Source: Verrucomicrobiota bacterium (GTDB lineage Bacteria; Verrucomicrobiota; Verrucomicrobiia; Limisphaerales; UBA1096). From it: a stretch of DNA of 64,000 bases. Positions 1 through 64,000 of this stretch are shown piece after piece. The first letter of the stretch is position 1. The number at the start of each line of letters is the position of its first letter. Under the pieces are notes generated by a model. That model did not search any database. It had not been told where the DNA came from and worked only from the letters and a program-made list of their open reading frames with translations. Both the position numbers and the translations under genes were made by a program. The stretch spans positions 47 to 64,046 of the forward strand of contig JAYZHR010000137.1 in assembly GCA_036166355.1 (NCBI GenBank), in the 5' to 3' direction.

Positions 1-2
1 CG

Positions 3-428
3 GAAAGGTGGGGAACTCCACAGCGTTTTCATGAATTAAATTTTACGAAATCACATCATGGACTTACCCATTCGCAAGACAGACAAGACGTAAAGAAGGC
101 TCTTACGCAAGTTGACCGCTTTTATGTGGAGTTATTTGCGGAAGTTTTAGAGCAATTGGACTCGATTAAGGAGGGGGAAGGAACTCTTTTAGACCACTCT
201 ATGATCACTTTAGGTTCAGGGTTAGGAGATGGAAAAGACCACACAATGGATGAGCTACCAATTATTGTAGCAGGTTCTGCTAACGGACGTATCAAGACTG
301 GCCGCATCCTTAATTGTCCTGAAAAAACACCACTGGCCAATTTGTGGCTCTCGCAAGCTCAGTTAATGGGGACAGGTATGGAGCGGTTTGCTGATAGCAC
401 CGGACCTTTAAAAGGCTTACTCGCCTAA
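3..428 (+). CDS. DUF1552 domain-containing protein, C-terminal part (5' end lies outside the window)
   Basis: Frame 3 is open from base 3, with no stop before the listed ORF at 126. The translation ERWGTPQRFHELNFTKSHHGLTHSQDRQD...PLANLWLSQAQLMGTGMERFADSTGPLKGLL has the SHHG motif and the C-terminal tail typical of the PVC DUF1552 family. Confidence 0.6.
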   Translation, partial: ERWGTPQRFHELNFTKSHHGLTHSQDRQDVKKALTQVDRFYVELFAEVLEQLDSIKEGEGTLLDHSMITLGSGLGDGKDHTMDELPIIVAGSANGRIKTGRILNCPEKTPLANLWLSQAQLMGTGMERFADSTGPLKGLLA

Positions 429-491
429 ATGATAGGAGTTTTCTTTCCCTTCACCTGCTCTACTTGTCCTCCCTGCGGCTAACGACTTACT

Positions 492-728
492 TCACCCTTG
501 TAAGCCTACTCCTATTCCGTACAAAATAGCGAAGCCGATATTAGCTAAAAATGGCTTATATACTTGATTGAAATTCATGCAGCAAAAATATAATAAAACA
601 ATGCCGCAAAAAAGGCTGGCAATACCCCAGCCGACACCTTCTTGAAATGCTGCAATCAGGAGAAATATTCCTGTTATAAGGCAGCCAATTGCTCCAGTTA
701 TCATTAATAATTGTCCTAGTGCTTCCAT
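492..728 (-). CDS. small integral membrane protein, unknown function
   Basis: 78-aa ORF that is almost entirely hydrophobic (ITGAIGCLITGIFLLIAAF, GIASLFCGIVLLYFCC, IGFAILYGIGVG). It is divergent from the esterase gene across an AT-rich spacer. Confidence 0.45.
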   Translation of the reverse strand: MEALGQLLMITGAIGCLITGIFLLIAAFQEGVGWGIASLFCGIVLLYFCCMNFNQVYKPFLANIGFAILYGIGVGLQG

Positions 729-851
729 AAGTTTGTTCAGTGAGTCACCGAGACTATTATGAAGTTATATTATGTTCAAATAAATAAATTATAAAATTAT
801 AAATTATATATATGACTTGAAGCTTCAATAGGGCAAGGTAATAAGTTTCCT

Positions 852-1898
852 GTGTTCAACATCAATCTCTCAACATTTTCTGTTCTATTATTTTTTTTAT
901 GCAATTCAGCGGTAGGTTATGCTGCTGAATCTAGTTCAGAGAATCCTAATATAGGAGGAGGAGATTATATAATTGGTCCAGATTATATTGTTGATCCAGA
1001 TCTAAAAGATAAAGGAAACCCAAAGGGAAGAAGCTTTCAATTCACGATGCCGCTCTCCAGTAGTAATATCTTTAGAGGTACGGACGTTACATTGGACCCC
1101 AAGAAGCCTGTTCGAAAGGAGAGAAAGATTTATGTCTACGTGCCGGCTGCTTACAAAAATGGCACGAGTGCACCAATTCTTGTTATGCATGATGGTCCCA
1201 GTCGATTAAACCTTGTGAAAAATGCACTTGATAATTTGACAATTTCAAAAGATCCAAAACGAAGAATTCCCGCTTTTATTGTAATTTCTGTTCAAAATGG
1301 AGGTAATGATAGCAAGGGAAGTCAAAGGGGTTTGGAGTATGATACTATTTCAGATCGCTTTGTACGTTTCATTAATGATGAAGTCCTTCCTGCCGTATTG
1401 AAAAATCGAGAGATTAAGGCAATTTACCCAAACATTACATTTACAGATAACCCTTGGAGCAGGGCGACAATGGGTTGTAGTTCTGGAGGGGCGGCAGCTC
1501 TAACAATGGGCTGGTTTCGTCCTGATTTATTCCGGCGTATAATTACTTATTCGGGAACTTTTGTTGATCAACAAGATGATGATGCTCCGGAAGAATTAAT
1601 GTATCCTTTTGGAGCTTGGGAATATCATTCCGGTAAAAAATTAATTGAAAATAGTAAAAGAAAACCTCTGCGTATTTTCACACATGTTTCTGAAAGCGAT
1701 AATGGTGCAAATAATCCGGAACCGTCCCATCATAATTGGGTGCGAGCAAATAAGCGCACAGCTAAAGCTCTAAAATCAAAGGGTTATAATTATCGTTTTA
1801 TTTTCAGTCGTTCTTCCGGTCATTGTGACAGGCGAGTTTTTGAGCACACTCTTGCAGATACTTTGGTTTGGATTTGGCAAGGCTATAAGCCTGATTGA
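852..1898 (+). CDS. secreted esterase, alpha/beta hydrolase (putative esterase / enterochelin-esterase-like family)
   Basis: N-terminal signal peptide MFNINLSTFSVLLFFLCNSAVGYAAE. Nucleophile elbow GCSSGG (GxSxG) and a late HC..R region are present. The length and layout are typical of PF00756-type esterases. Confidence 0.65.
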   Translation: MFNINLSTFSVLLFFLCNSAVGYAAESSSENPNIGGGDYIIGPDYIVDPDLKDKGNPKGRSFQFTMPLSSSNIFRGTDVTLDPKKPVRKERKIYVYVPAAYKNGTSAPILVMHDGPSRLNLVKNALDNLTISKDPKRRIPAFIVISVQNGGNDSKGSQRGLEYDTISDRFVRFINDEVLPAVLKNREIKAIYPNITFTDNPWSRATMGCSSGGAAALTMGWFRPDLFRRIITYSGTFVDQQDDDAPEELMYPFGAWEYHSGKKLIENSKRKPLRIFTHVSESDNGANNPEPSHHNWVRANKRTAKALKSKGYNYRFIFSRSSGHCDRRVFEHTLADTLVWIWQGYKPD

Positions 1899-2033
1899 TT
1901 TATTGGGTTCTGTAAGACAAATAAAAAGCTAGATGGAAATATCACGTCTTAAACGATTGTTTCTATTGGATAATATCCGATCAATGAATTCTTTAGCTTG
2001 AACCTTAAATTGTGATTATCGAAACTATTCCCC

Positions 2034-2810
2034 ATGCTTGCAGTTATTTCTCCCGCTAAAACATTGGATTTTGAGACTCCATCATTAACGAAATCCTGTA
2101 CATCACCTGAATTTCTTGATCTATCTCAAAAACTTATTAACAAGCTTCGTACATTACCAAAGAGTAAGCTGTCTTCCCTTATGTCAATTAGTTCCAAGTT
2201 GGCAGATTTGAATAAGCAAAGGTATCAAGATTGGAATTTGCCGTTTACTATGTCCAATGCGAAACAGGCGCTTATGGCTTTTAAGGGTGATGTTTATACC
2301 GGGTTTAATTTTGAGAAGTATAATGAAAAGGATTTTACTTATGCTCAAAAGCATCTTCGGATTTTATCTGGGCTTTATGGTCTTTTGCGGCCTTTGGATT
2401 TAATTCAGCCCTATCGTCTTGAAATGGGAACTAAATTAACCACATCGGAAGCTAAAGATTTATATGCTTTTTGGAGTTTGACTCTGACAAATTCTCTTAA
2501 TGCTGCAATTAAAAAATCGGGTAACAAAATTTTGATAAATCTCGCTTCTAATGAATATTACAATGTTATTGATAAGCAATTATTGGAGGGGAACGTGATA
2601 ACGCCGGTTTTTAAAGACAAGAAAAACGGCGATTTTAAAGTCATCAGTTTTTATGCAAAGAAGGCTAGAGGAGCTATGTCAGACTACATCATTCGTAATC
2701 GCATCAGCCAACCTGATGGACTGAAAGAATTCAACGGGCTAGGATATCGGTTTAACCGAAATCTTACTAGCGATGATAGCTGGGTTTTTACTCGTAAGGA
2801 ATCATCCTGA
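2034..2810 (+). CDS. yaaA: peroxide stress protein YaaA (UPF0246/DUF328)
   Basis: N-terminus MLAVISPAKTLDFE, with the GDVY, LSGLYGLLRPLD.IQPYRLEMG and YAKKARG motifs characteristic of YaaA. Confidence 0.85.
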   Translation: MLAVISPAKTLDFETPSLTKSCTSPEFLDLSQKLINKLRTLPKSKLSSLMSISSKLADLNKQRYQDWNLPFTMSNAKQALMAFKGDVYTGFNFEKYNEKDFTYAQKHLRILSGLYGLLRPLDLIQPYRLEMGTKLTTSEAKDLYAFWSLTLTNSLNAAIKKSGNKILINLASNEYYNVIDKQLLEGNVITPVFKDKKNGDFKVISFYAKKARGAMSDYIIRNRISQPDGLKEFNGLGYRFNRNLTSDDSWVFTRKESS

Positions 2811-2865
2811 CAGACTTAAATTATCGCTGAAAATAATCTAATGAATAATTTGTGTTAATATAAAT

Positions 2866-3501
2866 ATGAAAATAATAATATTGATACTAGTCATCGTCAC
2901 TGGTTGTTCTTCCGTTAGGCAGTCAAAAATTCATTCTGAAATTCAGAATGGGAACTTAAATAATGTAAGAACTCTTATTCAGAATGGTGCTGATATTGAA
3001 GCTGTCGGGTCATCAAAATGGACCCCAGTTCACTATGCTGTAAGATATGGACAGGAAGATATTTTGGATTTACTTCTATCAAATGGAGCAAATATTGAGG
3101 CAAAAGATTCTTGGCGAAAAACTCCCTTAAATCGTTCAGTATTTTTGAAATTAAGTATTGTGGAGAAACTTTTGCTCAAAGGAGCTGATGTGAATACAAA
3201 AGATTCTAATGGAATTACACCATTGCAATATGCAGTCTGGGAAGGTCGAAGCGAAATGGTATCTTTACTTATAAAGCATGGAGCAGATGTTAATGTTGAA
3301 ACTGGAAAATCAACCCCGATTCATACTTCTGTTTTAAAGGGGAATTATCAGATTACGGAATTATTAATTGGCCGTGATTCTAAACTGAATGTTATTAATG
3401 CTGATGGAAAGACTCCACTGGATTTAGCTGTGGAACTGCAGCACGAAAAAATTGTTAATTTACTTCAAAAGAATAAAGCAAAGAGGTCTAAGGAATTATA
3501 A
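2866..3501 (+). CDS. ankyrin-repeat lipoprotein
   Basis: Lipobox MKIIILILVIVTG|C, followed by about 5 ankyrin repeats (TPVHYAVRYGQEDILDLLLSNGANIEAKD, TPLQYAVWEGRSEMVSLLIKHGADVN, TPLDLAVELQHEKIVNLL). Confidence 0.8.
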   Translation: MKIIILILVIVTGCSSVRQSKIHSEIQNGNLNNVRTLIQNGADIEAVGSSKWTPVHYAVRYGQEDILDLLLSNGANIEAKDSWRKTPLNRSVFLKLSIVEKLLLKGADVNTKDSNGITPLQYAVWEGRSEMVSLLIKHGADVNVETGKSTPIHTSVLKGNYQITELLIGRDSKLNVINADGKTPLDLAVELQHEKIVNLLQKNKAKRSKEL

Positions 3502-3553
3502 TTGTAAATTGATCTTAAAATCTAAACCACGTTGTTAATTTCTGAGTATTTTT

Positions 3554-4348
3554 ATGAGACCAAGTGTTATTAAGCAAAAACTAGGGGAAGGTAAGCCTGT
3601 TTTTTTAACGCAGCTCCATCTAACAGATGCATCAGTATTTGAAATGGTTAGTGTCATGGGCTTTGATGGAATCTGGATGGATTTGGAGCATCATGGTTAC
3701 AGTCTAGAGACGGCAGAAAATCTTATACGTTCTACTCGAATTGGATCTGCAGATGTACTTGCTCGCCCTGGGAAGGGTGAATTTATGAGAATGGGGAGGC
3801 TTTTGGAAATGGGTGCAAAAGGCATTATGTATCCACGCTGTTCCAATGCGGAAGAAGCCAAAATGGTAGTTGAATGGGCCAAGTTTGCTCCACTTGGAAA
3901 AAGAGGATTTGATGGGTCCGGAGCTGATGCGTTCTATACAAACATTCCAATTGATGAATACGTTATTGATGCAAATAACGAAACATTCTTAATAATTCAA
4001 TTAGAGGATCCGGATTCTATTAAAGAAGCAGAAAAGATATCTGCTATTGATGGAGTTGATGCAATTATGCTAGGGCAGGCGGATTTTAGTGTGTTGTCTT
4101 GTATCCCCGGTCAGTTGGATCATCCATTAGTAAAAGATGCATTAAAGAAAGTAGCATCAGCGGCAGCTAATACTGGAAAGCACTGGGCATGTGCCGCTCC
4201 CAGTCCTGATGCTGCAAAGGAGCTTATAGAACTGGGTGCTAGAATTATTCTGCATAATGCAGATATTTGTATCTTAAAGGAAGGATTTGAAAAAATAAGA
4301 AAGGATTTTTCTGAAGCTGGTTTTCATTTTCAAAACAATCAATTCTGA
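3554..4348 (+). CDS. HpcH/HpaI-family 2-keto-3-deoxy-acid aldolase
   Basis: FDGIWMDLEHH, the R..G..V.ARP segment, GAKGIMYPRCSNAEEA and APLGKRGF match the HpcH/HpaI (class II pyruvate aldolase) signature. Confidence 0.8.
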   Translation: MRPSVIKQKLGEGKPVFLTQLHLTDASVFEMVSVMGFDGIWMDLEHHGYSLETAENLIRSTRIGSADVLARPGKGEFMRMGRLLEMGAKGIMYPRCSNAEEAKMVVEWAKFAPLGKRGFDGSGADAFYTNIPIDEYVIDANNETFLIIQLEDPDSIKEAEKISAIDGVDAIMLGQADFSVLSCIPGQLDHPLVKDALKKVASAAANTGKHWACAAPSPDAAKELIELGARIILHNADICILKEGFEKIRKDFSEAGFHFQNNQF

Positions 4349-4356
4349 TCTGAAAA

Positions 4357-5151
4357 TTAGTTCGCTGTCCAACCGCCGTCGACTACTAGATTCTGGCCAG
4401 TCATGTAACTACTGGCATCGCTCGCAAGAAACACGACTGCCCCTTTCAGTTCTTCTGGAAATCCCATCCGACGCATAGGCGAATAAGATTTTAGCCGTTC
4501 GACCATCTCTTGGTTTGCAGATTCTGAAGGGAACGGACCGGGTGAAAGACTATTTACTCGCACTAAGTCTTCAGCCCAGTAGGTGGCTAAATGTCGTGTC
4601 ATTTGCAGTATCCCTCCTTTGAGTGTGTGATAGGCCACGGATGAGGCAGGAATAAGATCCTTATACGCATCAGGATAAGACGCAACCAACCCGTACATAG
4701 AGCCAAGCATAATAATGCTAGCCGGTGAACCGGTATTGATTGCTAACTCATAGGTTAGTCTGGATAGCAAAAAGTATCCGGTTGCATTGGAGAGGACTTT
4801 TGTAAACTGGGTTCCACTTATATCTTTCCAGTCATTTGGGCAATGTTCATGGCCATTATTAATAAGGACATCAATAGCATCGACTTGATCTGTGATAGTT
4901 TGAAATTGATCGGGCAGTTTATCGAAATCAATATAGTCGAGAATTCCGCCAATATGGTTGGAGTGGTTTGGATCGGGTAATTGTGCTGCGATTTTCTTGG
5001 CACGGTTTTGATCACGACTTGTTACAATAACTCGTCCGCCAGCTTCAGCCAAAGCGTGGGCCATTGCTTTTCCAAGATAGCCACTTGCGCCAGTGATTAA
5101 ACAGGTTTTGCCTTTTAGATCGTATAGTTGTTGTACGGTTTTTTCAGGCAT
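4357..5151 (-). CDS. SDR-family oxidoreductase
   Basis: Rossmann motif TGASGYLGKAMA, an NNG-type segment (LINNGH) and a YxxxK-like AYHTLKGG segment. The start overlaps the upstream gene end by 8 nt. Confidence 0.85.
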   Translation of the reverse strand: MPEKTVQQLYDLKGKTCLITGASGYLGKAMAHALAEAGGRVIVTSRDQNRAKKIAAQLPDPNHSNHIGGILDYIDFDKLPDQFQTITDQVDAIDVLINNGHEHCPNDWKDISGTQFTKVLSNATGYFLLSRLTYELAINTGSPASIIMLGSMYGLVASYPDAYKDLIPASSVAYHTLKGGILQMTRHLATYWAEDLVRVNSLSPGPFPSESANQEMVERLKSYSPMRRMGFPEELKGAVVFLASDASSYMTGQNLVVDGGWTAN

Positions 5152-6163
5152 ATGTTAGGTTGCTTTCCATTTTTATTTTTTTCCATTTTATGGATTCTTT
5201 TCCGTCGCTTAAAATACTCATTTGGCAATTCAAAGTATGCTTTGCATCTTCAATGCTGCAGGGAATGTCAGAAGAATATCCCTTAATTAAATTAATAAAT
5301 TCAGAAGCTTGAGCAATGAATGCATCATCCCTATCAAAAGAGACTTCTTTTTCATTTTGCCAATTTCCATCAGGACTATCCATTATTCTCAATTGATTAT
5401 CGAATAAATTAAGCCGAACTGTTGCTTTTTCGCATACCATGGTGATGACTGATTCATTTGGGAATTGATGTTGATTTAAGTGATATGCTGCCATGATTTT
5501 ACCGTGACGAGCAAGGATGCTTACCGTGTCCTCGACAACAACTCCTTTTAATGAAACATGTTCAAAATCAGCTGTTAAATTGGTGATAGGCCCCAACCAC
5601 CACTGAGCCATATCCAAAAAATGAGTTAGCCCATCTTGAATTGCTCCTCCCCCCGTCTCATGTGAATTATAATAAATTTTATTATAGGCGGGGCGATACA
5701 AAGGAAAATGTTGTCCAGAATATAAGTTTAAATGCAACGGTTCTCCCCATTCCCCAGTTTCAAGCCGTTTTTTAATATTATATACAAATGGATAATGGCG
5801 AAGTGTGTATCCTACAATCGCAATTAAATTTTTTTCAGAGACTAAGCTTTGTAATGTTTCAATGCCTTCAGGGTTAGTTGATATCGGTTTTTCGATAAGT
5901 AAGTGACATCCAGATTTAGCGGCTTCTATAGCAATTGTAATATGGAGGTGTGCTGGAGTGGCAATAATAACAGCTGTAGGTTTTTCAGATATAGCTTCAT
6001 TGAAATCCGCGTAGGTTTTGCTAAGCGAGTAGGTACTCTTTATTCTATCTAGAGTGGATTTATCAACATCACAAACTGAAACCCTTGCTAGGTTGGTTTT
6101 CAAAAAACACCTTATGTGACGTTCTCCAATTGAACCGGCCCCAATGATTAAAATATCCAGCAT
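5144..6163 (-). CDS. Gfo/Idh/MocA-family oxidoreductase
   Basis: N-terminal MLDILIIGAGSIGERHIRCF NAD(P)-binding motif, the EKP motif (LLIEKPIS) and a C-terminal alpha/beta domain of typical length. Confidence 0.85.
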   Translation of the reverse strand: MLDILIIGAGSIGERHIRCFLKTNLARVSVCDVDKSTLDRIKSTYSLSKTYADFNEAISEKPTAVIIATPAHLHITIAIEAAKSGCHLLIEKPISTNPEGIETLQSLVSEKNLIAIVGYTLRHYPFVYNIKKRLETGEWGEPLHLNLYSGQHFPLYRPAYNKIYYNSHETGGGAIQDGLTHFLDMAQWWLGPITNLTADFEHVSLKGVVVEDTVSILARHGKIMAAYHLNQHQFPNESVITMVCEKATVRLNLFDNQLRIMDSPDGNWQNEKEVSFDRDDAFIAQASEFINLIKGYSSDIPCSIEDAKHTLNCQMSILSDGKESIKWKKIKMESNLTYA

Positions 6164-6170
6164 GACTGCA

Positions 6171-7151
6171 TCAACAATCAGATCCTTCCTGTTTTTCAGT
6201 CATAGGATCAAACTCATCAATTAGAGCTTTCATTCGCCAAGCAAATTCATGATATCGTTCCTGTAATTCTATAGTGTTATCTTTTTGTTCATAAAACTTG
6301 GATCTAGAATTTAATCCATTGGATTTTTCTTTCCTGAATTTTTCAAATAATTTGGGGAGCTTATTATTGTTACTGCATAATGTGGGGAGAACTCTTTCAA
6401 TGCACTCGGCGTACAGTTTCGGGCCGCCTGTAATATCCATCCATTGGAATGGCCCGCACATTCCAGTCCAAAGGCCTAAGGCATTTCTGCATGAAAGATC
6501 TATGGTCTCAATATCTGCTATCCCTTGATCTACCATGAAAGCTGCTTCTCGGTACATTGCATAGCCAATGCGATTAACAATAAAGCCTGGAACATCTTTT
6601 TTAATTAAAGATGGCTGCTTGCCTAACGCATAAGCTAATGATTCCCCCTTCTCAAATACGTCGTCAGAAGTATATTCACCGCGAATTAGTTCTAGAAAAC
6701 GAGTTGCATAAGCAGGCTCTGCCCAGTGCATTCCGAAAAATCTTTCTGGGTTGAGGGCTTTTTTCTGTAGTAAAGTGATTGGAATTGAGGAGGTATTGCT
6801 CCCTATGGGAACATTCTTATGAATATGTTTTTCAATTTCATTAAAAAACCCCCTTTTAGATTCTAGATTTTCAACTATTGACTCTATGAGAAAATCACAT
6901 GAGGCCATGGAATTCATTGAATCCGCAAATTGAAATCTTGTTTTCCAATTTTTCTGTATTTCAGGATCAAGTTTCGTTTGTTCTGTAAGTTCTATCAACG
7001 CATTCTCAATATAATCAATGATCTTGTCATGAGGTTGATCAGCTTGTGTATATCCTATTACACGAAATCCATTTGCTATACAGCTTGCAGCTATTCCGCG
7101 GCCCAATAAACCAAGTCCGGCGACACCAATGGTTTCGTTATTTTTAGTCAT
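6171..7151 (-). CDS. 3-hydroxyacyl-CoA dehydrogenase-family NAD-dependent dehydrogenase (L-gulonate 3-dehydrogenase / L-carnitine dehydrogenase-like)
   Basis: IGVAGLGLLGRGIA Rossmann motif, the NTSS segment (IGSNTSSIPIT), HWAEPAY and PGFIVNRI motifs of the 3HCDH family. Confidence 0.75.
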   Translation of the reverse strand: MTKNNETIGVAGLGLLGRGIAASCIANGFRVIGYTQADQPHDKIIDYIENALIELTEQTKLDPEIQKNWKTRFQFADSMNSMASCDFLIESIVENLESKRGFFNEIEKHIHKNVPIGSNTSSIPITLLQKKALNPERFFGMHWAEPAYATRFLELIRGEYTSDDVFEKGESLAYALGKQPSLIKKDVPGFIVNRIGYAMYREAAFMVDQGIADIETIDLSCRNALGLWTGMCGPFQWMDITGGPKLYAECIERVLPTLCSNNNKLPKLFEKFRKEKSNGLNSRSKFYEQKDNTIELQERYHEFAWRMKALIDEFDPMTEKQEGSDC

Positions 7152-7155
7152 TATT

Positions 7156-8001
7156 TTATTCCACTCCTAAAATACTTAGTGTTTCTCTATAGATCATATT
7201 TTCTATTTCTTCTTCGTTTAGTCTGGGTAATTTTGTCCCTTCAAGCATTGAATTAAGATTTTTTAATCCCGATATGGATTCATTTACTGTAGTAAATGGA
7301 TAATCAGTACCAAATAGAACCTTGTCCCAGACGCCGTATTCTTGGACGAGCATCAGGCTGTTGTATAATTGGAAAGGTCTGTAATGAAGTGCGCTAATAT
7401 CAGCATAAACATTCGGGTGTTTTCGGATTACAGCTATACATTCTGCCTCATAGGGATGGGACATATGAGCTAAAATAATTTTTACCTTAGGATGGCGGAT
7501 GGCGACCTCATCCAAGTGACGGGGAAGAGTAAATTTCAATGGTGCTTGTGAAATAAAGGTTGTTCCCGTATGCAGAAGAACCGGCAAGTTGTTGTCAGCG
7601 GCATAATTCCATAATGGATCTAGGAGAGGATCATCAGGCATGAAGCCTGCATACATGGGAAGTAATTTTATGCCTTTTAAATTTAGGTCTTGGTGTCCGG
7701 AATGAAGTTCTCTCTCCCAATTTTTTTGTGTTGGATCAACTGAAAGAAAGCCTATTAAAGTATCCGGATTACTTCTGACATAATTAGCAACATATTGGTC
7801 GTCAACCCAAAGCCCGCTTAATTTTGCCTTTCCTCCAAAAACAACGGTTTTGACTTCTTTTGGGGAAGTGGCTTTATATTCATCATAATTAACCGTCAGA
7901 TCCACTTCTTTGCCTGATCTGGCACGGGTCGCCTGAGATATAAAGTCTTTCTGAAAATGATCAGGATAACTCCATGCATGGCTGTGAACATCAATTATCA
8001 C
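7156..8001 (-). CDS. amidohydrolase-2 family protein (lactonase/decarboxylase-type metal hydrolase)
   Basis: MIIDVHSHAW (HxH), LLHTG, ILAHMSHPY and FGTDYP motifs of PF04909. There is a 4-nt ATGA overlap with the upstream gene. Confidence 0.8.
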   Translation of the reverse strand: MIIDVHSHAWSYPDHFQKDFISQATRARSGKEVDLTVNYDEYKATSPKEVKTVVFGGKAKLSGLWVDDQYVANYVRSNPDTLIGFLSVDPTQKNWERELHSGHQDLNLKGIKLLPMYAGFMPDDPLLDPLWNYAADNNLPVLLHTGTTFISQAPLKFTLPRHLDEVAIRHPKVKIILAHMSHPYEAECIAVIRKHPNVYADISALHYRPFQLYNSLMLVQEYGVWDKVLFGTDYPFTTVNESISGLKNLNSMLEGTKLPRLNEEEIENMIYRETLSILGVE

Positions 8002-8921
8002 TTTACTGTCTCCTTTATGACATCACTTAGTATTTCAAATAAACGGTCGACTTCCTTTTTTGTTTCGTTGTCCAAAATATATCCAACTGGGGATCGCACA
8101 ATGGTATTCCTAAAAATGCCTTGTTTCATTAATAGATATTTTTCAACGGCAAGAAATCCATCTAGTCCGGTTTGAAGAGCAACCAATGAAGAAATAGGGA
8201 ATGATATTTTATATATTTGTGTTGTATCCTTTCTATTCAAGGCATCCCAAAGGGCTACCTGTGCATCAATTATTTCAGCTCCCGGCATTGTTCCAACGAT
8301 GCCTCTTCGAAAGCTGTCAACAAGAGATATTCCCCCTGACCCTTCGAAAACCCTTGCTTGACCTTCTGTGGCCTCCCTTAAGGCTGACAGGTTTTGACCT
8401 ATAGGAACGGCTTCTGGCTTAAACATGACTCGGTTCGCGCCAAAATCCTGAAGAAGTTTAGCTTGTATATTAATCGATAAAGGCCGACCTACATAGCCAC
8501 TGGCATCCTGAATTATGAGTGGGATTTCAACGGATCTCAGTATTGATATGTAGTAAGATAACAATTCGCTTTCACTTAAAGCAACTGAGACTGGTGGGAT
8601 TGCCATTATTGCCGATGCCCCACTTTGTTCTGCATGCTTGGCATGTCTTATTGCATTGTGGGTACTTTCAGCGCCAACACTCACTATGACAGGTCCGCGA
8701 TTTTGCGACATCGCGCATACTTTAGATGCAAGTTCGTCTCGTTCTTCACTTGCCAGTCTAAGTGTTTCTGAAACCATGGCCATTACTACTCCATTTGCCC
8801 CTCTCTGGAAGAGCCAATCAATCTCCTTATCAAGGATTTTGTAATCGATGCTTTCATCCTCATTAAAAGGCGTTTGAAAGACTGGGAAAACACCAGAAAG
8901 TTCTTCTTTAAATTTAGTCAA
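7998..8921 (-). CDS. dihydrodipicolinate synthase-family (DapA-like) aldolase/dehydratase
   Basis: LSGVFPVFQTPFNEDESIDY, GANGVVMAMVSETLRLASEER and the GAES...HA layout are typical of the DHDPS/NAL family. The start is TTG. Confidence 0.8.
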   Translation of the reverse strand: MTKFKEELSGVFPVFQTPFNEDESIDYKILDKEIDWLFQRGANGVVMAMVSETLRLASEERDELASKVCAMSQNRGPVIVSVGAESTHNAIRHAKHAEQSGASAIMAIPPVSVALSESELLSYYISILRSVEIPLIIQDASGYVGRPLSINIQAKLLQDFGANRVMFKPEAVPIGQNLSALREATEGQARVFEGSGGISLVDSFRRGIVGTMPGAEIIDAQVALWDALNRKDTTQIYKISFPISSLVALQTGLDGFLAVEKYLLMKQGIFRNTIVRSPVGYILDNETKKEVDRLFEILSDVIKETVK

Positions 8922-8941
8922 ATTATTCTGTTCCTTAAAAG

Positions 8942-10303
8942 TTGGCCAAACTCAAACAGATAAGATTAGATTCTCCAAGCATGATCTTAAAGTCCAAGTC
9001 ACTTTATGAAAAAGCTAAGGAATTAATGCCCGGGGGGACTCAGCTTCTTAGCAAAAGGCCCGAAATGTTTGCTCCAGGGCATTGGCCAGCGTATTACCAA
9101 AATGCCAAAGGTTGTGAGATCATCGATCAAGATGGAAACGAGCTATTGGACATGTCAATGATGGGCGTTGGAACCTGTTTATTGGGATACGGAGATCCGG
9201 ATGTTTCAAGTGCAGTAATTAATCGAATAGAATCTGGGTCAATGTGCTCACTGAATAATCCTGAAGAGGTTCAATTGGCAGAGAAATTATTGTCCATTCA
9301 TCCTTGGGCAGAACAAGTTCGGTATGCAAGAACTGGAGGTGAAGCGATGTCGATTGCTGTACGGATCGCTAGAGCTAGTGCTGGAAGGGAGATTATCGCA
9401 TTTTGTGGATATCACGGTTGGCATGATTGGTATTTATCGGCAAACCTTTCTTCGTCTAGTCCTGCAGGTCATCTGAGTGGTCATTTACTTCCAGGGCTTG
9501 ATCCGCTTGGAGTGCCGCATGGTTTAAGCGGAACTGTAATACCTTTTCGTTATAATCAGGCAGATGAACTGAAATCGATTTTAAAGAAATATTCTGGAAA
9601 AGTCGCAGCTGTTGTTATGGAGCCTACAAGACATGATGAGCCAATGCCTGATTTTCTTAAACAGGTGAGGGAACTATGCGATTTGGCTGATGCCGCTCTT
9701 ATTGTCGATGAGATTACTGCTGGTTGGAGACTTCATTATGGTGGAGTACATCTTAAATATGGGTTGGAGCCTGATATGGCTGTTTTTGGAAAGGCATTGG
9801 GTAATGGCCATCCTATTGCTGCTATTGTTGGGAAAAGAAAAGTTATGGAAGCAGCTCAATCTACTTTTATTTCCAGCACCTATTGGACAGAAGGTGTTGG
9901 GCCTGTGGCCGCGTTAGCAACTCTGAATAAATTAGAATCAATTGATGTCCCTTCTCATCTCAAGACTATTTCCAGAAAATTTAGAGACGGCTTGCAGGAA
10001 GTTTCCATTAGCCATGGTTTGAATATTCGTTTTTCTGGGCATCCGGCAATAACAGTCATCGAGTTTGAGCATCCTCAGGCGGCGGCACTGCAAACTTTGT
10101 TTACAATTCAAATGTTGCAGCATGGAATTCTAACAGGTTCTGGCTTCTATGTCTCTTGGGCTCACCGTGAAGAACACATTAATCGTTTTTTGGAGGCTGC
10201 AGACAAAATTCTACCCCAATTAGGTGATGCAATTGAATCGGGAAATATTATGGAAAGGATACCTGAGGGGGAAAAACATTCTGGTTTTTCTCGGCTAACT
10301 TAA
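8942..10303 (+). CDS. class-III (glutamate-1-semialdehyde aminomutase-like) PLP aminotransferase
   Basis: MPGGTQLLSK, ARTGGEAMSIAVRIAR, VMEP, LIVDEITAGWR and FGKALGNGHPIAA (PLP lysine). The listed start is TTG; an ATG at 8981 (MILKSKSLYEKAKELMPGG) is an alternative. Confidence 0.8.
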   Translation: MAKLKQIRLDSPSMILKSKSLYEKAKELMPGGTQLLSKRPEMFAPGHWPAYYQNAKGCEIIDQDGNELLDMSMMGVGTCLLGYGDPDVSSAVINRIESGSMCSLNNPEEVQLAEKLLSIHPWAEQVRYARTGGEAMSIAVRIARASAGREIIAFCGYHGWHDWYLSANLSSSSPAGHLSGHLLPGLDPLGVPHGLSGTVIPFRYNQADELKSILKKYSGKVAAVVMEPTRHDEPMPDFLKQVRELCDLADAALIVDEITAGWRLHYGGVHLKYGLEPDMAVFGKALGNGHPIAAIVGKRKVMEAAQSTFISSTYWTEGVGPVAALATLNKLESIDVPSHLKTISRKFRDGLQEVSISHGLNIRFSGHPAITVIEFEHPQAAALQTLFTIQMLQHGILTGSGFYVSWAHREEHINRFLEAADKILPQLGDAIESGNIMERIPEGEKHSGFSRLT

Positions 10304-10313
10304 TTTCAAAATC

Positions 10314-11876
10314 ATGGACGGCATTAACGTATATCTAGCTGTGCTTACCAATGTCGATTGGATTGTAATTGCCTTATATGCAATTGGAATGCTGCTTGTT
10401 GGAATTTATTACTCTAGAAGGAACAATAATACAGAAGATTATTTTTTAGGTGGCCGAAGAATGAAGCCGCTAATGGTTGGTTTGTCTCTATTTGCATCCT
10501 TGTTGAGTACAATATCATACTTAAGTTATACCGGCGAAATGGTTAGGTACGGCCCCATGTTCATCACTGGAGCCCTCGCGTTTCCATTCATCATTTATAT
10601 TGTTGGGCGCTTTATGATTCCTAAGTTTATGAAGCTTAGGGTTACATCTGCATACGAAATACTCGAAGATCGATTGGGGTTAAGCATCCGCTTGCTGGGA
10701 TCATTCCTCTTCATAATGATCAGGTTTTTTTGGATGGCAGTGATTATTCATACAACCACAAAAAAAATAATGGTGCCGGTTCTTGGTCTGGCAGAAGAAT
10801 GGGTAATCCCTATCTGTGTTATCATGGGTTTAGTGACTATAATTTATACTAGTCTTGGTGGGTTTCGGGCTGTTGTTTTTACGGATGTTGTTCAATCAGG
10901 AATTCTTTTTTTTGGAGGAGTATTAACTGTTGTATTAATTGCTTATGAGATGGGTGGAGTTAAGGAAATTTGGCCTCAAGAATGGCCGACACATTGGGAA
11001 AAGCCAAATTGGGGTTATGATCCGGATGCACGAATAACATTTGTGGGTATATTTTTGGCCGTTTTTTGCTGGCACTTATGTACGGCTGGATCTGATCAGG
11101 TTGTGATTCAGAGATATTTTGCAACACGAGATGTTAAGGCAGCTCGAAAAGTTCTGAGTATTAATCTCATTGCCGATTTCCTTGCGATGATTTTGATGGC
11201 TTTGGTTGGGATCGCATTGATTGCTTATTTTTCGGCTAATCCTGGAGTTTTTTTGGGGAATCAAAATGTTATTGCTGAGAACTCGAAGGAGTTAATAAAT
11301 GCCGATGATATTATAATGAAATCTTCTGACCAGCTCTTCCCTATGTACATTACCCATGGATTGCCGATGGGGATAACAGGATTAGTTATTTCCGGATTGT
11401 TAGCTGCAGCAATGTCTAGTCTCTCTTCCGGGATGAACTCGGTGTCAATAGTAGTTGTTAGTGATTTTATTTCACGATTGCGTAATTTAAAAATAGACGA
11501 CAAGAAAAAAAGTATTATGGCGCGAAGAGTGTCGGTTGTTGTTGGAGTCATTGCTGTCATATTAAGTTTTGCAGTTGGTCAGGTTGAAGGAAATCTTTTC
11601 GAGGTTGCAAATAAGGTTGTGAATCTTTTTGTTTCGCCGCTATTTGTTTTATTCTTCATGGCATTGTTTGTTAAGTGCAGCAATACCCAAGGAGTCTGGA
11701 TAGGAGTATTGGCTTCAATGATCACAGCAATTTCCATTTCGTTCTGGAAAGAAATTACCGGAAGTGAAGGTATAAGTTTCTTGTGGATTATGCCGTCAGC
11801 TTTTATTGCAGGAAGCTCAATCGGATTTATTTCTAGTCTTGCATTTAAGAAAAACCTAAATCTTAAGAGATCATGA
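10314..11876 (+). CDS. sodium:solute symporter (SSF) family transporter
   Basis: 520 aa with about 13 TM segments. It has YFLGGRRM near the N-terminus, a GGFRAVVFTDVVQ motif and the typical SSF topology. Confidence 0.85.
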   Translation: MDGINVYLAVLTNVDWIVIALYAIGMLLVGIYYSRRNNNTEDYFLGGRRMKPLMVGLSLFASLLSTISYLSYTGEMVRYGPMFITGALAFPFIIYIVGRFMIPKFMKLRVTSAYEILEDRLGLSIRLLGSFLFIMIRFFWMAVIIHTTTKKIMVPVLGLAEEWVIPICVIMGLVTIIYTSLGGFRAVVFTDVVQSGILFFGGVLTVVLIAYEMGGVKEIWPQEWPTHWEKPNWGYDPDARITFVGIFLAVFCWHLCTAGSDQVVIQRYFATRDVKAARKVLSINLIADFLAMILMALVGIALIAYFSANPGVFLGNQNVIAENSKELINADDIIMKSSDQLFPMYITHGLPMGITGLVISGLLAAAMSSLSSGMNSVSIVVVSDFISRLRNLKIDDKKKSIMARRVSVVVGVIAVILSFAVGQVEGNLFEVANKVVNLFVSPLFVLFFMALFVKCSNTQGVWIGVLASMITAISISFWKEITGSEGISFLWIMPSAFIAGSSIGFISSLAFKKNLNLKRS

Positions 11877-12658
11877 AAGAAGCATGCCTCAACAATTTGT
11901 CCCAACAAAAGAATGATTTTTTGAGGGATGGTTTTGTTTTGGTTCGAGAATTCTTGTCAGATAGTCAGTTATCTGAAATCAAATCTGAGACTGAAAGATA
12001 CAAGAAAAATGTTGTTCCAAGACTTGCTGAAAAAGAAGCGTTTTATGAGGGGGATCGGAGGATTGAAAATTTAAAGCAACTTCAGAGGCTGGAACAGCAT
12101 GATGACTGGTTTATGAATTTTGCCACCCAGTCAAAATGGGTAAATTTTGCAGAAAATTTACTCTCAAATAAGGTCGTACTTAATGGAGTTGAGTGGTTTA
12201 ACAAGCCGCCTAAAAGCGGCAAGGCGACTCCTCCTCATCAGGATGGATATTATTTCTGTCTTAAGCCAGATGAAGCCGTGACCTTATGGATTGCTGTTGA
12301 TCGGGTTGACGAAACAAACGGCTGCTTGCGCTATTCAAAAAAAAGTCATCTCAAAGGAATTCGCCGTCATGGTCAGAGCAGTATTTTGGGGTTCTCACAA
12401 TCCATACTAGATTTTGGGGATCAAGATCTGGCTAATGAAGAGATTGCTCGATTAGAGCCTGGGGATATGGTTGCTCATCATTCGAGGACAATCCACTGGG
12501 CGGATAACAATCAAAGTTCTCGTTCGAGAGAGAGTATCGCGTTAGTTTTCTTTTCAAAATGTGCTCAAAGAGACCCAGAAGCTTATGCACGATACCAGCG
12601 CTCCTTTGAACTGCAGCAGAGGCAAATATCAAAAAATAATATTAGTCTCGACGACTGA
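11873..12658 (+). CDS. phytanoyl-CoA dioxygenase (PhyH) family Fe(II)/2-oxoglutarate oxygenase
   Basis: DGFVLVREFLS, the PPHQDGYYF (HxD) facial triad, the WIAVD..DETNGCL segment and a distal H (AHHSRTIH). The start forms an ATGA overlap with the transporter stop. Confidence 0.8.
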   Translation: MKEACLNNLSQQKNDFLRDGFVLVREFLSDSQLSEIKSETERYKKNVVPRLAEKEAFYEGDRRIENLKQLQRLEQHDDWFMNFATQSKWVNFAENLLSNKVVLNGVEWFNKPPKSGKATPPHQDGYYFCLKPDEAVTLWIAVDRVDETNGCLRYSKKSHLKGIRRHGQSSILGFSQSILDFGDQDLANEEIARLEPGDMVAHHSRTIHWADNNQSSRSRESIALVFFSKCAQRDPEAYARYQRSFELQQRQISKNNISLDD

Positions 12659-12701
12659 AAAGTTAAATTGAACAATACCTTTTGTCTTCCTGAACTTATC
12701 T

Positions 12702-14213
12702 ATGAAAATAATTAATTTATTATCGTTTTTGCTAATATTTAAATTCTGCACAGCTGTTTCCGCTGAGGAAAATTTAGAGGTGTTGGATATTGGAGATCGA
12801 AGAGAGCTTTTTGTTGATAATTATATACTGGAAAAACTGGAAGGAAATGCGACTCAAACACTTCACCATCCCGTCCCTAGAGAAATTGTTTTTACCAGTG
12901 ATAAACCGTGGGAGGGAAATGGTCTTAATTATGTTACTGTTTTAAAAGACGGTGATAATTACAAGATGTATTACCGAGGAGGAGATTATGATCGAGGAGT
13001 TAAATCTTTGCATGAGCAGGTTTATTGTCTTGCCATCAGCAAAGATGGAATCAAATGGACTAGGCCTAAGCTGGGATTAGTGGAATTTGAAGGCTCAAAA
13101 GATAACAATATAATCCTGACAGAGAAAGATCCTGTTCTTGGTTATATATGCCATAATTTCAGTCCTTTCCTGGATGCAAATCCTAAAGCATCAGCCGAGG
13201 CGAGATACAAGGCAGTAGGTGGTGGTCCTTTGTTTCCTTTGGTTTCGGCTGACGGTATCCAGTGGAAAAAGGCAACAGAGAAACCAATAATTACTAAGGG
13301 AGCTTTTGATTCACAAAATCTAGCCTTTTGGGATTCAGTGCGTTCTGAGTATCGGGCTTATCATCGCGAGTTTAGGAATGGTAGAGACATCATGACAGAA
13401 ACCTCTGATTCATTTACATCCAGTTGGACTAAGCCCGTTTTTCTTGAATACACTCCAGATAGAGGCGGTGAACTTTATACGAATCAGATTATGCCTTATG
13501 AAAGGGCTCCACATATTTTTATTGGATTTCCGACACGTTATGAAGATAGGGGATTAACTCCATCAACACGCCATTTGCCCCAATGGAAATACCGGCAGAA
13601 GAGAAGTGCTCTTTCCTTGCGGGAGGGAACCGCCGTCACAGAAGGACTTTTTATGAGCAGTAGGGACGGGCTTAATTTTCATGTATTTCAGGAGGCATTT
13701 ATTCGACCAGGACTAAGAACTAAAGATAGTTGGTTTTATGGTGACAATTATCAAAACAATGGTTTAGTCGAAACAAAATCTTCACTTTCCGAGGATGCTC
13801 CATCAGAGCTTTCAATGTATTTAACCGAGGCAACATTACAAAATGGTAAGCCGGCGAAGCTTCGAAGATACTCGATAAGAATGGATGGTTTTGCCTCTAT
13901 CAGTGCTCCGATGAAAGGAGGGAAGATAATTACTAAGTTGCTAAAATTCTCTGGGAATAAATTATCCATCAATTATTCAAGTTCAGCTAGAGGTGGTATT
14001 CGTGTCGGTATTCTTAACCAAGAAGGAAAGTCAATTTCGGGATACAATTTAAAAGATTGCCCTTGGATTTACGGTGATTCGTTGGACAGGATTGTTGAGT
14101 GGAATCGATCTGGTGAAGTAACAAACAAAGTAAGCCCAATTACGGATCAAGAAATAAAACTGGTCTTTGAATTGAAAGATGCCGATTTATTTTCATTTAA
14201 ATTCGAGAAATAA
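12702..14213 (+). CDS. secreted protein of unknown function (tentatively beta-propeller glycoside-hydrolase-like with a C-terminal beta-sandwich)
   Basis: Signal peptide [23 protein letters not shown]. The segment [14 protein letters not shown]...HHP...[27 protein letters not shown] and repeated DG..W blades resemble GH43/GH32-clan propellers. No catalytic motif can be assigned by eye. Confidence 0.45.
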
Positions 14214-14916
14214 AACCGAAAATATCAATCGAGGATTCACTCTAATTGAATTATTGGTGGTGATTGCAATTATTGCGATTCTGGCTTCGTTGTTACTCCC
14301 ATCCCTTACACAAGCAAAAGAAAGAGCTTTGCGAAGCAAATGTTTGAGTAACATAAGGCAGCAGGCAATTGCCTTGACTGTTTATGCAAATGATTTCGAT
14401 GATTTACTCCCCATTCGATCAACTTTTAGTTATTCGTTATCTCCCGATAACAAATTGCCCAGAAATGAGGCTCAGGCAATTGAATACCTCACAGGTTTAG
14501 GAAAGTTATATCCATCATATATCCCTAGTCCTCAGGTTTTTTATTGCCCATCACTTAAAACAAAAGAGAGCATCAATGTGCAATTCGATGGGCCTTATGG
14601 ATGGCAGAAAAATTTTCCATTGCATACAACTGGTGGCAACAATGGGATAAACTGTAGCTACATATACTTATTTGACAGCACATTTCAGAAATCCGTTCGT
14701 TTAACCGAGATTAGTACAGAGGCATTGAGTTCGGATTTTTTTCCTCTTGGATTTGGGGATATTTGTCATCTCACTGGTTATAATATAGCATATGGAGATG
14801 GTCATGGAGCTTGGTTTCCAGACAAGGACAGACAAATAGCTCGAAGTACTGGCAGTGTTGGTTCCAATGATCAAATTAACCGTTTGTGGTGGCAGCGTTT
14901 TTCAGAAGTGCCATAA
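14179..14916 (+). CDS. prepilin-type N-terminal cleavage/methylation domain protein with C-terminal HX9DG motif (DUF1559-like)
   Basis: G|[24 protein letters not shown] class III signal, and C-terminal [14 protein letters not shown] (H-x9-DG). The only available start codon gives a 35-nt overlap with the upstream gene. Confidence 0.85.
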
Positions 14917-14944
14917 TCAAAAATAGTATTTAGAGTTGCCTTAG

Positions 14945-15814
14945 ATGAAACTAATCAAGTCCTTCCTGCTCTTATCTAAATTTATTCTTTGTGTCCAATT
15001 AATGACCCTGAACTCTGTGGCAGAAGTCGAACGCTCATCATTAGATGATAATCCTAAAGTAAAGCTGAAGGGTCAATCGCGACAATCGAAAGATAAGATT
15101 TCGAATAATTGGATCGATTTATATAAACCTTATTCAGAGGGGCCAATGTTATATCGCCTCCTTAAGCCCATGGGGTTTGATCAGAAAAAGAAGTACCCTG
15201 TCATAGTTTCATTACACGGTGCTGGGGGAAAAGGTATGGACAATCGTAAGCAACTGAAAGGCTGGAACAAGATTCTGGCAGGGAAACAAATTAGGTCTAA
15301 ATATGCTAGTTATGTATTGGCACCTCAAGCCAATCGTATGTGGAATGCTATAGATCTAAAAAATATAAAGAACGTTATAATGGAATTGCCATCAGTCGAT
15401 ATGGATAGAATATACATCCTTGGGCATTCTATGGGCGGGCATGGGACCTATATTATCATTCAAATCGATCCTGATTATTTTGCTGCTGCTGCCCCTTCGG
15501 CTGGAGCAGGTCGACCAAGGACTGAGGCTTTCATTGATGTATCCTTAATTAAGGATTTACCTATATGGGCTTTTCATGGTGACAAGGACCGGGTTTGTCC
15601 AATTGATCGGGCACAAAAGGTTTTTGATGATATGAAAAAATTAAAAGGCAATATGAAGTTTACCATCTGGAATGGTGATAAGCATGCAATTGCCGAAAAA
15701 ATGTTTACCGGTGGTGAAAATGGTAAGACTTATATAAGTAGTGATCGCTGTAATAAAGAGGCAGATTTTATGAAGTGGTTGTTTGCTCAAAAGCGATCAA
15801 CAAGCAGCCGATAA
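14945..15814 (+). CDS. secreted alpha/beta hydrolase (carboxylesterase/phospholipase or S9-like)
   Basis: Signal peptide, oxyanion region VSLHGAGGKG, nucleophile elbow GHSMGG, and a late FHGDKDRVCP plus H (GDKHAI), consistent with a Ser-Asp-His triad. Confidence 0.7.
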   Translation: MKLIKSFLLLSKFILCVQLMTLNSVAEVERSSLDDNPKVKLKGQSRQSKDKISNNWIDLYKPYSEGPMLYRLLKPMGFDQKKKYPVIVSLHGAGGKGMDNRKQLKGWNKILAGKQIRSKYASYVLAPQANRMWNAIDLKNIKNVIMELPSVDMDRIYILGHSMGGHGTYIIIQIDPDYFAAAAPSAGAGRPRTEAFIDVSLIKDLPIWAFHGDKDRVCPIDRAQKVFDDMKKLKGNMKFTIWNGDKHAIAEKMFTGGENGKTYISSDRCNKEADFMKWLFAQKRSTSSR

Positions 15815-15847
15815 ACAGAGATATATAAACTATATAAAAACATTTTA

Positions 15848-18800
15848 TTGTTTAAGTTGAAGAAGAACTATCATCTTGAAAAAGTCTGGCCTCCTTTATG
15901 GATGTCAAAGTTTTTTATTTTCTGCCTTTGCTCTTTTTCAATTATAGGATCTTGTGTTTTGGCTGATCAGGTTTTTTCGCCACCTAGCATCAAAGTTGCA
16001 TCAGGTTTTGAAGTTCGTCTTGCTGCATCTGACCCAATAGTAAAATATCCAATGATGGCATGTTTTGATGATTTTGGTCATCTTTATGTGGCCGAAAGTG
16101 ATGGTCGCAATCTCACCACAAGGGCAGCCATAGAGCGCGAGTTGCCTCGTTTTGTGAGGCGATTGGTTGATGTCGATGGAGATGGAGTTTTTGACAAGAG
16201 TACCATTTTTGCCGATCGCATGACGATGCCTGAAGGGGGGGTTTGGTATAATGGAGCGCTTTATATTATCTCTGCTCCATATTTGTGGAGGCTAGAGGAT
16301 ATAGATGGAGATGGAGTTGCCGATAAGCGTGATAAGATTCTTGGTACTATGGAATTTGATGGGAGGGCGAATCAGCATGGCCCTTATCTTGGGCCAAATG
16401 GGAGAATGTATTTTTCGGGAGGCCATTTTGGTTATGATCTAATAGGGACAGATGGGACTCGTTCCGGTTTTAGTCGTGCTGCTGGTATTTTTTCTTGTTG
16501 GCCGGACGGAACTGATGTGCAAGTTGAAGGTCAGGGAGGAGTGAATCCTGTGGATATAGTGTTTACTTCTAACGGCGATATGCTTTCGACATGTGCGATT
16601 TTTGACAGTTTTGGTGGAAAGCGTCATGACGCCTTAATTCACTGGATGCCTGGTGGATTAACTCAGAGGGTTTATGGTAGCCCATTGTTGCCAGAGACAG
16701 GTTTTCGTCTTCCTGCGACAAGTCGCTGGGGGCAGGTGGCTCCAGCTGGTTTAATACGCTATCGTGGGAAAATCTTTGGAGAAGCTTATCAGGATACTTT
16801 ATTTGCATGCCATTTTAATACTCGCAAGGTTGTAAATGTGCGATTGGAGTCGAATAATGGATCTTTTGTAACGGTAGAAAAAGATTTCTTGTCATCGGAT
16901 AATATTGGCTTTCACCCAGCAGATATATTGGAAGACGCAGATGGCTCTCTTTTATTGCTAGATACGGGGGGCTGGCTGAGTTGGGGTTGTCCGTTTTCAA
17001 AGAAGGCCAGACCTGAAATTAAAGGTGCTATTTATCGTATTCAGAGGAAAGGAGTCTTAGGTCAGCAAGATCCCAGAGGTTTAAGAGTTTTGTGGGATTC
17101 AATAAATTCAAAGGACTTGGTTTATTTGCTGAATGACCCAAGGCCGGCAGTGAGGGATAAGGCTATTGAAGTCATTATTACGCGGGATGAGACTATTCTA
17201 GATGTGCTGTCGAGTTTGATTATTGATTCGGATGATCCGGTCTTTAGGAAGCGTTGCCTTTGGGCGGTTTCAAGATTTAAGAGTGAACGTAGTCTGGTCA
17301 TTCTTCGAAAAGCTTTGAACGATCCAGATTCGGGGGTTCGCCCGGTAGCAGCTAGGTCTTTGGGTCGATTAAAGGACTTGAAAGCGCTGTTGCCTTTATC
17401 TGAACTTTTATCTGATTCTAGTCCGTCTGTTCGGGCAGCATCGGCGACGGCAATCGGGCAATTAGGAGACAAAAATGCTTTGTCATTTTTGTTTAACAAT
17501 TTGAATCCAAATGATCCTATTCATACAAAGCATGCTTTTGTTTATGCTATTGCACGAATTGGTGATTCGACTGCAGTATCTTCATATTTATCCGATAACA
17601 TATCTTCGTTCCGTCAGCAAATTGCTCTTAGGGTTCTTGCCTCTATTGGAGGAGACTTAGATTCAAGAAGAGTTATTCCGTTGTTGCGTTCACCTGACAG
17701 TAATGTTTGTCAGGAAGCACGCCGATTGATTTCCAGTCGTAAGGAAATGAAAGGAGAAATCATTAACATATTTCATGATATTATTAAGGAAGAAAAAATT
17801 AGAACTCCAGATGATGAACTTATTGAGGGAATTATTCTTGCCTTTGCGCAAGATAATCGTTTTCAGGAGATTTTGTTAGATGCTTTAAGTTCTAAAGTAA
17901 TAAAGCCCAAGATAAAGGTTCAAATTTTAGCTTCTCTTAGTTTTCTTGATACTTTACCCGACTCACTTCAATCATCTATTATTATCGGATTAAATCATCT
18001 TGAGGCAGATGTTAGAATGGAATCTCTTAATATTGCCCAGCGATTTGATGTTAAAGAAAATGTTTTGGATGCTATATTGATTCTCACACAAAATTCAAAT
18101 AATTCGCAGGTTGAGCGTACTAGTGCGATTCAAGTACTTGCCAAACATCAAGGTTATCTTAGGAGCGAATCATTTTCTTTTTTGGTAAGTCTCCTCGGAG
18201 ATAAGCAAACACAAATGATCACCGGCCGTCAGGCTGCCAAAGCTTTGGGTTTACTACGTATACATTTGCTTAATGAGCGTCAATTGGACGCATTATTTCA
18301 AATAATTTCCGAGGCTAATTCCTTCTATCTGCCGGCCTTAACAAGACAATTCACACAGGGGCGTGAGATGAATGAATCCAATGATGCTTTTATTAATGAT
18401 CAGAATTGGAATCTTTTAGGGAATAAGCTCTCTGTTGTGCTAAATAAAAGCCCAGGGTTTTCAACGCTTGGAGCGGGTCAACGTCAAAAAATATTGCAGG
18501 CTTTTTCCAATCTTAATGGGAATAAGGTTCATAAGACATTATCAGATGTAATGAAAAATAATTTTCATGGTCAAAAGAAACAAGAAACTGAAATTGATCC
18601 ATTAGTTAGGATGCTTAATTTAGGAAATGCTTCAAGAGGTCGAGTGTTGTTCTATGAAGAAAGGGTTTCTTGCGGTGTATGTCATCGGATTGGAGATCGG
18701 GGGGGTAAGCTAGGTCCCAATTTGAGTAAGATAGGAGGGATTCGACAACCCCGTGATTTATTGGAGGCAATTCTTTATCCAAGCTCGACGATCGTCAATG

Positions 18801-19039
18801 GCTATGAGTACTACGTTGTTGAGTCGACAGACGGCAAGTCATCTGGAGGTATTATCCACCGGGAAAATAGCTCTGCTATCTACTTGAAAAATGCTGATGT
18901 CCAAGATGTGAGAGTTCCGCGAGATAAGATTCATAGTATCAAGAATATGCCGGTATCAATAATGCCAACCGGTTTTGGACAAATTTTATCCAAGCAAGAA
19001 TTATTGGATTTGGTTGCGTTTCTACAGGTTTGCAGATGA
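15848..19039 (+). CDS. PVC-type heme-binding CxxCH protein: N-terminal membrane-bound-dehydrogenase-like beta-propeller, HEAT repeats, C-terminal cytochrome c domain
   Basis: FEVRLAASDPIVKYPMMACFDDFGHLYVAES and VDVDGDGVFDK/DIDGDGVADK propeller motifs. Central HEAT-like repeats are present (DPRPAVRDKAIE, DPDSGVRPVAARSLG, DSSPSVRAASATAIG). The C-terminal region carries CGVCH and a later M-P (SIMPTG). The likely true start is ATG 15902 (MSKFFIFCLCSFSIIGSCVLA signal peptide). Confidence 0.85.
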   Translation: MFKLKKNYHLEKVWPPLWMSKFFIFCLCSFSIIGSCVLADQVFSPPSIKVASGFEVRLAASDPIVKYPMMACFDDFGHLYVAESDGRNLTTRAAIERELPRFVRRLVDVDGDGVFDKSTIFADRMTMPEGGVWYNGALYIISAPYLWRLEDIDGDGVADKRDKILGTMEFDGRANQHGPYLGPNGRMYFSGGHFGYDLIGTDGTRSGFSRAAGIFSCWPDGTDVQVEGQGGVNPVDIVFTSNGDMLSTCAIFDSFGGKRHDALIHWMPGGLTQRVYGSPLLPETGFRLPATSRWGQVAPAGLIRYRGKIFGEAYQDTLFACHFNTRKVVNVRLESNNGSFVTVEKDFLSSDNIGFHPADILEDADGSLLLLDTGGWLSWGCPFSKKARPEIKGAIYRIQRKGVLGQQDPRGLRVLWDSINSKDLVYLLNDPRPAVRDKAIEVIITRDETILDVLSSLIIDSDDPVFRKRCLWAVSRFKSERSLVILRKALNDPDSGVRPVAARSLGRLKDLKALLPLSELLSDSSPSVRAASATAIGQLGDKNALSFLFNNLNPNDPIHTKHAFVYAIARIGDSTAVSSYLSDNISSFRQQIALRVLASIGGDLDSRRVIPLLRSPDSNVCQEARRLISSRKEMKGEIINIFHDIIKEEKIRTPDDELIEGIILAFAQDNRFQEILLDALSSKVIKPKIKVQILASLSFLDTLPDSLQSSIIIGLNHLEADVRMESLNIAQRFDVKENVLDAILILTQNSNNSQVERTSAIQVLAKHQGYLRSESFSFLVSLLGDKQTQMITGRQAAKALGLLRIHLLNERQLDALFQIISEANSFYLPALTRQFTQGREMNESNDAFINDQNWNLLGNKLSVVLNKSPGFSTLGAGQRQKILQAFSNLNGNKVHKTLSDVMKNNFHGQKKQETEIDPLVRMLNLGNASRGRVLFYEERVSCGVCHRIGDRGGKLGPNLSKIGGIRQPRDLLEAILYPSSTIVNGYEYYVVESTDGKSSGGIIHRENSSAIYLKNADVQDVRVPRDKIHSIKNMPVSIMPTGFGQILSKQELLDLVAFLQVCR

Positions 19040-19076
19040 AAAATAAAAAAGATTTTTAAAAGTACTTTTATTAATA

Positions 19077-20201
19077 ATGAATAATACAAATGATCATAAT
19101 CGTTTAGTTTCTTTGGATGCATTAAGAGGTTTTACGATGTTCTGGATAATTGGTGGCGGGGCGTTAGCTGCTGCATTAAGCAAACTAAGTTCAAATTCTT
19201 TAATTCAAACTATTGCGAATCAGTTGGAGCATGTAGAATGGGAAGGATTTAGGTTTTACGATTTAATTTTCCCAATGTTTGTTTTTATTGTCGGAGTGTC
19301 TACAGCTTTTTCGATTCCCAGATCGATAGATGAAAGAGGCAAAAAAAATACAATTAAGAAAATTATAATAAGAGCCTTGTCTCTATATCTAATTGGTCTT
19401 TTGTATTACGGATGGGATCCCAAAGGAGACGGTGGTGAACAATTGCGTTATGTTGGAGTTCTTCAGAGAATTGCGATTTGTTATTTAGCTGGTGGGTTAT
19501 TATTTTGTTTTTTGAAATTAAGAGGTTTGTTGATCACTGTATTTCTGTTGTTAATAGGTTATTGGGCCCTTATGAGTTTCGTGCCTACACCCGGCTTGGA
19601 TAAGGTTACTTTTGAAGAGGGAAAAAATCTGGCTAATTGGTTTGATAGTCAGTATTTGCCAGGAACCAAATGGTCTGGTCCCTATGATCCGGAGGGTGCT
19701 TTAAGTACATTTCCAGCTATAGCTTCATGTTTACTTGGGGTTTTAGTTGGTATTCTGTTTAAAGATGAGAAGAAAAGCCCTGCCGAGAAGATGAAATTAA
19801 TTTTCTCTCTTGGCATTTTACTCATAATTGTGGGGAGTCTTTGGTCGCTGCAATTTCCTGTAATTAAAAAATTATGGACGAGCTCTTATGTTCTTATAGC
19901 TGGAGGATGTAGCATGGTACTTCTGGGTATCTTTTATTATTTGATTGATGTGAAAAAATGGAGAAATTGGTCTAATGCTTTTGTGTGGATTGGCATGAAT
20001 TCAATAACAATTTATATAGCCAGCGCATTTGTTGATTTTGATAAAATATCAACAAATATTATTGGGGTGCCTGTTGAGAAGTTTATCGATGGTTATACTA
20101 TTGAGCACATGGGGAATCTTGTTGCTTCAATAGTAAGTCTTTCACTCGCGGTGCTTTTTTGCAGATTTTTGTATAAGAAAAAGATTTTCCTGCGTTTGTG
20201 A
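19077..20201 (+). CDS. DUF5009/DUF1624 acyltransferase-like membrane protein (heparan-alpha-glucosaminide N-acetyltransferase-like)
   Basis: The N-terminal R..SLDALRGFTMFWIIGG motif, about 10 TM helices and the GVLQRIAICY motif are typical of the HGSNAT-like family. Confidence 0.7.
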   Translation: MNNTNDHNRLVSLDALRGFTMFWIIGGGALAAALSKLSSNSLIQTIANQLEHVEWEGFRFYDLIFPMFVFIVGVSTAFSIPRSIDERGKKNTIKKIIIRALSLYLIGLLYYGWDPKGDGGEQLRYVGVLQRIAICYLAGGLLFCFLKLRGLLITVFLLLIGYWALMSFVPTPGLDKVTFEEGKNLANWFDSQYLPGTKWSGPYDPEGALSTFPAIASCLLGVLVGILFKDEKKSPAEKMKLIFSLGILLIIVGSLWSLQFPVIKKLWTSSYVLIAGGCSMVLLGIFYYLIDVKKWRNWSNAFVWIGMNSITIYIASAFVDFDKISTNIIGVPVEKFIDGYTIEHMGNLVASIVSLSLAVLFCRFLYKKKIFLRL

Positions 20202-20302
20202 ATATTGAATAGAACGTTCACTGAGAATAATAGATCTCCTCATATTGGTTTTTCCTCTTTGAACCTTTACCGATACAAGGCAGTCCTCTAGTCAGTTTCG
20301 TT

Positions 20303-21064
20303 TTAACGACGTATCCAACGAGTCGCCATTGCTACGCTCCATTGGTATTTCCGAGCGTGTTCCCGTATAAGAAAAGGGATATCCCATTTCCCATGTAGTT
20401 CGAATGAAGGGCAGAGTATTTCTTTAAGTCTATCGAGAGTCTGACTTGATTGATCACCTATTATGCTTCCGCCGAGCCATTCTTCTTTTGGGGTGTAATC
20501 TTCCATCCATGTGCAAGGGGAGGCGATTATGAGTTGTCCTTCAGAGTAAATTAAGTCGGCTAGTTGATTCAGGCATTTCTTCGGGCACGGCAATCGGTCG
20601 ATTAGGTTTGCCATTAAAACAATGTTAAATTTACCTAGATCATTGCGTAAAAACATGGCGTCACCTTGTTCAAAGCTAACTCGAGAACGATCGATTTCGG
20701 TTGGCACTCTGGCAATAGCTACTTGTTCAACTTCACCTTCGATTATAAACGAATAGTCGATTTGTCCATGTTGTTGTAGTTCTCTAGCGGTAGTAATGAA
20801 GCTATCAGAAAGGTCAATGCCAATGGACTGTTTGCAATATCGCGCTAATTCGAAGGTGGAACGACCAACAGCACAACCGAGGTCGAGAGCTCGAGCATTG
20901 TTTGGTATATTTTCTGTATCAATACATTCAGTAATGCATCGCATCGGATAGTTAAGTGCATTAGATGGACCGAATTCCCACGGCAGAACTTCGTCTGGTT
21001 TGCCGTAATGGAATAACAAGTATTCAGATAAAGCTTTTTCGGTTTCGTAAAAATCAGCGTGCAT
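20303..21064 (-). CDS. class I SAM-dependent methyltransferase, resembling the OvoA C-terminal (putative 4-mercaptohistidine N1-methyltransferase) family
   Basis: The N-terminal YETEKALSEYLLFHYG and the SAM motif LDLGCAVGRSTFELA match my memory of the standalone OvoA-Cterm family. The methyltransferase fold is certain but the substrate is not. The start overlaps the upstream stop as TAATG. Confidence 0.6.
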   Translation of the reverse strand: MHADFYETEKALSEYLLFHYGKPDEVLPWEFGPSNALNYPMRCITECIDTENIPNNARALDLGCAVGRSTFELARYCKQSIGIDLSDSFITTARELQQHGQIDYSFIIEGEVEQVAIARVPTEIDRSRVSFEQGDAMFLRNDLGKFNIVLMANLIDRLPCPKKCLNQLADLIYSEGQLIIASPCTWMEDYTPKEEWLGGSIIGDQSSQTLDRLKEILCPSFELHGKWDIPFLIREHARKYQWSVAMATRWIRR

Positions 21065-24063
21065 TAGATGGATTTGATATAGGCCAGCAAGTCGGCAAGT
21101 TGTTCCGGTGTTAGACCTGCGACGAGTCCAGGAGGCATTGATGAGGCCGGGATTTTTTCGCGTTTTGTGATTTGTTTGATTTGGAGTCTTGAAGCTACAC
21201 CGGCAGCATTTCGAATACTAATAGTATCCGCACTCTCTGATGTGACGAAACCTAGATGAACTGACTTGTCACTTAATATGAATGAGTATGTGTCAAAGCC
21301 TTGGGCAACCACAGCATTTGGGTTAAGTATGGACTGAATAATTTCAGAAGTTTTGTACCGTTTGCTGATGTCAGCCAAGTGTGGACCTTTAGGGTTTTGC
21401 CCATTGGTGGTGGTGTGACAGATGGCGCATCCTTGGCTGGTGAATAGTTTTTCCCCTCTCTTTACATTGCCTTTGGTTTTGGCAATTCGTTCAATGGTTG
21501 CTTTTTCGCCAATGGTTGAAATCCAATTTTTAGGGTCACCGGTAGGCCGAGGTATACGAATGGGGTCATTATTAATTTCTTCTTTAGATAAAGATTGTCC
21601 TTTAGGTAGTCCAATAATATTTACCTTGTGTTTGGTTAAGATTTTCTGAACCGAATTGACCATTTCTTTTGGTGCTCGGTTAAGAGAGTCCCTTAGTCCA
21701 GATTCTATTTTGTCACTAGCTTTCCATTTGACACGGTCAAAGTAAGGGCCACTGGTGTCTGGTCGAGTGCCCCACCAGCCTTCATTATAATCTCCTTCTC
21801 GGTGGTAAAGCCGTATCAGTGTTGCGAAGATTTCCAAGTCTGGTTTAGTTTTTATACGGCTAACGAGTTGATCTACAACGGTATCGTCGTGAATATATTT
21901 TAATACACTCAATGAGGTGGATTTCAGGCGGGTGTCTAACGCAGATAACAATGTGTCTATTGGTTTTAGTGCGACGAGTGCGCGGATAGCCAAGTGAGGG
22001 ATAATAGCAGATGAGTTGGGTTGGTTTTGTAGAGGTTGCTTAACCAATTGAGAGGAAGTGGCATGCGGTAGAATGTCTTTTGAAGCTGAGATATCGCCAA
22101 GGCGGCCTAAACTAATCAGTGCTTGTGCGCGGACGCGCAGATTATTGCTGCCTAGTGAATGGACAAAGGGTTCTGAGTTGAGATTATCCAGTTCGCTTTG
22201 GCGATCTGTAAGGGCACGCAAGGCAAATTCTGTAATCTTGGTCTGCTTACTGAGCTTAATTAAATTTGTTTTAGCTTCAATACCATCAAGTTGTTTGAGC
22301 GTAAAGATAGCTGCTACTCGACCTGTCAGTGGGTTGTTTTCATTAGAGGCAATATTTACAAGAGCAGTAGTGCGTTCTGGATTTCGCCCTCTACGGAGTA
22401 TTTCACGTTGAGCGTGTAGATTCTGAACTTGGCTGGGCCCCAAAAGCAATTGATTAAGATCTGAATCATCTAGTTGGGTTACATCTGGGAAAGGTTTGGG
22501 TCTGAAATTTTCAGGTACTATTTGGACGATGTAGCCGACATTTGGATGGCTATAGCTGAACCCTCCTCCTTGCCAACTTGACACATACATTCTACCACTG
22601 CCATCAACATCAATATCGGTAGGTCGATTAATAGCGAGGAATGTTTGTTGATGAGCATTAAAGGTGGCTCCGTTTGGGGTGGGATTATGGAGAAATACTG
22701 CGCTACGCCCCCAGTCACATGTATAAACAGCGTGATTAAACGGTTCTGGCCAACGTTTGTCGTGGTAGAACATCCCGCCACATCCTGACCCTCCTCCATA
22801 ATCGGCAAGCGTTGGCATAATTTCATCAGGAAAGTTTTTGTACCAAGACGGGTAGCCATATTCGCCTGTTTGAATGATGTGCGAAAACCGTATATCCCAT
22901 CCGCCTCCGTCATTTGTATTGTCTCGAGTGAAAATATTTAGGTAAGGGTCAATGCATGCATCGAGAATATTGCGCTGACCCCAGTTGTAAATTTCCATTT
23001 CGGCCCCATTGGGACGCACCCTCACAATGCCTCCACCTCTTCGGCTAAGTGTGCGACCATCTGCTCCGACCGCTTTGGTAAATCCGAAATCACCAACTGC
23101 AATGTAAATCCAACCGTCAATTCCCATTCGAATGCCGTTAGTGGTGTGATCAGCACCGCGCTTAGAAACGTAATCGGTGCTGATTCCACTAATCAATCGA
23201 TTTTCCTTATCAGCAACACCATCTCGGTCTGTGTCCTCGTAAAGTGTTAAGTATGGGGGATGTAGAACCCAAAGTTTTCCGTTGTCATAGATTAATCCAC
23301 GAGGATGGTCCATCTTGGCAAATGTTTTGATTTGATCAGCTTTTCCATCCCCATCTGTGTCGAGGCAGCGAACCACCCGTCCGCGCCCCTTTTTCTTTCC
23401 AAGAGAACCCTGTTCATCGATTCCAACAAATAATTCGCCGGTAGAAGCTGCCGTCAGGCAGACTGGATAATTGACCAAGGGCGGTTTTGCGAAAACAGTG
23501 AGGTTAAAGCCTTCAGGTGCAGTAACTCGAGGCTCGTTAGTTTTCGGTGTTGCATTTGTAGATTTTTGTGAAGCTTTTACCACCTTCCGAGGGAGATTTG
23601 GAAGATCTCCTGTGTAAGCTTCAAATTCCCATAGACTTCCCCAGTAGGCTGGCTTAGCACCAAGATAGGTGATTTTAAAATAACGGGTATTTTTTGCGTC
23701 AACCTTGTGGGGCGTTATCTGTCGTACATCCTTGTTATTGGACTGGTCGATGAGCAGTTTCCATTTTTTTAAATCTGCAGAGCCTTCAATTTTGTACTGG
23801 TATGCACCATTGGTTTTCTCCCAGATAATACGGATGTTTTGAATATCTTGTGATTCGCCAAGGTCTACCTGTAGCCAGGATCCGGGAGCACTGTTTGCAG
23901 CACACCAGCGTGTAGTTGGATTGCCGTCGGTTGCGTGTTTCGCTAGGTTACCCTTGTTAGTTTCCTCTGAGCTTGCTGTTACCTTTTTGTTAGAAGCAGC
24001 ATTTTTAGGAAAGCTAATTTTAGCATTTATATTTTTTTTTTTGCTGATGTAGCCTTGGGCTTG
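21064..24063 (-). CDS. PVC-type heme-binding CxxCH protein (F5/8 type C discoidin domain, beta-propeller dehydrogenase-like domain, HEAT repeats, cytochrome c). The 5' 480 nt have no start codon, so it is probably frameshift-joined to the ThuA ORF upstream.
   Basis: The listed ORF 21064..23583 (GTG) contains LDTDGDGKADQ/DTDRDGVADK propeller motifs, HEAT-like repeats and CAICH near the C-terminus. The same frame stays open to 24063 and encodes a discoidin domain (NLAKHATDGNPTTRWCAANSAPGSWLQVDLG...RYFKITYLG...WGSLWEFEAY) without any ATG/GTG/TTG. Confidence 0.8.
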   Translation of the reverse strand, partial: QAQGYISKKKNINAKISFPKNAASNKKVTASSEETNKGNLAKHATDGNPTTRWCAANSAPGSWLQVDLGESQDIQNIRIIWEKTNGAYQYKIEGSADLKKWKLLIDQSNNKDVRQITPHKVDAKNTRYFKITYLGAKPAYWGSLWEFEAYTGDLPNLPRKVVKASQKSTNATPKTNEPRVTAPEGFNLTVFAKPPLVNYPVCLTAASTGELFVGIDEQGSLGKKKGRGRVVRCLDTDGDGKADQIKTFAKMDHPRGLIYDNGKLWVLHPPYLTLYEDTDRDGVADKENRLISGISTDYVSKRGADHTTNGIRMGIDGWIYIAVGDFGFTKAVGADGRTLSRRGGGIVRVRPNGAEMEIYNWGQRNILDACIDPYLNIFTRDNTNDGGGWDIRFSHIIQTGEYGYPSWYKNFPDEIMPTLADYGGGSGCGGMFYHDKRWPEPFNHAVYTCDWGRSAVFLHNPTPNGATFNAHQQTFLAINRPTDIDVDGSGRMYVSSWQGGGFSYSHPNVGYIVQIVPENFRPKPFPDVTQLDDSDLNQLLLGPSQVQNLHAQREILRRGRNPERTTALVNIASNENNPLTGRVAAIFTLKQLDGIEAKTNLIKLSKQTKITEFALRALTDRQSELDNLNSEPFVHSLGSNNLRVRAQALISLGRLGDISASKDILPHATSSQLVKQPLQNQPNSSAIIPHLAIRALVALKPIDTLLSALDTRLKSTSLSVLKYIHDDTVVDQLVSRIKTKPDLEIFATLIRLYHREGDYNEGWWGTRPDTSGPYFDRVKWKASDKIESGLRDSLNRAPKEMVNSVQKILTKHKVNIIGLPKGQSLSKEEINNDPIRIPRPTGDPKNWISTIGEKATIERIAKTKGNVKRGEKLFTSQGCAICHTTTNGQNPKGPHLADISKRYKTSEIIQSILNPNAVVAQGFDTYSFILSDKSVHLGFVTSESADTISIRNAAGVASRLQIKQITKREKIPASSMPPGLVAGLTPEQLADLLAYIKSI

Positions 24064-24866
24064 CTATTCAGATCAAACGATTCGTTTTTTGGCATGACTA
24101 CCTTCATGTCCTCACGTTCTACCGCCCAAAGTAAGCCTCTTGCGACAAGGTTAAGATAACGAGGATCAGCTACGGTTACGTTATTATGTCCAATCGAAGT
24201 ACTGAAAACTCGAGTGCCATCGAAGTCATTCGTCCAAGCAACAACAGCCTTACGATTACCCTGAATGCCTCGGGCTACAATCTTAGCTTTAGGAAATACT
24301 GCTATGTTGTTGTATAGCTCCTCTCGTTGAGTAGTCCAGTTTTCAAGGCCTTTAGTAATGAATGGAACGTTATTCTCGAATTTAATTTCTATCGGTTGTT
24401 GTGGTCCATGGCCGGTAGATTGTAGTCCAATATACTCAAACCACTTGGCGTTGGCTGCCCCCAACTTTACTGGTTTTCGATAATCTCCAAACCGGTAAGA
24501 GTGCATAGCGCAATGAAGGTTCACGCCTGGAATACCCTTTAGGTGTGGAGCTATAACTCCGGCGATAATTTCAGGGTTTTTCATGTCTGCCGCACATTCA
24601 TCATGAATAACAACATCATAACCCTTAGCGTAATTTGGTTTACCGAAGATCGGAAGAGGCGGGTTAGTGCTTTTGTCATCCGAATGTGCGTGATCGATAA
24701 TAATATTTAAACGACGTTCAAGGCCTTGCTTAAGAATATCTTTTTGTTTGGCATAGTCGTGGCAACAGCCGCCGGTAACCAGTAAGGCACGTAGCGGCTT
24801 GTCTGCTGCTTGGATGTTCCAGGCCATCAAGATGGTCAATGTTATAATAAAATTTAGTATTCGCAT
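24027..24866 (-). CDS. ThuA-like (trehalose-utilisation, class I glutamine-amidotransferase-like fold) secreted protein, possibly the N-terminal module of the downstream cytochrome c protein
   Basis: Signal peptide MRILNFIITLTILMAWNIQA, then ALLVTGGCCHDY, HCAMHSY and GLLWAVE, which are typical of ThuA domains. It terminates right after an A11 run. Confidence 0.8.
   Translation of the reverse strand: MRILNFIITLTILMAWNIQAADKPLRALLVTGGCCHDYAKQKDILKQGLERRLNIIIDHAHSDDKSTNPPLPIFGKPNYAKGYDVVIHDECAADMKNPEIIAGVIAPHLKGIPGVNLHCAMHSYRFGDYRKPVKLGAANAKWFEYIGLQSTGHGPQQPIEIKFENNVPFITKGLENWTTQREELYNNIAVFPKAKIVARGIQGNRKAVVAWTNDFDGTRVFSTSIGHNNVTVADPRYLNLVARGLLWAVEREDMKVVMPKNESFDLNSKPKATSAKKKI
24032..24042 (-). 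repeat. A11 homopolymer (T11 on the plus strand) at the ThuA/discoidin frame junction; candidate slippery site
   Basis: Read directly: plus strand a-ttttttttttt-g at 24031-24043. On the minus strand this is GCA AAA AAA AAA ATA TAA in the ThuA frame. Confidence 0.95.
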
Positions 24867-24877
24867 GCTTGTAAGTA

Positions 24878-26029
24878 TTATAGGTCAGAATTGTTCAGCG
24901 CATCAAGAAGGTGCGCGGTTGGTTGATAGTTTTCAAGAACAACTATTGTTTTTCCGTCACGCTGCATTCGCACTTCGCTAACTGTAATATCAGGTGTTTT
25001 GCTGGGTGAAAATAAAATGTCATCGTGAGTAGCATTTGTTGGTGTGACAAATTTATCTGGAGTAAGTGTTCCTCCAAGATGATCACTGCGGCCTGTGGCT
25101 ACGTGTATCGTGCCTAGAATTTTTTCATCTTGAATATCCCGGCCAGAGACCGGCAAGTCTTGTGTTCCAAAGCCAAGCTCACCTATTTCTCCAGTTACCG
25201 GATCGCTTTTGAGTTTCTTATTGTGGTCATCAATAGTGGATTGTTCGCCACGTATCAAAGTTGCAGTGATGATTTTTCCTGACTCAACAGTTTGTAGGCC
25301 AAGTGTTCCATCTGCATATTGCATAATGAACTCTCCTTCGCCGCCAGTGGGAACAAAGTAGACTTCACCGGCTGGAAGGTTTGCTACGTCTGGTTCATTC
25401 TCTAGGCAAATTCCGTGGCTTTTTTGTGCATCCTGCTGGCTGCATTCTAGTTTCAGTGTGTGTGTTTCATCCTCGAGTTGGAAATCGATTTCAAAATAAT
25501 CCGCATGAGTAAGGGCTAAACGCAGTTTTTCTGCATCCCTACTGACTTCGTTGTAATCTACTGCCAAGCCGCTATTGAGAATAATGTCGTTTACACCATG
25601 CAATGTGGCGCCCCTGAAGCCGAATTGTTTTGCGAAAGCTGTCAATGGAGCTGTGGCTGAGTATGTCGATATACACAGGATGATATTATAATTGGGATAT
25701 ACATGCTTATTGAGGCTTAATTCCGATCCGTCAGGGGACATTACTATATCTGGCAGATCTAGATTGCTGCCACCGGTTTCTTCGTAAGCAAAAAAATCTC
25801 CGCCAGATAGTTGTAGTTCAGTCATGACATTGTCATGAAGTGCTTGGTGAAAAGATTCATGTGCATGTTTTTGGATAGAGAACTGTTTATTTTCAAGAAA
25901 TGCCCAATCTTTGACTAAAAGGATATCGGGAAGATCAATTAAAATACATATGCGCTCACCTTTTCTCGGATGAAATGTGTTTCGCAAAAGTCGTGATAAA
26001 CTAAACGAGGGGAATTCCCTTTGGCTCAT
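24878..26029 (-). CDS. M29 aminopeptidase-fold (AmpS/aminopeptidase T/NicX-like) metalloenzyme
   Basis: NLPAGEVYFVP, and ILGTIHVATGRSDHLGG...NATHDDILF, resemble the conserved metal-binding segments of peptidase family M29. Confidence 0.5.
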   Translation of the reverse strand: MSQREFPSFSLSRLLRNTFHPRKGERICILIDLPDILLVKDWAFLENKQFSIQKHAHESFHQALHDNVMTELQLSGGDFFAYEETGGSNLDLPDIVMSPDGSELSLNKHVYPNYNIILCISTYSATAPLTAFAKQFGFRGATLHGVNDIILNSGLAVDYNEVSRDAEKLRLALTHADYFEIDFQLEDETHTLKLECSQQDAQKSHGICLENEPDVANLPAGEVYFVPTGGEGEFIMQYADGTLGLQTVESGKIITATLIRGEQSTIDDHNKKLKSDPVTGEIGELGFGTQDLPVSGRDIQDEKILGTIHVATGRSDHLGGTLTPDKFVTPTNATHDDILFSPSKTPDITVSEVRMQRDGKTIVVLENYQPTAHLLDALNNSDL

Positions 26030-26064
26030 TATGTGTTGGATGATTGAGGGTATTTAAATGGTTA

Positions 26065-26976
26065 CTATTTTCGTTTGTTTTTTGGATCGAGATTTTGCTT
26101 CAGTTCTTCGGTAGTAACAGTTGATTCAAAACCGTTTTTTGGAACCTTTGCTTTAGCAATCCATAAAAGCCCATTTAGTACTGCTTTGCGAAAATTGTCA
26201 TTCCCCCAGTTCAAGTGTTTATGTCCTCCCGTGAATCCGAATCCTCGACCTCCATTTTTACGGACGTATGACCACATCATTGTTTCTGCACGGCCCTTAT
26301 TGGTTTGTATGTGCTTGTATGGGCCTTTTGGCCAGACGTAAGGGCCATTTCGAACCTTATCGCTTGGAGTGGCAACTAGGAGTGGAGTGATTTTACCTAC
26401 ACCATCGTTTCGAAAGCGCATGTTGAAGTACCATTCGTCAACTATCTTAAATGGTTTAATACCACGAGTTATCGGATGATCGGGGAATTTTTTAAAATCA
26501 GGTGCCCACATAGGATTTACAGAAAATGCGTGTTCGTAATAGCCCCCGATCCAGTTTTGCAGGTGTTGCCCAGGATCGCCTTTAGGTACTTCGACGCCGT
26601 AATGAGCGCAGCCAATACCTACTCCTTTATTGGCTAGGCTGTCTATCAGCTTGGCCCGACTTTTCTGGATGGCAGGATGTCCACCACCTCCATCGGCATA
26701 AATTAAAACTGCATCTATCCCATCAAAAGCAGAGTCGCTTTTAGGCCAACCGAAATCGTGCACTTCTGCTTGTATGTTTTTCGCCTTGTTAAGGCATTTT
26801 TTGAGCAGCAAGGAGCCTGCTCGGAATTCATGGTCTCCTGGGCCGTGGCTTGGTTTTCCTGCTATTAGGAGGATTTTTTTATTGGCGGCATCACCGCCTC
26901 CGAGACTGCCTATTATTAGAGCTATAATTAAAAGTACTTTCTTCCCAGCATTGTGCATGGAGAGAGAGAAAGCCAT
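26065..26976 (-). CDS. ThuA-like domain protein, secreted
   Basis: Signal/anchor segment KKVLLIIALIIGSLGG, then KKILLIAGKPSHGPGDHEF, GIGCAHYG and LLWIAKAKVP, typical of the ThuA family. Confidence 0.75.
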   Translation of the reverse strand: MAFSLSMHNAGKKVLLIIALIIGSLGGGDAANKKILLIAGKPSHGPGDHEFRAGSLLLKKCLNKAKNIQAEVHDFGWPKSDSAFDGIDAVLIYADGGGGHPAIQKSRAKLIDSLANKGVGIGCAHYGVEVPKGDPGQHLQNWIGGYYEHAFSVNPMWAPDFKKFPDHPITRGIKPFKIVDEWYFNMRFRNDGVGKITPLLVATPSDKVRNGPYVWPKGPYKHIQTNKGRAETMMWSYVRKNGGRGFGFTGGHKHLNWGNDNFRKAVLNGLLWIAKAKVPKNGFESTVTTEELKQNLDPKNKRK

Positions 26977-27005
26977 TTTTTCGAAAAAATTAAGCTAAAA
27001 ATCTC

Positions 27006-27428
27006 TTGGCCAAGCAGGATAGTGCGAGTAGTTTCCCCGACCGGCTTAGCTGTTTTATAATGTTTTGGGGATTTCTCATACTTCTATTGGCGGGTGGTGT
27101 ATTTGGCGGATCAATGCTCTTTGATGTGCAGGAGGACTTTTTATCCAAAAGTTTTCTTGAAATGGGTGTTGGTGGGGCCATCGGAGTGGGTGTTGGTTTT
27201 GTTGTCTTTGTTTATGTGGCAGGGTTGGTTTATGGGATGTCCTCGCCTACTGGCAGAAAAGTGCTGATGGGGCTTGGAATATTTTTCGTATTGTTTGGAG
27301 TTTGCTGTATCATGTATTGGGATGAAGTTGTATCTCAAATGATGCCATTTCTCCCTTCAAAATGGCTTGGTCTACCTATCGCAGCTACTGGTGGGCTTAT
27401 GTGTAATTTGGGTTCTTTCAAGGAGTAG
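27006..27428 (+). CDS. integral membrane protein, unknown function
   Basis: 140-aa ORF with four hydrophobic helices (FIMFWGFLILLLAGGVFGG, GGAIGVGVGFVVFVYVAGLVYG, LMGLGIFFVLFGVCCIMY, LGLPIAATGGLMC). The TTG start is uncertain. Confidence 0.45.
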   Translation: MAKQDSASSFPDRLSCFIMFWGFLILLLAGGVFGGSMLFDVQEDFLSKSFLEMGVGGAIGVGVGFVVFVYVAGLVYGMSSPTGRKVLMGLGIFFVLFGVCCIMYWDEVVSQMMPFLPSKWLGLPIAATGGLMCNLGSFKE

Positions 27429-27437
27429 CTGTTCCTC

Positions 27438-28640
27438 ATGGGGGGCGTTATTCCCATGCACTCTTCTACTAAAACATCCTCATCTCCTATTCAAAGTTTG
27501 TACGTGCATGTTCCGTTTTGCGCTACAAAGTGCGAGTACTGTGCTTTTTATTCTGAAGCTTCCGATGGACAACAAATGTCTAGATATGTCGATGCTCTTA
27601 TTGAAGAGATGGAATTAGTTGCTGATTCTGTTGAGCCTCGAACTATTTTTTTTGGCGGTGGTACTCCTTCAATACTTAGTATTGAACATTGGCGACGCAT
27701 TTTAAATGCGATGGAGCGGCTAAATTTGTTAGGAGCAGAGGAGTGGACAGTTGAGTGTAACCCAGCCACGGTTTCTACAGAGAAGGCTAAGCTTTTTCGG
27801 AAGTTTGGTGTAAATCGCATCTCCATGGGTGTTCAGTCTCTTGATGAGGACTTGTTAGTGCGTTTAGGTAGAATTCATTCACGGGAGATGGTTATAAAAT
27901 CATTCAATAGATTAAGAGATGCAGGATTTGATAATATAAATCTTGATCTAATGTTTGCTATTCCTGGTCAAACAATGAAAACCTGGAAATCTACAGTGCA
28001 AGAAGCTATTGCTCTGGGAAGTGAACACCTATCGTGTTATGAGGTTATTTATGAAGAAGACACTCCACTCTTCGAGCAGTTACAGGCTGGAGAATTTGAT
28101 GTTGATGAAGCCTTGGCATGTGAGATGTATGATGAGCTGATTGAAAATGCGACATCGGCTGGATATGTACAGTATGAGGTAGCTAACTTTGCAAAACATG
28201 ATGATGATCCTTTCGTTGAGTTGCCTTCTCATGCTTGTCAGCATAATGTTAACTATTGGCGTGGAGGAGAGTGTCAAGCACTAGGGCCAAGTGCCAGTGG
28301 GTTTGTAGATGGACGCCGAATTAGTAATATTGCTAATACAGATCGATATTGCCAACAGCTTGAGATTGGACAACGTGCTCATGAGTCAATAGAGCAACTT
28401 TCACCTTTGGCCAGTGCCGGGGAGACTGCAGCATTTGGATTACGAATGAATTCTGGTTGGAACTTCGACTTATTTCTGGAAATTACGGGCTTCGACCTTC
28501 GTACTGAGTGGATGGCAGATATGCAACGTTCTATTGAAGCTAATTGGGGAGTTAAAACGGAAGAACGTTTTCATCTAACCCGAGAAGGCCTGCGTTTTGC
28601 TGATACAATAGCAGAGTGGTTTATTCGGCCGGGATTATAG
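27438..28640 (+). CDS. hemW: radical SAM heme chaperone HemW (oxygen-independent coproporphyrinogen oxidase-like)
   Basis: LYVHVPFCATKCEYCAF (CxxxCxxC radical SAM), FFGGGTPS, NRISMGVQS and a C-terminal HemN_C-like domain. Confidence 0.85.
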   Translation: MGGVIPMHSSTKTSSSPIQSLYVHVPFCATKCEYCAFYSEASDGQQMSRYVDALIEEMELVADSVEPRTIFFGGGTPSILSIEHWRRILNAMERLNLLGAEEWTVECNPATVSTEKAKLFRKFGVNRISMGVQSLDEDLLVRLGRIHSREMVIKSFNRLRDAGFDNINLDLMFAIPGQTMKTWKSTVQEAIALGSEHLSCYEVIYEEDTPLFEQLQAGEFDVDEALACEMYDELIENATSAGYVQYEVANFAKHDDDPFVELPSHACQHNVNYWRGGECQALGPSASGFVDGRRISNIANTDRYCQQLEIGQRAHESIEQLSPLASAGETAAFGLRMNSGWNFDLFLEITGFDLRTEWMADMQRSIEANWGVKTEERFHLTREGLRFADTIAEWFIRPGL

Positions 28641-30999
28641 TGGAAAGGGAATCATTGTGTTTAATGTTATGGTATTGCTCAATAGCTGGAGAGTTAAGCA
28701 TGGTTCGCTTTCCATCTGGCCAGTATACTTCAACTTCTTCAACAGATGTTATTTGTTTAAGCCCAAAATGTGCAATTGGTGCGTGTTGCGATCGATAGGA
28801 GTCCCCGTTGACAATAAATCGCCATTGATCCTTACCATTAGCTCGAAGTCTCACCTTTGTTCCGTTGAGTGATGGGCAAGTTGAACTTCTAGTTAAACGA
28901 AATCCTATCCATTTATTTTTTTCTGGCCAAAGATTTCGAGCTATCAATAGTCCTTGTGTTGCCGGTTCTGGCCAAACAGAGAAGTGCGTGAAAATCAGGT
29001 CAAGTCGTCCATCTCCATCGATGTCGCCACTAACTACATTTCTTGAGTCAATTTCATGTGATAAATTCATTAAAAAAGCCACATCATCTAGATCTTCATT
29101 TGATCGGTTTAGTAATAAACGATTTTTTTCATAACCTCCGTAGGAATAACCCGCTCCATACAATCGACTAGAGGTGCTTTGAAAATAAACCTCCATCGCT
29201 GGGTTGGGATTAGAGTTGGCATGGTAAATATCATGACACCAGAATTGGCGTTCATAGTCCTTAACTGATTGGCGACTTTTATGTCCGTTGGCAATAAAGA
29301 GGTCTGTATCTCCATCATTATCAGCGTCAAAGGATGTTGATCCCCAAGACCAACCGGTGTTGGCTGCCTTATCACCCATTGGGCGTTGTTCAAATTTATT
29401 GTTAATCCCAAAATAAAGTCGATTTCCAAAAGTTAAATCATCAAGCATATCATAGTAATGACGATGCGTTGGCGGTGTGAGTTTCATGGATCGTAATCTT
29501 TCTGCTGTCCATGAGTTCATTCCAATCATAATAAAATCCATCATTCCGTTTGCATCGTAGTCGCCGAAATTATGAGCCATGCCAAAGCCGTAATGATTAT
29601 CTATCAATTTAGTAGTGGCGTCAGAGAAACTTCCAGAGCCATCGTTAAGATAAAGGTCAGCACCTGAAAAATCACTTATTACTACAAGATCTAAATCAAG
29701 ATCATTATCAAGATCCACAAGTGATGCACTGTAGGAGCGTCGATGGCGTTTAGCTGAAAGGCCAGCGGCTTCTGTATGGTCAGTGAGGTTGCCGCTACCA
29801 TCATTCAATAGAAGATATCCAGGAAAGCCATCATTTGTATCGTAGATTGGCGCTGGCATTTGTCCCTTTACATATGGAAGTTTATACTGGGAAAACCAGA
29901 GATCGGCATCTCCATCATTATCGATGTCACCTGTGGTAATTACCATTGGATCCAGAACTTTTTTTGGAGCTGACCAGATCGATCTTGGTTCAGACGGGAA
30001 CGTTCCATCTGGTTTGCCTTCAATCAGATAAATTCCTTTATGGCCAATTGCTGCCACATCCACAACGCCATCTCCGGACAAATCTTCCAGAACAACATTA
30101 AATACCACTTCGTCAAATTTTGGACATAGTTTTTCTGTTTTAAATCGGCCATTTCCCATATTACGAAAAATCTGGTTCTTACAGCCAAGAATAATTTCAA
30201 CCATCCCGTCAGCATTAAAGTCAGTTAGTATTACTGGATCGATGAAAACATTACCATCGTTAGGCTTTATGTTCTGCCTGATTGCAGATTTGAATGTCGG
30301 TGCGCCGTCGCGTTCAATCCAATCTAAGCCGGTTAGGTTAATGTGATTAGGTTTAGCTAATGTCTCAGGTGTAATTTCAATCGGCTGCCATTGTACCTCG
30401 ATATCTCCCCGTAGTATTCCGCGTTTTTTTAAAGTAGCGTTAGTCAGGTGAAGTGATATCCAGAAAACCGAACGAGCTCCGCCTTCTGCTCTTGGGTAGA
30501 ATCGTCGATGACGCCACTCGCTTTGCTTAAGTTTCCAACCTTCGTTTTTCCAGAGGGTAAGAGCTTGTTCAAATTGTTTTTTCGACAATGTTGGTCCGTC
30601 TTGGCTCAAGCGGGTGTAGCGGATTCCAGATTCCCAATCCTCAATGGGTTGTGCTTTGCCAAGTTGCACTTGTTTCACAGGCATTGCCGTCAGTAATTCG
30701 AAAGGGTCAGCTCCGGCAAGAAGTCTGTCCCAAATCTGTATTACAGATTCTCCGTGATCACGCGCAGTTAATTCGTCTGCCCATACAGTTGCATCCCATT
30801 GGCGATGTTTTGCCTCAATGGCGGAAACCTGTTGCATTACTTGTTCTTCGACAAGTCCTCCTGCTGTTGCGGATTCTATGGAAGAACGATTCATTTCAGA
30901 TTGTTTGTTTGGTGCGAATTGAAACAATTGAAATAAAAATATACCCGCCAAGGCTAAGATAGCCACAAGCACTGCTACTCTTCCGGGGCGAAACTGCAC
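28621..30999 (-). CDS. CRTAC1-family protein (FG-GAP/VCBS repeats plus C-terminal ASPIC/UnbV domain), N-terminally membrane anchored
   Basis: TM anchor VAVLVAILALAGIFLF. Repeated DxDxDGxxD FG-GAP motifs are present (DFNADGMVE, DLSGDGVVD, DIDNDGDADL, DLDNDLDLDL, DYDANGMMD, DADNDGDTDL, DIDGDGRLDL). The C-terminal NKWIGFRL...GTKVRL...SYRSQ...HFGL...VEVYWPDG matches UnbV_ASPIC. Confidence 0.8.
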   Translation of the reverse strand: MQFRPGRVAVLVAILALAGIFLFQLFQFAPNKQSEMNRSSIESATAGGLVEEQVMQQVSAIEAKHRQWDATVWADELTARDHGESVIQIWDRLLAGADPFELLTAMPVKQVQLGKAQPIEDWESGIRYTRLSQDGPTLSKKQFEQALTLWKNEGWKLKQSEWRHRRFYPRAEGGARSVFWISLHLTNATLKKRGILRGDIEVQWQPIEITPETLAKPNHINLTGLDWIERDGAPTFKSAIRQNIKPNDGNVFIDPVILTDFNADGMVEIILGCKNQIFRNMGNGRFKTEKLCPKFDEVVFNVVLEDLSGDGVVDVAAIGHKGIYLIEGKPDGTFPSEPRSIWSAPKKVLDPMVITTGDIDNDGDADLWFSQYKLPYVKGQMPAPIYDTNDGFPGYLLLNDGSGNLTDHTEAAGLSAKRHRRSYSASLVDLDNDLDLDLVVISDFSGADLYLNDGSGSFSDATTKLIDNHYGFGMAHNFGDYDANGMMDFIMIGMNSWTAERLRSMKLTPPTHRHYYDMLDDLTFGNRLYFGINNKFEQRPMGDKAANTGWSWGSTSFDADNDGDTDLFIANGHKSRQSVKDYERQFWCHDIYHANSNPNPAMEVYFQSTSSRLYGAGYSYGGYEKNRLLLNRSNEDLDDVAFLMNLSHEIDSRNVVSGDIDGDGRLDLIFTHFSVWPEPATQGLLIARNLWPEKNKWIGFRLTRSSTCPSLNGTKVRLRANGKDQWRFIVNGDSYRSQHAPIAHFGLKQITSVEEVEVYWPDGKRTMLNSPAIEQYHNIKHNDSLSTIIPAE

Positions 31000-31091
31000 G
31001 TGGCGATTGTCCGCACATTTATTCCTTTTTCAATGGAAATAAAATAAGTTTAGGCTTTCGTTCCCTTGACACAGTCCTTTCCTCTGCGAAG

Positions 31092-32753
31092 ATGCCGCGC
31101 CTTTTAATGTCTGAGAGCAATAAAAATGGACGAATGGAGAAGATTGTGTCGCTTTGCAAACGGCGTGGTTTTGTATTCCAGTCATCAGAAATTTACGGAG
31201 GACTAAATGGTTTATGGGATTATGGTCCCCTTGGCATTGAGTTAAAACGTAATATTAAGAATGTTTGGTGGGCGGATATGGTAACTGCTCATAATGAGCG
31301 AATACAGCCGGAGGGTGCGCCGCGTTCTTTTCAAATGGCAGGTATAGAATCTTCAATTATTATGCACCCGCGTGTTTGGAAAACATCCGGGCACTATGAT
31401 TTGTTTCATGACATGATGGTTGACTGTCGTGAAAGTAAACGGCGTTATCGATATGATCATATCAAGGGAGCATGGATTGAGCACGCTGAACAAAAAGTTT
31501 TCATTTCTTGTATTACTGATGATGATGCAAGGGAAGAAATCGCCAAACGTGCACTTCAATTTTTTAAGCTGAAGGCTAAGTATGTTGATAAATTGAAGTG
31601 GGATAGTGAGGTTGTTGATCTTACTTCTGTGAAAGACAATGACCTAGTTCTTGCACCAGATGCAAAGGAGTTAGGTTCTTTAACTGAACCTCGTGAATTT
31701 AATCTGATGTTTGAAACGCATATTGGGGCCATGCAACATGAAGATAATAAAGCGTTTCTTAGACCTGAAACTGCGCAGGGGATGTTTGTGAATTTTCGTA
31801 ATGTAGTTGATAGTAGTCGTGTCAAGGTGCCTTTTGGAATAGCGCAACAGGGAAAGAGTTTTAGAAATGAAATTACACCACGAAACTTTACTTTCCGTAG
31901 CCGAGAGTTCGAGCAGATGGAAATGGAGTTTTTCTGTCACCCTGATGAGTCACGGGAGTGGTATCAATTTTGGCGTGATCGGCGATTTAAGTGGTATGTA
32001 GATTTAGGCATAAGTGAGGAAAGATTAATTCTCCGAGATCATGAAGATGCAGAACTGGCTCATTATTCGGTCGGAACGGCTGATATAGAGTACGCTTTTC
32101 CTTTTTGTGAGGAGGGTGAATATGGAGAACTTGAGGGTATTGCACATCGCGGGGATTTTGATTTGCGATCACACATGGAGGGCAAACTTGTTCGTGAAGG
32201 TGACGACCTGGTTGTTGAGAAAGATGATGATGGAAAACCAAAGTATCCAGGGAGTGGAAAGGATCTAACGTATCATGATGAGGAGTCTAAAGAGCGATTT
32301 GTACCTCATGTTATCGAGCCGGCTGCTGGGGCTGACCGAACAGTCCTTGCATTTATTTGTGATGCATTCGATGAGGAGGAAATTACCAATGAAAAAGGTA
32401 AAACCGAGACGAGAGTAGTGATGCGCTTTCATCCGCGTATAGCGCCAGTGAAAGTAGGCGTATTCCCGCTCCTAAAGAATAAGCCAGAGCTCGTAGCCAA
32501 AGCAATGGAAGTGCGTGCCATGCTACAGCCTTACATGTCGGTGTTTTATGATGAGACTGGTGCTATTGGGCGCCGATATCGTAGGCAAGATGAAGTTGGA
32601 ACGCCTTTTGGAGTAACCATAGATTTTGACACTATTGGCGAAAATGGTGATGAAAATAAAGATACAGTAACCCTTCGTGAACGAGATAGTATGGAGCAAC
32701 GGAGAGTTAATATCGACGAATTGCTTAGTATTTTACTGAACGAGATTATGTAG
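31092..32753 (+). CDS. glyQS: glycine--tRNA ligase (class II, homodimeric GlyQS type)
   Basis: MEKIVSLCKRRGFVFQSSEIYGGLNGLWDYGPLGIELKRNIKNVWW, FLRPETAQGMFVNF, FRNEITPRNFTFRSREFEQME and an anticodon-binding C-terminus. The true start may be ATG 31134. Confidence 0.9.
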   Translation: MPRLLMSESNKNGRMEKIVSLCKRRGFVFQSSEIYGGLNGLWDYGPLGIELKRNIKNVWWADMVTAHNERIQPEGAPRSFQMAGIESSIIMHPRVWKTSGHYDLFHDMMVDCRESKRRYRYDHIKGAWIEHAEQKVFISCITDDDAREEIAKRALQFFKLKAKYVDKLKWDSEVVDLTSVKDNDLVLAPDAKELGSLTEPREFNLMFETHIGAMQHEDNKAFLRPETAQGMFVNFRNVVDSSRVKVPFGIAQQGKSFRNEITPRNFTFRSREFEQMEMEFFCHPDESREWYQFWRDRRFKWYVDLGISEERLILRDHEDAELAHYSVGTADIEYAFPFCEEGEYGELEGIAHRGDFDLRSHMEGKLVREGDDLVVEKDDDGKPKYPGSGKDLTYHDEESKERFVPHVIEPAAGADRTVLAFICDAFDEEEITNEKGKTETRVVMRFHPRIAPVKVGVFPLLKNKPELVAKAMEVRAMLQPYMSVFYDETGAIGRRYRRQDEVGTPFGVTIDFDTIGENGDENKDTVTLRERDSMEQRRVNIDELLSILLNEIM

Positions 32754-32803
32754 TCTCGGTTATGAATTAAGGTTAGATAGTTGTTTTCAAACAGCTTGAT
32801 TGG

Positions 32804-32842
32804 CACGGCGAGAATCGTAGACTCTCGCCGTGATTTCTTTTT
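32804..32842 (+). terminator. rho-independent terminator of glyQS
   Basis: Perfect 10-bp stem CACGGCGAGA (32804-32813) / TCTCGCCGTG (32823-32832), a 9-nt loop, then ATTTCTTTTT. Confidence 0.65.
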
Positions 32843-35262
32843 GTCATAGTGGTCTGGCAATATCTTTTGCTGCTTGCCTTTTTTCTACTCCACTGTGTCA
32901 AGTGTTGGGGGATGAGGATCACTGGGCATTCAGGCCAGTAAAGAAACCTTTAATAATTGGAGATTTGCATCCGATTGATGCTCTCGTTGAAAAAAAACTT
33001 CATGCCAATGGATTAGAGCATTCTGAAAGGGCGGATCAATTGACTCTAGTGCGTCGTTTGTATCTTGTGATGCATGGTTTGCCGCCAACACCGGAGCAAG
33101 TTAAGGAATATATGATGGATTCAGCTCCCGATGCATTTTCTCGTTTGGTTGAAGAAGTCTTAGCCAGTGAACGTTATGGGGAACGTTGGGCTAGTCACTG
33201 GTTGGACTTAGTTCGCTTCGGTGAAACAACGGGTTTTGAAACCAATCGTGAGCGGCCAAATGCATGGCATTACAGAGACTGGGTGATTGATTCACTTAAC
33301 CGTGATAAGCCTTACGATCAGTTTATTCGAGAACAACTTGTAGGTGATGCCTTGGGTGAAGGGATTGGCACAGGCTTCTTGGTTGCTGGTCCTAATGATA
33401 TCGTTAAGGGACAGGATCCAAAGCTTGGTAAAATGCAACGAATGAATGAGCTTGACGATATGATCAATGCAACCGGCACCACGTTTCTTGGCCTTACGAC
33501 AGGTTGCGCTCGTTGTCACGATCACAAGTTCGATCCTATTTCGCAGAAGGATTATTATTCTATGCAGGCAATTTTCGCAGGCGTTACTCATGGAGATAGA
33601 ATTTTAGATTTAAGTGAATCAATTAAAGATGAAATTGAAGAAGCCAAAGAAGAGATCGCAAAGCTTAAAATTGACTTATCCAAGTTCATTCCAACATCTG
33701 ATAATGTACTTCGGGAACCGGTTAACTCTCGTCATAATGTCGAAGAATTTCCTGCCATTGAGGCGAAGATTATACGGTTTATCATTCAAGGAACTAATTC
33801 TTCCGAACCGTGCATTGATGAGTTGGAGATTTTTTCAGGTGATAAAAATATTGCATTGAGAACTACTGGCTCAATAGCGACATCATCAGGGGATTTCGTG
33901 CATCCTTTCCATAAACTAGAGCACATAAATGATGGTCTATATGGTAATTCTAAAAGTTGGATTTCTGCAGGCACAACTGGTTGGGTGCAGATAGAGCTTC
34001 CAGAAATAAAGCGAATTAATCGGATTGAATGGGCTAGGGATCGAGAAGGCCAATTTAATGATCGAATTGCAATAAATTATAGAATTGAGGTCGCATTAAG
34101 GCCAAACGAATGGGTTAAGATTGCCAGTTCTAAGGATCGTAAGCCTTTTTCAAACGGCAAGGATGTAAAGCCTGTATATGAATTTTCCGGTTTTCCTCAA
34201 GATGAGGCAGCTCAAGGAAGAAAAATGCTTATTAAGCTTAGGGAGAATGAGAAACGATTGGTTGATTTGCAAAGTCAGAATAAAGTTTATGCCGGGAATT
34301 TTATGGAGCCCGAACCAACTCATGTGCTTTATCGTGGTGATCCTGATGCAAAGCGTGAAGAGGTTTTTCCTGATGCTATTTCTGCATTTGTTTCTCTAAA
34401 CCTTAGTAGGGATGAACCAGAGCAGCGCCGTCGTCTAGCTTTGGCAAACTGGATAGCAAGTCCGGATAATCCCATGACTGCGCGTGTATTAGTAAACCGA
34501 CTTTGGCAGTTTCACTTTGGTAATGGAATAGTAGATACTCCAAGCGATTTCGGCTTAAATGGGGTGCCTCCTACACATCCATTACTGCTTGATTGGTTGG
34601 CGGTGGAATTAATGGAAAATGGTTGGTCTATCAAACATATTCATCGTCTGATTTTGAACTCCAACACCTGGCAACAAAGTAGTCGACCAAAAACCCGTGC
34701 AATGCGGATTGATGCGGATAGTCGATTACTTTGGCGGTATCCGACTCGGCGTATGGCTGCGGAAGCAATTCGTGACAGTGTTGTTATGGTTAGTGGTATG
34801 TTGAATTTAAAATCTGGTGGGCCCGGTTTTGATGGCTTTCAGGTGCAAATGGAAAATGTTCGTCATTTTTTTCCGAAGAAATCTTACGGAATCTCCGATT
34901 GGCGCCGTATGATTTACATGACGAAGGTGCGTCAGGAGCAGGAGAGTGTATTCGGTGTCTTTGACTGTCCAGATGCGAGTCAAAGTGTTCCTAAGCGTAG
35001 CCGTTCAACTACTCCTCTGCAGGCGCTGAACTTGCTGAACAGTAAATTCTTAATGCAGCAAGCTAGTCTTTTTTCCGATCGTCTCAGAAATAATGTGGGC
35101 TCTAATACAGTTGAACAGATAGACTCTGCTTTCGAATTATGTTTTAACCGACCTCCTACGTCTACGGAAAGAAAGGATGCTTTACTTTTTATTGAGTCCC
35201 AAGGTTTAACTCAATTTACTCGCGCTCTATTGAATACAAACGAGTTTGTTTTTGTGCCCTGA
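32830..35262 (+). CDS. DUF1549 (PSCyt2) / DUF1553 (PSD1) protein with central discoidin-like insert
   Basis: [25 protein letters not shown] (DUF1549), [18 protein letters not shown], central [21 protein letters not shown] and GWVQIELPE...INRIEW segments, and a C-terminal NRLWQFHFG...[10 protein letters not shown]...NTNEFVF (DUF1553). The only in-frame start is a GTG inside the glyQS terminator. Confidence 0.85.
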
Positions 35263-35266
35263 TAAA

Positions 35267-36724
35267 ATGAATTCATTACTTAATCGCCGTCATTTTTTGA
35301 AGCATTCTGGGCAGGGGCTAGGGGGCATTGCATTGTCGAGTCTTTTGTCTCGTGATGGAATGCTCGCTGATGGGGCTCCTATACGACCAAATATTGAATC
35401 CACTAAACCTTTTGCAGCTAGAAATCCTCATTTCCAACCTGCAGCAAAAAATGTAGTTGTAATTTTTTGTTCTGGAGCTTGCAGTCATATCGACACTTTC
35501 GATTATAAACCGGATTTAATCAAACATCATGGCCAACCAATGCCTGGAGGGGAAAAACTCAAAACCTTTCAAGGAGAGCAGGGTAATCTTATCAGGAGTC
35601 CTTGGGATTTTAAGCCTCGTGGACAGACAGGTAAAATGGTTTCTGATTTGGTTCCGCAATTAGGCGAGTTGGCCGATGAAATATGTTTTATTCATTCGCT
35701 TACAGGTAAGACGAATACTCACGGACCAGGAGAAAATTTTATGTCTACTGGCTATACTCTGGATGGCTTCCCAAGTATGGGCGCTTGGGTTACTTGGGCA
35801 CTTGGGTCGGAAAACGAGGAGCTGCCTGCTTATGTTGCAATTCCTGACCCTCGCGGAACCCCACAGAGTAGTGTTAATAATTGGGGGCCAGGATTTCTGC
35901 CAGCAGCATTTCAGGGTACTGACTTTAATGCGACAAAACCCCTTCGTAATCTTGAGAGACCTCCAGGTGTGAGTGAGAAAGCAGATCTTGCTACTCGAAG
36001 GTTTATCCAAAGGCTCAATGAACAACATTTGGAAAAGTTTCCAGGAGATACAGAGTTGGCTGCTCGTATATCTAGTTACGAACTGGCTGCACGGATGCAG
36101 CTTAGTGTTCCTGAAGTTAGTGATCTTTCCACAGAAAATATGGCTACCTTGAAAATGTATGGCGCTGATGATAGTAGCAATCCTCTCAAGGCGAGTTTTG
36201 CAAAAAACTGTATTCTTGCTCGTCGTCTCATTGAAAAAGGGGTGCGTTTTGTTCAGCTTTTCAATGGGGCTTATCAAACAGGTGGAGAAGGAGTGAGCAA
36301 TTGGGATGGTCATAAAGTATTACAGGAACAATATTCTAAGCACGGCCCGGTGTTGGATCAGCCTGCAGCAGCACTCATTCGCGATTTGAAACAACGTGGT
36401 TTGCTTGATGATACTTTGGTTGTTTGGTGTACTGAGTTTGGACGTATGCCTACATTTCAGAAAGGTGCCAGCGGTCGAGATCACAACCCTGATGGCTTTA
36501 CTGCTTGGCTTGCAGGTGCAGGTGTAAAAAGAGGATACAGTTACGGCTCGACTGATAGATTCGGGTGGAAGGCGGAGCAGAATATCTCTTCAGTTTATGA
36601 CCTTCACGCAACTATACTCCATCTGCTTGGTTTAAATCATGAAAAACTTACTTTTTATCACAATGGGTTTGAACGCCGTTTAACCGACGTACATGGTAAT
36701 GTGATTTATGACGTGTTGAGCTGA
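35267..36724 (+). CDS. DUF1501 domain-containing protein (sulfatase-like fold, Tat signal)
   Basis: Twin-arginine signal [15 protein letters not shown], then [18 protein letters not shown] and RDHNP motifs of DUF1501. The ATG at 35267 lies 4 nt after the upstream stop; the track ORF start 35246 would overlap that gene. Confidence 0.9.
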
Positions 36725-36745
36725 ATTAATTAAGTTTAGGCCAGT

Positions 36746-37513
36746 TTAACTACAACTTTTCTTGAGTAAGGCCCGCCCATATTCACGATTCATGCGGGCG
36801 ATAAAATCTAGTGAGATTTCTTTGGGGCAAACTGCTTCACATGAGCCAGTAACAGTGCAGTTTCCAAATCCTTCTTCATCCATCTGATGTACCATGGATA
36901 AAGCGCGCCGAGTACGCTCAGGTTGACCCTGGGGCACAAGGCTAAGGTGTGATACTTTTGCTGCAACGAATAGCATTGCACTTGCGTTTTTGCAGGCAGC
37001 CACGCAGGCGCCGCAACCAATACATTGTGCAGCATCCATTGCTAGGTCGGAGTCTTTTTTGGGGACTGGAGTTGCGTTGGCATCTGGTACACTGCCAGTT
37101 CGAACACTAATGAATCCACCAGCCTGTTGAATTCTATCAAATGAGGTCCGATCGACGACAAGGTCTCGATGCACTGGAAATGCAGTTGCACGCCATGGTT
37201 CGATAGTGATTGTATCACCATCATTAAAGTGCCTCATGTGTAACTGGCATGCAGTAGTCCCTTGCTGTCCTCCATGTGGAACGCCGTTAATCACCATCGA
37301 ACAAGTGCCGCAAATGCCCTCGCGGCAGTCGGAGTCAAACGCGATGGGGTCACTTCCATCTTTAATGATGGTTTCATTAACTACGTCAAGCATCTCCAAA
37401 AAGGACATATCTGGACTTATATCAATGGCTTCGTATTGCTCAAAACGACCAGCTTCTTCCGCATTATCCTGACGCCAAACTTTAAGGGTTAAATTCATTT
37501 TTATACTGCTCAC
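36746..37513 (-). CDS. sdhB: succinate dehydrogenase/fumarate reductase iron-sulfur subunit
   Basis: [16 protein letters not shown] (2Fe-2S), [11 protein letters not shown] (4Fe-4S) and [13 protein letters not shown] (3Fe-4S) clusters. ATGA overlap with sdhA. Confidence 0.9.
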
Positions 37514-39522
37514 TTATAACTTCTTTGAGTCATTTTAACTTCTTCGTATACAAGGGATTCCTTGTGAAGTTGAGGGGTTTTACTCTCTCCCTTATATTCC
37601 CATGCTGAAACGAAGGAAAAATTGGTATCATTTCTTTTAGCTTCTCCTTCAGGTGTCTGGTGTTCTTCACGGAAGTGGCCTCCACATGATTCTTCACGCT
37701 GTAATGCATCACGGCACATTAATTCACCGAACTCCAGAAAGTCTGCTACCCGCCCGGCATGTTCTAAACTTTGATTTAGAGATGTATTTTCCCCCGGAAC
37801 TGAGAGGTTTTTCCAAAACTCTTTTCGTAGTTTTGGAATGGTTTTCAACGCTTCCTCTAATCCTTTTTTGTTTCGGGCCATCCCACACTTATCCCACATA
37901 ATTTGTCCAAGTTCACGGTGGAATGAAGTTGGTGTTCTTTCTCCATTTATTGAAAGTAGAGTATGAATTCGAGATTCGACATCATTCTGCACGTTAGAAA
38001 ATGCTGTATCATCAATACTGGGTCGGTCATCGATTCCACCTTCTGCCAGATACTGTCCTATTGTGTAAGGTAAAACAAAATAACCATCTGCCAATCCTTG
38101 CATCAATGCACTAGCTCCAAGTCGATTAGCGCCATGATCAGAAAAATTAGCCTCGCCGATGGCGAATAATCCAGGAAGATTGCTCATTAAATTGTAATCC
38201 ACCCAGAGTCCTCCCATTGTATAATGAACAGCAGGATAAATAGTCATAGGATTTCGATAGGCATTACTACCGGTGATCTTCTCATACATGTCGAAAAGAT
38301 TACCATAGCGCTCGCGCACAGTATTTTCACCCATTCGTTTTATGGCATCTGCAAAATCTAAATAAACTCCCAAACCCGAAGATACTACACTACGTCCTTC
38401 ATCACATACTTCCTTGGCATTTCTAGAGGCTACATCACGAGGCACAAGATTGCCGAAGCTAGGATATTTTCTTTCTAGAAAATAATCCCGATCTTTATCT
38501 TCAATATCGTTTGGTTCTAGTTCTCCTTTTCTTATTTTTTCAGCAGTTTTTTTATCTTTGGGAACCCAAACTCGTCCATCATTACGGAGCGATTCACTCA
38601 TTAATGTTAATTTGCTTTGATGATCGCCACTGACTGGAATGCATGTTGGGTGAATTTGTGTAAAACAAGGATTAGCAAAGCATGCGCCTTGCTTATAAGC
38701 CCGATAAGCTGCTGTGACATTGCATCCCATGGCATTAGTTGAAAGAAAAAAAACGTTTCCGTAGCCACCGGTTGCCAATACAACAGCATGAGCAGAGTGA
38801 CGACTGATTTCTCCGGTGATCATGTTGCGGACAATGATGCCTTTTGCATGACCATCAACAAGCACTACATCGAGCATCTCAGCACGTGTGTGCATCTCAA
38901 CCTTGCCTAGACTGATTTGTCTATTAAGCGAAGAATAAGCGCCTAAAAGTAATTGTTGTCCAGTTTGGCCCCTGGCATAGAAAGTTCTACTAACTTGTGC
39001 GCCTCCAAAAGATCTATTAGCCAGTAAGCCGCCATATTCACGTGCAAATGGAACTCCTTGTGCAGCACACTGATCAATTATGTCTACACTAACTTGAGCT
39101 AGGCGGTAAACATTTGCCTCGCGTGAACGGTAATCACCACCTTTTACTGTATCGTAGAAGAGCCGATAAACTGAGTCTCCATCATTTTGATAATTTTTTG
39201 CAGCATTTATGCCTCCTTGAGCTGCTATAGAGTGAGCTCGGCGTGGGCTGTCTTGGTAGCAAAAGCATTTAACATTATAGCCTAGTTCAGCTAATGACGC
39301 TGCAGCTGAGGCGCCAGCTAACCCGCTACCAACTACAATTACTTCATATTTCCTTTTATTAGCCGGGTTAACTAATTTGAGATTAAAACGGTGCTTGTCC
39401 CATTTTTCGCTCATTGAACCGTCTGGTATTTTGGAATCCAGAATAAGCTTTGTTGTTCGGCTACGGCTCGTTTTTTTTACGGCTTTGACCTTTGGTGATC
39501 TTTTTTTCTTTTTTGCAGCCAT
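37510..39522 (-). CDS. sdhA: succinate dehydrogenase/fumarate reductase flavoprotein subunit
   Basis: [20 protein letters not shown] motif, [12 protein letters not shown] (covalent FAD His), HYTMGG and RLGASAL motifs. It carries a Lys-rich 25-aa N-terminal extension. Confidence 0.9.
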
Positions 39523-39523
39523 C

Positions 39524-40321
39524 TTATTTTACGAATCCAAGCATTATGCTTATGGGCACTGATACATAGCCAAGAAAAAGTAGCCAAGCTGACGTATAGG
39601 CAAAACGATTTATCAGTTTTTCGGATGGTTTTGATTTAAATCCAAGAGATTGAAACATTGCATTTAAGCCATGACTTAAGTGGATACAAAGTAATCCAAC
39701 AGAAATAATATAAAAAATCGATATCCACCAAACTCCAAACCCGGTTGTAACCATTCTATAGACATCAACTGCATTTTCTCCTTCCTTGCCTAATCCTTTA
39801 GGCAGTGGGGTTTCAAATGCACTTTGATCTTTTCCCATGTCTTTTTCGTAGACATAAAAAGTTTCGAAATCAGAGTCGGTGCCATTAATTTGTGGGACTT
39901 TCCAAGTGTAGTGAGCAAGATGGTAAAAGGCAAATGCAGCAATAATCAATCCACTATAAATCATCGTGCGTGCTGCATAGCGCGAGATAATTTTGTTCTT
40001 CCGGTATGTATCGACAGGTTGCACTGCTCCTTCATATTGGACTTGTCGTGCATGTTTATTTTCAGAAGCTAATTTAATAGCTGACCAAATATGAACCGCC
40101 GCCATTGTAAGTAGACCGAGTCTGGCAACCCAAAGAAGAGGGCCCATACTATGTAACTTTGCTGCGTATTGGTTAATTGCTGCAGGTCCTGCAAAGATTG
40201 TTAAGTTTCCTAGCATATGAACGACAACAAAACCGAACAGGCCCGCCCCCGAGAGTGCCATTAGATATTTTCGTCCGAGCGATGTGCCGAAAATGTTGCT
40301 TATCAGGGACATAAAATGCAA
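39524..40321 (-). CDS. sdhC: succinate dehydrogenase cytochrome b (b558-type) membrane subunit
   Basis: Sits directly upstream of sdhA and has 5 TM helices with conserved His residues ([29 protein letters not shown]), typical of type B Sdh/Frd anchors. Confidence 0.8.
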
Positions 40322-40405
40322 AAAAGCTCAAAGAATATACTATGCTAATGGTGTTTTCGTCGAGCGAAACGTTGCGCTTGGGCAAAATGAGGGGAGAAGT
40401 TACTT

Positions 40406-42775
40406 TTGGGCAAGCGCATGAATCGTTATGTCTCAATAAGTGTAGTATTTATTTTGTTGCTGGTCTTGGCTGCATGTCATTCACCGGCATCTCATAAAGC
40501 AAAAATACCTGCTAATGTAAAAGCAGTCAAAACGGAGCCCGTGTCTTCAGTGTTTCGTTTGGATAAGCTGGAGGAAATCGATGCAGCTATTTTTCAGGCC
40601 ATTGATGACGGAAAGGCGCCAGGAGCTGTGCTGCGAATTGAAAACAGCGATGCCGTTTATAGAAAGGTGTTTGGACTAAAAAGTATCGAGCCAGAAAAAT
40701 TATCAATGAAGTATGAAACGATTTTTGATGCTGCGTCATTAACGAAGGTAATTGCTACTGCGCCCTCGGTAGCTTTGTTAATTGAGAGAGGTCAGATTGG
40801 GCTCGATGATAAAGTGAATGAGTGGATACCGGGATTTAATAAAAACGGAAAAGGTGCCATTACAGTGCGTCATTTGCTGACACATACATCGGGATTAAAG
40901 CCAGGACTTTCATTGCGCTCAGAATGGAAGGGGGATGAGGCAGCTATTGAGAAAGCTAAGGCGGAGTCTATTACTTCACAGCCCAATACGAAATTTGTTT
41001 ATAGCGATATAAACTTCATTTTGCTTGGTGAAATAGTACGACTAGCTTCTGGTAAGAGGCTAGATGACTTTGCTAGCGAAAATATATTCAAACCATTAGG
41101 GATGGTTGATACTGGATTTCTTCCATCTTCAAAGGATCGTGTTCGAATTGTTCCAACTGAACGGGTAGATGGGGTTATCTTACATGGAGAGGTGCATGAT
41201 CCAACTGCAAGAAGAATGGGAGGTGTTGCTGGTCACGCCGGTTTATTTACTACTGCCAAAGATCTCGGAATATTCGCAAGAATGATGCTACAGGAAGGTA
41301 GTTACAAGGGGCGTCGTGTATTTAAAAAAGAAACTATCAAATTAATGATAACATCGCATTCCCCATCTGCTATGAAGATAAAGCGAGGTTTAGGCTGGGA
41401 TATATCTTCCCCGTATTCAAGTCCAAGGGGTAATCATTTTGGTTTAGGCAGTTATGGACATACGGGTTGGACTGGTTGCTCAATTTGGATAGACCCTGTT
41501 ACAGGTACATCCGTGATTCTAATGACCAGTCGAACACACCCCGACGGTCGGGGTAACGTAATTGCTCTTCGGCGAAAAGTAGCGACGCTCGCTGCTGAGG
41601 CGTTGAGGGGGTTTTCTTTTGGCAGTGATAGTTCACCGTCGGCAGCTGGCAAGACTGTTTTTAACGGAGCTGATGTACTTCGCTTGCGTCCGGAGCTGTT
41701 GGTTAAGGGTAGTCGGGTGGGATTGATTACCAATCACACAGGTCACGATCGTAATCGTAATTCGACGCTTGATTTTTTATTGAAAACGGATCTTGTTCAA
41801 CTCAAGGCACTGTTCAGTCCTGAGCATGGATTATATGGTAAACTTGATGAGAAAGTCAGTGACAGCACTGATAAGGAATCCGGTTTAAAAATATTCAGTC
41901 TGTACGGTGAGAACCGCAAACCAACACAGTCACAACTTGCAGGGCTCGATGTATTGATCTTCGACATACAGGACATCGGTTGTCGGTTTTATACCTACAT
42001 TTCGACGATGGGCTTAGCTATGGAGGCGGCTGCCGAAGCTAAATTGACATTTATTGTTCTTGATAGAGTAAATCCCATCGGTGCCACTGAGGTGGAGGGA
42101 CCATTGCGGCTTGGTCCAACTGACTTCATTGCATTCCACGAAATTCCGGTTCGGCACGGAATGACAGTTGGTGAGTTGGCGCATATGTTCAACAAGGAGC
42201 GTGGCTACAATGTGAATTTGCGTGTTGTTAAAATCGAAAACTGGTCGAGGGAGCAGGCCTTTGATAAGACCAGTCAGCCTTGGACAAACCCTTCGCCCAA
42301 CATGCGAAATCTTACCCAAGCGATGCTGTATCCCGGTATCGGCCTGTTGGAGACGGCGCTTTCAGTGGGGCGTGGAACGGATACCCCTTTCGAAGTAATC
42401 GGCGCTCCGTATATTGATGATGTACTCTTGGCTAAACGGCTAAATGCTCTTAAAAAATCGGGTGTGACCTTTGTGCCGATTCGTTTTACTCCTGACTACA
42501 GCGTGCATAAGGATGAGTCGTGCGGAGGGGTAAATATCATTATTACGGATCTGGAATCGTTGAAGCCGGTCGCACTTGGCATCGATATTGCCCGTGTGCT
42601 GTATGCGATGTATCCCAAGAAATTTCCTTTATCCAAGGTCGATCGTTTGCTTTGTCACCCACCGACCATTGAGGCAATACGCCAAGGAAAAACCATTCAA
42701 CAGATCGAGATGATTTGGCAGTCGGGCTTGGTCAAGTTCAAGAAACGCCGTACTGAGTTTTTACTTTACGACTGA
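40406..42775 (+). CDS. fusion lipoprotein: N-terminal beta-lactamase-fold serine hydrolase (AmiE/PBP4*-like) plus C-terminal DUF1343 (exo-beta-N-acetylmuramidase NamZ-like)
   Basis: Lipobox LLVLAA|C. The SxxK motif ASLTKV, YSD (YSDINF) and HTGWTG motifs mark the beta-lactamase fold. The DUF1343 half carries GSRVGLITNHTGHDRN, LFSPEHGLYG, FDIQDIGCRFYTYIST, VLDRVNP and WTNPSPNM. Confidence 0.8.
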   Translation: MGKRMNRYVSISVVFILLLVLAACHSPASHKAKIPANVKAVKTEPVSSVFRLDKLEEIDAAIFQAIDDGKAPGAVLRIENSDAVYRKVFGLKSIEPEKLSMKYETIFDAASLTKVIATAPSVALLIERGQIGLDDKVNEWIPGFNKNGKGAITVRHLLTHTSGLKPGLSLRSEWKGDEAAIEKAKAESITSQPNTKFVYSDINFILLGEIVRLASGKRLDDFASENIFKPLGMVDTGFLPSSKDRVRIVPTERVDGVILHGEVHDPTARRMGGVAGHAGLFTTAKDLGIFARMMLQEGSYKGRRVFKKETIKLMITSHSPSAMKIKRGLGWDISSPYSSPRGNHFGLGSYGHTGWTGCSIWIDPVTGTSVILMTSRTHPDGRGNVIALRRKVATLAAEALRGFSFGSDSSPSAAGKTVFNGADVLRLRPELLVKGSRVGLITNHTGHDRNRNSTLDFLLKTDLVQLKALFSPEHGLYGKLDEKVSDSTDKESGLKIFSLYGENRKPTQSQLAGLDVLIFDIQDIGCRFYTYISTMGLAMEAAAEAKLTFIVLDRVNPIGATEVEGPLRLGPTDFIAFHEIPVRHGMTVGELAHMFNKERGYNVNLRVVKIENWSREQAFDKTSQPWTNPSPNMRNLTQAMLYPGIGLLETALSVGRGTDTPFEVIGAPYIDDVLLAKRLNALKKSGVTFVPIRFTPDYSVHKDESCGGVNIIITDLESLKPVALGIDIARVLYAMYPKKFPLSKVDRLLCHPPTIEAIRQGKTIQQIEMIWQSGLVKFKKRRTEFLLYD

Positions 42776-43443
42776 CCTTTTTGACGAACTTCTTTTTGAC
42801 GGAGATTTTTTTCCTGCCTCTTAGTTTCGGCTCGGAGCAATGCCTCAGGCTGCCATCCTCTATGTTGAGCATATTCGGCTAAGGCAAACAACTCACGACT
42901 GAGGCTGGCTTTTGTATATTGCTGTTTAGACGGCTTGCCCAATTGTTTGTCGGCGAGCCCGTTTTTACGGGCCTTTTTTATGAGTTTCTCGGCGCGCTGT
43001 AGCGAAGGGAGATGATTCGGGATGCCGTCCAGTGCAGAGGATCGCTCGTGCTGGGTTCCCTTTTTTTCCTCATGCTTTATTTTCTCCCACTGTGCCCAGA
43101 CGGCGTCGACGTTGTCTGCATCTGAGTTTCCGAATACATGCGGGTGGCGTCGAATGAGTTTGTCGGTAATTGTGCGAGCAGCTTTTTCAAAATCGAATGC
43201 TTTTCGCTCCTTTGCAAGTTGGCAATGGAAAACCACTTGCAACAATAGGTCGCCGCATTCTTCAAGCATCTCATGGTCGTCCTCCGATTCGATTGCATCG
43301 ATTAGCTCGTAAACTTCCTCGACAGCATGGAAGCGGATCGATTTGTGATCTTGCTCACGATCCCACGGGCAGCCGTTTGGGCTGCGCAGCCGTGCCATTA
43401 CTTCGATTAGATCGTCGATTGCTGTTTTTCTTTTTGCTGCCAT
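42766..43443 (-). CDS. mazG: nucleoside triphosphate pyrophosphohydrolase MazG
   Basis: AIDDLIEVMARLRSPNGCPWDREQDHKSI, EEVYELIDAIE, EECGDLLLQVVFH and LIRRHPHVFG. ATG 43443 lies 1 nt after the proB stop; the track start 43476 would overlap proB. Confidence 0.85.
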   Translation of the reverse strand: MAAKRKTAIDDLIEVMARLRSPNGCPWDREQDHKSIRFHAVEEVYELIDAIESEDDHEMLEECGDLLLQVVFHCQLAKERKAFDFEKAARTITDKLIRRHPHVFGNSDADNVDAVWAQWEKIKHEEKKGTQHERSSALDGIPNHLPSLQRAEKLIKKARKNGLADKQLGKPSKQQYTKASLSRELFALAEYAQHRGWQPEALLRAETKRQEKNLRQKEVRQKGQS

Positions 43444-43444
43444 T

Positions 43445-44521
43445 TTAGAGAATGACAAGATCGTCACGATGAACAATTTCCACGCCCTTCAGTTTTTTAG
43501 CACGGATCTCATTGGCATCGTAACGGCTGATGCCACGAGAGAACTCTGTTCCGTCGAGGTCACAAATACGGACAACGTCTCCCTTAGCAAATTCGCCTAT
43601 GCACTTTGAAACGCCTGGTGGCAATAAGCTTTTACCCTTGTCACGGAGCGCATTCCGGGCGCCATCGTCCACCCATAATGATCCTTTAGGATGATGGAAA
43701 AATGCAATCCAACGTTTGCGTCCCTTGAGTTTCCCGGCTTGAGGAATAAAGAACGTTCCTTCTTCCTTTCCGTTGATAATATTGGATATGACTCGCTTTT
43801 TTTTGCCGGAAGCAATTACAAGAGGGATACCAGTGCGGGCAGTCATTTTGGCAGCTCGAATCTTAGCGTCCATGCCTCCGACTGCGGTTGTACTTAGAGT
43901 TCCTCCAGCAAGTTTTTGAATCTTTGCATCGACTTTTTCCACAGTAGGAATTGTTTGTGGGTTTTTCTTTCCAAAATTTTCTACTAAGCCATCGACTGTC
44001 GTGAGAATGATCAACAGGTCTGCAGGAAGTAGGCAAGCAACCAGTGATGCCAGCCAATCGTTGTCACCAAACTTCAATTCGGTGTAGCTGACGGCATCGT
44101 TCTCATTAATGATCGGTACGACACCTTTTGCCAGTAGAGAGACCAAAGTGTTGCGGGCGTTAAGATGACGATCCTTATCTTCAAGATCATCGTGAGTAAG
44201 AAGTACTTGAGCTACCTGAAGATCGTGAATCGCGAACAATTCTGAGTAAGTCGACATCAACGCCGACTGTCCGACAGCGGCGCAGGCTTGAAGATCCGAG
44301 AGGTCGGTTGGTCTCTTGTCCATGTTTAACACACCCATGCCAGCTCCCACAGCACCGGAGGACACTATAATGACTTCACGTCCGGCTTTGTGTTGGGCTG
44401 CAACCTGACTGACCAGTTGCTCAATCTGGCTAGGATCAATCTGCTTACTGCGGTTGGTTAGGATACCGGTACCAAACTTGACTACCACGCGGCTGGTTTC
44501 TTTTAGCAAATTTCGCTCCAT
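43445..44521 (-). CDS. proB: glutamate 5-kinase (with C-terminal PUA domain)
   Basis: VVKFGTGILT, IIVSSGAVGAG, FGDNDWLA, GGMDAKIRAA and a C-terminal PUA segment (LWVDDGARNAL...GDVVRI). Confidence 0.9.
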   Translation of the reverse strand: MERNLLKETSRVVVKFGTGILTNRSKQIDPSQIEQLVSQVAAQHKAGREVIIVSSGAVGAGMGVLNMDKRPTDLSDLQACAAVGQSALMSTYSELFAIHDLQVAQVLLTHDDLEDKDRHLNARNTLVSLLAKGVVPIINENDAVSYTELKFGDNDWLASLVACLLPADLLIILTTVDGLVENFGKKNPQTIPTVEKVDAKIQKLAGGTLSTTAVGGMDAKIRAAKMTARTGIPLVIASGKKKRVISNIINGKEEGTFFIPQAGKLKGRKRWIAFFHHPKGSLWVDDGARNALRDKGKSLLPPGVSKCIGEFAKGDVVRICDLDGTEFSRGISRYDANEIRAKKLKGVEIVHRDDLVIL

Positions 44522-44669
44522 TTAACGGGACTTGGGCTAATGGTATCTGGCTCGGTTAGCAAGCAAAACTAATCATTCAATTGTTAAATTAGGTTGTAAG
44601 AGAAAGGTTGCTCGTCTCCTCTGGCTGCCTAAACTCTGCTTTCCGGATTCGTAGCTAATTATTAATTAT

Positions 44670-45977
44670 ATGAAAAACTTAACATTTCTTACCTTTTTAG
44701 GAGTTTCCCTAACTGTCATGCCTTCGATTAAGGCTGACTGGCTGCAATGGCGTGGTCCAAATGGGCAGGGAGTTGTATATGAGTCCAAAGTTCCCACTGA
44801 ATGGAGTGAAACCAAAAATATTGCCTGGAGATCAGAATTACCTGGGCGTGGGTGGTCATCTCCATTGATAATTGGGAATAATATTTGGGTTACAGCTGCT
44901 CACGAAACAAAAGCATCTGAGGAACAAACTAAGGAGCGGTTAAAAGCAAATACGGGTGGGCAGCCTTTGGTTGTACTATCAGAACTGCGAATTCACGCAA
45001 TCTGTATCGATAAAGAATCTGGAAAAATCATAAAAGACGTTGAAATTTTACGAAAAAAGGATCCACAGTGGATTCATAAGACTAATAGTTATGCATCTCC
45101 TACTCCCATAATTGAGAATGGCAGGATGTACATTCAAAAAGGTTCATATGGTTCTGCTTGTTTGGATCTTAAGTCTGGTAAGGTGCTTTGGCGAAATCAG
45201 GATTTATGGGTAATGCATGAGAATGGTCCGGGAGGTTCCCCGTTAATTTGGAATGACTTACTAATTTTTCATATGGACGGTAGTGACAATCAATTTATCG
45301 TTGCAATAGATAAAAATACAGGAAAAGTAATGTGGAAGACGAAAAGATCCGGTAAAATGCATGATAATCCACAATTAAAGAAGGCTTATGGGACGCCAGT
45401 TATAGCTAAATTACATGGACAGGATGTCGTTATATCGCCTGCAGCTAATTGGGTTTACGGATATAATCCAGCGACAGGCGATGAATTATGGAAGCTCGAA
45501 TATGGTTCTTTGGGTTTTTCTATTGTTCCAAAACCAGTCATTGGGGATGGAATGATCTACATAGGTACCAGTTATATGAGGCCGCAGATGTTGGGAATTG
45601 ATGTTTCTAATGCTGAACCGAAGATTGCATGGTCCTGTAAAAGAAGTGTTCCTGCTATTTCATCGCCAATATTAATTGGCAAAGAGCTCTATTTTGTCAG
45701 TGATTCAGGAGGAATGGTGACTTGCTTGGACGCAAAGACCGGTGAACAGCAATGGCGTGAGCGAATTGGAGGAAATCACGGTTCTTCTCCTGTATTTGTT
45801 GGTGGGCGGATTTTGTTCCATAGTAAGGAAGGAGAAACCGTTGCATTGAAACCTGGTCGAGAGTTCAGAATTTTGGCTCGTAACAAATTGAATGGAGAGC
45901 ACCACGCTAGTGCTGCTGTTAGTGGTAATGCCTTATTTCTACGAACCGAAAAAGCCCTATATAAGATTTCTGAGTAG
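44670..45977 (+). CDS. PQQ-like beta-propeller repeat protein, secreted
   Basis: Signal peptide, then DWLQWRGPNGQGV and repeated G..LW/G..MW/G.ELW/G.QQW blade motifs typical of PQQ_2/BamB-like propellers. Confidence 0.75.
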   Translation: MKNLTFLTFLGVSLTVMPSIKADWLQWRGPNGQGVVYESKVPTEWSETKNIAWRSELPGRGWSSPLIIGNNIWVTAAHETKASEEQTKERLKANTGGQPLVVLSELRIHAICIDKESGKIIKDVEILRKKDPQWIHKTNSYASPTPIIENGRMYIQKGSYGSACLDLKSGKVLWRNQDLWVMHENGPGGSPLIWNDLLIFHMDGSDNQFIVAIDKNTGKVMWKTKRSGKMHDNPQLKKAYGTPVIAKLHGQDVVISPAANWVYGYNPATGDELWKLEYGSLGFSIVPKPVIGDGMIYIGTSYMRPQMLGIDVSNAEPKIAWSCKRSVPAISSPILIGKELYFVSDSGGMVTCLDAKTGEQQWRERIGGNHGSSPVFVGGRILFHSKEGETVALKPGREFRILARNKLNGEHHASAAVSGNALFLRTEKALYKISE

Positions 45978-46191
45978 TTTCAATATTGAGATTATTTTGA
46001 CAGGAGGGTGTTTGTTAAAAAATTTAATTATTCTATTTTGTAATAAGTGGCTTAGGTGGGGCTTGCTTTTATTGAGCTTGAGAGTAGAAAGTGGCTGACC
46101 CCTTGATTTGTGCATCGCCTGCTTGTGCTTGAGATTGGTTATATGCCTAGGCTGGTCATTTGAATTTGTTTCAATCTTTGAATTAATAGAA

Positions 46192-46917
46192 ATGAATAAG
46201 ACAAAGTATAGTCGAGGTTTTACATTGATCGAGCTTTTGGTTGTAATAGCAATTATAGCTATCCTTGCTGGCCTTTTATTAACTGCATTATCAAAAGCAA
46301 AAGCCAGGGCGCATGCCACTTCTTGTATGAATAATCTTAAGCAGGTAGGCCTAGGTATGCTGATGCATGCGGATGATAAAGATGATATGATTCCAAGGGG
46401 TAATGCTAAGCGTTGGTGGTTTGAGTTTATGCCTTATATTCCAGAAGGTGGTACAGAAACAGATTTTCGCAACATTAAGATTTTTATGTGTGCTAGTTAT
46501 CCCATACCAAAGCGAACCCCAAATCGGAGGCAGGTAATAACCTATGTTGTAAATGCTTGGAAGTTTCGTTCGGTTAGTGACTATTTAGGATACGAACATA
46601 TGGGGTTAAGCAAAATTACGGATTTTAACTCACCAACAGATTCTGCCTATTTGTTAGACAATGAAGATGGCATTACTAATCCGGGGATCAATAGACCTAT
46701 TATCACGGGATTTGCGGATATGAGAACAGATCTGAATGATGTTTGGGCGCCTAGTCATTTACCTTATGGCTCGAGTGGAAAGCGATTAAGCTCAGATCGT
46801 CGTATTGCTGCCAACCGACATAGTGAAGGTTCAAATATCTTGTTCCTCGATGGACATGTTGGGTTTCGAAAGGCGAATATGATTGATATCGATTTGTTCC
46901 GGGAAAAGAAACCGTAA
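46192..46917 (+). CDS. prepilin-type N-terminal cleavage/methylation protein with HX9DG motif (DUF1559-like), tandem paralog 1
   Basis: MNKTKYSRG|[21 protein letters not shown] and C-terminal [14 protein letters not shown] (H-x9-DG). The track ORF start 46108 adds an implausible N-terminal extension. Confidence 0.85.
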
Positions 46918-46925
46918 AAAAGCTT

Positions 46926-47645
46926 ATGTTTGTTTGGAGTAAAAAATCAATTCAAGGATTTACTCTTATCGAACTACTTGTGGTGATAGCCATAATTGCA
47001 ATACTTGCTGGGCTTTTATTGCCGGCTCTTGCTAAGGCCAAAGAAAAGGGGCGTGCCACGATTTGCATGAATAATCTGAAGCAAGTTGGTTTAGCAACTA
47101 TTCTTCATGCTGATGATAATGATGATATGATTCCTCGAGGAGATGCAGAGAGATGGTATTTGGTTTTGATGAAGTATTTACCTGAAGGAGGAACAAAAAA
47201 AGATTATCGAAATATTAAGATTTTTAGATGTCCAAGTTATCCTAAACCAAAGAAGAGGCAAAAACCTCAGGTCATCACTTATACCGTTAATGCCTGGCGA
47301 TTTAGAAGTACTTACGATACAGTCGGATATCAGCAGGTTGGTCCTAGTAAGATCACTAATTTTAAGGAACCGTCCAATTCGGTTTATGTTGGCGATAGTT
47401 CGTTTGGGTCGTGGCGACCTATTATTACTGGTTTGAATGATCCGAACAACAACACTTGGTTGAACGATGTTTGGAGGCCAAGTCATCTTCCTTTTGGCCC
47501 AACCGGAAAAGTTTTAAGTATGGACCGTCGCATTGCGGCTAAGCGCCACAATAATGGTGCTAATCTAGTATATCTAGATGGCCATGCTGGTTTCCTTAAA
47601 AGCAACCAAATAACTATCGACCTTTTTCGTGAGAAAAAGCCATAA
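46926..47645 (+). CDS. prepilin-type N-terminal cleavage/methylation protein with HX9DG motif (DUF1559-like), tandem paralog 2
   Basis: SIQG|[24 protein letters not shown] and [14 protein letters not shown]. It is collinear with the preceding gene over its full length, including the identical C-terminus IDLFREKKP. Confidence 0.85.
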
Positions 47646-47722
47646 CTTAATTAAAGGAGTAATTCAGTTTTTAAGGAGCGATTCGATCTAGTTACGATCG
47701 TGTTTCGCTTTCTAAATTAAAC

Positions 47723-49933
47723 TTAAACCAAGCCGATAATTTTACGACCTGTCCAGTAGGTGATAAGTAGGAGGAGGATAAAGCCACCCCACCATGGGTT
47801 GCTCCATAGGAGGGTGCGAAGTTCAACTGGGCTTGGCTCAGGGAGGACTGAGATTTTTTGAATTATCTTATCAAGATCATCTACGTTTGCACTTTCTCCA
47901 CCGGTGATTGATGAAATTTCAGTGAGTATTGAGCGGTTGACGGGGCGGCCAAGTTTTTCGCGTTCAGGCATAGAAACCGTGATTTTAGTTTCCAATTCTC
48001 GATCTTGTTCTGGAGCTTCAATTTTGACTTGATAAGCACCACCTTCTTTTGCCGAGAATTCAGCGCTATAAACTCCCCAACCACCATCAACTTCGTTGAG
48101 TTTTAGCGGTTCGTAGTCTCCTTTGGGAAAGAAAAATTCCCCTTTTACTTCGCCGTCCTCTAGTGGAAAGCCCGCTTTGTCCAATATGGTGGCTTGCAGG
48201 AAAATACGATCCCCAACCTTTGGTGTTTCCGGTGAGAAGCTCAGGCGTATTCCTTCTCGTTCTGCTAAATGTCGCTTGTGTGCCATCCATCGAGCGACTT
48301 GACTCCAGAATCGATAGTGGAATTTATCCTCTACTCCTCGGCGCCAACGCCATGCGCTATCTGTACCCATGAACAAAACCTTACCTTGACCGGCATTTCT
48401 AATAGCTAGAAGTGGTATGCGGCCAAACTGGTTTCGCAATTCAGAGTGAACTGCAAGTACTTCAGTTCCAGGTCGGCTCTTGGTAACAGCAGTGGACCAG
48501 TAAAAACCAGGGAGCATTTTCCATATTTGGTCATTCGTTATTTCATCAGCATCAAATCGAGTGAGTAAATGGCTTCGACCAAGCGTGGACAAAGTTAAAA
48601 CTGATTCGTTATTCATACCTATTCCTTTTGGTTTATCTTCATTAAGAACAACCGGCATCAGTTCCTTAAGCTCGCTATTCATAATAGAAAGATGGTTGCC
48701 ACGTCTGCCTGGCATGAAAACGAGGCCGCTGCCTTGTTGCTCTATAAGACCTTTAATTAACTCGGCGTCCTTTTTGCTTAATTGATTTTCTCCAATACCT
48801 ACGTCACCCAAAAAAATGACGTCATAGCGAGATAGCATTTCCCGAGATCCTGGGAAGGAAGAGAGATAGTCTCGGCCACCACCAGGTGAGATATTAGGAT
48901 GAAGTAAAACACAGTTTAGTTCTACTCCAGGATCACGAGCCAAAGCGTTTCTCAGGAAGCGATATTCCCATCTTGGCTGAGAATCTACCACCAAAATGTT
49001 AAGTTTCACGACACGAACGCCAATATTAAACTCAGCAAAGTTATTGTCTTTAAGCGCTTCGTCTTTCTCAACTGGGAATTCTAGCCTTAAATCAAACTCT
49101 CCAACTTCTCGTGGATACCACATAATCGAATCTCGAAAACGATTTTTTGCAGGAAGAGTGATTTTTTTTGAGGCTAGTTTTTCTTTGCCGTTCATGAGGT
49201 GAATCTCAGTGGAAACATCACGAGGCAGGTGGCTCTGTATTGTATAGGGGATTGAAATTTGTTCGCCGAATAAACCGTAAGCTGGTGCGTTTACTTCTTC
49301 CATAGAGAGATCAGCAATTGGTTGGTCTTGTCCAGTCACTATACTGTAAATTGGAATTCTTTTGTCGCGATATCTTGTGGCTACGCTGATGGGTGACGGG
49401 CCAAGGTTCCAGTCGCCATCGGAAAGTAATAGAACAGCCTTTAGGTTTTTTTGCTGATCTATTTCAGCGCTTAGAGCTGCGTTCAGATCAGTGCCGATTT
49501 CCTTAGGTTTAGTGAAAGTGTTTGTTGAGGATTGGTTTGTTGTTGGAGAGAAAGAACCAACATTAACTATCACATCGCTATTGCTCTGTAGTGGTTTCCA
49601 AAACTCTCGTTTATTTTGATCATTCAACCATTTTTTTCGACTGATAATTTCGTTAGTACTTACTATGTCACGAGTATACATGCTCTTTGAAAAATCATTT
49701 AGAATCGAAATAGTTGGCTGTTCAGTCCGCACTATACGACGGATAAATTCTGGTTCCAAAAGTGTAAATGCGAGTAGTGCTATTGCAGTGGTGCGTAACA
49801 GTTCAAGTATGGCGACTTTGCGTCGTCGGTTATTCCGTTTCCATATGCCCCACCCAAGCCATGCTGACAGTGCGACCACTCCTATGCTAATAAGGAAGCT
49901 TATGGTAGAGGCGGTTAATGACCAGTGACTCAT
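47723..49933 (-). CDS. large membrane protein of the MoxR/BatA-type operon (N-terminal double TM, VWA-like and GATase1-like regions, C-terminal TM)
   Basis: It has N-terminal TM helices and a C-terminal anchor (WWGGFILLLLITYW). Operon position is 4th gene after MoxR, with an ATGA overlap. The LLLSDGDWN segment is reminiscent of VWA/GATase1-like folds. Confidence 0.55.
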   Translation of the reverse strand: MSHWSLTASTISFLISIGVVALSAWLGWGIWKRNNRRRKVAILELLRTTAIALLAFTLLEPEFIRRIVRTEQPTISILNDFSKSMYTRDIVSTNEIISRKKWLNDQNKREFWKPLQSNSDVIVNVGSFSPTTNQSSTNTFTKPKEIGTDLNAALSAEIDQQKNLKAVLLLSDGDWNLGPSPISVATRYRDKRIPIYSIVTGQDQPIADLSMEEVNAPAYGLFGEQISIPYTIQSHLPRDVSTEIHLMNGKEKLASKKITLPAKNRFRDSIMWYPREVGEFDLRLEFPVEKDEALKDNNFAEFNIGVRVVKLNILVVDSQPRWEYRFLRNALARDPGVELNCVLLHPNISPGGGRDYLSSFPGSREMLSRYDVIFLGDVGIGENQLSKKDAELIKGLIEQQGSGLVFMPGRRGNHLSIMNSELKELMPVVLNEDKPKGIGMNNESVLTLSTLGRSHLLTRFDADEITNDQIWKMLPGFYWSTAVTKSRPGTEVLAVHSELRNQFGRIPLLAIRNAGQGKVLFMGTDSAWRWRRGVEDKFHYRFWSQVARWMAHKRHLAEREGIRLSFSPETPKVGDRIFLQATILDKAGFPLEDGEVKGEFFFPKGDYEPLKLNEVDGGWGVYSAEFSAKEGGAYQVKIEAPEQDRELETKITVSMPEREKLGRPVNRSILTEISSITGGESANVDDLDKIIQKISVLPEPSPVELRTLLWSNPWWGGFILLLLITYWTGRKIIGLV

Positions 49934-51948
49934 GTGGTGATTTTTGGTAATGGATTTGACGTTGTTGCATCCGATTCGAGGTTAATTTTTGGACGTATTA
50001 ACCAAGCTTCAATAAGCAACGCTATAAGCATTAATATCAAGAGCTTATCCCATATTTCGCTTTGTAAAGATGTATTATCTCTCTTAGCTTGAAAGAGTTG
50101 AAATGTAAGGCCGCTGAATAATTCAGCGACTACTTTGTCTTCAACTTGCTCAAGTTCACTTTCGTTGGCAGGTCGGTTTAGGACCAGCCAACGATCAGCA
50201 GACTGATAAACTCCTGCTTGAGTATTTAAATCTCCGCGTTGTCCGTTTTCAACGGAAGTCCACTCAAGCTGCATATCTCCAGCACTGACTTTACCTGTTT
50301 CAGTCATGAATTTTTGTTGGAAACGACTGCTACCTGCAGCTAGTAACCGTTGTAGCATTGGAACCACTACCATGCCATTACCGAGTTCTGACCAAGTAAG
50401 TAGTGGTAGAGTTGAACAAAAATATACCTCTCCTTGGCCAATAGTTTGACGACTGAGTAATGTTTGTCCGTCTTCAAAGGCTGCGAGTACTGCTGCTTGT
50501 CCAAGAATTTGTTGTCGTTGTTGTACAATGAGTTGATTTAGAGGTAACAGCAACCCTTCATCAGTATTGGCAAGGGGTCCCTGGTCTTCGTCCCAGCGTC
50601 CGATTTTAAATGGTTCTTTTTCAGCGGTCTGTTTTTCTCCCCAGCCCAGGCCAACAAAGCGTGTTGTATTTACTTCGCCAGTTGGGAAAAAAATTAGTCG
50701 CCCTCCTTCATTTATAAACTCACGAAGTAGATTTGCGCTATCACCTTCAGGAAGAGCAGCATGCCATATAATGAGGGTAGCCTCACCTAAATCTGACTTG
50801 GAGAATTCATTCGGTTTTAAAAGCTTTGCGGATTTTCGACCAGAGCTGGTAGCAACCGAGGCGGCGACTTGCCACAATGGACCAAGCTGACTTTTAGTTA
50901 TAACTAATCCTCCTATTGGATGATCTTCATTGTAACGATAATAGGCGATATTGTCCTGTGGGTTTCCATCAGCTGATAACTCTAGCTTTCCCCATCCACC
51001 AGATTGGGCTCCAACCTCAATGCTATGTCGCCAGCGTGTAGTTTGTCCGATGACTTTAGCTTCCAATTCGGTAGTTACACCGTTGATTGTTTGTTTGATG
51101 GACTCGATGTCGTTGTTCGTCTTGGTACGTTTTATATCAACCATCAACCTAATTTCGTCAGTTTCACCAGCATGAGAACGAGCAAGCTCAGAGATGGAAA
51201 TAGAGGTATTCATGGGTGAATCTTGTGTGGTTGCTAGTAAACGAATACGAACTTCTTGCTTAAGCGAATTAAGTGATGTCATGAGGTTTTGCCAACGCGA
51301 ATCTTTAGGCATCCAGTTTGTTGCTTGTAGATCGGAAGCTATCCAGATTTCTGCTGTTCCAGCTTGATTATCCATAAGCCAGTCTAGTGCGCTTTGGAGC
51401 ATTGCTGGTATGTCCGCCGCGGTGTCAGAAGGCTGTGTGTCGGGCAGATCAAGTATCGAAGAAGCGGTCGGGATGTCTTGTGCTTTTCTTGTAACACTGT
51501 CTAGCAGCACAATTTGGCTTTTATCTTCAAATTTTTCAGCAGCATCTCTAATCATTTCGATTGCATATTGTCGGCGTGATTTGTCAGTGCCAGAGATGCG
51601 TGATTCCATACTGGCGGACCGATCAATCAGTAGTATTATAACATCAGGGGCACCTCCGAAGGCCCATCCCATCCATCCACCTACTAGTGGGCGGGATAGG
51701 AATAGCAACAACATCAGTACTGCAAGTATTCGCATCGCAAGTATTAACCAATTTTTTATTTTAGAATGACTGGTGGAACTGCGAGTAGCTGCAAGAAGAA
51801 ACTGCATTGCCCCCCACTGTCTCGGTTTGTGCCGCATTCGGTTTATCAAGTGAATAATTACCGGCAGCAATATCAGTGGTAATCCCCAAAGTATGTTCTC
51901 TTGAATAAAACTCATATGCTCAACTTTTGTTGCGTCCAGCGCGTTCAT
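49930..51948 (-). CDS. BatA-like N-terminal double-transmembrane domain protein with VWA-like domain
   Basis: MSFIQENILWGLPLILLPVIIHLINR (TIGR02226-like aerotolerance N-terminus), then VIILLIDRSASM (VWA MIDAS-like DxSxS) and a C-terminal TM. The likely true start is ATG 51915. Confidence 0.7.
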   Translation of the reverse strand: MNALDATKVEHMSFIQENILWGLPLILLPVIIHLINRMRHKPRQWGAMQFLLAATRSSTSHSKIKNWLILAMRILAVLMLLLFLSRPLVGGWMGWAFGGAPDVIILLIDRSASMESRISGTDKSRRQYAIEMIRDAAEKFEDKSQIVLLDSVTRKAQDIPTASSILDLPDTQPSDTAADIPAMLQSALDWLMDNQAGTAEIWIASDLQATNWMPKDSRWQNLMTSLNSLKQEVRIRLLATTQDSPMNTSISISELARSHAGETDEIRLMVDIKRTKTNNDIESIKQTINGVTTELEAKVIGQTTRWRHSIEVGAQSGGWGKLELSADGNPQDNIAYYRYNEDHPIGGLVITKSQLGPLWQVAASVATSSGRKSAKLLKPNEFSKSDLGEATLIIWHAALPEGDSANLLREFINEGGRLIFFPTGEVNTTRFVGLGWGEKQTAEKEPFKIGRWDEDQGPLANTDEGLLLPLNQLIVQQRQQILGQAAVLAAFEDGQTLLSRQTIGQGEVYFCSTLPLLTWSELGNGMVVVPMLQRLLAAGSSRFQQKFMTETGKVSAGDMQLEWTSVENGQRGDLNTQAGVYQSADRWLVLNRPANESELEQVEDKVVAELFSGLTFQLFQAKRDNTSLQSEIWDKLLILMLIALLIEAWLIRPKINLESDATTSNPLPKITT

Positions 51949-52861
51949 TCAAGAAGTTTGCGAGTACCTGATCGTAGGGTTGATCGATGGTAACTCGACG
52001 ATAGTCTGCGTTAAACTCGTGACAGTCAGACTGTAATTTTTCGAGGAATCGATTAAGTTCCGATTGATACTCCGCTCGAATGGTGGCCGGTTCAGTAACT
52101 ATGGATTGTGAACCTTCCATATCTACAAAACGCACAGGTCGGTCAAATGTAAAATCTAACTCTAATGGATCTAATAAGTGGAATAGTGCTAGGTCGTGTT
52201 TCTGGAATCGAAGGTGTTGTAGCGCATCGCGTAGTTCAGCTCTATCGCAAAAGCAATCGGACAGGATAATGACTAGTGCTCGACGGCGAGCTTTTTCTGC
52301 AAGTTCATGGAGTAACGGGATAAGTTTGGTTTCTCCTTTTGGGTGAGATTGGTTGAGTGAGTTAATTATTAGCTGCAGGTGAGAAGCATTTCTTCGAGGT
52401 GGAATTTCCTTATTATTTTGCGCGTTCACATGTATCAATCCTGCGGCATCGCCCTGATTAATGACAAGATAGCTAAGCGTTGCAGCAAGCTTTTTGGCAT
52501 AATCAAAACGTATGCCGTGTTCGCTTTTGAATCCCATAGATCCACTACAATCTAGTACTATATAGCACCGAAGGTTTGTTTCAGCTTCAAACTCCTTAAG
52601 GTAGTAGCGATCTGTTCTGGCAAATACACGCCAATCTAGTCTGCGTATATCATCACCTGGTACATAGTTACGGTATTCGGCAAATTCAACACTTGATCCG
52701 CGGTGCGGGCTGCGATGGTGTCCAGATACTGTTCCTTCCATCGGGAACCGCGCAAGTAGTGGTTGACCTATAAGCCTACCGACTACGTCGGCTTCAATCA
52801 GTGGTTGCTCTTTATCTTCAGGCACTGGCGTTGCGGAATTGATCGAGCAACTTTTCGACAA
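51920..52861 (-). CDS. DUF58 domain-containing protein (VWA-like, MoxR partner)
   Basis: GHHRSPHRGSSVEFAEYRNYVPGDDIRRLDWRVFART and IVLDCSGSM are the hallmark DUF58 motifs. Confidence 0.85.
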   Translation of the reverse strand: MSKSCSINSATPVPEDKEQPLIEADVVGRLIGQPLLARFPMEGTVSGHHRSPHRGSSVEFAEYRNYVPGDDIRRLDWRVFARTDRYYLKEFEAETNLRCYIVLDCSGSMGFKSEHGIRFDYAKKLAATLSYLVINQGDAAGLIHVNAQNNKEIPPRRNASHLQLIINSLNQSHPKGETKLIPLLHELAEKARRRALVIILSDCFCDRAELRDALQHLRFQKHDLALFHLLDPLELDFTFDRPVRFVDMEGSQSIVTEPATIRAEYQSELNRFLEKLQSDCHEFNADYRRVTIDQPYDQVLANFLNERAGRNKS

Positions 52862-53873
52862 TGATGGTACTGTCGGTTCCTTCGGCCTGCGCTTGGAAAT
52901 TTGTTATGATACGATGTCTCAAAACAGGGTGAGCGACTGCCTCTAGGTCTTCCTGTCTTACAAGGTAGCTACCATGTAATACTGCCCGAGCCTTGGAACC
53001 GCGGATAAGATATTGAACGGCGCGTGGACCGGCTCCCCAAGAGACGAGCTTTTTACAAAAATCTGGCGAATCATCAGATGCAGGTCGTGTCGAGCGTACA
53101 ATATCAACTGCTAGATCATATATATGTTCTGGCACAGGTACTCGTTCAACTAGTTTTTGATATTTGATTATCTGTTCACCGGTTACTTGTGGCTCAATAG
53201 TTTGCGAGGTCACCCCGGTAGTTTCTCGAGCTATACGCAATTCTTCATCGCGATCTGGATACTTTACTTCTACGAAAAACATAAACCTATCTAATTGAGC
53301 TTCAGGAAGAGCATAAGTTCCTTCTTGTTCGATAGGGTTTTGTGTGGCAAGCACGAAGAACGGCTCTGGAAGTGATAGAATACGTCCCGATACAGTTACA
53401 TGATGTTCTTGCATTGCCTCAAGTAAAGCTGACTGCGTTTTGGGTGGGGTACGGTTAATTTCATCAGCCAAAATTATGTTGGCAAAGATTGGTCCTTTTA
53501 CGAATTCGAATTCTCGTCGACCTTCAACTGTTTCTTGAAGAATATCCGTGCCAGTGATATCTGATGGCATAAGGTCGGGAGTAAACTGAATGCGATTAAA
53601 ATCAAGTGACATCACTTTTGATAGTGAATTGACCATGAGCGTTTTAGCTAGGCCTGGCACGCCCATAAGCAGCGCATGACCGCGAGATAGAATTGTAATC
53701 AAAAGGTTTTCAACGACTTCATCTTGGCCAACAATAACCTTAGCCATTTCAGCTTTCATGTTTTCGTAGGTAGAGCGCAATTCATTAATGACTTCGACGT
53801 CACCGTCGTTAGGCGTGCTTGAGGCGTTGCTGTTATTTGTTTGGCTATCCGGTATCGTAGCAGATTCTGACAT
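52818..53873 (-). CDS. MoxR-family AAA+ ATPase
   Basis: GHALLMGVPGLAKT (Walker A), ILADEINR (Walker B), FFVLATQNP and the LPEAQLDRF motif. Confidence 0.9.
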   Translation of the reverse strand: MSESATIPDSQTNNSNASSTPNDGDVEVINELRSTYENMKAEMAKVIVGQDEVVENLLITILSRGHALLMGVPGLAKTLMVNSLSKVMSLDFNRIQFTPDLMPSDITGTDILQETVEGRREFEFVKGPIFANIILADEINRTPPKTQSALLEAMQEHHVTVSGRILSLPEPFFVLATQNPIEQEGTYALPEAQLDRFMFFVEVKYPDRDEELRIARETTGVTSQTIEPQVTGEQIIKYQKLVERVPVPEHIYDLAVDIVRSTRPASDDSPDFCKKLVSWGAGPRAVQYLIRGSKARAVLHGSYLVRQEDLEAVAHPVLRHRIITNFQAQAEGTDSTIIVEKLLDQFRNASA

Positions 53874-53952
53874 ATTAGATAAGGGGGCTAGTGAACGACC
53901 TTAGTCGGCTTGGGTCAATCACTGATTGGTGTAGTTGTATGATGATGATGAT

Positions 53953-54510
53953 TTATTTAACCGAGCGACGAGCGAAGGCAGCGTTACCTCGGCCGAAGGA
54001 AGTAATGTTGAAAAACTCCCAACCTTCCTTGCCGAATACATTCATTTCCTCTTCGAGCGCTACACGACTGTCTCCAAAAATCGATTTGTACTGCCACTTG
54101 ATTGGATCTATTTTTTTCTTACTTTCCTCTATTGTAATTTTTTGAAGGGCGACTAATTCCTTTAGTAGTTTAGTTGTAATGATTGTAGCTTCAGCATTCT
54201 CTTGGTTTACTTTTGTTTGGTTAGAAAGTTGAATTACAAGTGATTCAGTAGATTCGTTTAATTTTGTCAATTGTTCAAATATCGAGTTGATTGATTCATC
54301 TTTAGCATTTTCTGCGCTGGATTTTTTGTGCTGAGCTAAATCTTCAGAAACTTTATTTAACCCTTTTATTACTAGATCCAGACGATCGATTATTGTTGTT
54401 AAGTTGATTTCCTCTACTTGTGGATTGTTATCTGCTTGCCCAAGTGCAGACGATGAGAAATAGCTAAGAATAAAGCATAGGAAAACAGTGGAAAGTATTG
54501 GTTTTTTCAT
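53953..54510 (-). CDS. secreted coiled-coil protein with C-terminal DUF4177-like domain
   Basis: Signal peptide MKKPILSTVFLCFILSYFSSSALG, a heptad-rich middle region, and a C-terminal KWQYKSIF...EEEMNVFGKEGWEFFNI...AFARR resembling DUF4177. Confidence 0.45.
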   Translation of the reverse strand: MKKPILSTVFLCFILSYFSSSALGQADNNPQVEEINLTTIIDRLDLVIKGLNKVSEDLAQHKKSSAENAKDESINSIFEQLTKLNESTESLVIQLSNQTKVNQENAEATIITTKLLKELVALQKITIEESKKKIDPIKWQYKSIFGDSRVALEEEMNVFGKEGWEFFNITSFGRGNAAFARRSVK

Positions 54511-54626
54511 GAAAATTAAAATCTAGCTGCTTGAGCGTAGGTCAAGGCTAAAGGCAGTGCAAGGACTGCGAATTGGGAGATTTCGCTGGTCGAGATGATA
54601 AAGTCCGTATAAAGGATGCACGGCTA

Positions 54627-56162
54627 ATGTTAGGAAATTTCAGCCGAATTTTAATTTGCCTCCTCATTTTTTTTGGAGTTTACGCAAAAGCTGCTCCAGA
54701 GCTGCCTCTGTGGGCGGCGGCGAGTTGGCGTAATGATGTGCAAACAGTTAAGGCTCACATCATAGCTGGCACTGATGTAGAAACCATTGATGATTGGACT
54801 GGCAAAACGGCCATGCACTACGCTGCTGAATACGGCAACTTAGAGATTGCACAACTTCTTATCGATGCTGGGGCAAATATTCAACATCGTGATTTTGATA
54901 AGGCTACAGCATTGCATCATGCCGCGATCGGGGGATTCGTTGATGTTGTTAAATTATTGTTGGTTCATGGAGCTGATATAAATGCGAAAGACAAATCAGG
55001 TGAGACTGCTATGGATGGCGTAGCATTTTTTGGACATACTAATGTTGCTGATTTACTTAAGAGTTATTACGGCATCATACATTATGATTTGGATAATCAA
55101 TTTAAGTTGGAGGCTACGGCTTTGGCTCCTGGTTGGTACGGTTTTTTGAACAAGAAAATGAAAATTGAGCCGAGGAAGTTTCAAATTCTTTCGTCAGAAA
55201 ATTTAATCAATTGGCGCGTAATAAAGATTTTGGATTTCACGTCTGATAAACTAGTCTTTAAGGATACTAATACTAGTAAGTACAGACAAAGATTTTACCG
55301 AATGATGCCATTTACCCAACCTCCGCCAAAGAATATAAACCGGATTGATATAAAATATGATTATTATGAAGCAAAACCTATTAATGGTATTCTTGATGGT
55401 GTTCCAAGTGAATGGTTGACGAGTGAAATGATTGCCAATCCAGGATTTGAAGTTGTCGATGAGAATCAGCGTGGGAAGTCCAATTATATTGCAGGTGAAA
55501 CTACGTATTCTCAATTCGCCGAATTTAATGAAGGTAAATGGGAAGGGGATAATGATCATGGTATAAAATTAGGGATCGGATGGAGAGCGACAGGCCTGCA
55601 TCTTACATTAGTGGTTGAAGATGATCAGCATGTGCATTTTGGTAAGTCTGCAGATGAAGGTGATGCCGTGAAGATTCTTTTTACTAATGCAGGTCGAAAT
55701 GAGGTGCTTGGCGAGTTTGTTTTTGCTTTTTCCTACGATGCTTTCTTAAAGGATCCGGATTGGAAGATGGTTAACGACATGTCCTATGATAAGAAAATGC
55801 TTTCAAGTCCTGGATTCGTTCCTCCAATCGGATATATGGAGCAACTCCAAGGTGATGCCGAATTTGATGTCGTAATGCGTAGAAATCAAAAAACGATTGA
55901 TCCTGCTACTGGTGATCCTGCCACCGGTACGACTGTGTATGAGTTTTGGTTTGCGCCTGAAACAGTGGGGGTATCAAGCCTTGAAGAAGATGTATCTTTT
56001 GGTTTGGGTGTTGCGGTGATTGATAGTGATCTGGATGCGCCAGGGATTAAAGGTTGGTCTGGTTGGGGACCGGAAAGTGTGCTTTTTGAAGCTAAACCTT
56101 CGGAGGCAGCTACCATTATTCTGGTTGACGAACCTGAAAATACAGATGGTGGAGGTCAATAA
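54627..56162 (+). CDS. secreted ankyrin-repeat protein with C-terminal carbohydrate-binding (CBM9/DOMON-like) region
   Basis: Signal peptide MLGNFSRILICLLIFFGVYAKA (ATG 54627; the track start is a TTG at 54573). Three ankyrin repeats are present (TAMHYAAEYGNLEIAQLLIDAGANI, TALHHAAIGGFVDVVKLLLVHGADINAKD). The C-terminal GIGWRATGLHLTLVVEDD...GDAVKILF...FGLGVAVIDSD segment is CBM9-like. Confidence 0.55.
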   Translation: MLGNFSRILICLLIFFGVYAKAAPELPLWAAASWRNDVQTVKAHIIAGTDVETIDDWTGKTAMHYAAEYGNLEIAQLLIDAGANIQHRDFDKATALHHAAIGGFVDVVKLLLVHGADINAKDKSGETAMDGVAFFGHTNVADLLKSYYGIIHYDLDNQFKLEATALAPGWYGFLNKKMKIEPRKFQILSSENLINWRVIKILDFTSDKLVFKDTNTSKYRQRFYRMMPFTQPPPKNINRIDIKYDYYEAKPINGILDGVPSEWLTSEMIANPGFEVVDENQRGKSNYIAGETTYSQFAEFNEGKWEGDNDHGIKLGIGWRATGLHLTLVVEDDQHVHFGKSADEGDAVKILFTNAGRNEVLGEFVFAFSYDAFLKDPDWKMVNDMSYDKKMLSSPGFVPPIGYMEQLQGDAEFDVVMRRNQKTIDPATGDPATGTTVYEFWFAPETVGVSSLEEDVSFGLGVAVIDSDLDAPGIKGWSGWGPESVLFEAKPSEAATIILVDEPENTDGGGQ

Positions 56163-56201
56163 AACTGTGTATTTGGCTCAGTTCTTATAATTAAAAACCC
56201 A

Positions 56202-56230
56202 TTGACTTGATTATAGCTGACCGCTAGTTT
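56202..56230 (+). promoter_or_regulatory. candidate sigma70-type promoter of the leuA leader
   Basis: TTGACT (56202-56207), a 17-bp spacer, then TAGTTT (56225-56230), lying 8 nt upstream of the leader ATG. Confidence 0.3.
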
Positions 56231-56238
56231 GCGCCGCG

Positions 56239-56313
56239 ATGGTAATCGTGAGACTACGACTCTTGTTGCTGGGACTGGCGCTTTTAGGAGGCGCACGGGC
56301 AGTCGAGGTTTGA
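56239..56313 (+). CDS. leucine-rich leader peptide (24 aa) of a leuA transcription attenuator
   Basis: ATG GTA ATC GTG AGA CTA CGA CTC TTG TTG CTG GGA CTG GCG CTT TTA GGA GGC GCA CGG GCA GTC GAG GTT TGA translates to MVIVRLRLLLLGLALLGGARAVEV. It has 8 Leu in 24 residues, 4 of them consecutive, and all six Leu codons are used. A terminator follows and leuA lies immediately downstream. Confidence 0.6.
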   Translation: MVIVRLRLLLLGLALLGGARAVEV

Positions 56314-56347
56314 GCTAGTGTTCATGATTTTGTAAACCCCGATGCCC
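56297..56347 (+). promoter_or_regulatory. candidate antiterminator helix of the leuA attenuator
   Basis: GGGCAGTCGAGGTTT (56297-56311, the end of the leader ORF including the first base of its stop) can pair with AAACCCCGATGCCC (56334-56347). That gives 13 bp with one bulge and one mismatch. The pairing sequesters the 5' arm of the terminator. Confidence 0.45.
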
Positions 56348-56368
56348 AATAAGGCGCCGGGGTTTTTT
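56334..56368 (+). terminator. rho-independent terminator (attenuator) between the leader peptide and leuA
   Basis: Stem AAACCCCG (56334-56341) / CGGGGTTT (58-65), with an inner GCC/GGC helix (56344-46 / 56353-55). A T6 run follows at 56363-56368, 28 nt before the leuA ATG. Confidence 0.7.
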
Positions 56369-56395
56369 GTTAACCGCTATATATTCAACAAAGAT

Positions 56396-57985
56396 ATGAA
56401 AAAGAATCGAATCATCATTTTTGATACGACACTTCGCGATGGCGAACAGTGTCCCGGTGCTTCTATGACGCTACGAGAGAAACTTGAGGTAGCACGTCAA
56501 CTAGCGCGTCTTAAAGTTGATGTTATTGAGGGCGGTTTTCCTGTGATTAGTGAGGGAGATTTCACTGCAGTCAATACCATCGCTAAAGAAATTAAGGGGC
56601 CGACTATTGCGGGTTTGGCCCGATGTGTTCCTAAGGATATTGAAGCTGCGGGTAAGGCAGTGGCTCCTGCTGGTAGCAAGGGGCGTATTCACGTTTTTTT
56701 GGCTACTTCTAAGTTGCATCGTGAATTCAAGCTTGGAAAGGCGCAGAGTCAAATCATTAAGCTTGCAGTTGAAGGTGTTAAGCGAGCTCGTAAGCTTGTT
56801 GATGACGTTGAGTTTTCTCCCGAAGATGGTTCGAGAACCGAGCCGGATTTTCTTGCAGAGGTTTGTCAAGCTGTGGTGGATGCCGGGGCCACCACGGTTA
56901 ATATTCCTGATACGGTTGGGTGGGCAGTGCCTGGACAATTTGGTGAACTAATTGGTCATCTTAACTCTTCTGTTCCAGAGTTTAAATCTGGTAAAGCTAT
57001 TATTAGTGTTCATTGTCATAATGATCTTGGTATGGCGGTTGCTAATTCTTTAGCCGCTATTGAGAATGGAGCGCGTCAAATCGAGTGTACTGTAAATGGA
57101 ATCGGTGAACGTGCTGGTAATGCTGCACTCGAAGAGTTAGTCATGGCTTTAAAAACTAGAGAGGATTATTATAAGAACCTTAAGTGCGGAATTAAAACTA
57201 ACGAGATTGTTAAATCGTCTAGACTAGTTTCGCGTATGAGTAGTTTTGTTGTTCAGCGAAACAAAGCGATTGTTGGAGAGAATGCCTTTGCGCATTCTAG
57301 TGGCATTCATCAGGATGGGATCATCAAGAAGCGTGAAACTTATGAGATTATGGATCCACAGGATGTTGGCTGGGGTCAGACTGAATTGCCATTGACCAAA
57401 CATAGTGGAAGGGCTGCTATGGCCATGCGACTTAAACACCTTGGATTCAAGCTTACTGATGATGAAATTATTAATGTGTTTGGTCGTTTCAAGGAAATAG
57501 GTGACAAAAAGAAATTTGTTTATGACGACGATCTTAGCGCATTAGTTGATGGTCAGATAACTAAGGTGCCAGAGACCTGGTTAATGGAGTATGTAAACGT
57601 TACAAGTGGAAACCAGACTGTGCCAACGGCAACTGTTCGCTTGCGAAAGGCTGCTTCCGGAAGAGCCAAAAAAGATGTAGTTCTAGAGGATGCTGGTGTC
57701 GGTGATGGTCCGGTTGATGCTGCCCTTAAGGCAATCGATCGCCTTACAGAAACTCATGGCAGGTTGAAAGATTATGCACTGCGAGGTGTATCTCAAGGCA
57801 AGGACGCTCTAGGTGAAGTTAGCCTTAAGGTGGATTTTGGCGATGGAGAACTAATTAACGGAAAAGGTGCTAGTACTGATGTAATTGAGGCTAGCGCAAA
57901 GGCATATCTAAATGCTGTTAATCGATACTTAAGCAATAAAAGGCGAAAGAAGACTGCAAAGAAAAAAGCCAAGGGCCAGCCATGA
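56396..57985 (+). CDS. leuA: 2-isopropylmalate synthase
   Basis: MKKNRIIIFDTTLRDGEQ, HCHNDLGMAVANSLAA, GERAGNAALEE, HSSGIHQDG and a C-terminal LeuA allosteric domain. The track start 56342 lies inside the terminator hairpin, so ATG 56396 is preferred. Confidence 0.9.
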   Translation: MKKNRIIIFDTTLRDGEQCPGASMTLREKLEVARQLARLKVDVIEGGFPVISEGDFTAVNTIAKEIKGPTIAGLARCVPKDIEAAGKAVAPAGSKGRIHVFLATSKLHREFKLGKAQSQIIKLAVEGVKRARKLVDDVEFSPEDGSRTEPDFLAEVCQAVVDAGATTVNIPDTVGWAVPGQFGELIGHLNSSVPEFKSGKAIISVHCHNDLGMAVANSLAAIENGARQIECTVNGIGERAGNAALEELVMALKTREDYYKNLKCGIKTNEIVKSSRLVSRMSSFVVQRNKAIVGENAFAHSSGIHQDGIIKKRETYEIMDPQDVGWGQTELPLTKHSGRAAMAMRLKHLGFKLTDDEIINVFGRFKEIGDKKKFVYDDDLSALVDGQITKVPETWLMEYVNVTSGNQTVPTATVRLRKAASGRAKKDVVLEDAGVGDGPVDAALKAIDRLTETHGRLKDYALRGVSQGKDALGEVSLKVDFGDGELINGKGASTDVIEASAKAYLNAVNRYLSNKRRKKTAKKKAKGQP

Positions 57986-58030
57986 TGATTACTTCGCTAA
58001 AGCCTTGCTTAATTTCGTTTAAATAGAAAC

Positions 58031-60061
58031 CTATCCGTATGGATCGAAGCTTTGAAGGTTCCATTCTTCGACGAGAACATTTCCAATTTCGTTAATGAAT
58101 CGGGAAGGCTGTTGAAATGTTTCACCTCCAGATCCGTGCATAAAGCGCATTAATGGATAACTGAGATACAGTTCTGTTTTTGCTCGGGTGACTGCTACAT
58201 AGAATAATCGCCTTTCTTCTTCTTCACCCTCAGGGCTTTCTATTGCTCTTTTAGATGGAAATAGTCCATCGCATAGCATCATTACAAATACTACTTCAAA
58301 TTCTAGACCTTTGGCTTGATGGATAGTGGATAAGCGAATTTGTTCGGGATCTGATTGGGTATCACGGTTTGCCTCACTGTCTAAATTACTTAGAAGAGCC
58401 AGTTCACTGAGGAATTCTTCTGTTGTTTCATACTGGTCTGCGAAGCCAGCGACCTGTTCGAGATCTTCGAGTCGTGAATAGTAGTTTGGAAACTTGTTTT
58501 GAAGATAATCCTCGTAGCCAGCAGCTACCACCAAGCGGATTAGGTGTCCTGGTCCTTTATTTTGTCCATCTTCTAGTTGAGAGACGTTTTCTGCAAATTG
58601 TTCCCACTCTGATATGGCTTTTTTGGGAACAGACCTAGTGAGTTCTTGTATTATTTTAGCTAAGTCAGGTTTCAGGGTAATCTCGTCTTCCAATGCAGCT
58701 TTGTATAATTTCCATAGTTTATCTGCAGACTTGATTCCTATTCCTGGAAGCATAAGGACAATGCGCTTAAATGCCATTTCGTCTTTCTGATTGGAAACTA
58801 CTTTAAGGTAGGCGGCTACGTCCTTAATGTGAGATTGTTCGAAAAATCTTATACCGCTTGTGATTGTAAAGGGGATGTTGCGCCGTGTGAATTCAAGCTG
58901 TAACTCGAGTGCATGAAAGTGAGATCTGTATAACACTACCATATTTTCTAGAAGTATTCCTTCATCACGTAGTTCAAGTGCCCGCTGGGCAATGAATTCA
59001 GCCTGTTGATTGGCATCATTACATGAGACTAGTGCTGGTTTCATCCCGTTTTTTTTCACTGGTGTAAGTTTTTTCTCAAACTGCTGGGGATTTCCAGCGA
59101 TTACAGCATTTGCACAATTAAGAATTTCTGGAGTGCTGCGGTAGTTTGTTTCAATCTTGAAAACTTGTGTGCCTTCGTGACGTTCAGGGAATTCAAGGAT
59201 ATTACGGTAGTTAGCACCTCGCCATGAATAGATACTTTGTGAATCATCGCCTACAGCCATGATATTATGGTGTCGATTTCCAAGTTGATCGATTAATTCA
59301 CACTGTACTTGATTTGTGTCTTGATATTCATCAACAAGAATAAATTGAAATTTAGTTTGAAAATAATCTCGAGCTTCATTGTTTTCACGAAGCAGTCTTA
59401 ACCATTGGTTGAGTAGGTCATCGAAGTCCATTACTCCGTTTGATTTTTTGCGCTTTGAGTATGCATCGTGAACCTTGGCAATGTCTTCGGTTAAGTTTTC
59501 GAAATAAAAGTATCGTTCTTGCATTACCCTCTCAAGATTCATCCCTGTATTAATTGACATAGATAGAATGTCACATAGCAAGTCTGGCTTTGGAAATCGT
59601 GTTGCTTTGGTGTCTATTTCAGCATCAGTGCAGGCCATGCTCATTAGGTCTTTGGCATCCTCACGGTCCATTATAGTAAATGTTGATGGGTATCCAATCA
59701 CCTCCGCGTTACGTCGTAAAATACGGTGTCCAACCGAGTGGAATGTGCCGCCCCAAAGACTAGATGTATCACCACCGATCAAGTCTTGAACACGTTCCAT
59801 CATTTCTTTTGCAGCTTTATTAGTGAATGTCAAAAGAAGGATGCGATCAATCGGGATGCCTTGTTCTAGTAGATATGCCACACGATAAGTCAGGGTTCGG
59901 GTTTTGCCGGCTCCAGCTCCAGCCAAAACCAAAGCCGGCCCTGGCGTAGCCGTTACAGCGGCAAGTTGCTGGGCGTTTAGTTCCGATTCGTAATCGATAT
60001 TTAGTTCGATCGATGAACGGAATGGCTTAATATTGTACTCTTTAGGCACGTGCAAATTCAA
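58031..60061 (-). CDS. UvrD/PcrA/Rep-family ATP-dependent DNA helicase
   Basis: LNAQQLAAV, AGAGAGKTRTLTYRVAYLL (Walker A), ILVDEYQDTN, the NYRS segment, TIHQAKGLEF and YVAVTRAK helicase motifs. TTG start. Confidence 0.85.
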   Translation of the reverse strand: MNLHVPKEYNIKPFRSSIELNIDYESELNAQQLAAVTATPGPALVLAGAGAGKTRTLTYRVAYLLEQGIPIDRILLLTFTNKAAKEMMERVQDLIGGDTSSLWGGTFHSVGHRILRRNAEVIGYPSTFTIMDREDAKDLMSMACTDAEIDTKATRFPKPDLLCDILSMSINTGMNLERVMQERYFYFENLTEDIAKVHDAYSKRKKSNGVMDFDDLLNQWLRLLRENNEARDYFQTKFQFILVDEYQDTNQVQCELIDQLGNRHHNIMAVGDDSQSIYSWRGANYRNILEFPERHEGTQVFKIETNYRSTPEILNCANAVIAGNPQQFEKKLTPVKKNGMKPALVSCNDANQQAEFIAQRALELRDEGILLENMVVLYRSHFHALELQLEFTRRNIPFTITSGIRFFEQSHIKDVAAYLKVVSNQKDEMAFKRIVLMLPGIGIKSADKLWKLYKAALEDEITLKPDLAKIIQELTRSVPKKAISEWEQFAENVSQLEDGQNKGPGHLIRLVVAAGYEDYLQNKFPNYYSRLEDLEQVAGFADQYETTEEFLSELALLSNLDSEANRDTQSDPEQIRLSTIHQAKGLEFEVVFVMMLCDGLFPSKRAIESPEGEEEERRLFYVAVTRAKTELYLSYPLMRFMHGSGGETFQQPSRFINEIGNVLVEEWNLQSFDPYG

Positions 60062-60117
60062 ACGTTCAGGTGCTTTGCCAAACGAGATAAATTGTTAATT
60101 GTTTCTTCTGAAATAGT

Positions 60118-60540
60118 TTACGGTGTTAAGTTTGTGAATGGTGTCCATGGTATATTTCGGAGGATTCCGTAAACAAGCATCATCCCTATAATGGAGAAAA
60201 TCAGTTTCACGTTACCAAATAAGGAATGAAATTTTTCAGCTCGTTTTATTGCTAGGATGTATCGGCTGTAATCTGTAATTGAGATGGTTAGTAATGCAAT
60301 TACCCCAGGGTTTAGTCTTAGTGCTTCTAACACATTACCATGAGTTAAATTAAACAAGGCTCGGGTCGAACCGCATCCTGGACATGAATAACCAGTAGCT
60401 TTATAGAAAGTACACTTTGGAAAAAATGAATATTCACTTGGATTGAGATAAAAAAGTGCCACGGCCCCGCCAATTGCAATTAATGGTACTCCAAAAGTAA
60501 TGAAAGGACGTGCATGCGGCATTTTTGTAAGACTTTCCAA
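60118..60540 (-). CDS. DUF2752 domain-containing membrane protein
   Basis: CTFYKATGYSCPGCGSTRA (the CPxCGxTR hallmark) flanked by TM helices. Confidence 0.75.
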   Translation of the reverse strand: MESLTKMPHARPFITFGVPLIAIGGAVALFYLNPSEYSFFPKCTFYKATGYSCPGCGSTRALFNLTHGNVLEALRLNPGVIALLTISITDYSRYILAIKRAEKFHSLFGNVKLIFSIIGMMLVYGILRNIPWTPFTNLTP

Positions 60541-60542
60541 AA

Positions 60543-61577
60543 TTATCCTGTTAAATCCTGTAATTTACGTTTTGCTAAGCCATCTTCAATGACTGAAGCG
60601 GCCATCTCCCATCCTTCCAATGCCGAGTCAGTTTTCGCGGCAACAAATAGTGCGTGCGCAGCATTTAACAATACTGCGTCTCGTCGAGGGCCGCGGTCTT
60701 CACCTGAAAGAATTGCCTTAATAGTTGCTGCATTCTCTTTCGCATCTCCTCCTTTAAGATCTTCCAGTGTTGCTGGTTGTAGAGGGAACAATTCCGGTTC
60801 ATTTGTACTTACTGTGAAACCACGATCCTGATAAAATTCAGCAATGGTATTTTCACCAAGTGTTGATAGTTCATCCATTGCGCCTTCTCCAACACGTCCG
60901 TTAACAACCATCCCTCTTCGGATACCAATGGACTGAAGCACTCTGCCAATCGGTTCGCAAAGTTTGTCGTTAGGGACTCCGATTAACTGAGAAGTGGGTC
61001 GTGCAGGATTTAAAAGTGGTCCGAGAAAATTAAACACAGTCCTTTGTCCTCGTTCGGCACATAATTTACGCGCTGCCATGATATGTTTGAACGCAGGGTG
61101 ATAGCCAGGTGCAAATATGAATGCGAACTTATGATCCTTTAGGCTATTGGCGACTTGCTCAGGTGTTAGGTCGGTCGGAATGCCAAGTGCTGCTAAAACG
61201 TCTGCGCTGCCAGCCTTGGAGGTTATGGCACGGTTGCCATGCTTGGCAACCGTTACTCCAGTTGCCGCAGCAATGATGGCTACTGTGGTGGAAATGTTAA
61301 ATGTTCCAAGTTTGTCGCCACCGGTGCCACAAACATCAAGCATTTCACGGTTGCGTGTTTCAGTATCAACAGGTACCGGTAAAGCCTTGTCTCGCAGTTC
61401 GTTTGCAAATGCGGCGATTTCCTCTGGAGTCTCACCCTTATTAGCTAGTGCTGTTAGGAAATCAGCTTTAGATTCCGGAGTTAATGCTTCATTTGTCAGT
61501 CCTCCAATTGCGTCGTGCACTTGTTCGACGGTAAGTGATTCTCCGTTGCTCAAATGTTTGGTTAAGGCGTCTAACAT
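60543..61577 (-). CDS. trpD: anthranilate phosphoribosyltransferase
   Basis: DVCGTGGDKLGTFNISTTVA, KHGNRAITSKAGSADVL and FAPGYHPAFKH motifs, with typical length. Confidence 0.9.
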   Translation of the reverse strand: MLDALTKHLSNGESLTVEQVHDAIGGLTNEALTPESKADFLTALANKGETPEEIAAFANELRDKALPVPVDTETRNREMLDVCGTGGDKLGTFNISTTVAIIAAATGVTVAKHGNRAITSKAGSADVLAALGIPTDLTPEQVANSLKDHKFAFIFAPGYHPAFKHIMAARKLCAERGQRTVFNFLGPLLNPARPTSQLIGVPNDKLCEPIGRVLQSIGIRRGMVVNGRVGEGAMDELSTLGENTIAEFYQDRGFTVSTNEPELFPLQPATLEDLKGGDAKENAATIKAILSGEDRGPRRDAVLLNAAHALFVAAKTDSALEGWEMAASVIEDGLAKRKLQDLTG

Positions 61578-61691
61578 GTGCGAGATAATACGCGTTATAC
61601 CGGTGCTTGGCCAAGCGGCATTTTAAATTCTAACATTTCTCCATTTTTCTCTCTCGTTCTTTATACGAAGCCGTGAAAAACTCGTCCAAGC

Positions 61692-62669
61692 GTGAGCGTA
61701 AATGATAAAAAAATAGTTTTGCCTGGTGGGAGTGGCTATATCGGTCATCATTTATCGCGATACTTTGCCGAAAAAGGTTGGAGTGTTGTTGTATTAAGCC
61801 GAAGCGAGGGGGAATTGTCTGACCATGTTCGTTATGTTTGGTGGGATGGGGTTAATCTTGATGCTTGGGCTGATGAAATAGATGGAGCAAACGTTGTCGT
61901 CAATCTTGCTGGACGCTCTGTTAATTGTCGTTATGGAAAAAAGAATAGAAAACAAATATATGATTCGCGTGACTTTTCTACACAAGTTGTCGGCAAGGCG
62001 ATTGCTAAGGCTAATCAGCCTCCGAGTTTATGGCTCAATGCTAGTTCGGCGACAATTTATAGGCATTCGTTAGATAGTCCTATGGACGAAACCACTGGTG
62101 AGATTGACTTTGTTGAGCCCGGTAATCCAAAGGATAAATGGGAATTTTCAGTGGATGTTGTTAATCGGTGGGAACAGGCACTGTTTAATGCGGATACCCC
62201 CGGGACAAGACGTATTGCTATGCGGCTTTCAATGGTATTTGGGACTGGGAAGGGTGGGGTGTATGAAGCTTTTCGAAACATTGCTCGTTTGGGGCTTAGT
62301 GGAACGCAGGGTTCAGGTAATCAATTTGTTAGTTGGTTACACATGGAAGATTTTTTGAGGATGATCGATTGGTGTATCGGAAATGAATCTATCAAGGGTC
62401 CGATTAATATGTGTGCACCAAAACCATTGCCAAATCGTGAATTCCTGAAAGCTCTGCGTATTGCATGTGGGGCAAAGTTGGGATTGCCTTCCAAATCGTG
62501 GATGTTGGAAATAGGGGCATTCTTTATGCGGACAGAAACTGAGTTATTGCTTAAAAGCCGTAAAGTTATTCCAGGAAAGCTCCTTGAATCTGGTTTCAAG
62601 TTTACTTATCCGGACTGGCCAGAAGCGGTTCAAGCTATTGAGGCTGTTTGGTCCAATGACAAGAAATAA
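61692..62669 (+). CDS. TIGR01777-family (YfcH/SDR39U1-like) NAD-dependent epimerase/dehydratase with DUF1731 C-terminus
   Basis: VLPGGSGYIGHHLSRYF Rossmann motif, the VVNLAGRSV segment, GSGNQFVSWLHMEDF and a C-terminal P..LLESGFKFTYP. Confidence 0.85.
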   Translation: MSVNDKKIVLPGGSGYIGHHLSRYFAEKGWSVVVLSRSEGELSDHVRYVWWDGVNLDAWADEIDGANVVVNLAGRSVNCRYGKKNRKQIYDSRDFSTQVVGKAIAKANQPPSLWLNASSATIYRHSLDSPMDETTGEIDFVEPGNPKDKWEFSVDVVNRWEQALFNADTPGTRRIAMRLSMVFGTGKGGVYEAFRNIARLGLSGTQGSGNQFVSWLHMEDFLRMIDWCIGNESIKGPINMCAPKPLPNREFLKALRIACGAKLGLPSKSWMLEIGAFFMRTETELLLKSRKVIPGKLLESGFKFTYPDWPEAVQAIEAVWSNDKK

Positions 62670-62680
62670 AGCAAATATAT

Positions 62681-63106
62681 ATGAAAGATTTAATTATGAG
62701 CCCGAAAGATAAACCATTCATTCTTATAGCACGAGTTAGGGTGTTGCCTGGTAAAGTTGAAGATTATCTCAAAATTGCTGCAGTAGTAGATGCTGAGGTC
62801 GAAAAAACAGAACCTGGGATGCTTTTTCATAATTTTGATGCTGATCCTACTGATTCGTTGCAGTTCACATGGACTGAGCTTTATCGGGATAACAATTCAC
62901 TCATTAAGCATCTTAATAATCCGCCAGTTCAGGATTATGTGCAAAAACACCTTGAATTGGCAGAGAGTATAGAGGTTGAGATATATGGGACACTCGATGA
63001 TAAGACCATTGAATATTTAACTTTGGTCTGGGGTGAGGCTGGAATCCCATTCAAGTACTTTAAAAGCACTCGGGTAGGTTATGTCCGAGATTCAATACTC
63101 GGATGA
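62681..63106 (+). CDS. ABM/Dabb-fold (antibiotic biosynthesis monooxygenase-like) protein
   Basis: The ferredoxin-like beta-alpha-beta pattern FILIARVRVLPGKVEDYLKIAA...EPGMLFHNF...FTWTELYRDNNSLIKHL is typical of ABM domains. Confidence 0.5.
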   Translation: MKDLIMSPKDKPFILIARVRVLPGKVEDYLKIAAVVDAEVEKTEPGMLFHNFDADPTDSLQFTWTELYRDNNSLIKHLNNPPVQDYVQKHLELAESIEVEIYGTLDDKTIEYLTLVWGEAGIPFKYFKSTRVGYVRDSILG

Positions 63107-63140
63107 GAGTTAAACATGTTTTTATGTTAGAACTATGAGT

Positions 63141-63623
63141 TTATTCAGTAATTTTAAATATTTCTTTAATTCGTGAAGAACGATAATCAAAGATTCGTTT
63201 CAGCTGTAGGCTTACAACTGGAAACATTATTTCTCCAATCGGAAACATGGGCAGGCGATATTCTACTTTGTCTCTAATGAATACTCCATTTTCTTTTGGT
63301 TCGAAAAGATGAGTGTGAACCCATTTTGCATAAGGGCCTTTTAGTTGCTCATCTACAAAAATTTCCTCTGGTTCCCATTTCGAAATAAGCGTCTTCCAGT
63401 AGAAATTAAAACCAAATAATCGAATTCTATAATCAATCAGCGTCCCTTTTTGCATAATTATCGGCAAGGGAGTGATAATACTAAAATTCAATTCAGGTGG
63501 GGTAATTAGTTCAAGATTTTGTGCATTAGAAAAGAAAGCGAAAACCTCTTCTATTTCCCCATGCACAAAAGTTTCTGTCTTAAGATAATGATTAGGTAAT
63601 TCCATTATTTGAAGAGCTTCCAA
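63141..63623 (-). CDS. SRPBCC-family (START/Bet v1-like) ligand-binding protein
   Basis: 160 aa. The pattern F.FFSNAQNLELITPP...W.H.H.F is typical of SRPBCC proteins, which are often found next to or fused with TIGR01777 genes. Confidence 0.55.
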   Translation of the reverse strand: MEALQIMELPNHYLKTETFVHGEIEEVFAFFSNAQNLELITPPELNFSIITPLPIIMQKGTLIDYRIRLFGFNFYWKTLISKWEPEEIFVDEQLKGPYAKWVHTHLFEPKENGVFIRDKVEYRLPMFPIGEIMFPVVSLQLKRIFDYRSSRIKEIFKITE

Positions 63624-63807
63624 TATTGCGCTGAAAATGTAATATTTCTCAACCGATAAGAGGAGATATTGCTTTTAAAACAATAATAACTCTTACGGAT
63701 GCTCATAAAATAGAGCTTATAAATAGGTTTCTTCCTCGCAAGGTAATATATGGAGATGATTCAGAAGCCTATGACTACGTCCATCCAGATGGTTTGTAAT
63801 TTAATAT

Positions 63808-63894
63808 TGGTGCACTCGAAAGGACTCGAACCTTCACGCCTTTAGGGGCACAACCACCTCAAGGTTGCGTGTCTACCAATTCCACCACGAGTGC
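63808..63894 (-). tRNA. tRNA-Leu (anticodon GAG), type II with long variable arm, CCA encoded
   Basis: The reverse complement reads GCACTCG-TG-GTG-GAATTGGTAGA-CAC-G-CAACC-TTGAGGT-GGTTG-TGCCCCTAAAGGCGTG-GAAGG-TTCGAGT-CCTTT-CGAGTGC-A-CCA. It has a 7-bp acceptor stem, a GGTTCGAGTCC T-arm and an anticodon loop TT-GAG-GT. Confidence 0.9.
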
Positions 63895-64000
63895 ACCTGA
63901 GGGGCGGACAACGTGCAAAATAGTGATCGGTTTTACAAGCGGTTTTTTGGTTTATTTTATTTTAAGATTTTCAGTTGATTGGTTTGGCAGTTTGGCGTTG

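Follow-up and report, generated by a model that had tools for sequence, protein, structure and literature searches.

A conserved poly-A run probably joins two frames of one ThuA-discoidin-cytochrome c gene by slippage in marine Verrucomicrobiota

In C. rodentium, the tssM1 gene carries an A11 run before a stop codon, slippage takes place at 20-25% and both products are needed (Gueguen et al. 2014, PMC4256274), while in Y. pseudotuberculosis tssM3 the run is an in-frame A9 and slippage gives the short form instead (PMC4256274). Transcriptional slippage also yields tau and gamma from dnaX, on an A9 run in Thermus thermophilus and in the two-ORF dnaX with A10 in Chlorobi (PMC5009743, PMC3711429). 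Rescue of poly(A) frameshifts by transcriptional slippage is described for Blochmannia and Buchnera (Tamas et al. 2008; Wernegreen et al. 2010), and, according to PMC3017870, slippage leaves about 30% of transcripts full-length at the conserved poly-A frameshifts of Blochmannia.

The window analysed here, a stretch of DNA of 64,000 nucleotides, carries a similar arrangement on its minus strand. An ORF with a ThuA domain (24866..24027) ends with GCA AAA AAA AAA ATA TAA, in which the A run, the proposed frame-change site, is exactly 11 nt long (24042-24032; T11 on the plus strand) and the TAA (24029-24027) follows one codon past the run. The frame of a second minus-strand ORF (21064..23583) stays open up to 24063, its upstream limit being a TAG at 24066-24064, and a scan of this frame from 24063 down to the GTG at 23583 found no ATG, GTG or TTG. 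Both frames are open solely at 24030..24063, between the TAG of the downstream frame and the TAA of the ThuA frame; in a sister lineage (L028) this stretch is only ~12 nt long and essentially the run itself. Adding one A to the run leaves a single uninterrupted ORF of 1267 codons (21064..24866). The original prediction had listed these features of the window, all of which hold on rechecking, as does its claim that one more A, or a -1 shift, would connect the ThuA, discoidin, propeller, HEAT and cytochrome c parts in one protein of 1267 aa. The run is the longest homopolymer in the window, where every other one is at most 8 nt and about 0.03 A runs of 11 nt or more are expected from composition.

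As in tssM1, A11 stands shortly before the zero-frame stop, an added A restores a long multidomain protein, and short and long products would come from one gene. The pairing of tssM1 and tssM3 is mirrored as well, the A11 of the window being out of frame and the A9 of two relatives (L007, L008) in frame. However, tssM slippage is proven experimentally whereas the present case is known from sequence comparison, and the runs are rare among tssM genes whereas the present one is conserved clade-wide with three frame states. The protein family, the free-living marine Verrucomicrobiota that carry it and the position of the run, at a boundary that splits a signal-peptide-bearing domain from the rest, also differ. 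The likeness to dnaX lies in the A9-A10 run, the nearby alternative-frame stops, two N-terminally coincident products and orthologs with the long product in or out of frame, but the gene is a different one and no stoichiometric rationale is known for it. With Blochmannia and Buchnera, the locus shares A10-A11-tract frameshifts that are retained between populations or species in otherwise intact genes under purifying selection, with an inferred rescue by polymerase infidelity. Those frameshifts are, however, genome-wide in extremely AT-rich, drift-dominated endosymbionts, whereas here the run is site-specific in a genome of ~42% GC.

Read as one, the gene would encode a ThuA domain, a linker with the run, a discoidin domain, a DUF7133 propeller, HEAT repeats and a cytochrome c domain. 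The zero-frame ORF corresponds to a predicted short product of 279 aa that ends in SAKKKI and matches Pfam ThuA (5.4e-16; 59.9 bits against a cut-off of 33.4). It begins with a predicted Sec signal peptide (MRILNFIITLTILMAWNIQA, followed by AD; 24807..24866), which was read from the translation and appears to be the only export signal of the gene. The start-less 160-aa stretch of the second frame (23584..24063) comprises a Lys-rich linker, NINAKISFPKNAASNKK, and the F5/8 type C (discoidin) domain (~23623-23982) that had been recognised there by eye and is now recovered by HMM search (Pfam F5_F8_type_C, 8.9e-22; 78 bits against a cut-off of 28.2). The downstream ORF matches DUF7133 (4.1e-37), HEAT and Cytochrom_C (1.9e-9) in Pfam. 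Its N-terminal beta-propeller-like domain (22561..23529), that of a putative dehydrogenase, is covered by DUF7133 and by TIGR02604, the 'PVC-type heme-binding CxxCH protein' model (140.2 bits, above the cut-off of 122.2), and its C-terminal c-type cytochrome domain (21070..21471), with the haem-binding motif CAICH, by Cytochrom_C and TIGR02603 (108.7 bits, above the cut-off of 68.15). The product is best read as a large periplasmic, sugar-oxidising multidomain enzyme, putatively a dehydrogenase, in which the discoidin domain would serve as a carbohydrate-binding module.

The encoded protein is an ordinary member of the PVC-type heme-binding CxxCH proteins (TIGR02604 plus TIGR02603) with N-terminal ThuA and discoidin domains. 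It has the same domain order as more than 100 homologs from Planctomycetota and Verrucomicrobiota, but the poly-A run and the split frames occur only in a marine Verrucomicrobiota subclade. These homologs (48-80% identity; 1258-1369 aa, around 1260-1300 aa) are single ORFs with the same Pfam set that span 98-100% of the virtual fusion, and their linker can be aligned with the second-frame peptide starting at the run.

The split itself recurs: an independent MEGAHIT assembly (L001) and ETNP1_MAG_3 (L107) carry the identical A11 and split despite point differences, and the A11 split is found again in at least 30-40 contigs of independent assemblies. The 839-aa ORF falls into a cluster whose 22 members, spread over at least 31 contigs, include none longer. 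The 20 members of the ThuA cluster come from at least 40 contigs; the complete ones examined end in AKKKI with one exception, and the exact ThuA protein of the window is present on at least 8 contigs. No in-frame allele of the window lineage (~98% identity, 1267 aa) was found in a set of 5.8 billion proteins. Judged from about 60 related loci, the split is real, old and tolerated.

We surveyed 60 loci spanning the junction and counted each distinct junction once. Among the 33 that carry at least A9, 18 are out of frame, in both directions, as against none of the 14 lacking such a run (Fisher p = 2.5e-4), and at least 8-10 independent frame changes have occurred at the run. In-frame junctions, junctions that need +1 and junctions that need -1/+2 all occur in the clade, and sister lineages (L002-L006, L009-L011, L110, L124) need the opposite shift to the window (+1 or -2). 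Several of the breaks beside the run involve non-A bases (GTT.A9 versus GG.A9; GAT to GT in L037; a C deletion in L124) and are thus not homopolymer miscalls. The window clade and the clade of L109, L028, L026 and L027 have equal junction length, which points to the same ancestral frameshift.

In 42 related loci the corresponding site of the linker bears a run of A9-A11. The 657 kb of related DNA contain 44 A/T runs of 9 nt or more, 42 of them at the junction and 2 elsewhere, and the run remains pure in lineages in which just 29-45% of Lys codons are AAA; the sole other KKK of the gene is spelled AAG AAA AAG. Alternative-frame tails have a median of 4 codons in run-bearing alleles versus 20, a difference confounded by GC content and phylogeny. 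In the MED-G186 lineage, which has lost the downstream half, the run has decayed. That the run is site-specific and kept against Lys codon preference points to selection for the site, not to mutational bias, and its counts, purity and decay show selection maintaining it throughout a marine Verrucomicrobiota clade (Pedosphaeraceae/Limisphaerales-like MAGs).

Wherever the contig is long enough, out-of-frame loci all retain a downstream frame of 972-975 codons, as long as in in-frame relatives. Between out-of-frame lineages, dN/dS of this part is ~0.07-0.15 and matches in-frame controls (0.137 for the window and L001; 0.13 for L002 and L009, dS 0.25; 0.10 for L028 and L109, dS 0.31; 0.095 for L034 and L038, dS 0.52; 0.075 for the window and L109, dS 1.25). 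The start-less linker and discoidin part (23584..24063) gives 0.08-0.2, and one frameshift state has been maintained over dS > 1.2. By these measures the downstream part is under purifying selection despite the frameshift.

We propose that productive slippage on the poly-A run, mainly by RNA polymerase, probably yields a short and a long protein from one functional gene. By standard decoding, only ThuA would be made, as a short exported protein that stops one codon after the run. An RNA polymerase stutter that adds one A would instead place the ThuA signal peptide and domain in frame with the rest, and the 1267-aa protein would result; ribosomes that slide -1 on AAA codons may add to the fusion. 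If the site behaves like the A9-A11 runs that have been studied by experiment, slippage might affect some 20-50% of transcripts. Since slippage would produce all frames, single-base indels at or beside the run would be tolerated. We infer that slippage is chiefly transcriptional, with an efficiency of this order, and that the short ThuA protein has a use of its own. A plain fused gene serves distant homologs (Planctomycetes, run-less Verrucomicrobia) well, which leaves the need for a separate short ThuA protein a surmise. Lineages that need -1/+2 fit less easily if the polymerase mostly adds single A's, as their fusion yield would be low.

It is possible, though unlikely, that the ribosome is the main agent, either through -1 programmed frameshifting on A_AAA_AAA or through sliding on consecutive AAA Lys codons. 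Koutmou and colleagues reportedly described ribosome sliding on poly-A in 2015. The zero frame, GC A AAA AAA AAA ATA, contains the A_AAA_AAA heptamer, a -1 shift is what would join the window frames, as at classical frameshift sites (A_AAA_AAG of E. coli dnaX; IS3-family transposases), and poly-A is known to make both ribosomes and polymerases slip (PMC3711429). However, no conserved downstream stem-loop or pseudoknot and no upstream SD-like stimulator was found, nor any conserved RNA structure 3' of the run across relatives (alifold -0.95 kcal/mol), and the folding z-score of the window sequence is only -1.85. Sister lineages need +1 or -2, which a dedicated -1 signal would leave unserved, and the run is far longer than a heptamer, runs of 9 or more having the length at which bacterial RNA polymerase slips efficiently without any context (PMC5009743). 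Thus, the lack of conserved RNA structure together with both shift directions fits polymerase stuttering better than classical -1 frameshifting, and the occupation of all three frame states likewise favours the polymerase.

Less probable still is a phase-variable contingency locus, at which slipped-strand mispairing in the DNA toggles the fusion ON and OFF and in-frame subpopulations provide the function and maintain selection on the downstream part. Such a locus would account for the three frame states in the clade and for near-isogenic pairs one A apart, namely L096 (A10, in frame) and L028 (A9, out of frame) at dS 0.012, and L110 (A10, out of frame) and its closest relative L007 (A9, in frame). 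The different run lengths in the near-identical genomes of L096 and L028 indicate that DNA-level slippage also happens, and minority in-frame subpopulations may exist alongside A11 genomes. However, frame states are fixed per clade, not mixed: no in-frame allele was seen in at least 31-40 contigs of the window lineage or in about 15-20 contigs of the L002/L009 lineage, and L124, the one variant allele within the window lineage, has moved to the other out-of-frame state and not to ON. Moreover, a single out-of-frame state has outlasted dS > 1.2, and a metabolic gene of free-living marine bacteria would be an unusual setting.

Polymerase slippage also accounts for the locus better than two independent genes would, an improbable arrangement in which the downstream ORF starts at a non-canonical ATT, ATA or ATC near 24040-24015. 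ATA and ATT codons do lie just past the run in the downstream frame of the window, and the PGAP start of one relative (HJN89974.1, or P0151; 984 aa) is equivalent to the ATT in AAA ATT AGC. However, none of the canonical start codons appears in the downstream frame until codon 133 past the start of the discoidin domain (VTASS), in other lineages the earliest ones fall inside that domain, and neither a start nor a Shine-Dalgarno sequence is conserved across lineages. Haem is attached to c-type cytochrome domains in the periplasm, so such a domain must be exported. The gene has a signal-peptide-like hydrophobic core at the ThuA N-terminus only, where the Kyte-Doolittle maximum over 11 residues is 2.48 versus -0.16 and 0.85 at the possible downstream N-termini, and the paralog starting at 15902 has its own, in agreement with what had been predicted for both; a separate downstream product would therefore carry its cytochrome c domain without a signal peptide, unlike the paralog. 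Run-less homologs are all fused, the peptides flanking the run align with the continuous linkers of fused proteins, and orthologs, whose comparison had been suggested at the outset, are single ORFs or show the same start-less split, not independent genes. By its sequence, the downstream frame is without an independent route of expression, having neither its own start nor an export signal for the cytochrome c domain.

Slippage was one of three explanations that the original prediction had left open, and it is the one that the data support; the other two are rejected on comparative grounds and are very improbable. A homopolymer sequencing or assembly error, with a true A12 and a single 1267-codon ORF, would suit an error-prone run of record length in the window, the perfect ORF restored by one A and the low coverage of some source MAG contigs (cov 4.5 for L107), but dozens of contigs produced by independent projects and assemblers show the same split, the 5.8 billion proteins include no in-frame version of the lineage, relatives are also out of frame with A9, a length that Illumina calls reliably, and because of non-A indels, and assemblers do separate A9 from A10 in the close relatives L028 and L096. 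A recent inactivating frameshift, leaving a young pseudogene and ThuA alone, has a counterpart in the MED-G186 lineage (L111, L030, L031), which shows that ThuA alone can suffice, but true loss there took the form of a large deletion of the downstream half and decay of the run to AAATAAAATAAACACCAAAAA, whereas every out-of-frame lineage keeps the frame intact over 972 codons at dN/dS of ~0.1 (0.07-0.15 even among those sharing the frameshift since dS 0.25-1.25), the frameshift being common to lineages over dS > 1.

Beyond the original prediction, these comparisons indicate that the run is conserved through the whole marine clade, with lineages in all three frame states. Under productive slippage, lineages would have settled in different frame states, which presumably alters the ratio of short to long protein rather than turning the gene off.

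The locus at 21064..24866 (minus strand) opens with a ThuA ORF of 279 aa (24866..24027), which has an N-terminus resembling a Sec signal peptide (MRILNFIITLTILMAWNIQA, followed by AD) and matches Pfam PF06283 at 5.4e-16 (59.9 bits against a gathering threshold of 33.4, model 2-209/209). The ORF ends in ...TCA GCA AAA AAA AAA ATA TAA, with the stop at 24029-24027, and its poly-A run, exactly A11 on the coding strand (24042-24032), lies inside the overlap with the frame of ORF 21064..23583, an overlap confined to 24063-24030. This second frame is open upstream as far as 24063, where a TAG at 24066-24064 bounds it, and across the 160 codons before 23583 it holds no ATG, GTG or TTG. The original prediction that these start-less codons encode a discoidin domain is confirmed by a full-length HMM match to F5/8 type C (PF00754, 8.9e-22, 78 bits against 28.2, model 2-127/127). 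The remainder of the frame consists of DUF7133, HEAT repeats and cytochrome c, and the downstream part scores as a PVC-type heme-binding CxxCH protein (TIGR02604, 140.2 bits, cut-off 122.2; TIGR02603, the C-terminal haem-binding domain, 108.7 bits, cut-off 68.15). Adding one A to the A11 gives, as anticipated, a continuous ORF, clean over 1267 codons, and the coordinates, stops, run length and start-less frame all stood up to rechecking. The A11 is the longest homopolymer of the 64-kb window, every other one being at most 8 nt.

When the virtual fusion was used as a query, over 100 proteins with lengths of 1258-1369 aa, identities of 48-80% and query coverage of 98-100% were recovered, all with the Pfam set of the window's fusion (ThuA, F5_F8_type_C, DUF7133, HEAT, Cytochrom_C). 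The linker of these proteins, ...SKPKPKSAGGKKNAKNSVPRNAATGKKVTASSEE..., can be aligned position by position, on both sides of the run, with the window's ...SKPKATSAKKK, continued after the frame change by NINAKISFPKNAASNKKVTASSEE..., and thus the second frame is coding from the run onward. ThuA-less proteins were also recovered, one of 839 aa at 98% identity and several of 960 aa at 80%. As the original prediction would have it, relatives of the gene are either single fused ORFs or carry the same start-less split. Architecture varies at the margins of the family. An in-frame homologue without discoidin (L113, MAG bin84o, JAAZZB010000006.1) joins ThuA residues 1-276 directly to 447-1267 through a linker with two A7 runs. 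In the subclade of loci L022, L023 and L105 (proteins P0014 and P0015, 936-codon downstream part), the C-terminal cytochrome c is apparently swapped for a copper-binding cupredoxin (PF00127); this would be an exchange of the electron-transfer module, the rest of the architecture being the same.

The split recurs in other genomes. An independent MEGAHIT metagenome assembly (L001) has the identical A11 and the identical split. Five contigs from five assemblies (L002-L006) share the junction AAC GTT A9 CGC TAA, and L009-L011 read AAC ATT A9 CGC CAA AAT TAG; in both groups the discoidin frame is offset in the direction opposite to the window, requiring -1 or +2 nt, and the TTG called as the 'start' of the 960-aa ORFs falls within the discoidin domain. 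The fused loci L007 and L008 have an A9 at the same place (GGC GGA AAA AAA AAC). A metagenome-contig scan and a scan of GTDB species representatives together added 112 further loci. The junction is spanned in 60 loci, from marine metagenomes and from Verrucomicrobiota MAGs and SAGs labelled Verrucomicrobiales, Pedosphaeraceae or Limisphaerales, and A9-A11 occupies the site in 42 loci. When distinct junction sequences are counted, with L124 added, 18 of the 33 that have a run of A9 or longer are out of frame, compared with 0 of the 14 that do not (Fisher p = 2.5e-4). The out-of-frame junctions include both offsets, those that need +1 A and those that need -1/+2, and in-frame lineages occur as well. 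One bin, ETNP1_MAG_3, contains the whole locus twice in the same gene order (ThuA, a 381-aa protein, then the ThuA gene with its downstream part), as L107 on JASLKL010000026.1 and L109 on JASLKL010000003.1, which are ~83% identical (dS ~1.25) and both out of frame (A11 and A9); their identical synteny suggests a mixed bin of two related populations and not paralogues.

Three explanations had originally been offered for the split: a homopolymer sequencing error, a recent inactivation, or slippage yielding a short ThuA product and a long fusion. Sequencing error is ruled out by replication across assemblies, by frame breaks made of other bases and by the failure to find an in-frame allele. Non-A indels adjoin the run in several lineages (GTT.A9 versus GG.A9; GAT to GT in L037; no C before the run in L124), so that homopolymer miscalling cannot explain those breaks. 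In the window's lineage, the 839-aa ORF falls into a cluster of 22 members, none of them longer, found on 31 contigs or more, and ThuA into one of 20 members, found on 40 contigs or more. The complete ThuA members examined end in AKKKI and the stop, with L124 as the one exception; its lost C leads to the other out-of-frame state, not to an in-frame one. Among 5.8 billion clustered proteins there is no in-frame allele of the lineage.

Inactivation is likewise ruled out, by intact downstream frames and by dN/dS. In all out-of-frame loci with enough contig, the downstream frame continues unbroken for 972-975 codons, starting at VTASS, a conserved motif at the start of the discoidin domain, and is as long as its counterpart in fused relatives; the ThuA frame of these loci always ends no more than a few codons from the run. 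Nei-Gojobori dN/dS values for the downstream part in pairs of out-of-frame lineages are 0.137 for the window and L001 (dS 0.071), 0.13 for L002-L009 (dS 0.25), 0.10 for L028-L109 (dS 0.31), 0.095 for L034-L038 (dS 0.52) and 0.075 for the window and L109 (dS 1.25). These values are in line with those of in-frame control pairs (0.03-0.31), and the discoidin segment alone gives 0.08-0.2. Frame states are clade-specific in a neighbour-joining tree. Junction length is identical between the clade of the window and its sister (L109, L028, L026, L027), so the two share a single ancestral frameshift, which has outlasted the saturation of synonymous sites. Judged from these comparisons of sequence, the split gene is real and functional.

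The downstream frame shows no means of being expressed separately. In other lineages the first start codon of this frame is found within or beyond the discoidin domain, at positions that are not conserved. Neither of its possible N-termini has a hydrophobic segment, unlike the paralogue at 15902..19039, which has a signal peptide. Cytochromes of the c type must be exported for haem attachment; the long part would therefore depend on the signal peptide of ThuA. Re-initiation past the stop is rejected, as the ATG at 24026-24024 that follows the TAA lies in the ThuA frame and opens a 15-codon ORF ending in TAA, not the discoidin frame.

Selection also seems to act on the run itself. Of the 44 A or T runs of at least 9 nt in 657 kb of related DNA, 42 are at this junction, and the run is pure A throughout even though AAA makes up between 0.29 and 0.77 of Lys codons in the gene, depending on the lineage. 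The other KKK of the window's gene, a single case, is encoded AAG AAA AAG, and the downstream coding sequences contain no A run above 8. A poly-A bias across the whole genome, as in Blochmannia, does not apply, with no other run of at least 9 in the 64-kb window and two outside the junction in the 657 kb. The MED-G186 lineage of Pedosphaeraceae MAGs (L111 3380-3620, L030, L031) has lost the downstream half after ~40 aa of discoidin, and the 40-aa remnant abuts a methyltransferase gene; ThuA persists (276 aa, 85% identity), and the run now reads AAATAAAATAAACACCAAAAA, a decayed form. This single lineage is a natural case of true loss of the long part; it suggests that ThuA alone can be useful and that the run is retained only while a downstream part remains to be expressed. 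The decay in MED-G186 and the 14 run-less, uniformly in-frame junctions may serve as a natural proxy for the effect of losing the run on tolerance of the frameshift. In addition, in-frame alleles that bear the run have a stop in each alternative frame at 1-15 codons (median 4), compared with a median of 20 in run-less homologues, a suggestive difference that is confounded by GC content and phylogeny.

The replicated split, the intact and selected frames and the conservation of the run favour the third of the original explanations. The junction is thus most likely a productive slippage site from which a short exported ThuA protein and a long ThuA-discoidin-dehydrogenase-cytochrome c fusion would both be made. 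We consider it probable that the fusion is expressed through recoding at the run, and RNA polymerase is the somewhat favoured candidate for the main agent. A zero-frame A_AAA_AAA heptamer (X_XXY_YYZ) is present within GC A AAA AAA AAA ATA, and ribosome slippage on the AAA codons may contribute, a contribution that sequence does not separate from that of the polymerase. However, RNAalifold finds no conserved RNA structure 3' of the run across 21 diverse junctions (-0.95 kcal/mol, no helix beside the run), and four single-sequence folds gave z-scores of -0.3 to -3.9 with unrelated structures. The lack of a conserved structure and the need for shifts in either direction argue against a dedicated -1 programmed frameshifting signal and fit stuttering by RNA polymerase, which is efficient on at least 9 A or T without further context and produces a ladder of added A's (PMC5009743; PMC3711429). 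Beside the run, the palindrome GCTAAAATTAGC (window 24015-24026, minus strand; L002 3921-3936) lies 5-6 nt past it, with a possible hairpin of 4-6-bp stem; it occurs in some lineages of the closer clade only and is unsupported by the alignment fold. A small hairpin GCUAAAAUUAGC directly after the run occurs in some lineages (the window and L002) and is absent in L007 and clade 2.

A rival reading is phase variation, in which slippage at the DNA level would switch the locus ON and OFF. DNA slippage clearly occurs on an evolutionary time scale, and the near-isogenic loci L096, in frame with A10, and L028, out of frame with A9, are a single A apart at dS 0.012 and form an ON/OFF pair; L110 (A10, out of frame) likewise sits next to in-frame A9 relatives. 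However, frame states are fixed by clade, and the at least 31-40 contigs of the window's lineage contain no ON allele, which is unlike classical, fast phase variation. Minority ON cells may nevertheless occur within populations.

Poly-A slippage of this kind is already known. The closest case is tssM1 of C. rodentium, in which an A11 before a stop slips at ~20-25% to give the full-length protein and both forms are required, while tssM3 of Y. pseudotuberculosis has an in-frame A9 and makes its short form by slippage (PMC4256274). Further precedents are dnaX of T. thermophilus (A9) and two-ORF dnaX genes with A10 (PMC5009743; PMC3711429), as well as conserved poly-A frameshifts in Blochmannia and Buchnera, with ~30% full-length transcripts (PMC3017870). 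The present locus resembles the tssM1, dnaX-Thermus and mxiE types in having a run of at least 9 at the frame overlap, two parts of one protein of which the second has no initiation signal of its own, and a conserved split with purifying selection on the downstream part; it shares the heptamer with -1 frameshifting systems but lacks their conserved stimulatory structure 5-9 nt downstream (or SD-like element upstream) and constant shift direction. What is new is the gene family, its abundant, free-living, uncultured marine Verrucomicrobiota hosts (~42% GC), the clade-wide conservation of a run at one site and the recurrence of all three frame states. We found no report on the association of ThuA, discoidin and cytochrome c in PVC bacteria and none of this site in searches on transcriptional slippage and Verrucomicrobia, which returned only the GeneTack paper, with its single mention of the phylum.

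Many MAG depositions list two genes, a 'ThuA domain-containing protein' and a 'PVC-type heme-binding CxxCH protein', with starts placed arbitrarily at GTG, TTG or ATT codons in or after the discoidin domain. Public starts are inconsistent (P0151, HJN89974.1; P0136, MEC7882561.1 and MED5453704.1; P0121-P0124), giving 984 aa from ATT, 960 aa from TTG or 839 aa from GTG, and ThuA has been shortened to 266 aa, with the loss of most of the signal peptide. Annotation as one recoded gene is warranted, and pseudogene filters would wrongly drop it. The upstream neighbour (24878-26029, minus strand) encodes a conserved 383-aa protein with zero Pfam matches, and 26065-26976 (minus strand) a second, separate and conserved ThuA-domain protein of 303 aa. 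L002, L007, L008, L009 and L124 share the order radical-SAM/HemN-like, ThuA, unknown 380-aa protein, ThuA-fusion locus and methyltransferase. Elsewhere in the window, a paralogue at 15902..19039 (plus strand) has DUF7133, strong HEAT repeats and cytochrome c behind its own signal peptide MSKFFIFCLCSFSIIGSCVLA and is without ThuA or discoidin; the longer, TTG-started call from 15848 is probably too long.

On phylogenetic grounds the locus ranks among the best-supported candidates for productive poly-A slippage beyond pathogens, endosymbionts, IS elements and dnaX, in organisms that are abundant yet uncultured. Its in-frame and out-of-frame alleles, with A9, A10 or A11, form a natural series for the effect of run length and frame on product ratios. 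The locus hints that the ThuA domain works both alone and tethered to the dehydrogenase/cytochrome c module of a large, uncharacterised family of PVC-type haem proteins. A more tentative and rather doubtful scenario would make the run a selected expression 'rheostat', indifferent to frame and placed at a domain boundary, that tunes a periplasmic sugar-oxidation module. Polymerase slippage would then always yield some free exported ThuA enzyme and some ThuA-tethered discoidin/dehydrogenase/cytochrome c fusion, and rare one-base indels at the run would shift a lineage between three heritable stoichiometries: mostly long product (in frame), mostly short product with the fusion made via +1 A, and mostly short product with a rarer fusion via +2/-1. 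If true, abundant free-living marine bacteria would combine transcriptional recoding with slow switching at the DNA level, a regulation that has so far been described only in single pathogen cases and in drifting endosymbionts.

Follow-up and report, generated by a model that had tools for sequence, protein, structure and literature searches.

The gap directly upstream of leuA in the window, which comprises the whole stretch of 64,000 nucleotides analysed here, very probably holds a classical ribosome-mediated (leader-peptide) transcription attenuator that sets leuA expression in response to charged tRNA-Leu. The region contains a short open reading frame (ORF) enriched in a single amino acid, an intrinsic terminator, an antiterminator that excludes the terminator, and a further helix (1:2) lying over the regulatory codons (Table 1). 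About 50 other loci, from Verrucomicrobiota MAGs and metagenome contigs, carry the same element immediately before leuA. The assignment is based on the anatomy of the element, its conservation, the covariation of its helices and their behaviour in folding calculations; from these we infer the transcription start, the translation of the leader ORF and the response to leucine.

Table 1. Features of the putative leuA attenuator, with positions in the window
Feature	Position	Strand	Basis
A-rich tract before the -35 hexamer, UP-element-like (putative function)	56193..56197	+	AAAAA-type tract in most of 39 members
-35 hexamer TTGACT	56202..56207	+	TTGAC in 39/39, at a fixed distance to the leader start codon
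-10-like hexamer TAGTTT, 17-nt spacer, 8 nt before the ATG	56225..56230	+	TA-initial hexamer in 38/39
Leader ORF, 24 codons plus TGA, encoding MVIVRLRLLLLGLALLGGARAVEV	56239..56313	+	Read from the sequence; stop column kept in 39/39
Region 1, pairs with region 2 (anti-antiterminator, possibly pause hairpin)	56251..56266	+	Fold; pairing in the family
Regulatory Leu codons (codons 6, 8-11, 13, 15 and 16)	56254..56286	+	Leu commonest across the family positions
Small internal hairpin GCGCUUU/GAGGCGC between regions 1 and 2	56278..56294	+	Predicted in folds of the window
Region 2, last five leader codons, partner of region 1 or 3	56297..56311	+	Pairing counts; fold
Region 3, terminator 5' arm, partner of region 2 or 4	56334..56347	+	Pairing counts
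Region 4, terminator 3' arm (56353-56365) and T6 (56363-56368)	56353..56368	+	Pairing counts; RNAalifold; energy
leuA (2-isopropylmalate synthase), the regulated gene, corrected start	56396..57985	+	Homologue alignment; NCBIfam

The preliminary description of this DNA had proposed a 24-codon, Leu-rich ORF at 56239-56313, which was confirmed by direct reading of the sequence and is conserved in relatives. It extends from an ATG at 56239 to the TGA at 56311-56313 and contains eight Leu codons (CTA, CTC, TTG, TTG, CTG, CTG, CTT and TTA), four of them consecutive and all six kinds being represented. When the 233-bp gap was shuffled with dinucleotide composition preserved, an ATG-initiated ORF of 10-40 codons with at least eight Leu and a Leu run of at least four arose in 1 of 5000 shuffles. 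The comparative evidence for the leader ORF is much stronger than this shuffle test. In an alignment of 39 distinct members of the family (A1), the stop codon falls in one column in 39/39, with TGA, TAA and TAG all in use, and in 38 of the 39 an ORF of 22-24 codons, beginning with ATG or GTG, is open throughout. The exception, L138, carries an in-frame TAG inside the leader ORF.

Leu accounts for 31% of the in-frame residues of the 39 members, compared to 0.9-7.7% in the other five frames. It is the commonest residue at ten codons, counted from the stop as -19, -17 to -12 and -10 to -8; codons -10 and -9 specify Leu in 36/39 members each, and codons -15 and -14 in 32/39 and 29/39, respectively. 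Within the family these codons vary synonymously (CTG 154, TTG 39, CTT 32, CTC 20, CTA 19 and TTA 1), and some members have only four or five Leu, mixed with Arg. The peptide is hydrophobic and of conserved length. Its other residues vary freely, except in the last five codons (R/x-A-A/V-V-G/E/V-V/C), which constitute region 2.

The promoter proposed earlier (TTGACT, 17 bp, TAGTTT) is present at its assigned position, and both hexamers are conserved in the family. A hexamer beginning with TA occurs 16-18 nt past TTGAC in 38/39 members, and an A-rich tract precedes TTGAC in all 39, being of the AAAAA type in most. A scan for consensus promoters and terminators flagged neither signal in the window: TAGTTT matches only 3/6 positions of TATAAT, and the terminator stem has one mismatch. 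Across the family, only 6-10 nt lie between the -10 hexamer and the ATG or GTG of the leader. A Shine-Dalgarno sequence would not fit into this interval, and transcription is expected to start at the start codon or a few nucleotides from it. Such promoter spacing suggests that the leader ORF is probably translated from leaderless or nearly leaderless RNA.

Base pairing was assessed by counting pairs on A1, a MAFFT alignment built blind to structure, with slid helices and 500 column shuffles as controls. The strong intrinsic terminator with its T6 run, previously placed at 56334-56368, was borne out. In the window its stem (56334-56346 / 56353-56365) consists of 12 pairs with one 1x1 mismatch and has an energy of -18.8 kcal/mol. 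In the family this helix, 3:4 (A1 columns 124-136 / 146-158), is paired in 93.5% of cells against 37-59% in slid controls, and its pair 131-151 shows compensatory change (AU 27, GC 12). The alternative helix suggested between the 3' end of the ORF and the terminator 5' arm also exists, with 12 pairs in place of the 13 bp originally claimed. This antiterminator (56297-56310 / 56335-56347) comprises three blocks (5+3+4) and contains a single bulge and a single mismatch, for a duplex energy of -19.9 kcal/mol. The corresponding helix 2:3 of the family (A1 columns 85-90 and 92-95 / 126-136) is paired in 88.5% of cells, compared to 32-77% in slid controls. Pair 88-133 occurs as AU 17, GU 13 and GC 9 with none unpaired, and pair 90-131 as UA 26, UG 7 and CG 5 with one unpaired. 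The lower register of 2:3 differs by subclade, being GGTTT/AAACC in the window and in L157, and GGGT/ACCC in most others.

A third helix, 1:2, was absent from the earlier account and completes the classical four-region design. This anti-antiterminator joins the L-R/Q-L codons (consensus CGACTGCT) to the last leader codons, that is, to region 2. It is paired in 87.8% of cells (A1 columns 44-45 and 49-54 / 85-92) against 23-56% in slid controls, with pair 45-91 represented by AU 14, GC 13 and GU 8 and unpaired in four members. For all three helices, the observed percentage of pairing in A1 was reached by 0/500 column shuffles. The covariation score was likewise reached by 0/500 shuffles of A1 for the terminator and the antiterminator; for helix 1:2 it was reached by 2/500 in A1 and by 18/500 in A2, a second and larger alignment.

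The composition of these alignments bears on how the counts are to be read. Members of A1 were chosen by a regular expression for region 2, and A2 adds to A1 six sequences missed by that expression, namely five members detected by nhmmer and the weakly matching L184. The results for A2 were unchanged, with 88.3% of cells paired in 2:3 and 84.5% in 1:2. As only a handful of clades are represented, each helix probably records no more than 2-4 independent compensatory events. The conservation of GGGGTTTT in L081-L200 is by construction, as it was imposed by the pattern used to search metagenomes; the motif is also present in L001-L007, loci found via LeuA alone. The consensus returned by RNAalifold comprises the terminator and a 2-bp stub only, and the alternative helices were specified and counted explicitly. 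A comparison with relatives had been named as a check in the preliminary description: in 38-44 related sequences the Leu-rich mini-ORF, its stop, the terminator and the antiterminator are kept, and the helices covary.

Folding calculations describe how these helices may compete. The minimum free energy of 56230-56400, with z = -1.5 relative to shuffled sequences, is not significant alone; the segment 56250-56313 of the window folds at -21.0 kcal/mol. GC-rich hairpins like the one at 56278-56294 are visible by eye in other members. At equilibrium, the terminator dominates the full-length leader under every ribosome mask, and the switch must therefore be kinetic, as in known attenuators. Nascent RNAs ending before region 4 were folded for the 39 members with a ribosome mask of about 29 nt. 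In the unmasked nascent RNA, 1:2 is predicted to form (at least five pairs) in 30/39 members, with a mean of 7.7 expected pairs. Placing the mask so that a conserved Leu codon occupies the A site yields a predicted 2:3 helix of 6 bp or more in 39/39 members (column 50) or 36/39 (column 56), and 2:3 is lost in 39/39 once the mask is moved to the leader stop codon.

Mean duplex energies in the family are -13.8, -17.1 and -22.4 kcal/mol for 1:2, 2:3 and 3:4, respectively, and -10.0 kcal/mol for 2:3 when region 2 is shuffled. The values for the window are -11.3, -15.1 and -19.1 kcal/mol. Its helix 1:2 is weaker than that of most members, and 2:3 already competes in its free nascent RNA. An energy comparison of the alternative structures had also been put forward as a check, and the masking of nascent RNA behaves as the attenuation model predicts. 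The idea that a ribosome at the stop codon would mask 56297-56311, and that stalling at the Leu codons would free this segment, agrees with the modelled folds (0/39 versus 36-39/39).

Taken as an attenuator, the element would operate as follows. Transcription from the conserved TTGAC-17-TAnnnT promoter would begin at the start codon of the leader or a few nucleotides away, so that the Leu-rich ORF would be translated from RNA with little or no 5' untranslated region. With ample leucine, the ribosome would reach the stop codon and cover region 2, upon which the 3:4 hairpin and its U-tract would form and transcription would stop before leuA. When Leu-tRNA is scarce, the ribosome would stall at the regulatory Leu codons, keeping region 1 single-stranded and region 2 free. 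The free region 2 would pair with region 3 once the latter is made, no terminator would form, and the polymerase would read into leuA. If the leader were not translated, 1:2 would pair and the terminator 3:4 would form. The enterobacterial leu-operon logic invoked in the preliminary description is thus upheld by the conservation of the ORF, its stop and the helices, by covariation, and by masked folding.

Helices would covary under any antitermination mechanism. It is accordingly conceivable, though improbable on the present evidence, that the RNA switch is real but is controlled by a protein, a small molecule or a tRNA, with the ORF playing an incidental or at most a modulatory part. The rather small number of Leu codons in some members would suit such a switch, as would a precedent from Streptomyces coelicolor, whose similar-looking leuA leader reportedly did not behave as a strictly classical attenuator when mutated (PMC1262725). 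However, the stop column is fixed in 39/39 members while the identity of the stop varies, the ORF is held at 22-24 codons, and Leu enrichment is limited to one frame. Region 2 moreover coincides exactly with the last five leader codons, and it is therefore the position of the ribosome that decides whether region 2 is available. Nor does Rfam, even at E up to 10, offer any T-box or riboswitch match that would speak for a factor-set switch. In particular, cmscan of 55000-58000 at that threshold returned neither Leu_leader (RF00512) nor a T-box; its only match, to NsiR1, was sub-threshold and is a terminator look-alike. The whole window, compared with Rfam at gathering score, contains one tRNA and nothing else.

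Attenuation as the function of the element also accords with its distribution. A search by nhmmer with the family profile found 53 sources at E < 1e-8, including the window, in which the element occurs once per locus and always just before leuA. Neither the rest of the window nor the flanking DNA of the fetched loci yielded a second copy to nhmmer, and no regulon beyond leuA is visible in this DNA. In a scan based on LeuA and limited to one genome per species, the closest relatives were Verrucomicrobiota MAGs: L001 (Verrucomicrobia bacterium UBA673) at 85% identity and L002-L007 at 74-77%. Recognisably homologous leader ORFs and terminators lie directly upstream of leuA in L001 and L003-L007. 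UBA673 is listed in the NCBI taxonomy under unclassified Verrucomicrobiota. On the basis of its LeuA relatives and their taxonomy, the genome, previously described as PVC-type (Verrucomicrobia/Planctomycetes-like), belongs to Verrucomicrobiota, and the generic PVC label can be dropped.

A scan of metagenomes, anchored only on GGGGTTTT at 40-70 nt before conserved N-terminal codons of leuA, yielded 120 loci, nearly all with a Leu-rich uORF preceding the terminator. All 45 members with an adequate LeuA match share about 70-100% LeuA identity with the window. Loci without the element have LeuA identities of at most 69%, except for three: a different Leu leader is present in L002 and L092, and the upstream DNA is missing from L013. 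Membership tracks LeuA relatedness, and by this sequence comparison the element appears to be vertically inherited. The copy in L157 (MDTE01157137.1) differs from that of the window by one synonymous base.

The genes upstream of the element vary between subclades and are at times divergent (L093, L125), so that the element belongs to leuA and not to its upstream neighbour. In the window this neighbour is an ankyrin-repeat gene (54573-56162) that is also kept beside leuA in the marine subclade. The hairpin lies on the same strand about 170 nt past its stop codon, and the hairpin and T-run could in principle be the terminator of that gene, the Leu-rich ORF having arisen by chance. This explanation is very improbable in view of the conserved promoter between the upstream gene and the hairpin, the persistence of the element with leuA where the upstream gene differs or diverges, the conservation of the ORF, and the reproduction of its Leu content and run in only 1/5000 shuffles. 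A functional hydrophobic micropeptide (such as a membrane peptide) as the product of the small ORF, in place of a sensor of translation speed, is hardly credible either. Hydrophobicity and conserved length would fit, yet RNA pairing constrains the last five codons, and outside these and the Leu residues the peptide varies freely; the ORF is also invariably linked to leuA and lies across the terminator/antiterminator switch. Attenuation accounts better than any of these three alternatives for the fixed stop column, the Leu enrichment confined to one frame, the promoter inside the gap and the linkage to leuA.

The gene under control required a corrected start. A long ORF opens at 56342 in the same frame as leuA, and the preliminary description had rightly suspected this start to be wrong; the ATG at 56342 falls within the hairpin. 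The real start is the ATG at 56396 (protein beginning MKKNRIIIFDTTLRDGEQ), because LeuA homologues align from residue 1 of this version and the protein passes the NCBIfam equivalog for 2-isopropylmalate synthase with 742 bits against a cut-off of 532. The gene start is thereby moved from 56342 to 56396. The next gene after leuA encodes a PcrA/UvrD-like helicase (58031-60061) on the opposite strand and is convergent with it; leuA is therefore monocistronic in the window and the sole gene controlled. Inspection of the sequence before trpD (61578-61690, minus strand) for a Trp leader revealed nothing obvious.

The element resembles the Escherichia coli trp attenuator in having four regions that pair as 1:2, 2:3 and 3:4 and a stop codon at the edge of region 2. 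The order of stability in the family, 3:4 > 2:3 >= 1:2, also resembles that of the trp attenuator. The two systems differ in the amino acid sensed, in sequence, and in the normal ribosome-binding site of the trp leader. The element has in common with leuL of E. coli and Salmonella a short Leu-rich ORF, an intrinsic terminator preceding leuA, and an antiterminator in which the 5' arm of the terminator takes part. In the E. coli leu attenuator, read-through is favoured when ribosomes stall at the Leu codons (PMC5314783). In contrast to these enterobacterial systems, where leuA is part of leuABCD, leuA is monocistronic here; the Leu codons are distributed over about 11 codons in most members, whereas leuL has four in a row; and the leader ORF, with no room for a Shine-Dalgarno sequence, is probably leaderless.

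Attenuators with Leu-rich uORFs have also been described before leuA or ilv-leu genes in Streptococcus (PMC5314783) and Staphylococcus aureus (PMC5794164). These leaders follow the same design in other phyla, are unrelated in sequence and evolved independently. They are partly backed by term-seq and genetics, whereas the Verrucomicrobiota element is known from sequence alone. Leu leaders have been published from Actinobacteria as well (PMC1262725, PMC5784534), including ilvB and leu leaders of Corynebacterium; as in the present family, they encode a Leu-rich peptide before leuA. Among them, the ilvB leader of Corynebacterium diphtheriae is transcribed leaderless from a mapped start (PMC5784534), which is the arrangement proposed here for the leuA leader. 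The actinobacterial LEU element is described as a pseudoknot in which the Leu codons pair with the leuA Shine-Dalgarno box, and it has no obvious terminator (PMC1262725); the clear terminator of the present family argues for a different architecture. In the loci fetched for this analysis, Leu-rich uORFs precede leuA also in Alpha- and Betaproteobacteria, Planctomycetota and other groups or phyla. The premise that such leaders have mostly been described in Proteobacteria was thus too narrow.

A search of the literature returned no account of leader-peptide attenuation in Verrucomicrobiota, and an earlier description, for instance in broad attenuator surveys, is possible. The mechanism is a textbook one, and the element is real and ordinary while matching no curated RNA family. 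There is about an even chance that this is the first described family of leader-peptide attenuators in Verrucomicrobiota, spanning an order-level clade from marine, freshwater and soil habitats and using a leaderless sensor ORF, and that Leu-leader control of leuA is near-universal in bacteria and has been repeatedly reinvented. The latter part is suggested by the Leu-rich uORFs before leuA in Planctomycetota and many other phyla. The understanding of attenuation itself is left unchanged by the element; its significance lies in extending a textbook regulatory mechanism to a phylum whose gene regulation is almost entirely uncharted. With about 45 aligned sequences and three tested helices, the family could serve as the seed of an RNA family model. 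The one modestly unusual trait of the element is its sensor ORF, which is probably leaderless and, if the leaderless start is true, would link attenuation to leaderless translation outside Actinobacteria.

Several related loci bear on the history of the leader-peptide attenuator found before leuA in the window. One metagenome contig locus, L184, carries before its leuA a leader much like the window family's in design and partly alike in sequence, encoding the peptide MNRNLNLLGLLGLLLERQAVG*. Its region 2, the segment formed in the window family by the last five leader codons, is GGCAGTGGGTT, opposite AACCCCACTG. Judging from this locus, the leader element may predate the 70% LeuA clade or may have been transferred. 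Leader replacement also seems to have taken place inside the clade, as indicated by a close LeuA relative (L002) and a metagenome contig locus (L092) that bear different Leu leaders (see table). Another close relative, L003 (DATKFW010000071.1), shares 77% LeuA identity with the window, and its leader is typical of the verrucomicrobial family. Its contig is nevertheless labeled Candidatus Baltobacteraceae, that is, another phylum, which suggests either a mis-binned contig or transfer.

Features of the window and of related leuA loci
Feature	Location	Strand	Remarks
Leader with in-frame stop	L138:1673-1814	-	TAG in frame after MMINDNLQL
Leader with altered 5' half	L188:718-919	+	Promoter, start codon and Leu codons replaced
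Leader of related design	L184:3447-3588	-	Before leuA; LeuA just 55% identical to window's
Different Leu leader	L002:1942-2143		LeuA 78% identical to window's; MMDFLIQLLSSRDLLLGRS, own terminator
Different Leu leader	L092:6413-6614		LeuA 78% identical to window's; MKRIDSILLGLRLLPLCRR, own terminator
Ankyrin-repeat protein gene, 529 aa	window 54573-56162	+	Weak NCBIfam Ank matches; repeats near N-terminus
Tandem paralogous gene 1	window 46108-46917	+	Prepilin-type N-terminal motif, by eye from translation
Tandem paralogous gene 2	window 46926-47645	+	Prepilin-type N-terminal motif, by eye from translation
tRNA gene	window 63811-63894	-	Rfam match at gathering score

Two metagenomic loci have aberrant leaders. 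In L138, a member of the window's leader family, the leader ORF is shortened by the stop codon, yet every RNA helix is retained; the TAG could be a sequencing error or mark a decaying copy or a variant. The replacement in L188 resembles the 3' end of a coding sequence that lies upstream and apparently continues into the last codons and stop of the leader (...GRQMGF*). Either fusion of a gene with the leader or chimeric assembly could account for this locus.

Leu-rich uORFs also precede leuA in other groups. Those of Planctomycetota and Sedimentisphaerales (L017, L019, L026, and L029) share a C-terminal ...LLLRR* motif, as in MGNTCTIRSLLLGLLGLRTLLLRR and MSSNCISPSILEAILGLSNLLLRR. Because a crude scan found no terminator between uORF and leuA in L017 and L026, their read-out may differ. 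Among the metagenome contig loci (L081-L200), at least five further, mutually unrelated Leu-leader families precede leuA, with sequences including MMNQLSALLLLLALGLRLGAGRA, ...AGLALLLLLVLLIPMGGSAI, MRRTDLLALLLLAPGASRS, ...LLLGLLLPEPGESS, and ...IGILLLEE. Nearly all leuA genes in this set that have an upstream GGGGTTTT terminator possess a Leu-leader uORF.

The ankyrin-repeat gene upstream of the attenuator is conserved beside leuA in the marine subclade alone (L001, L084, L095, L099, L119, L131, L137, L163, and L187). Elsewhere in the window, the products of the two tandem genes are alike in their C-terminal parts when the translations are compared by eye; genes with such a prepilin-type N-terminal motif are of a kind expanded in PVC bacteria. 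The tRNA gene is the sole Rfam match at gathering score in the whole window.
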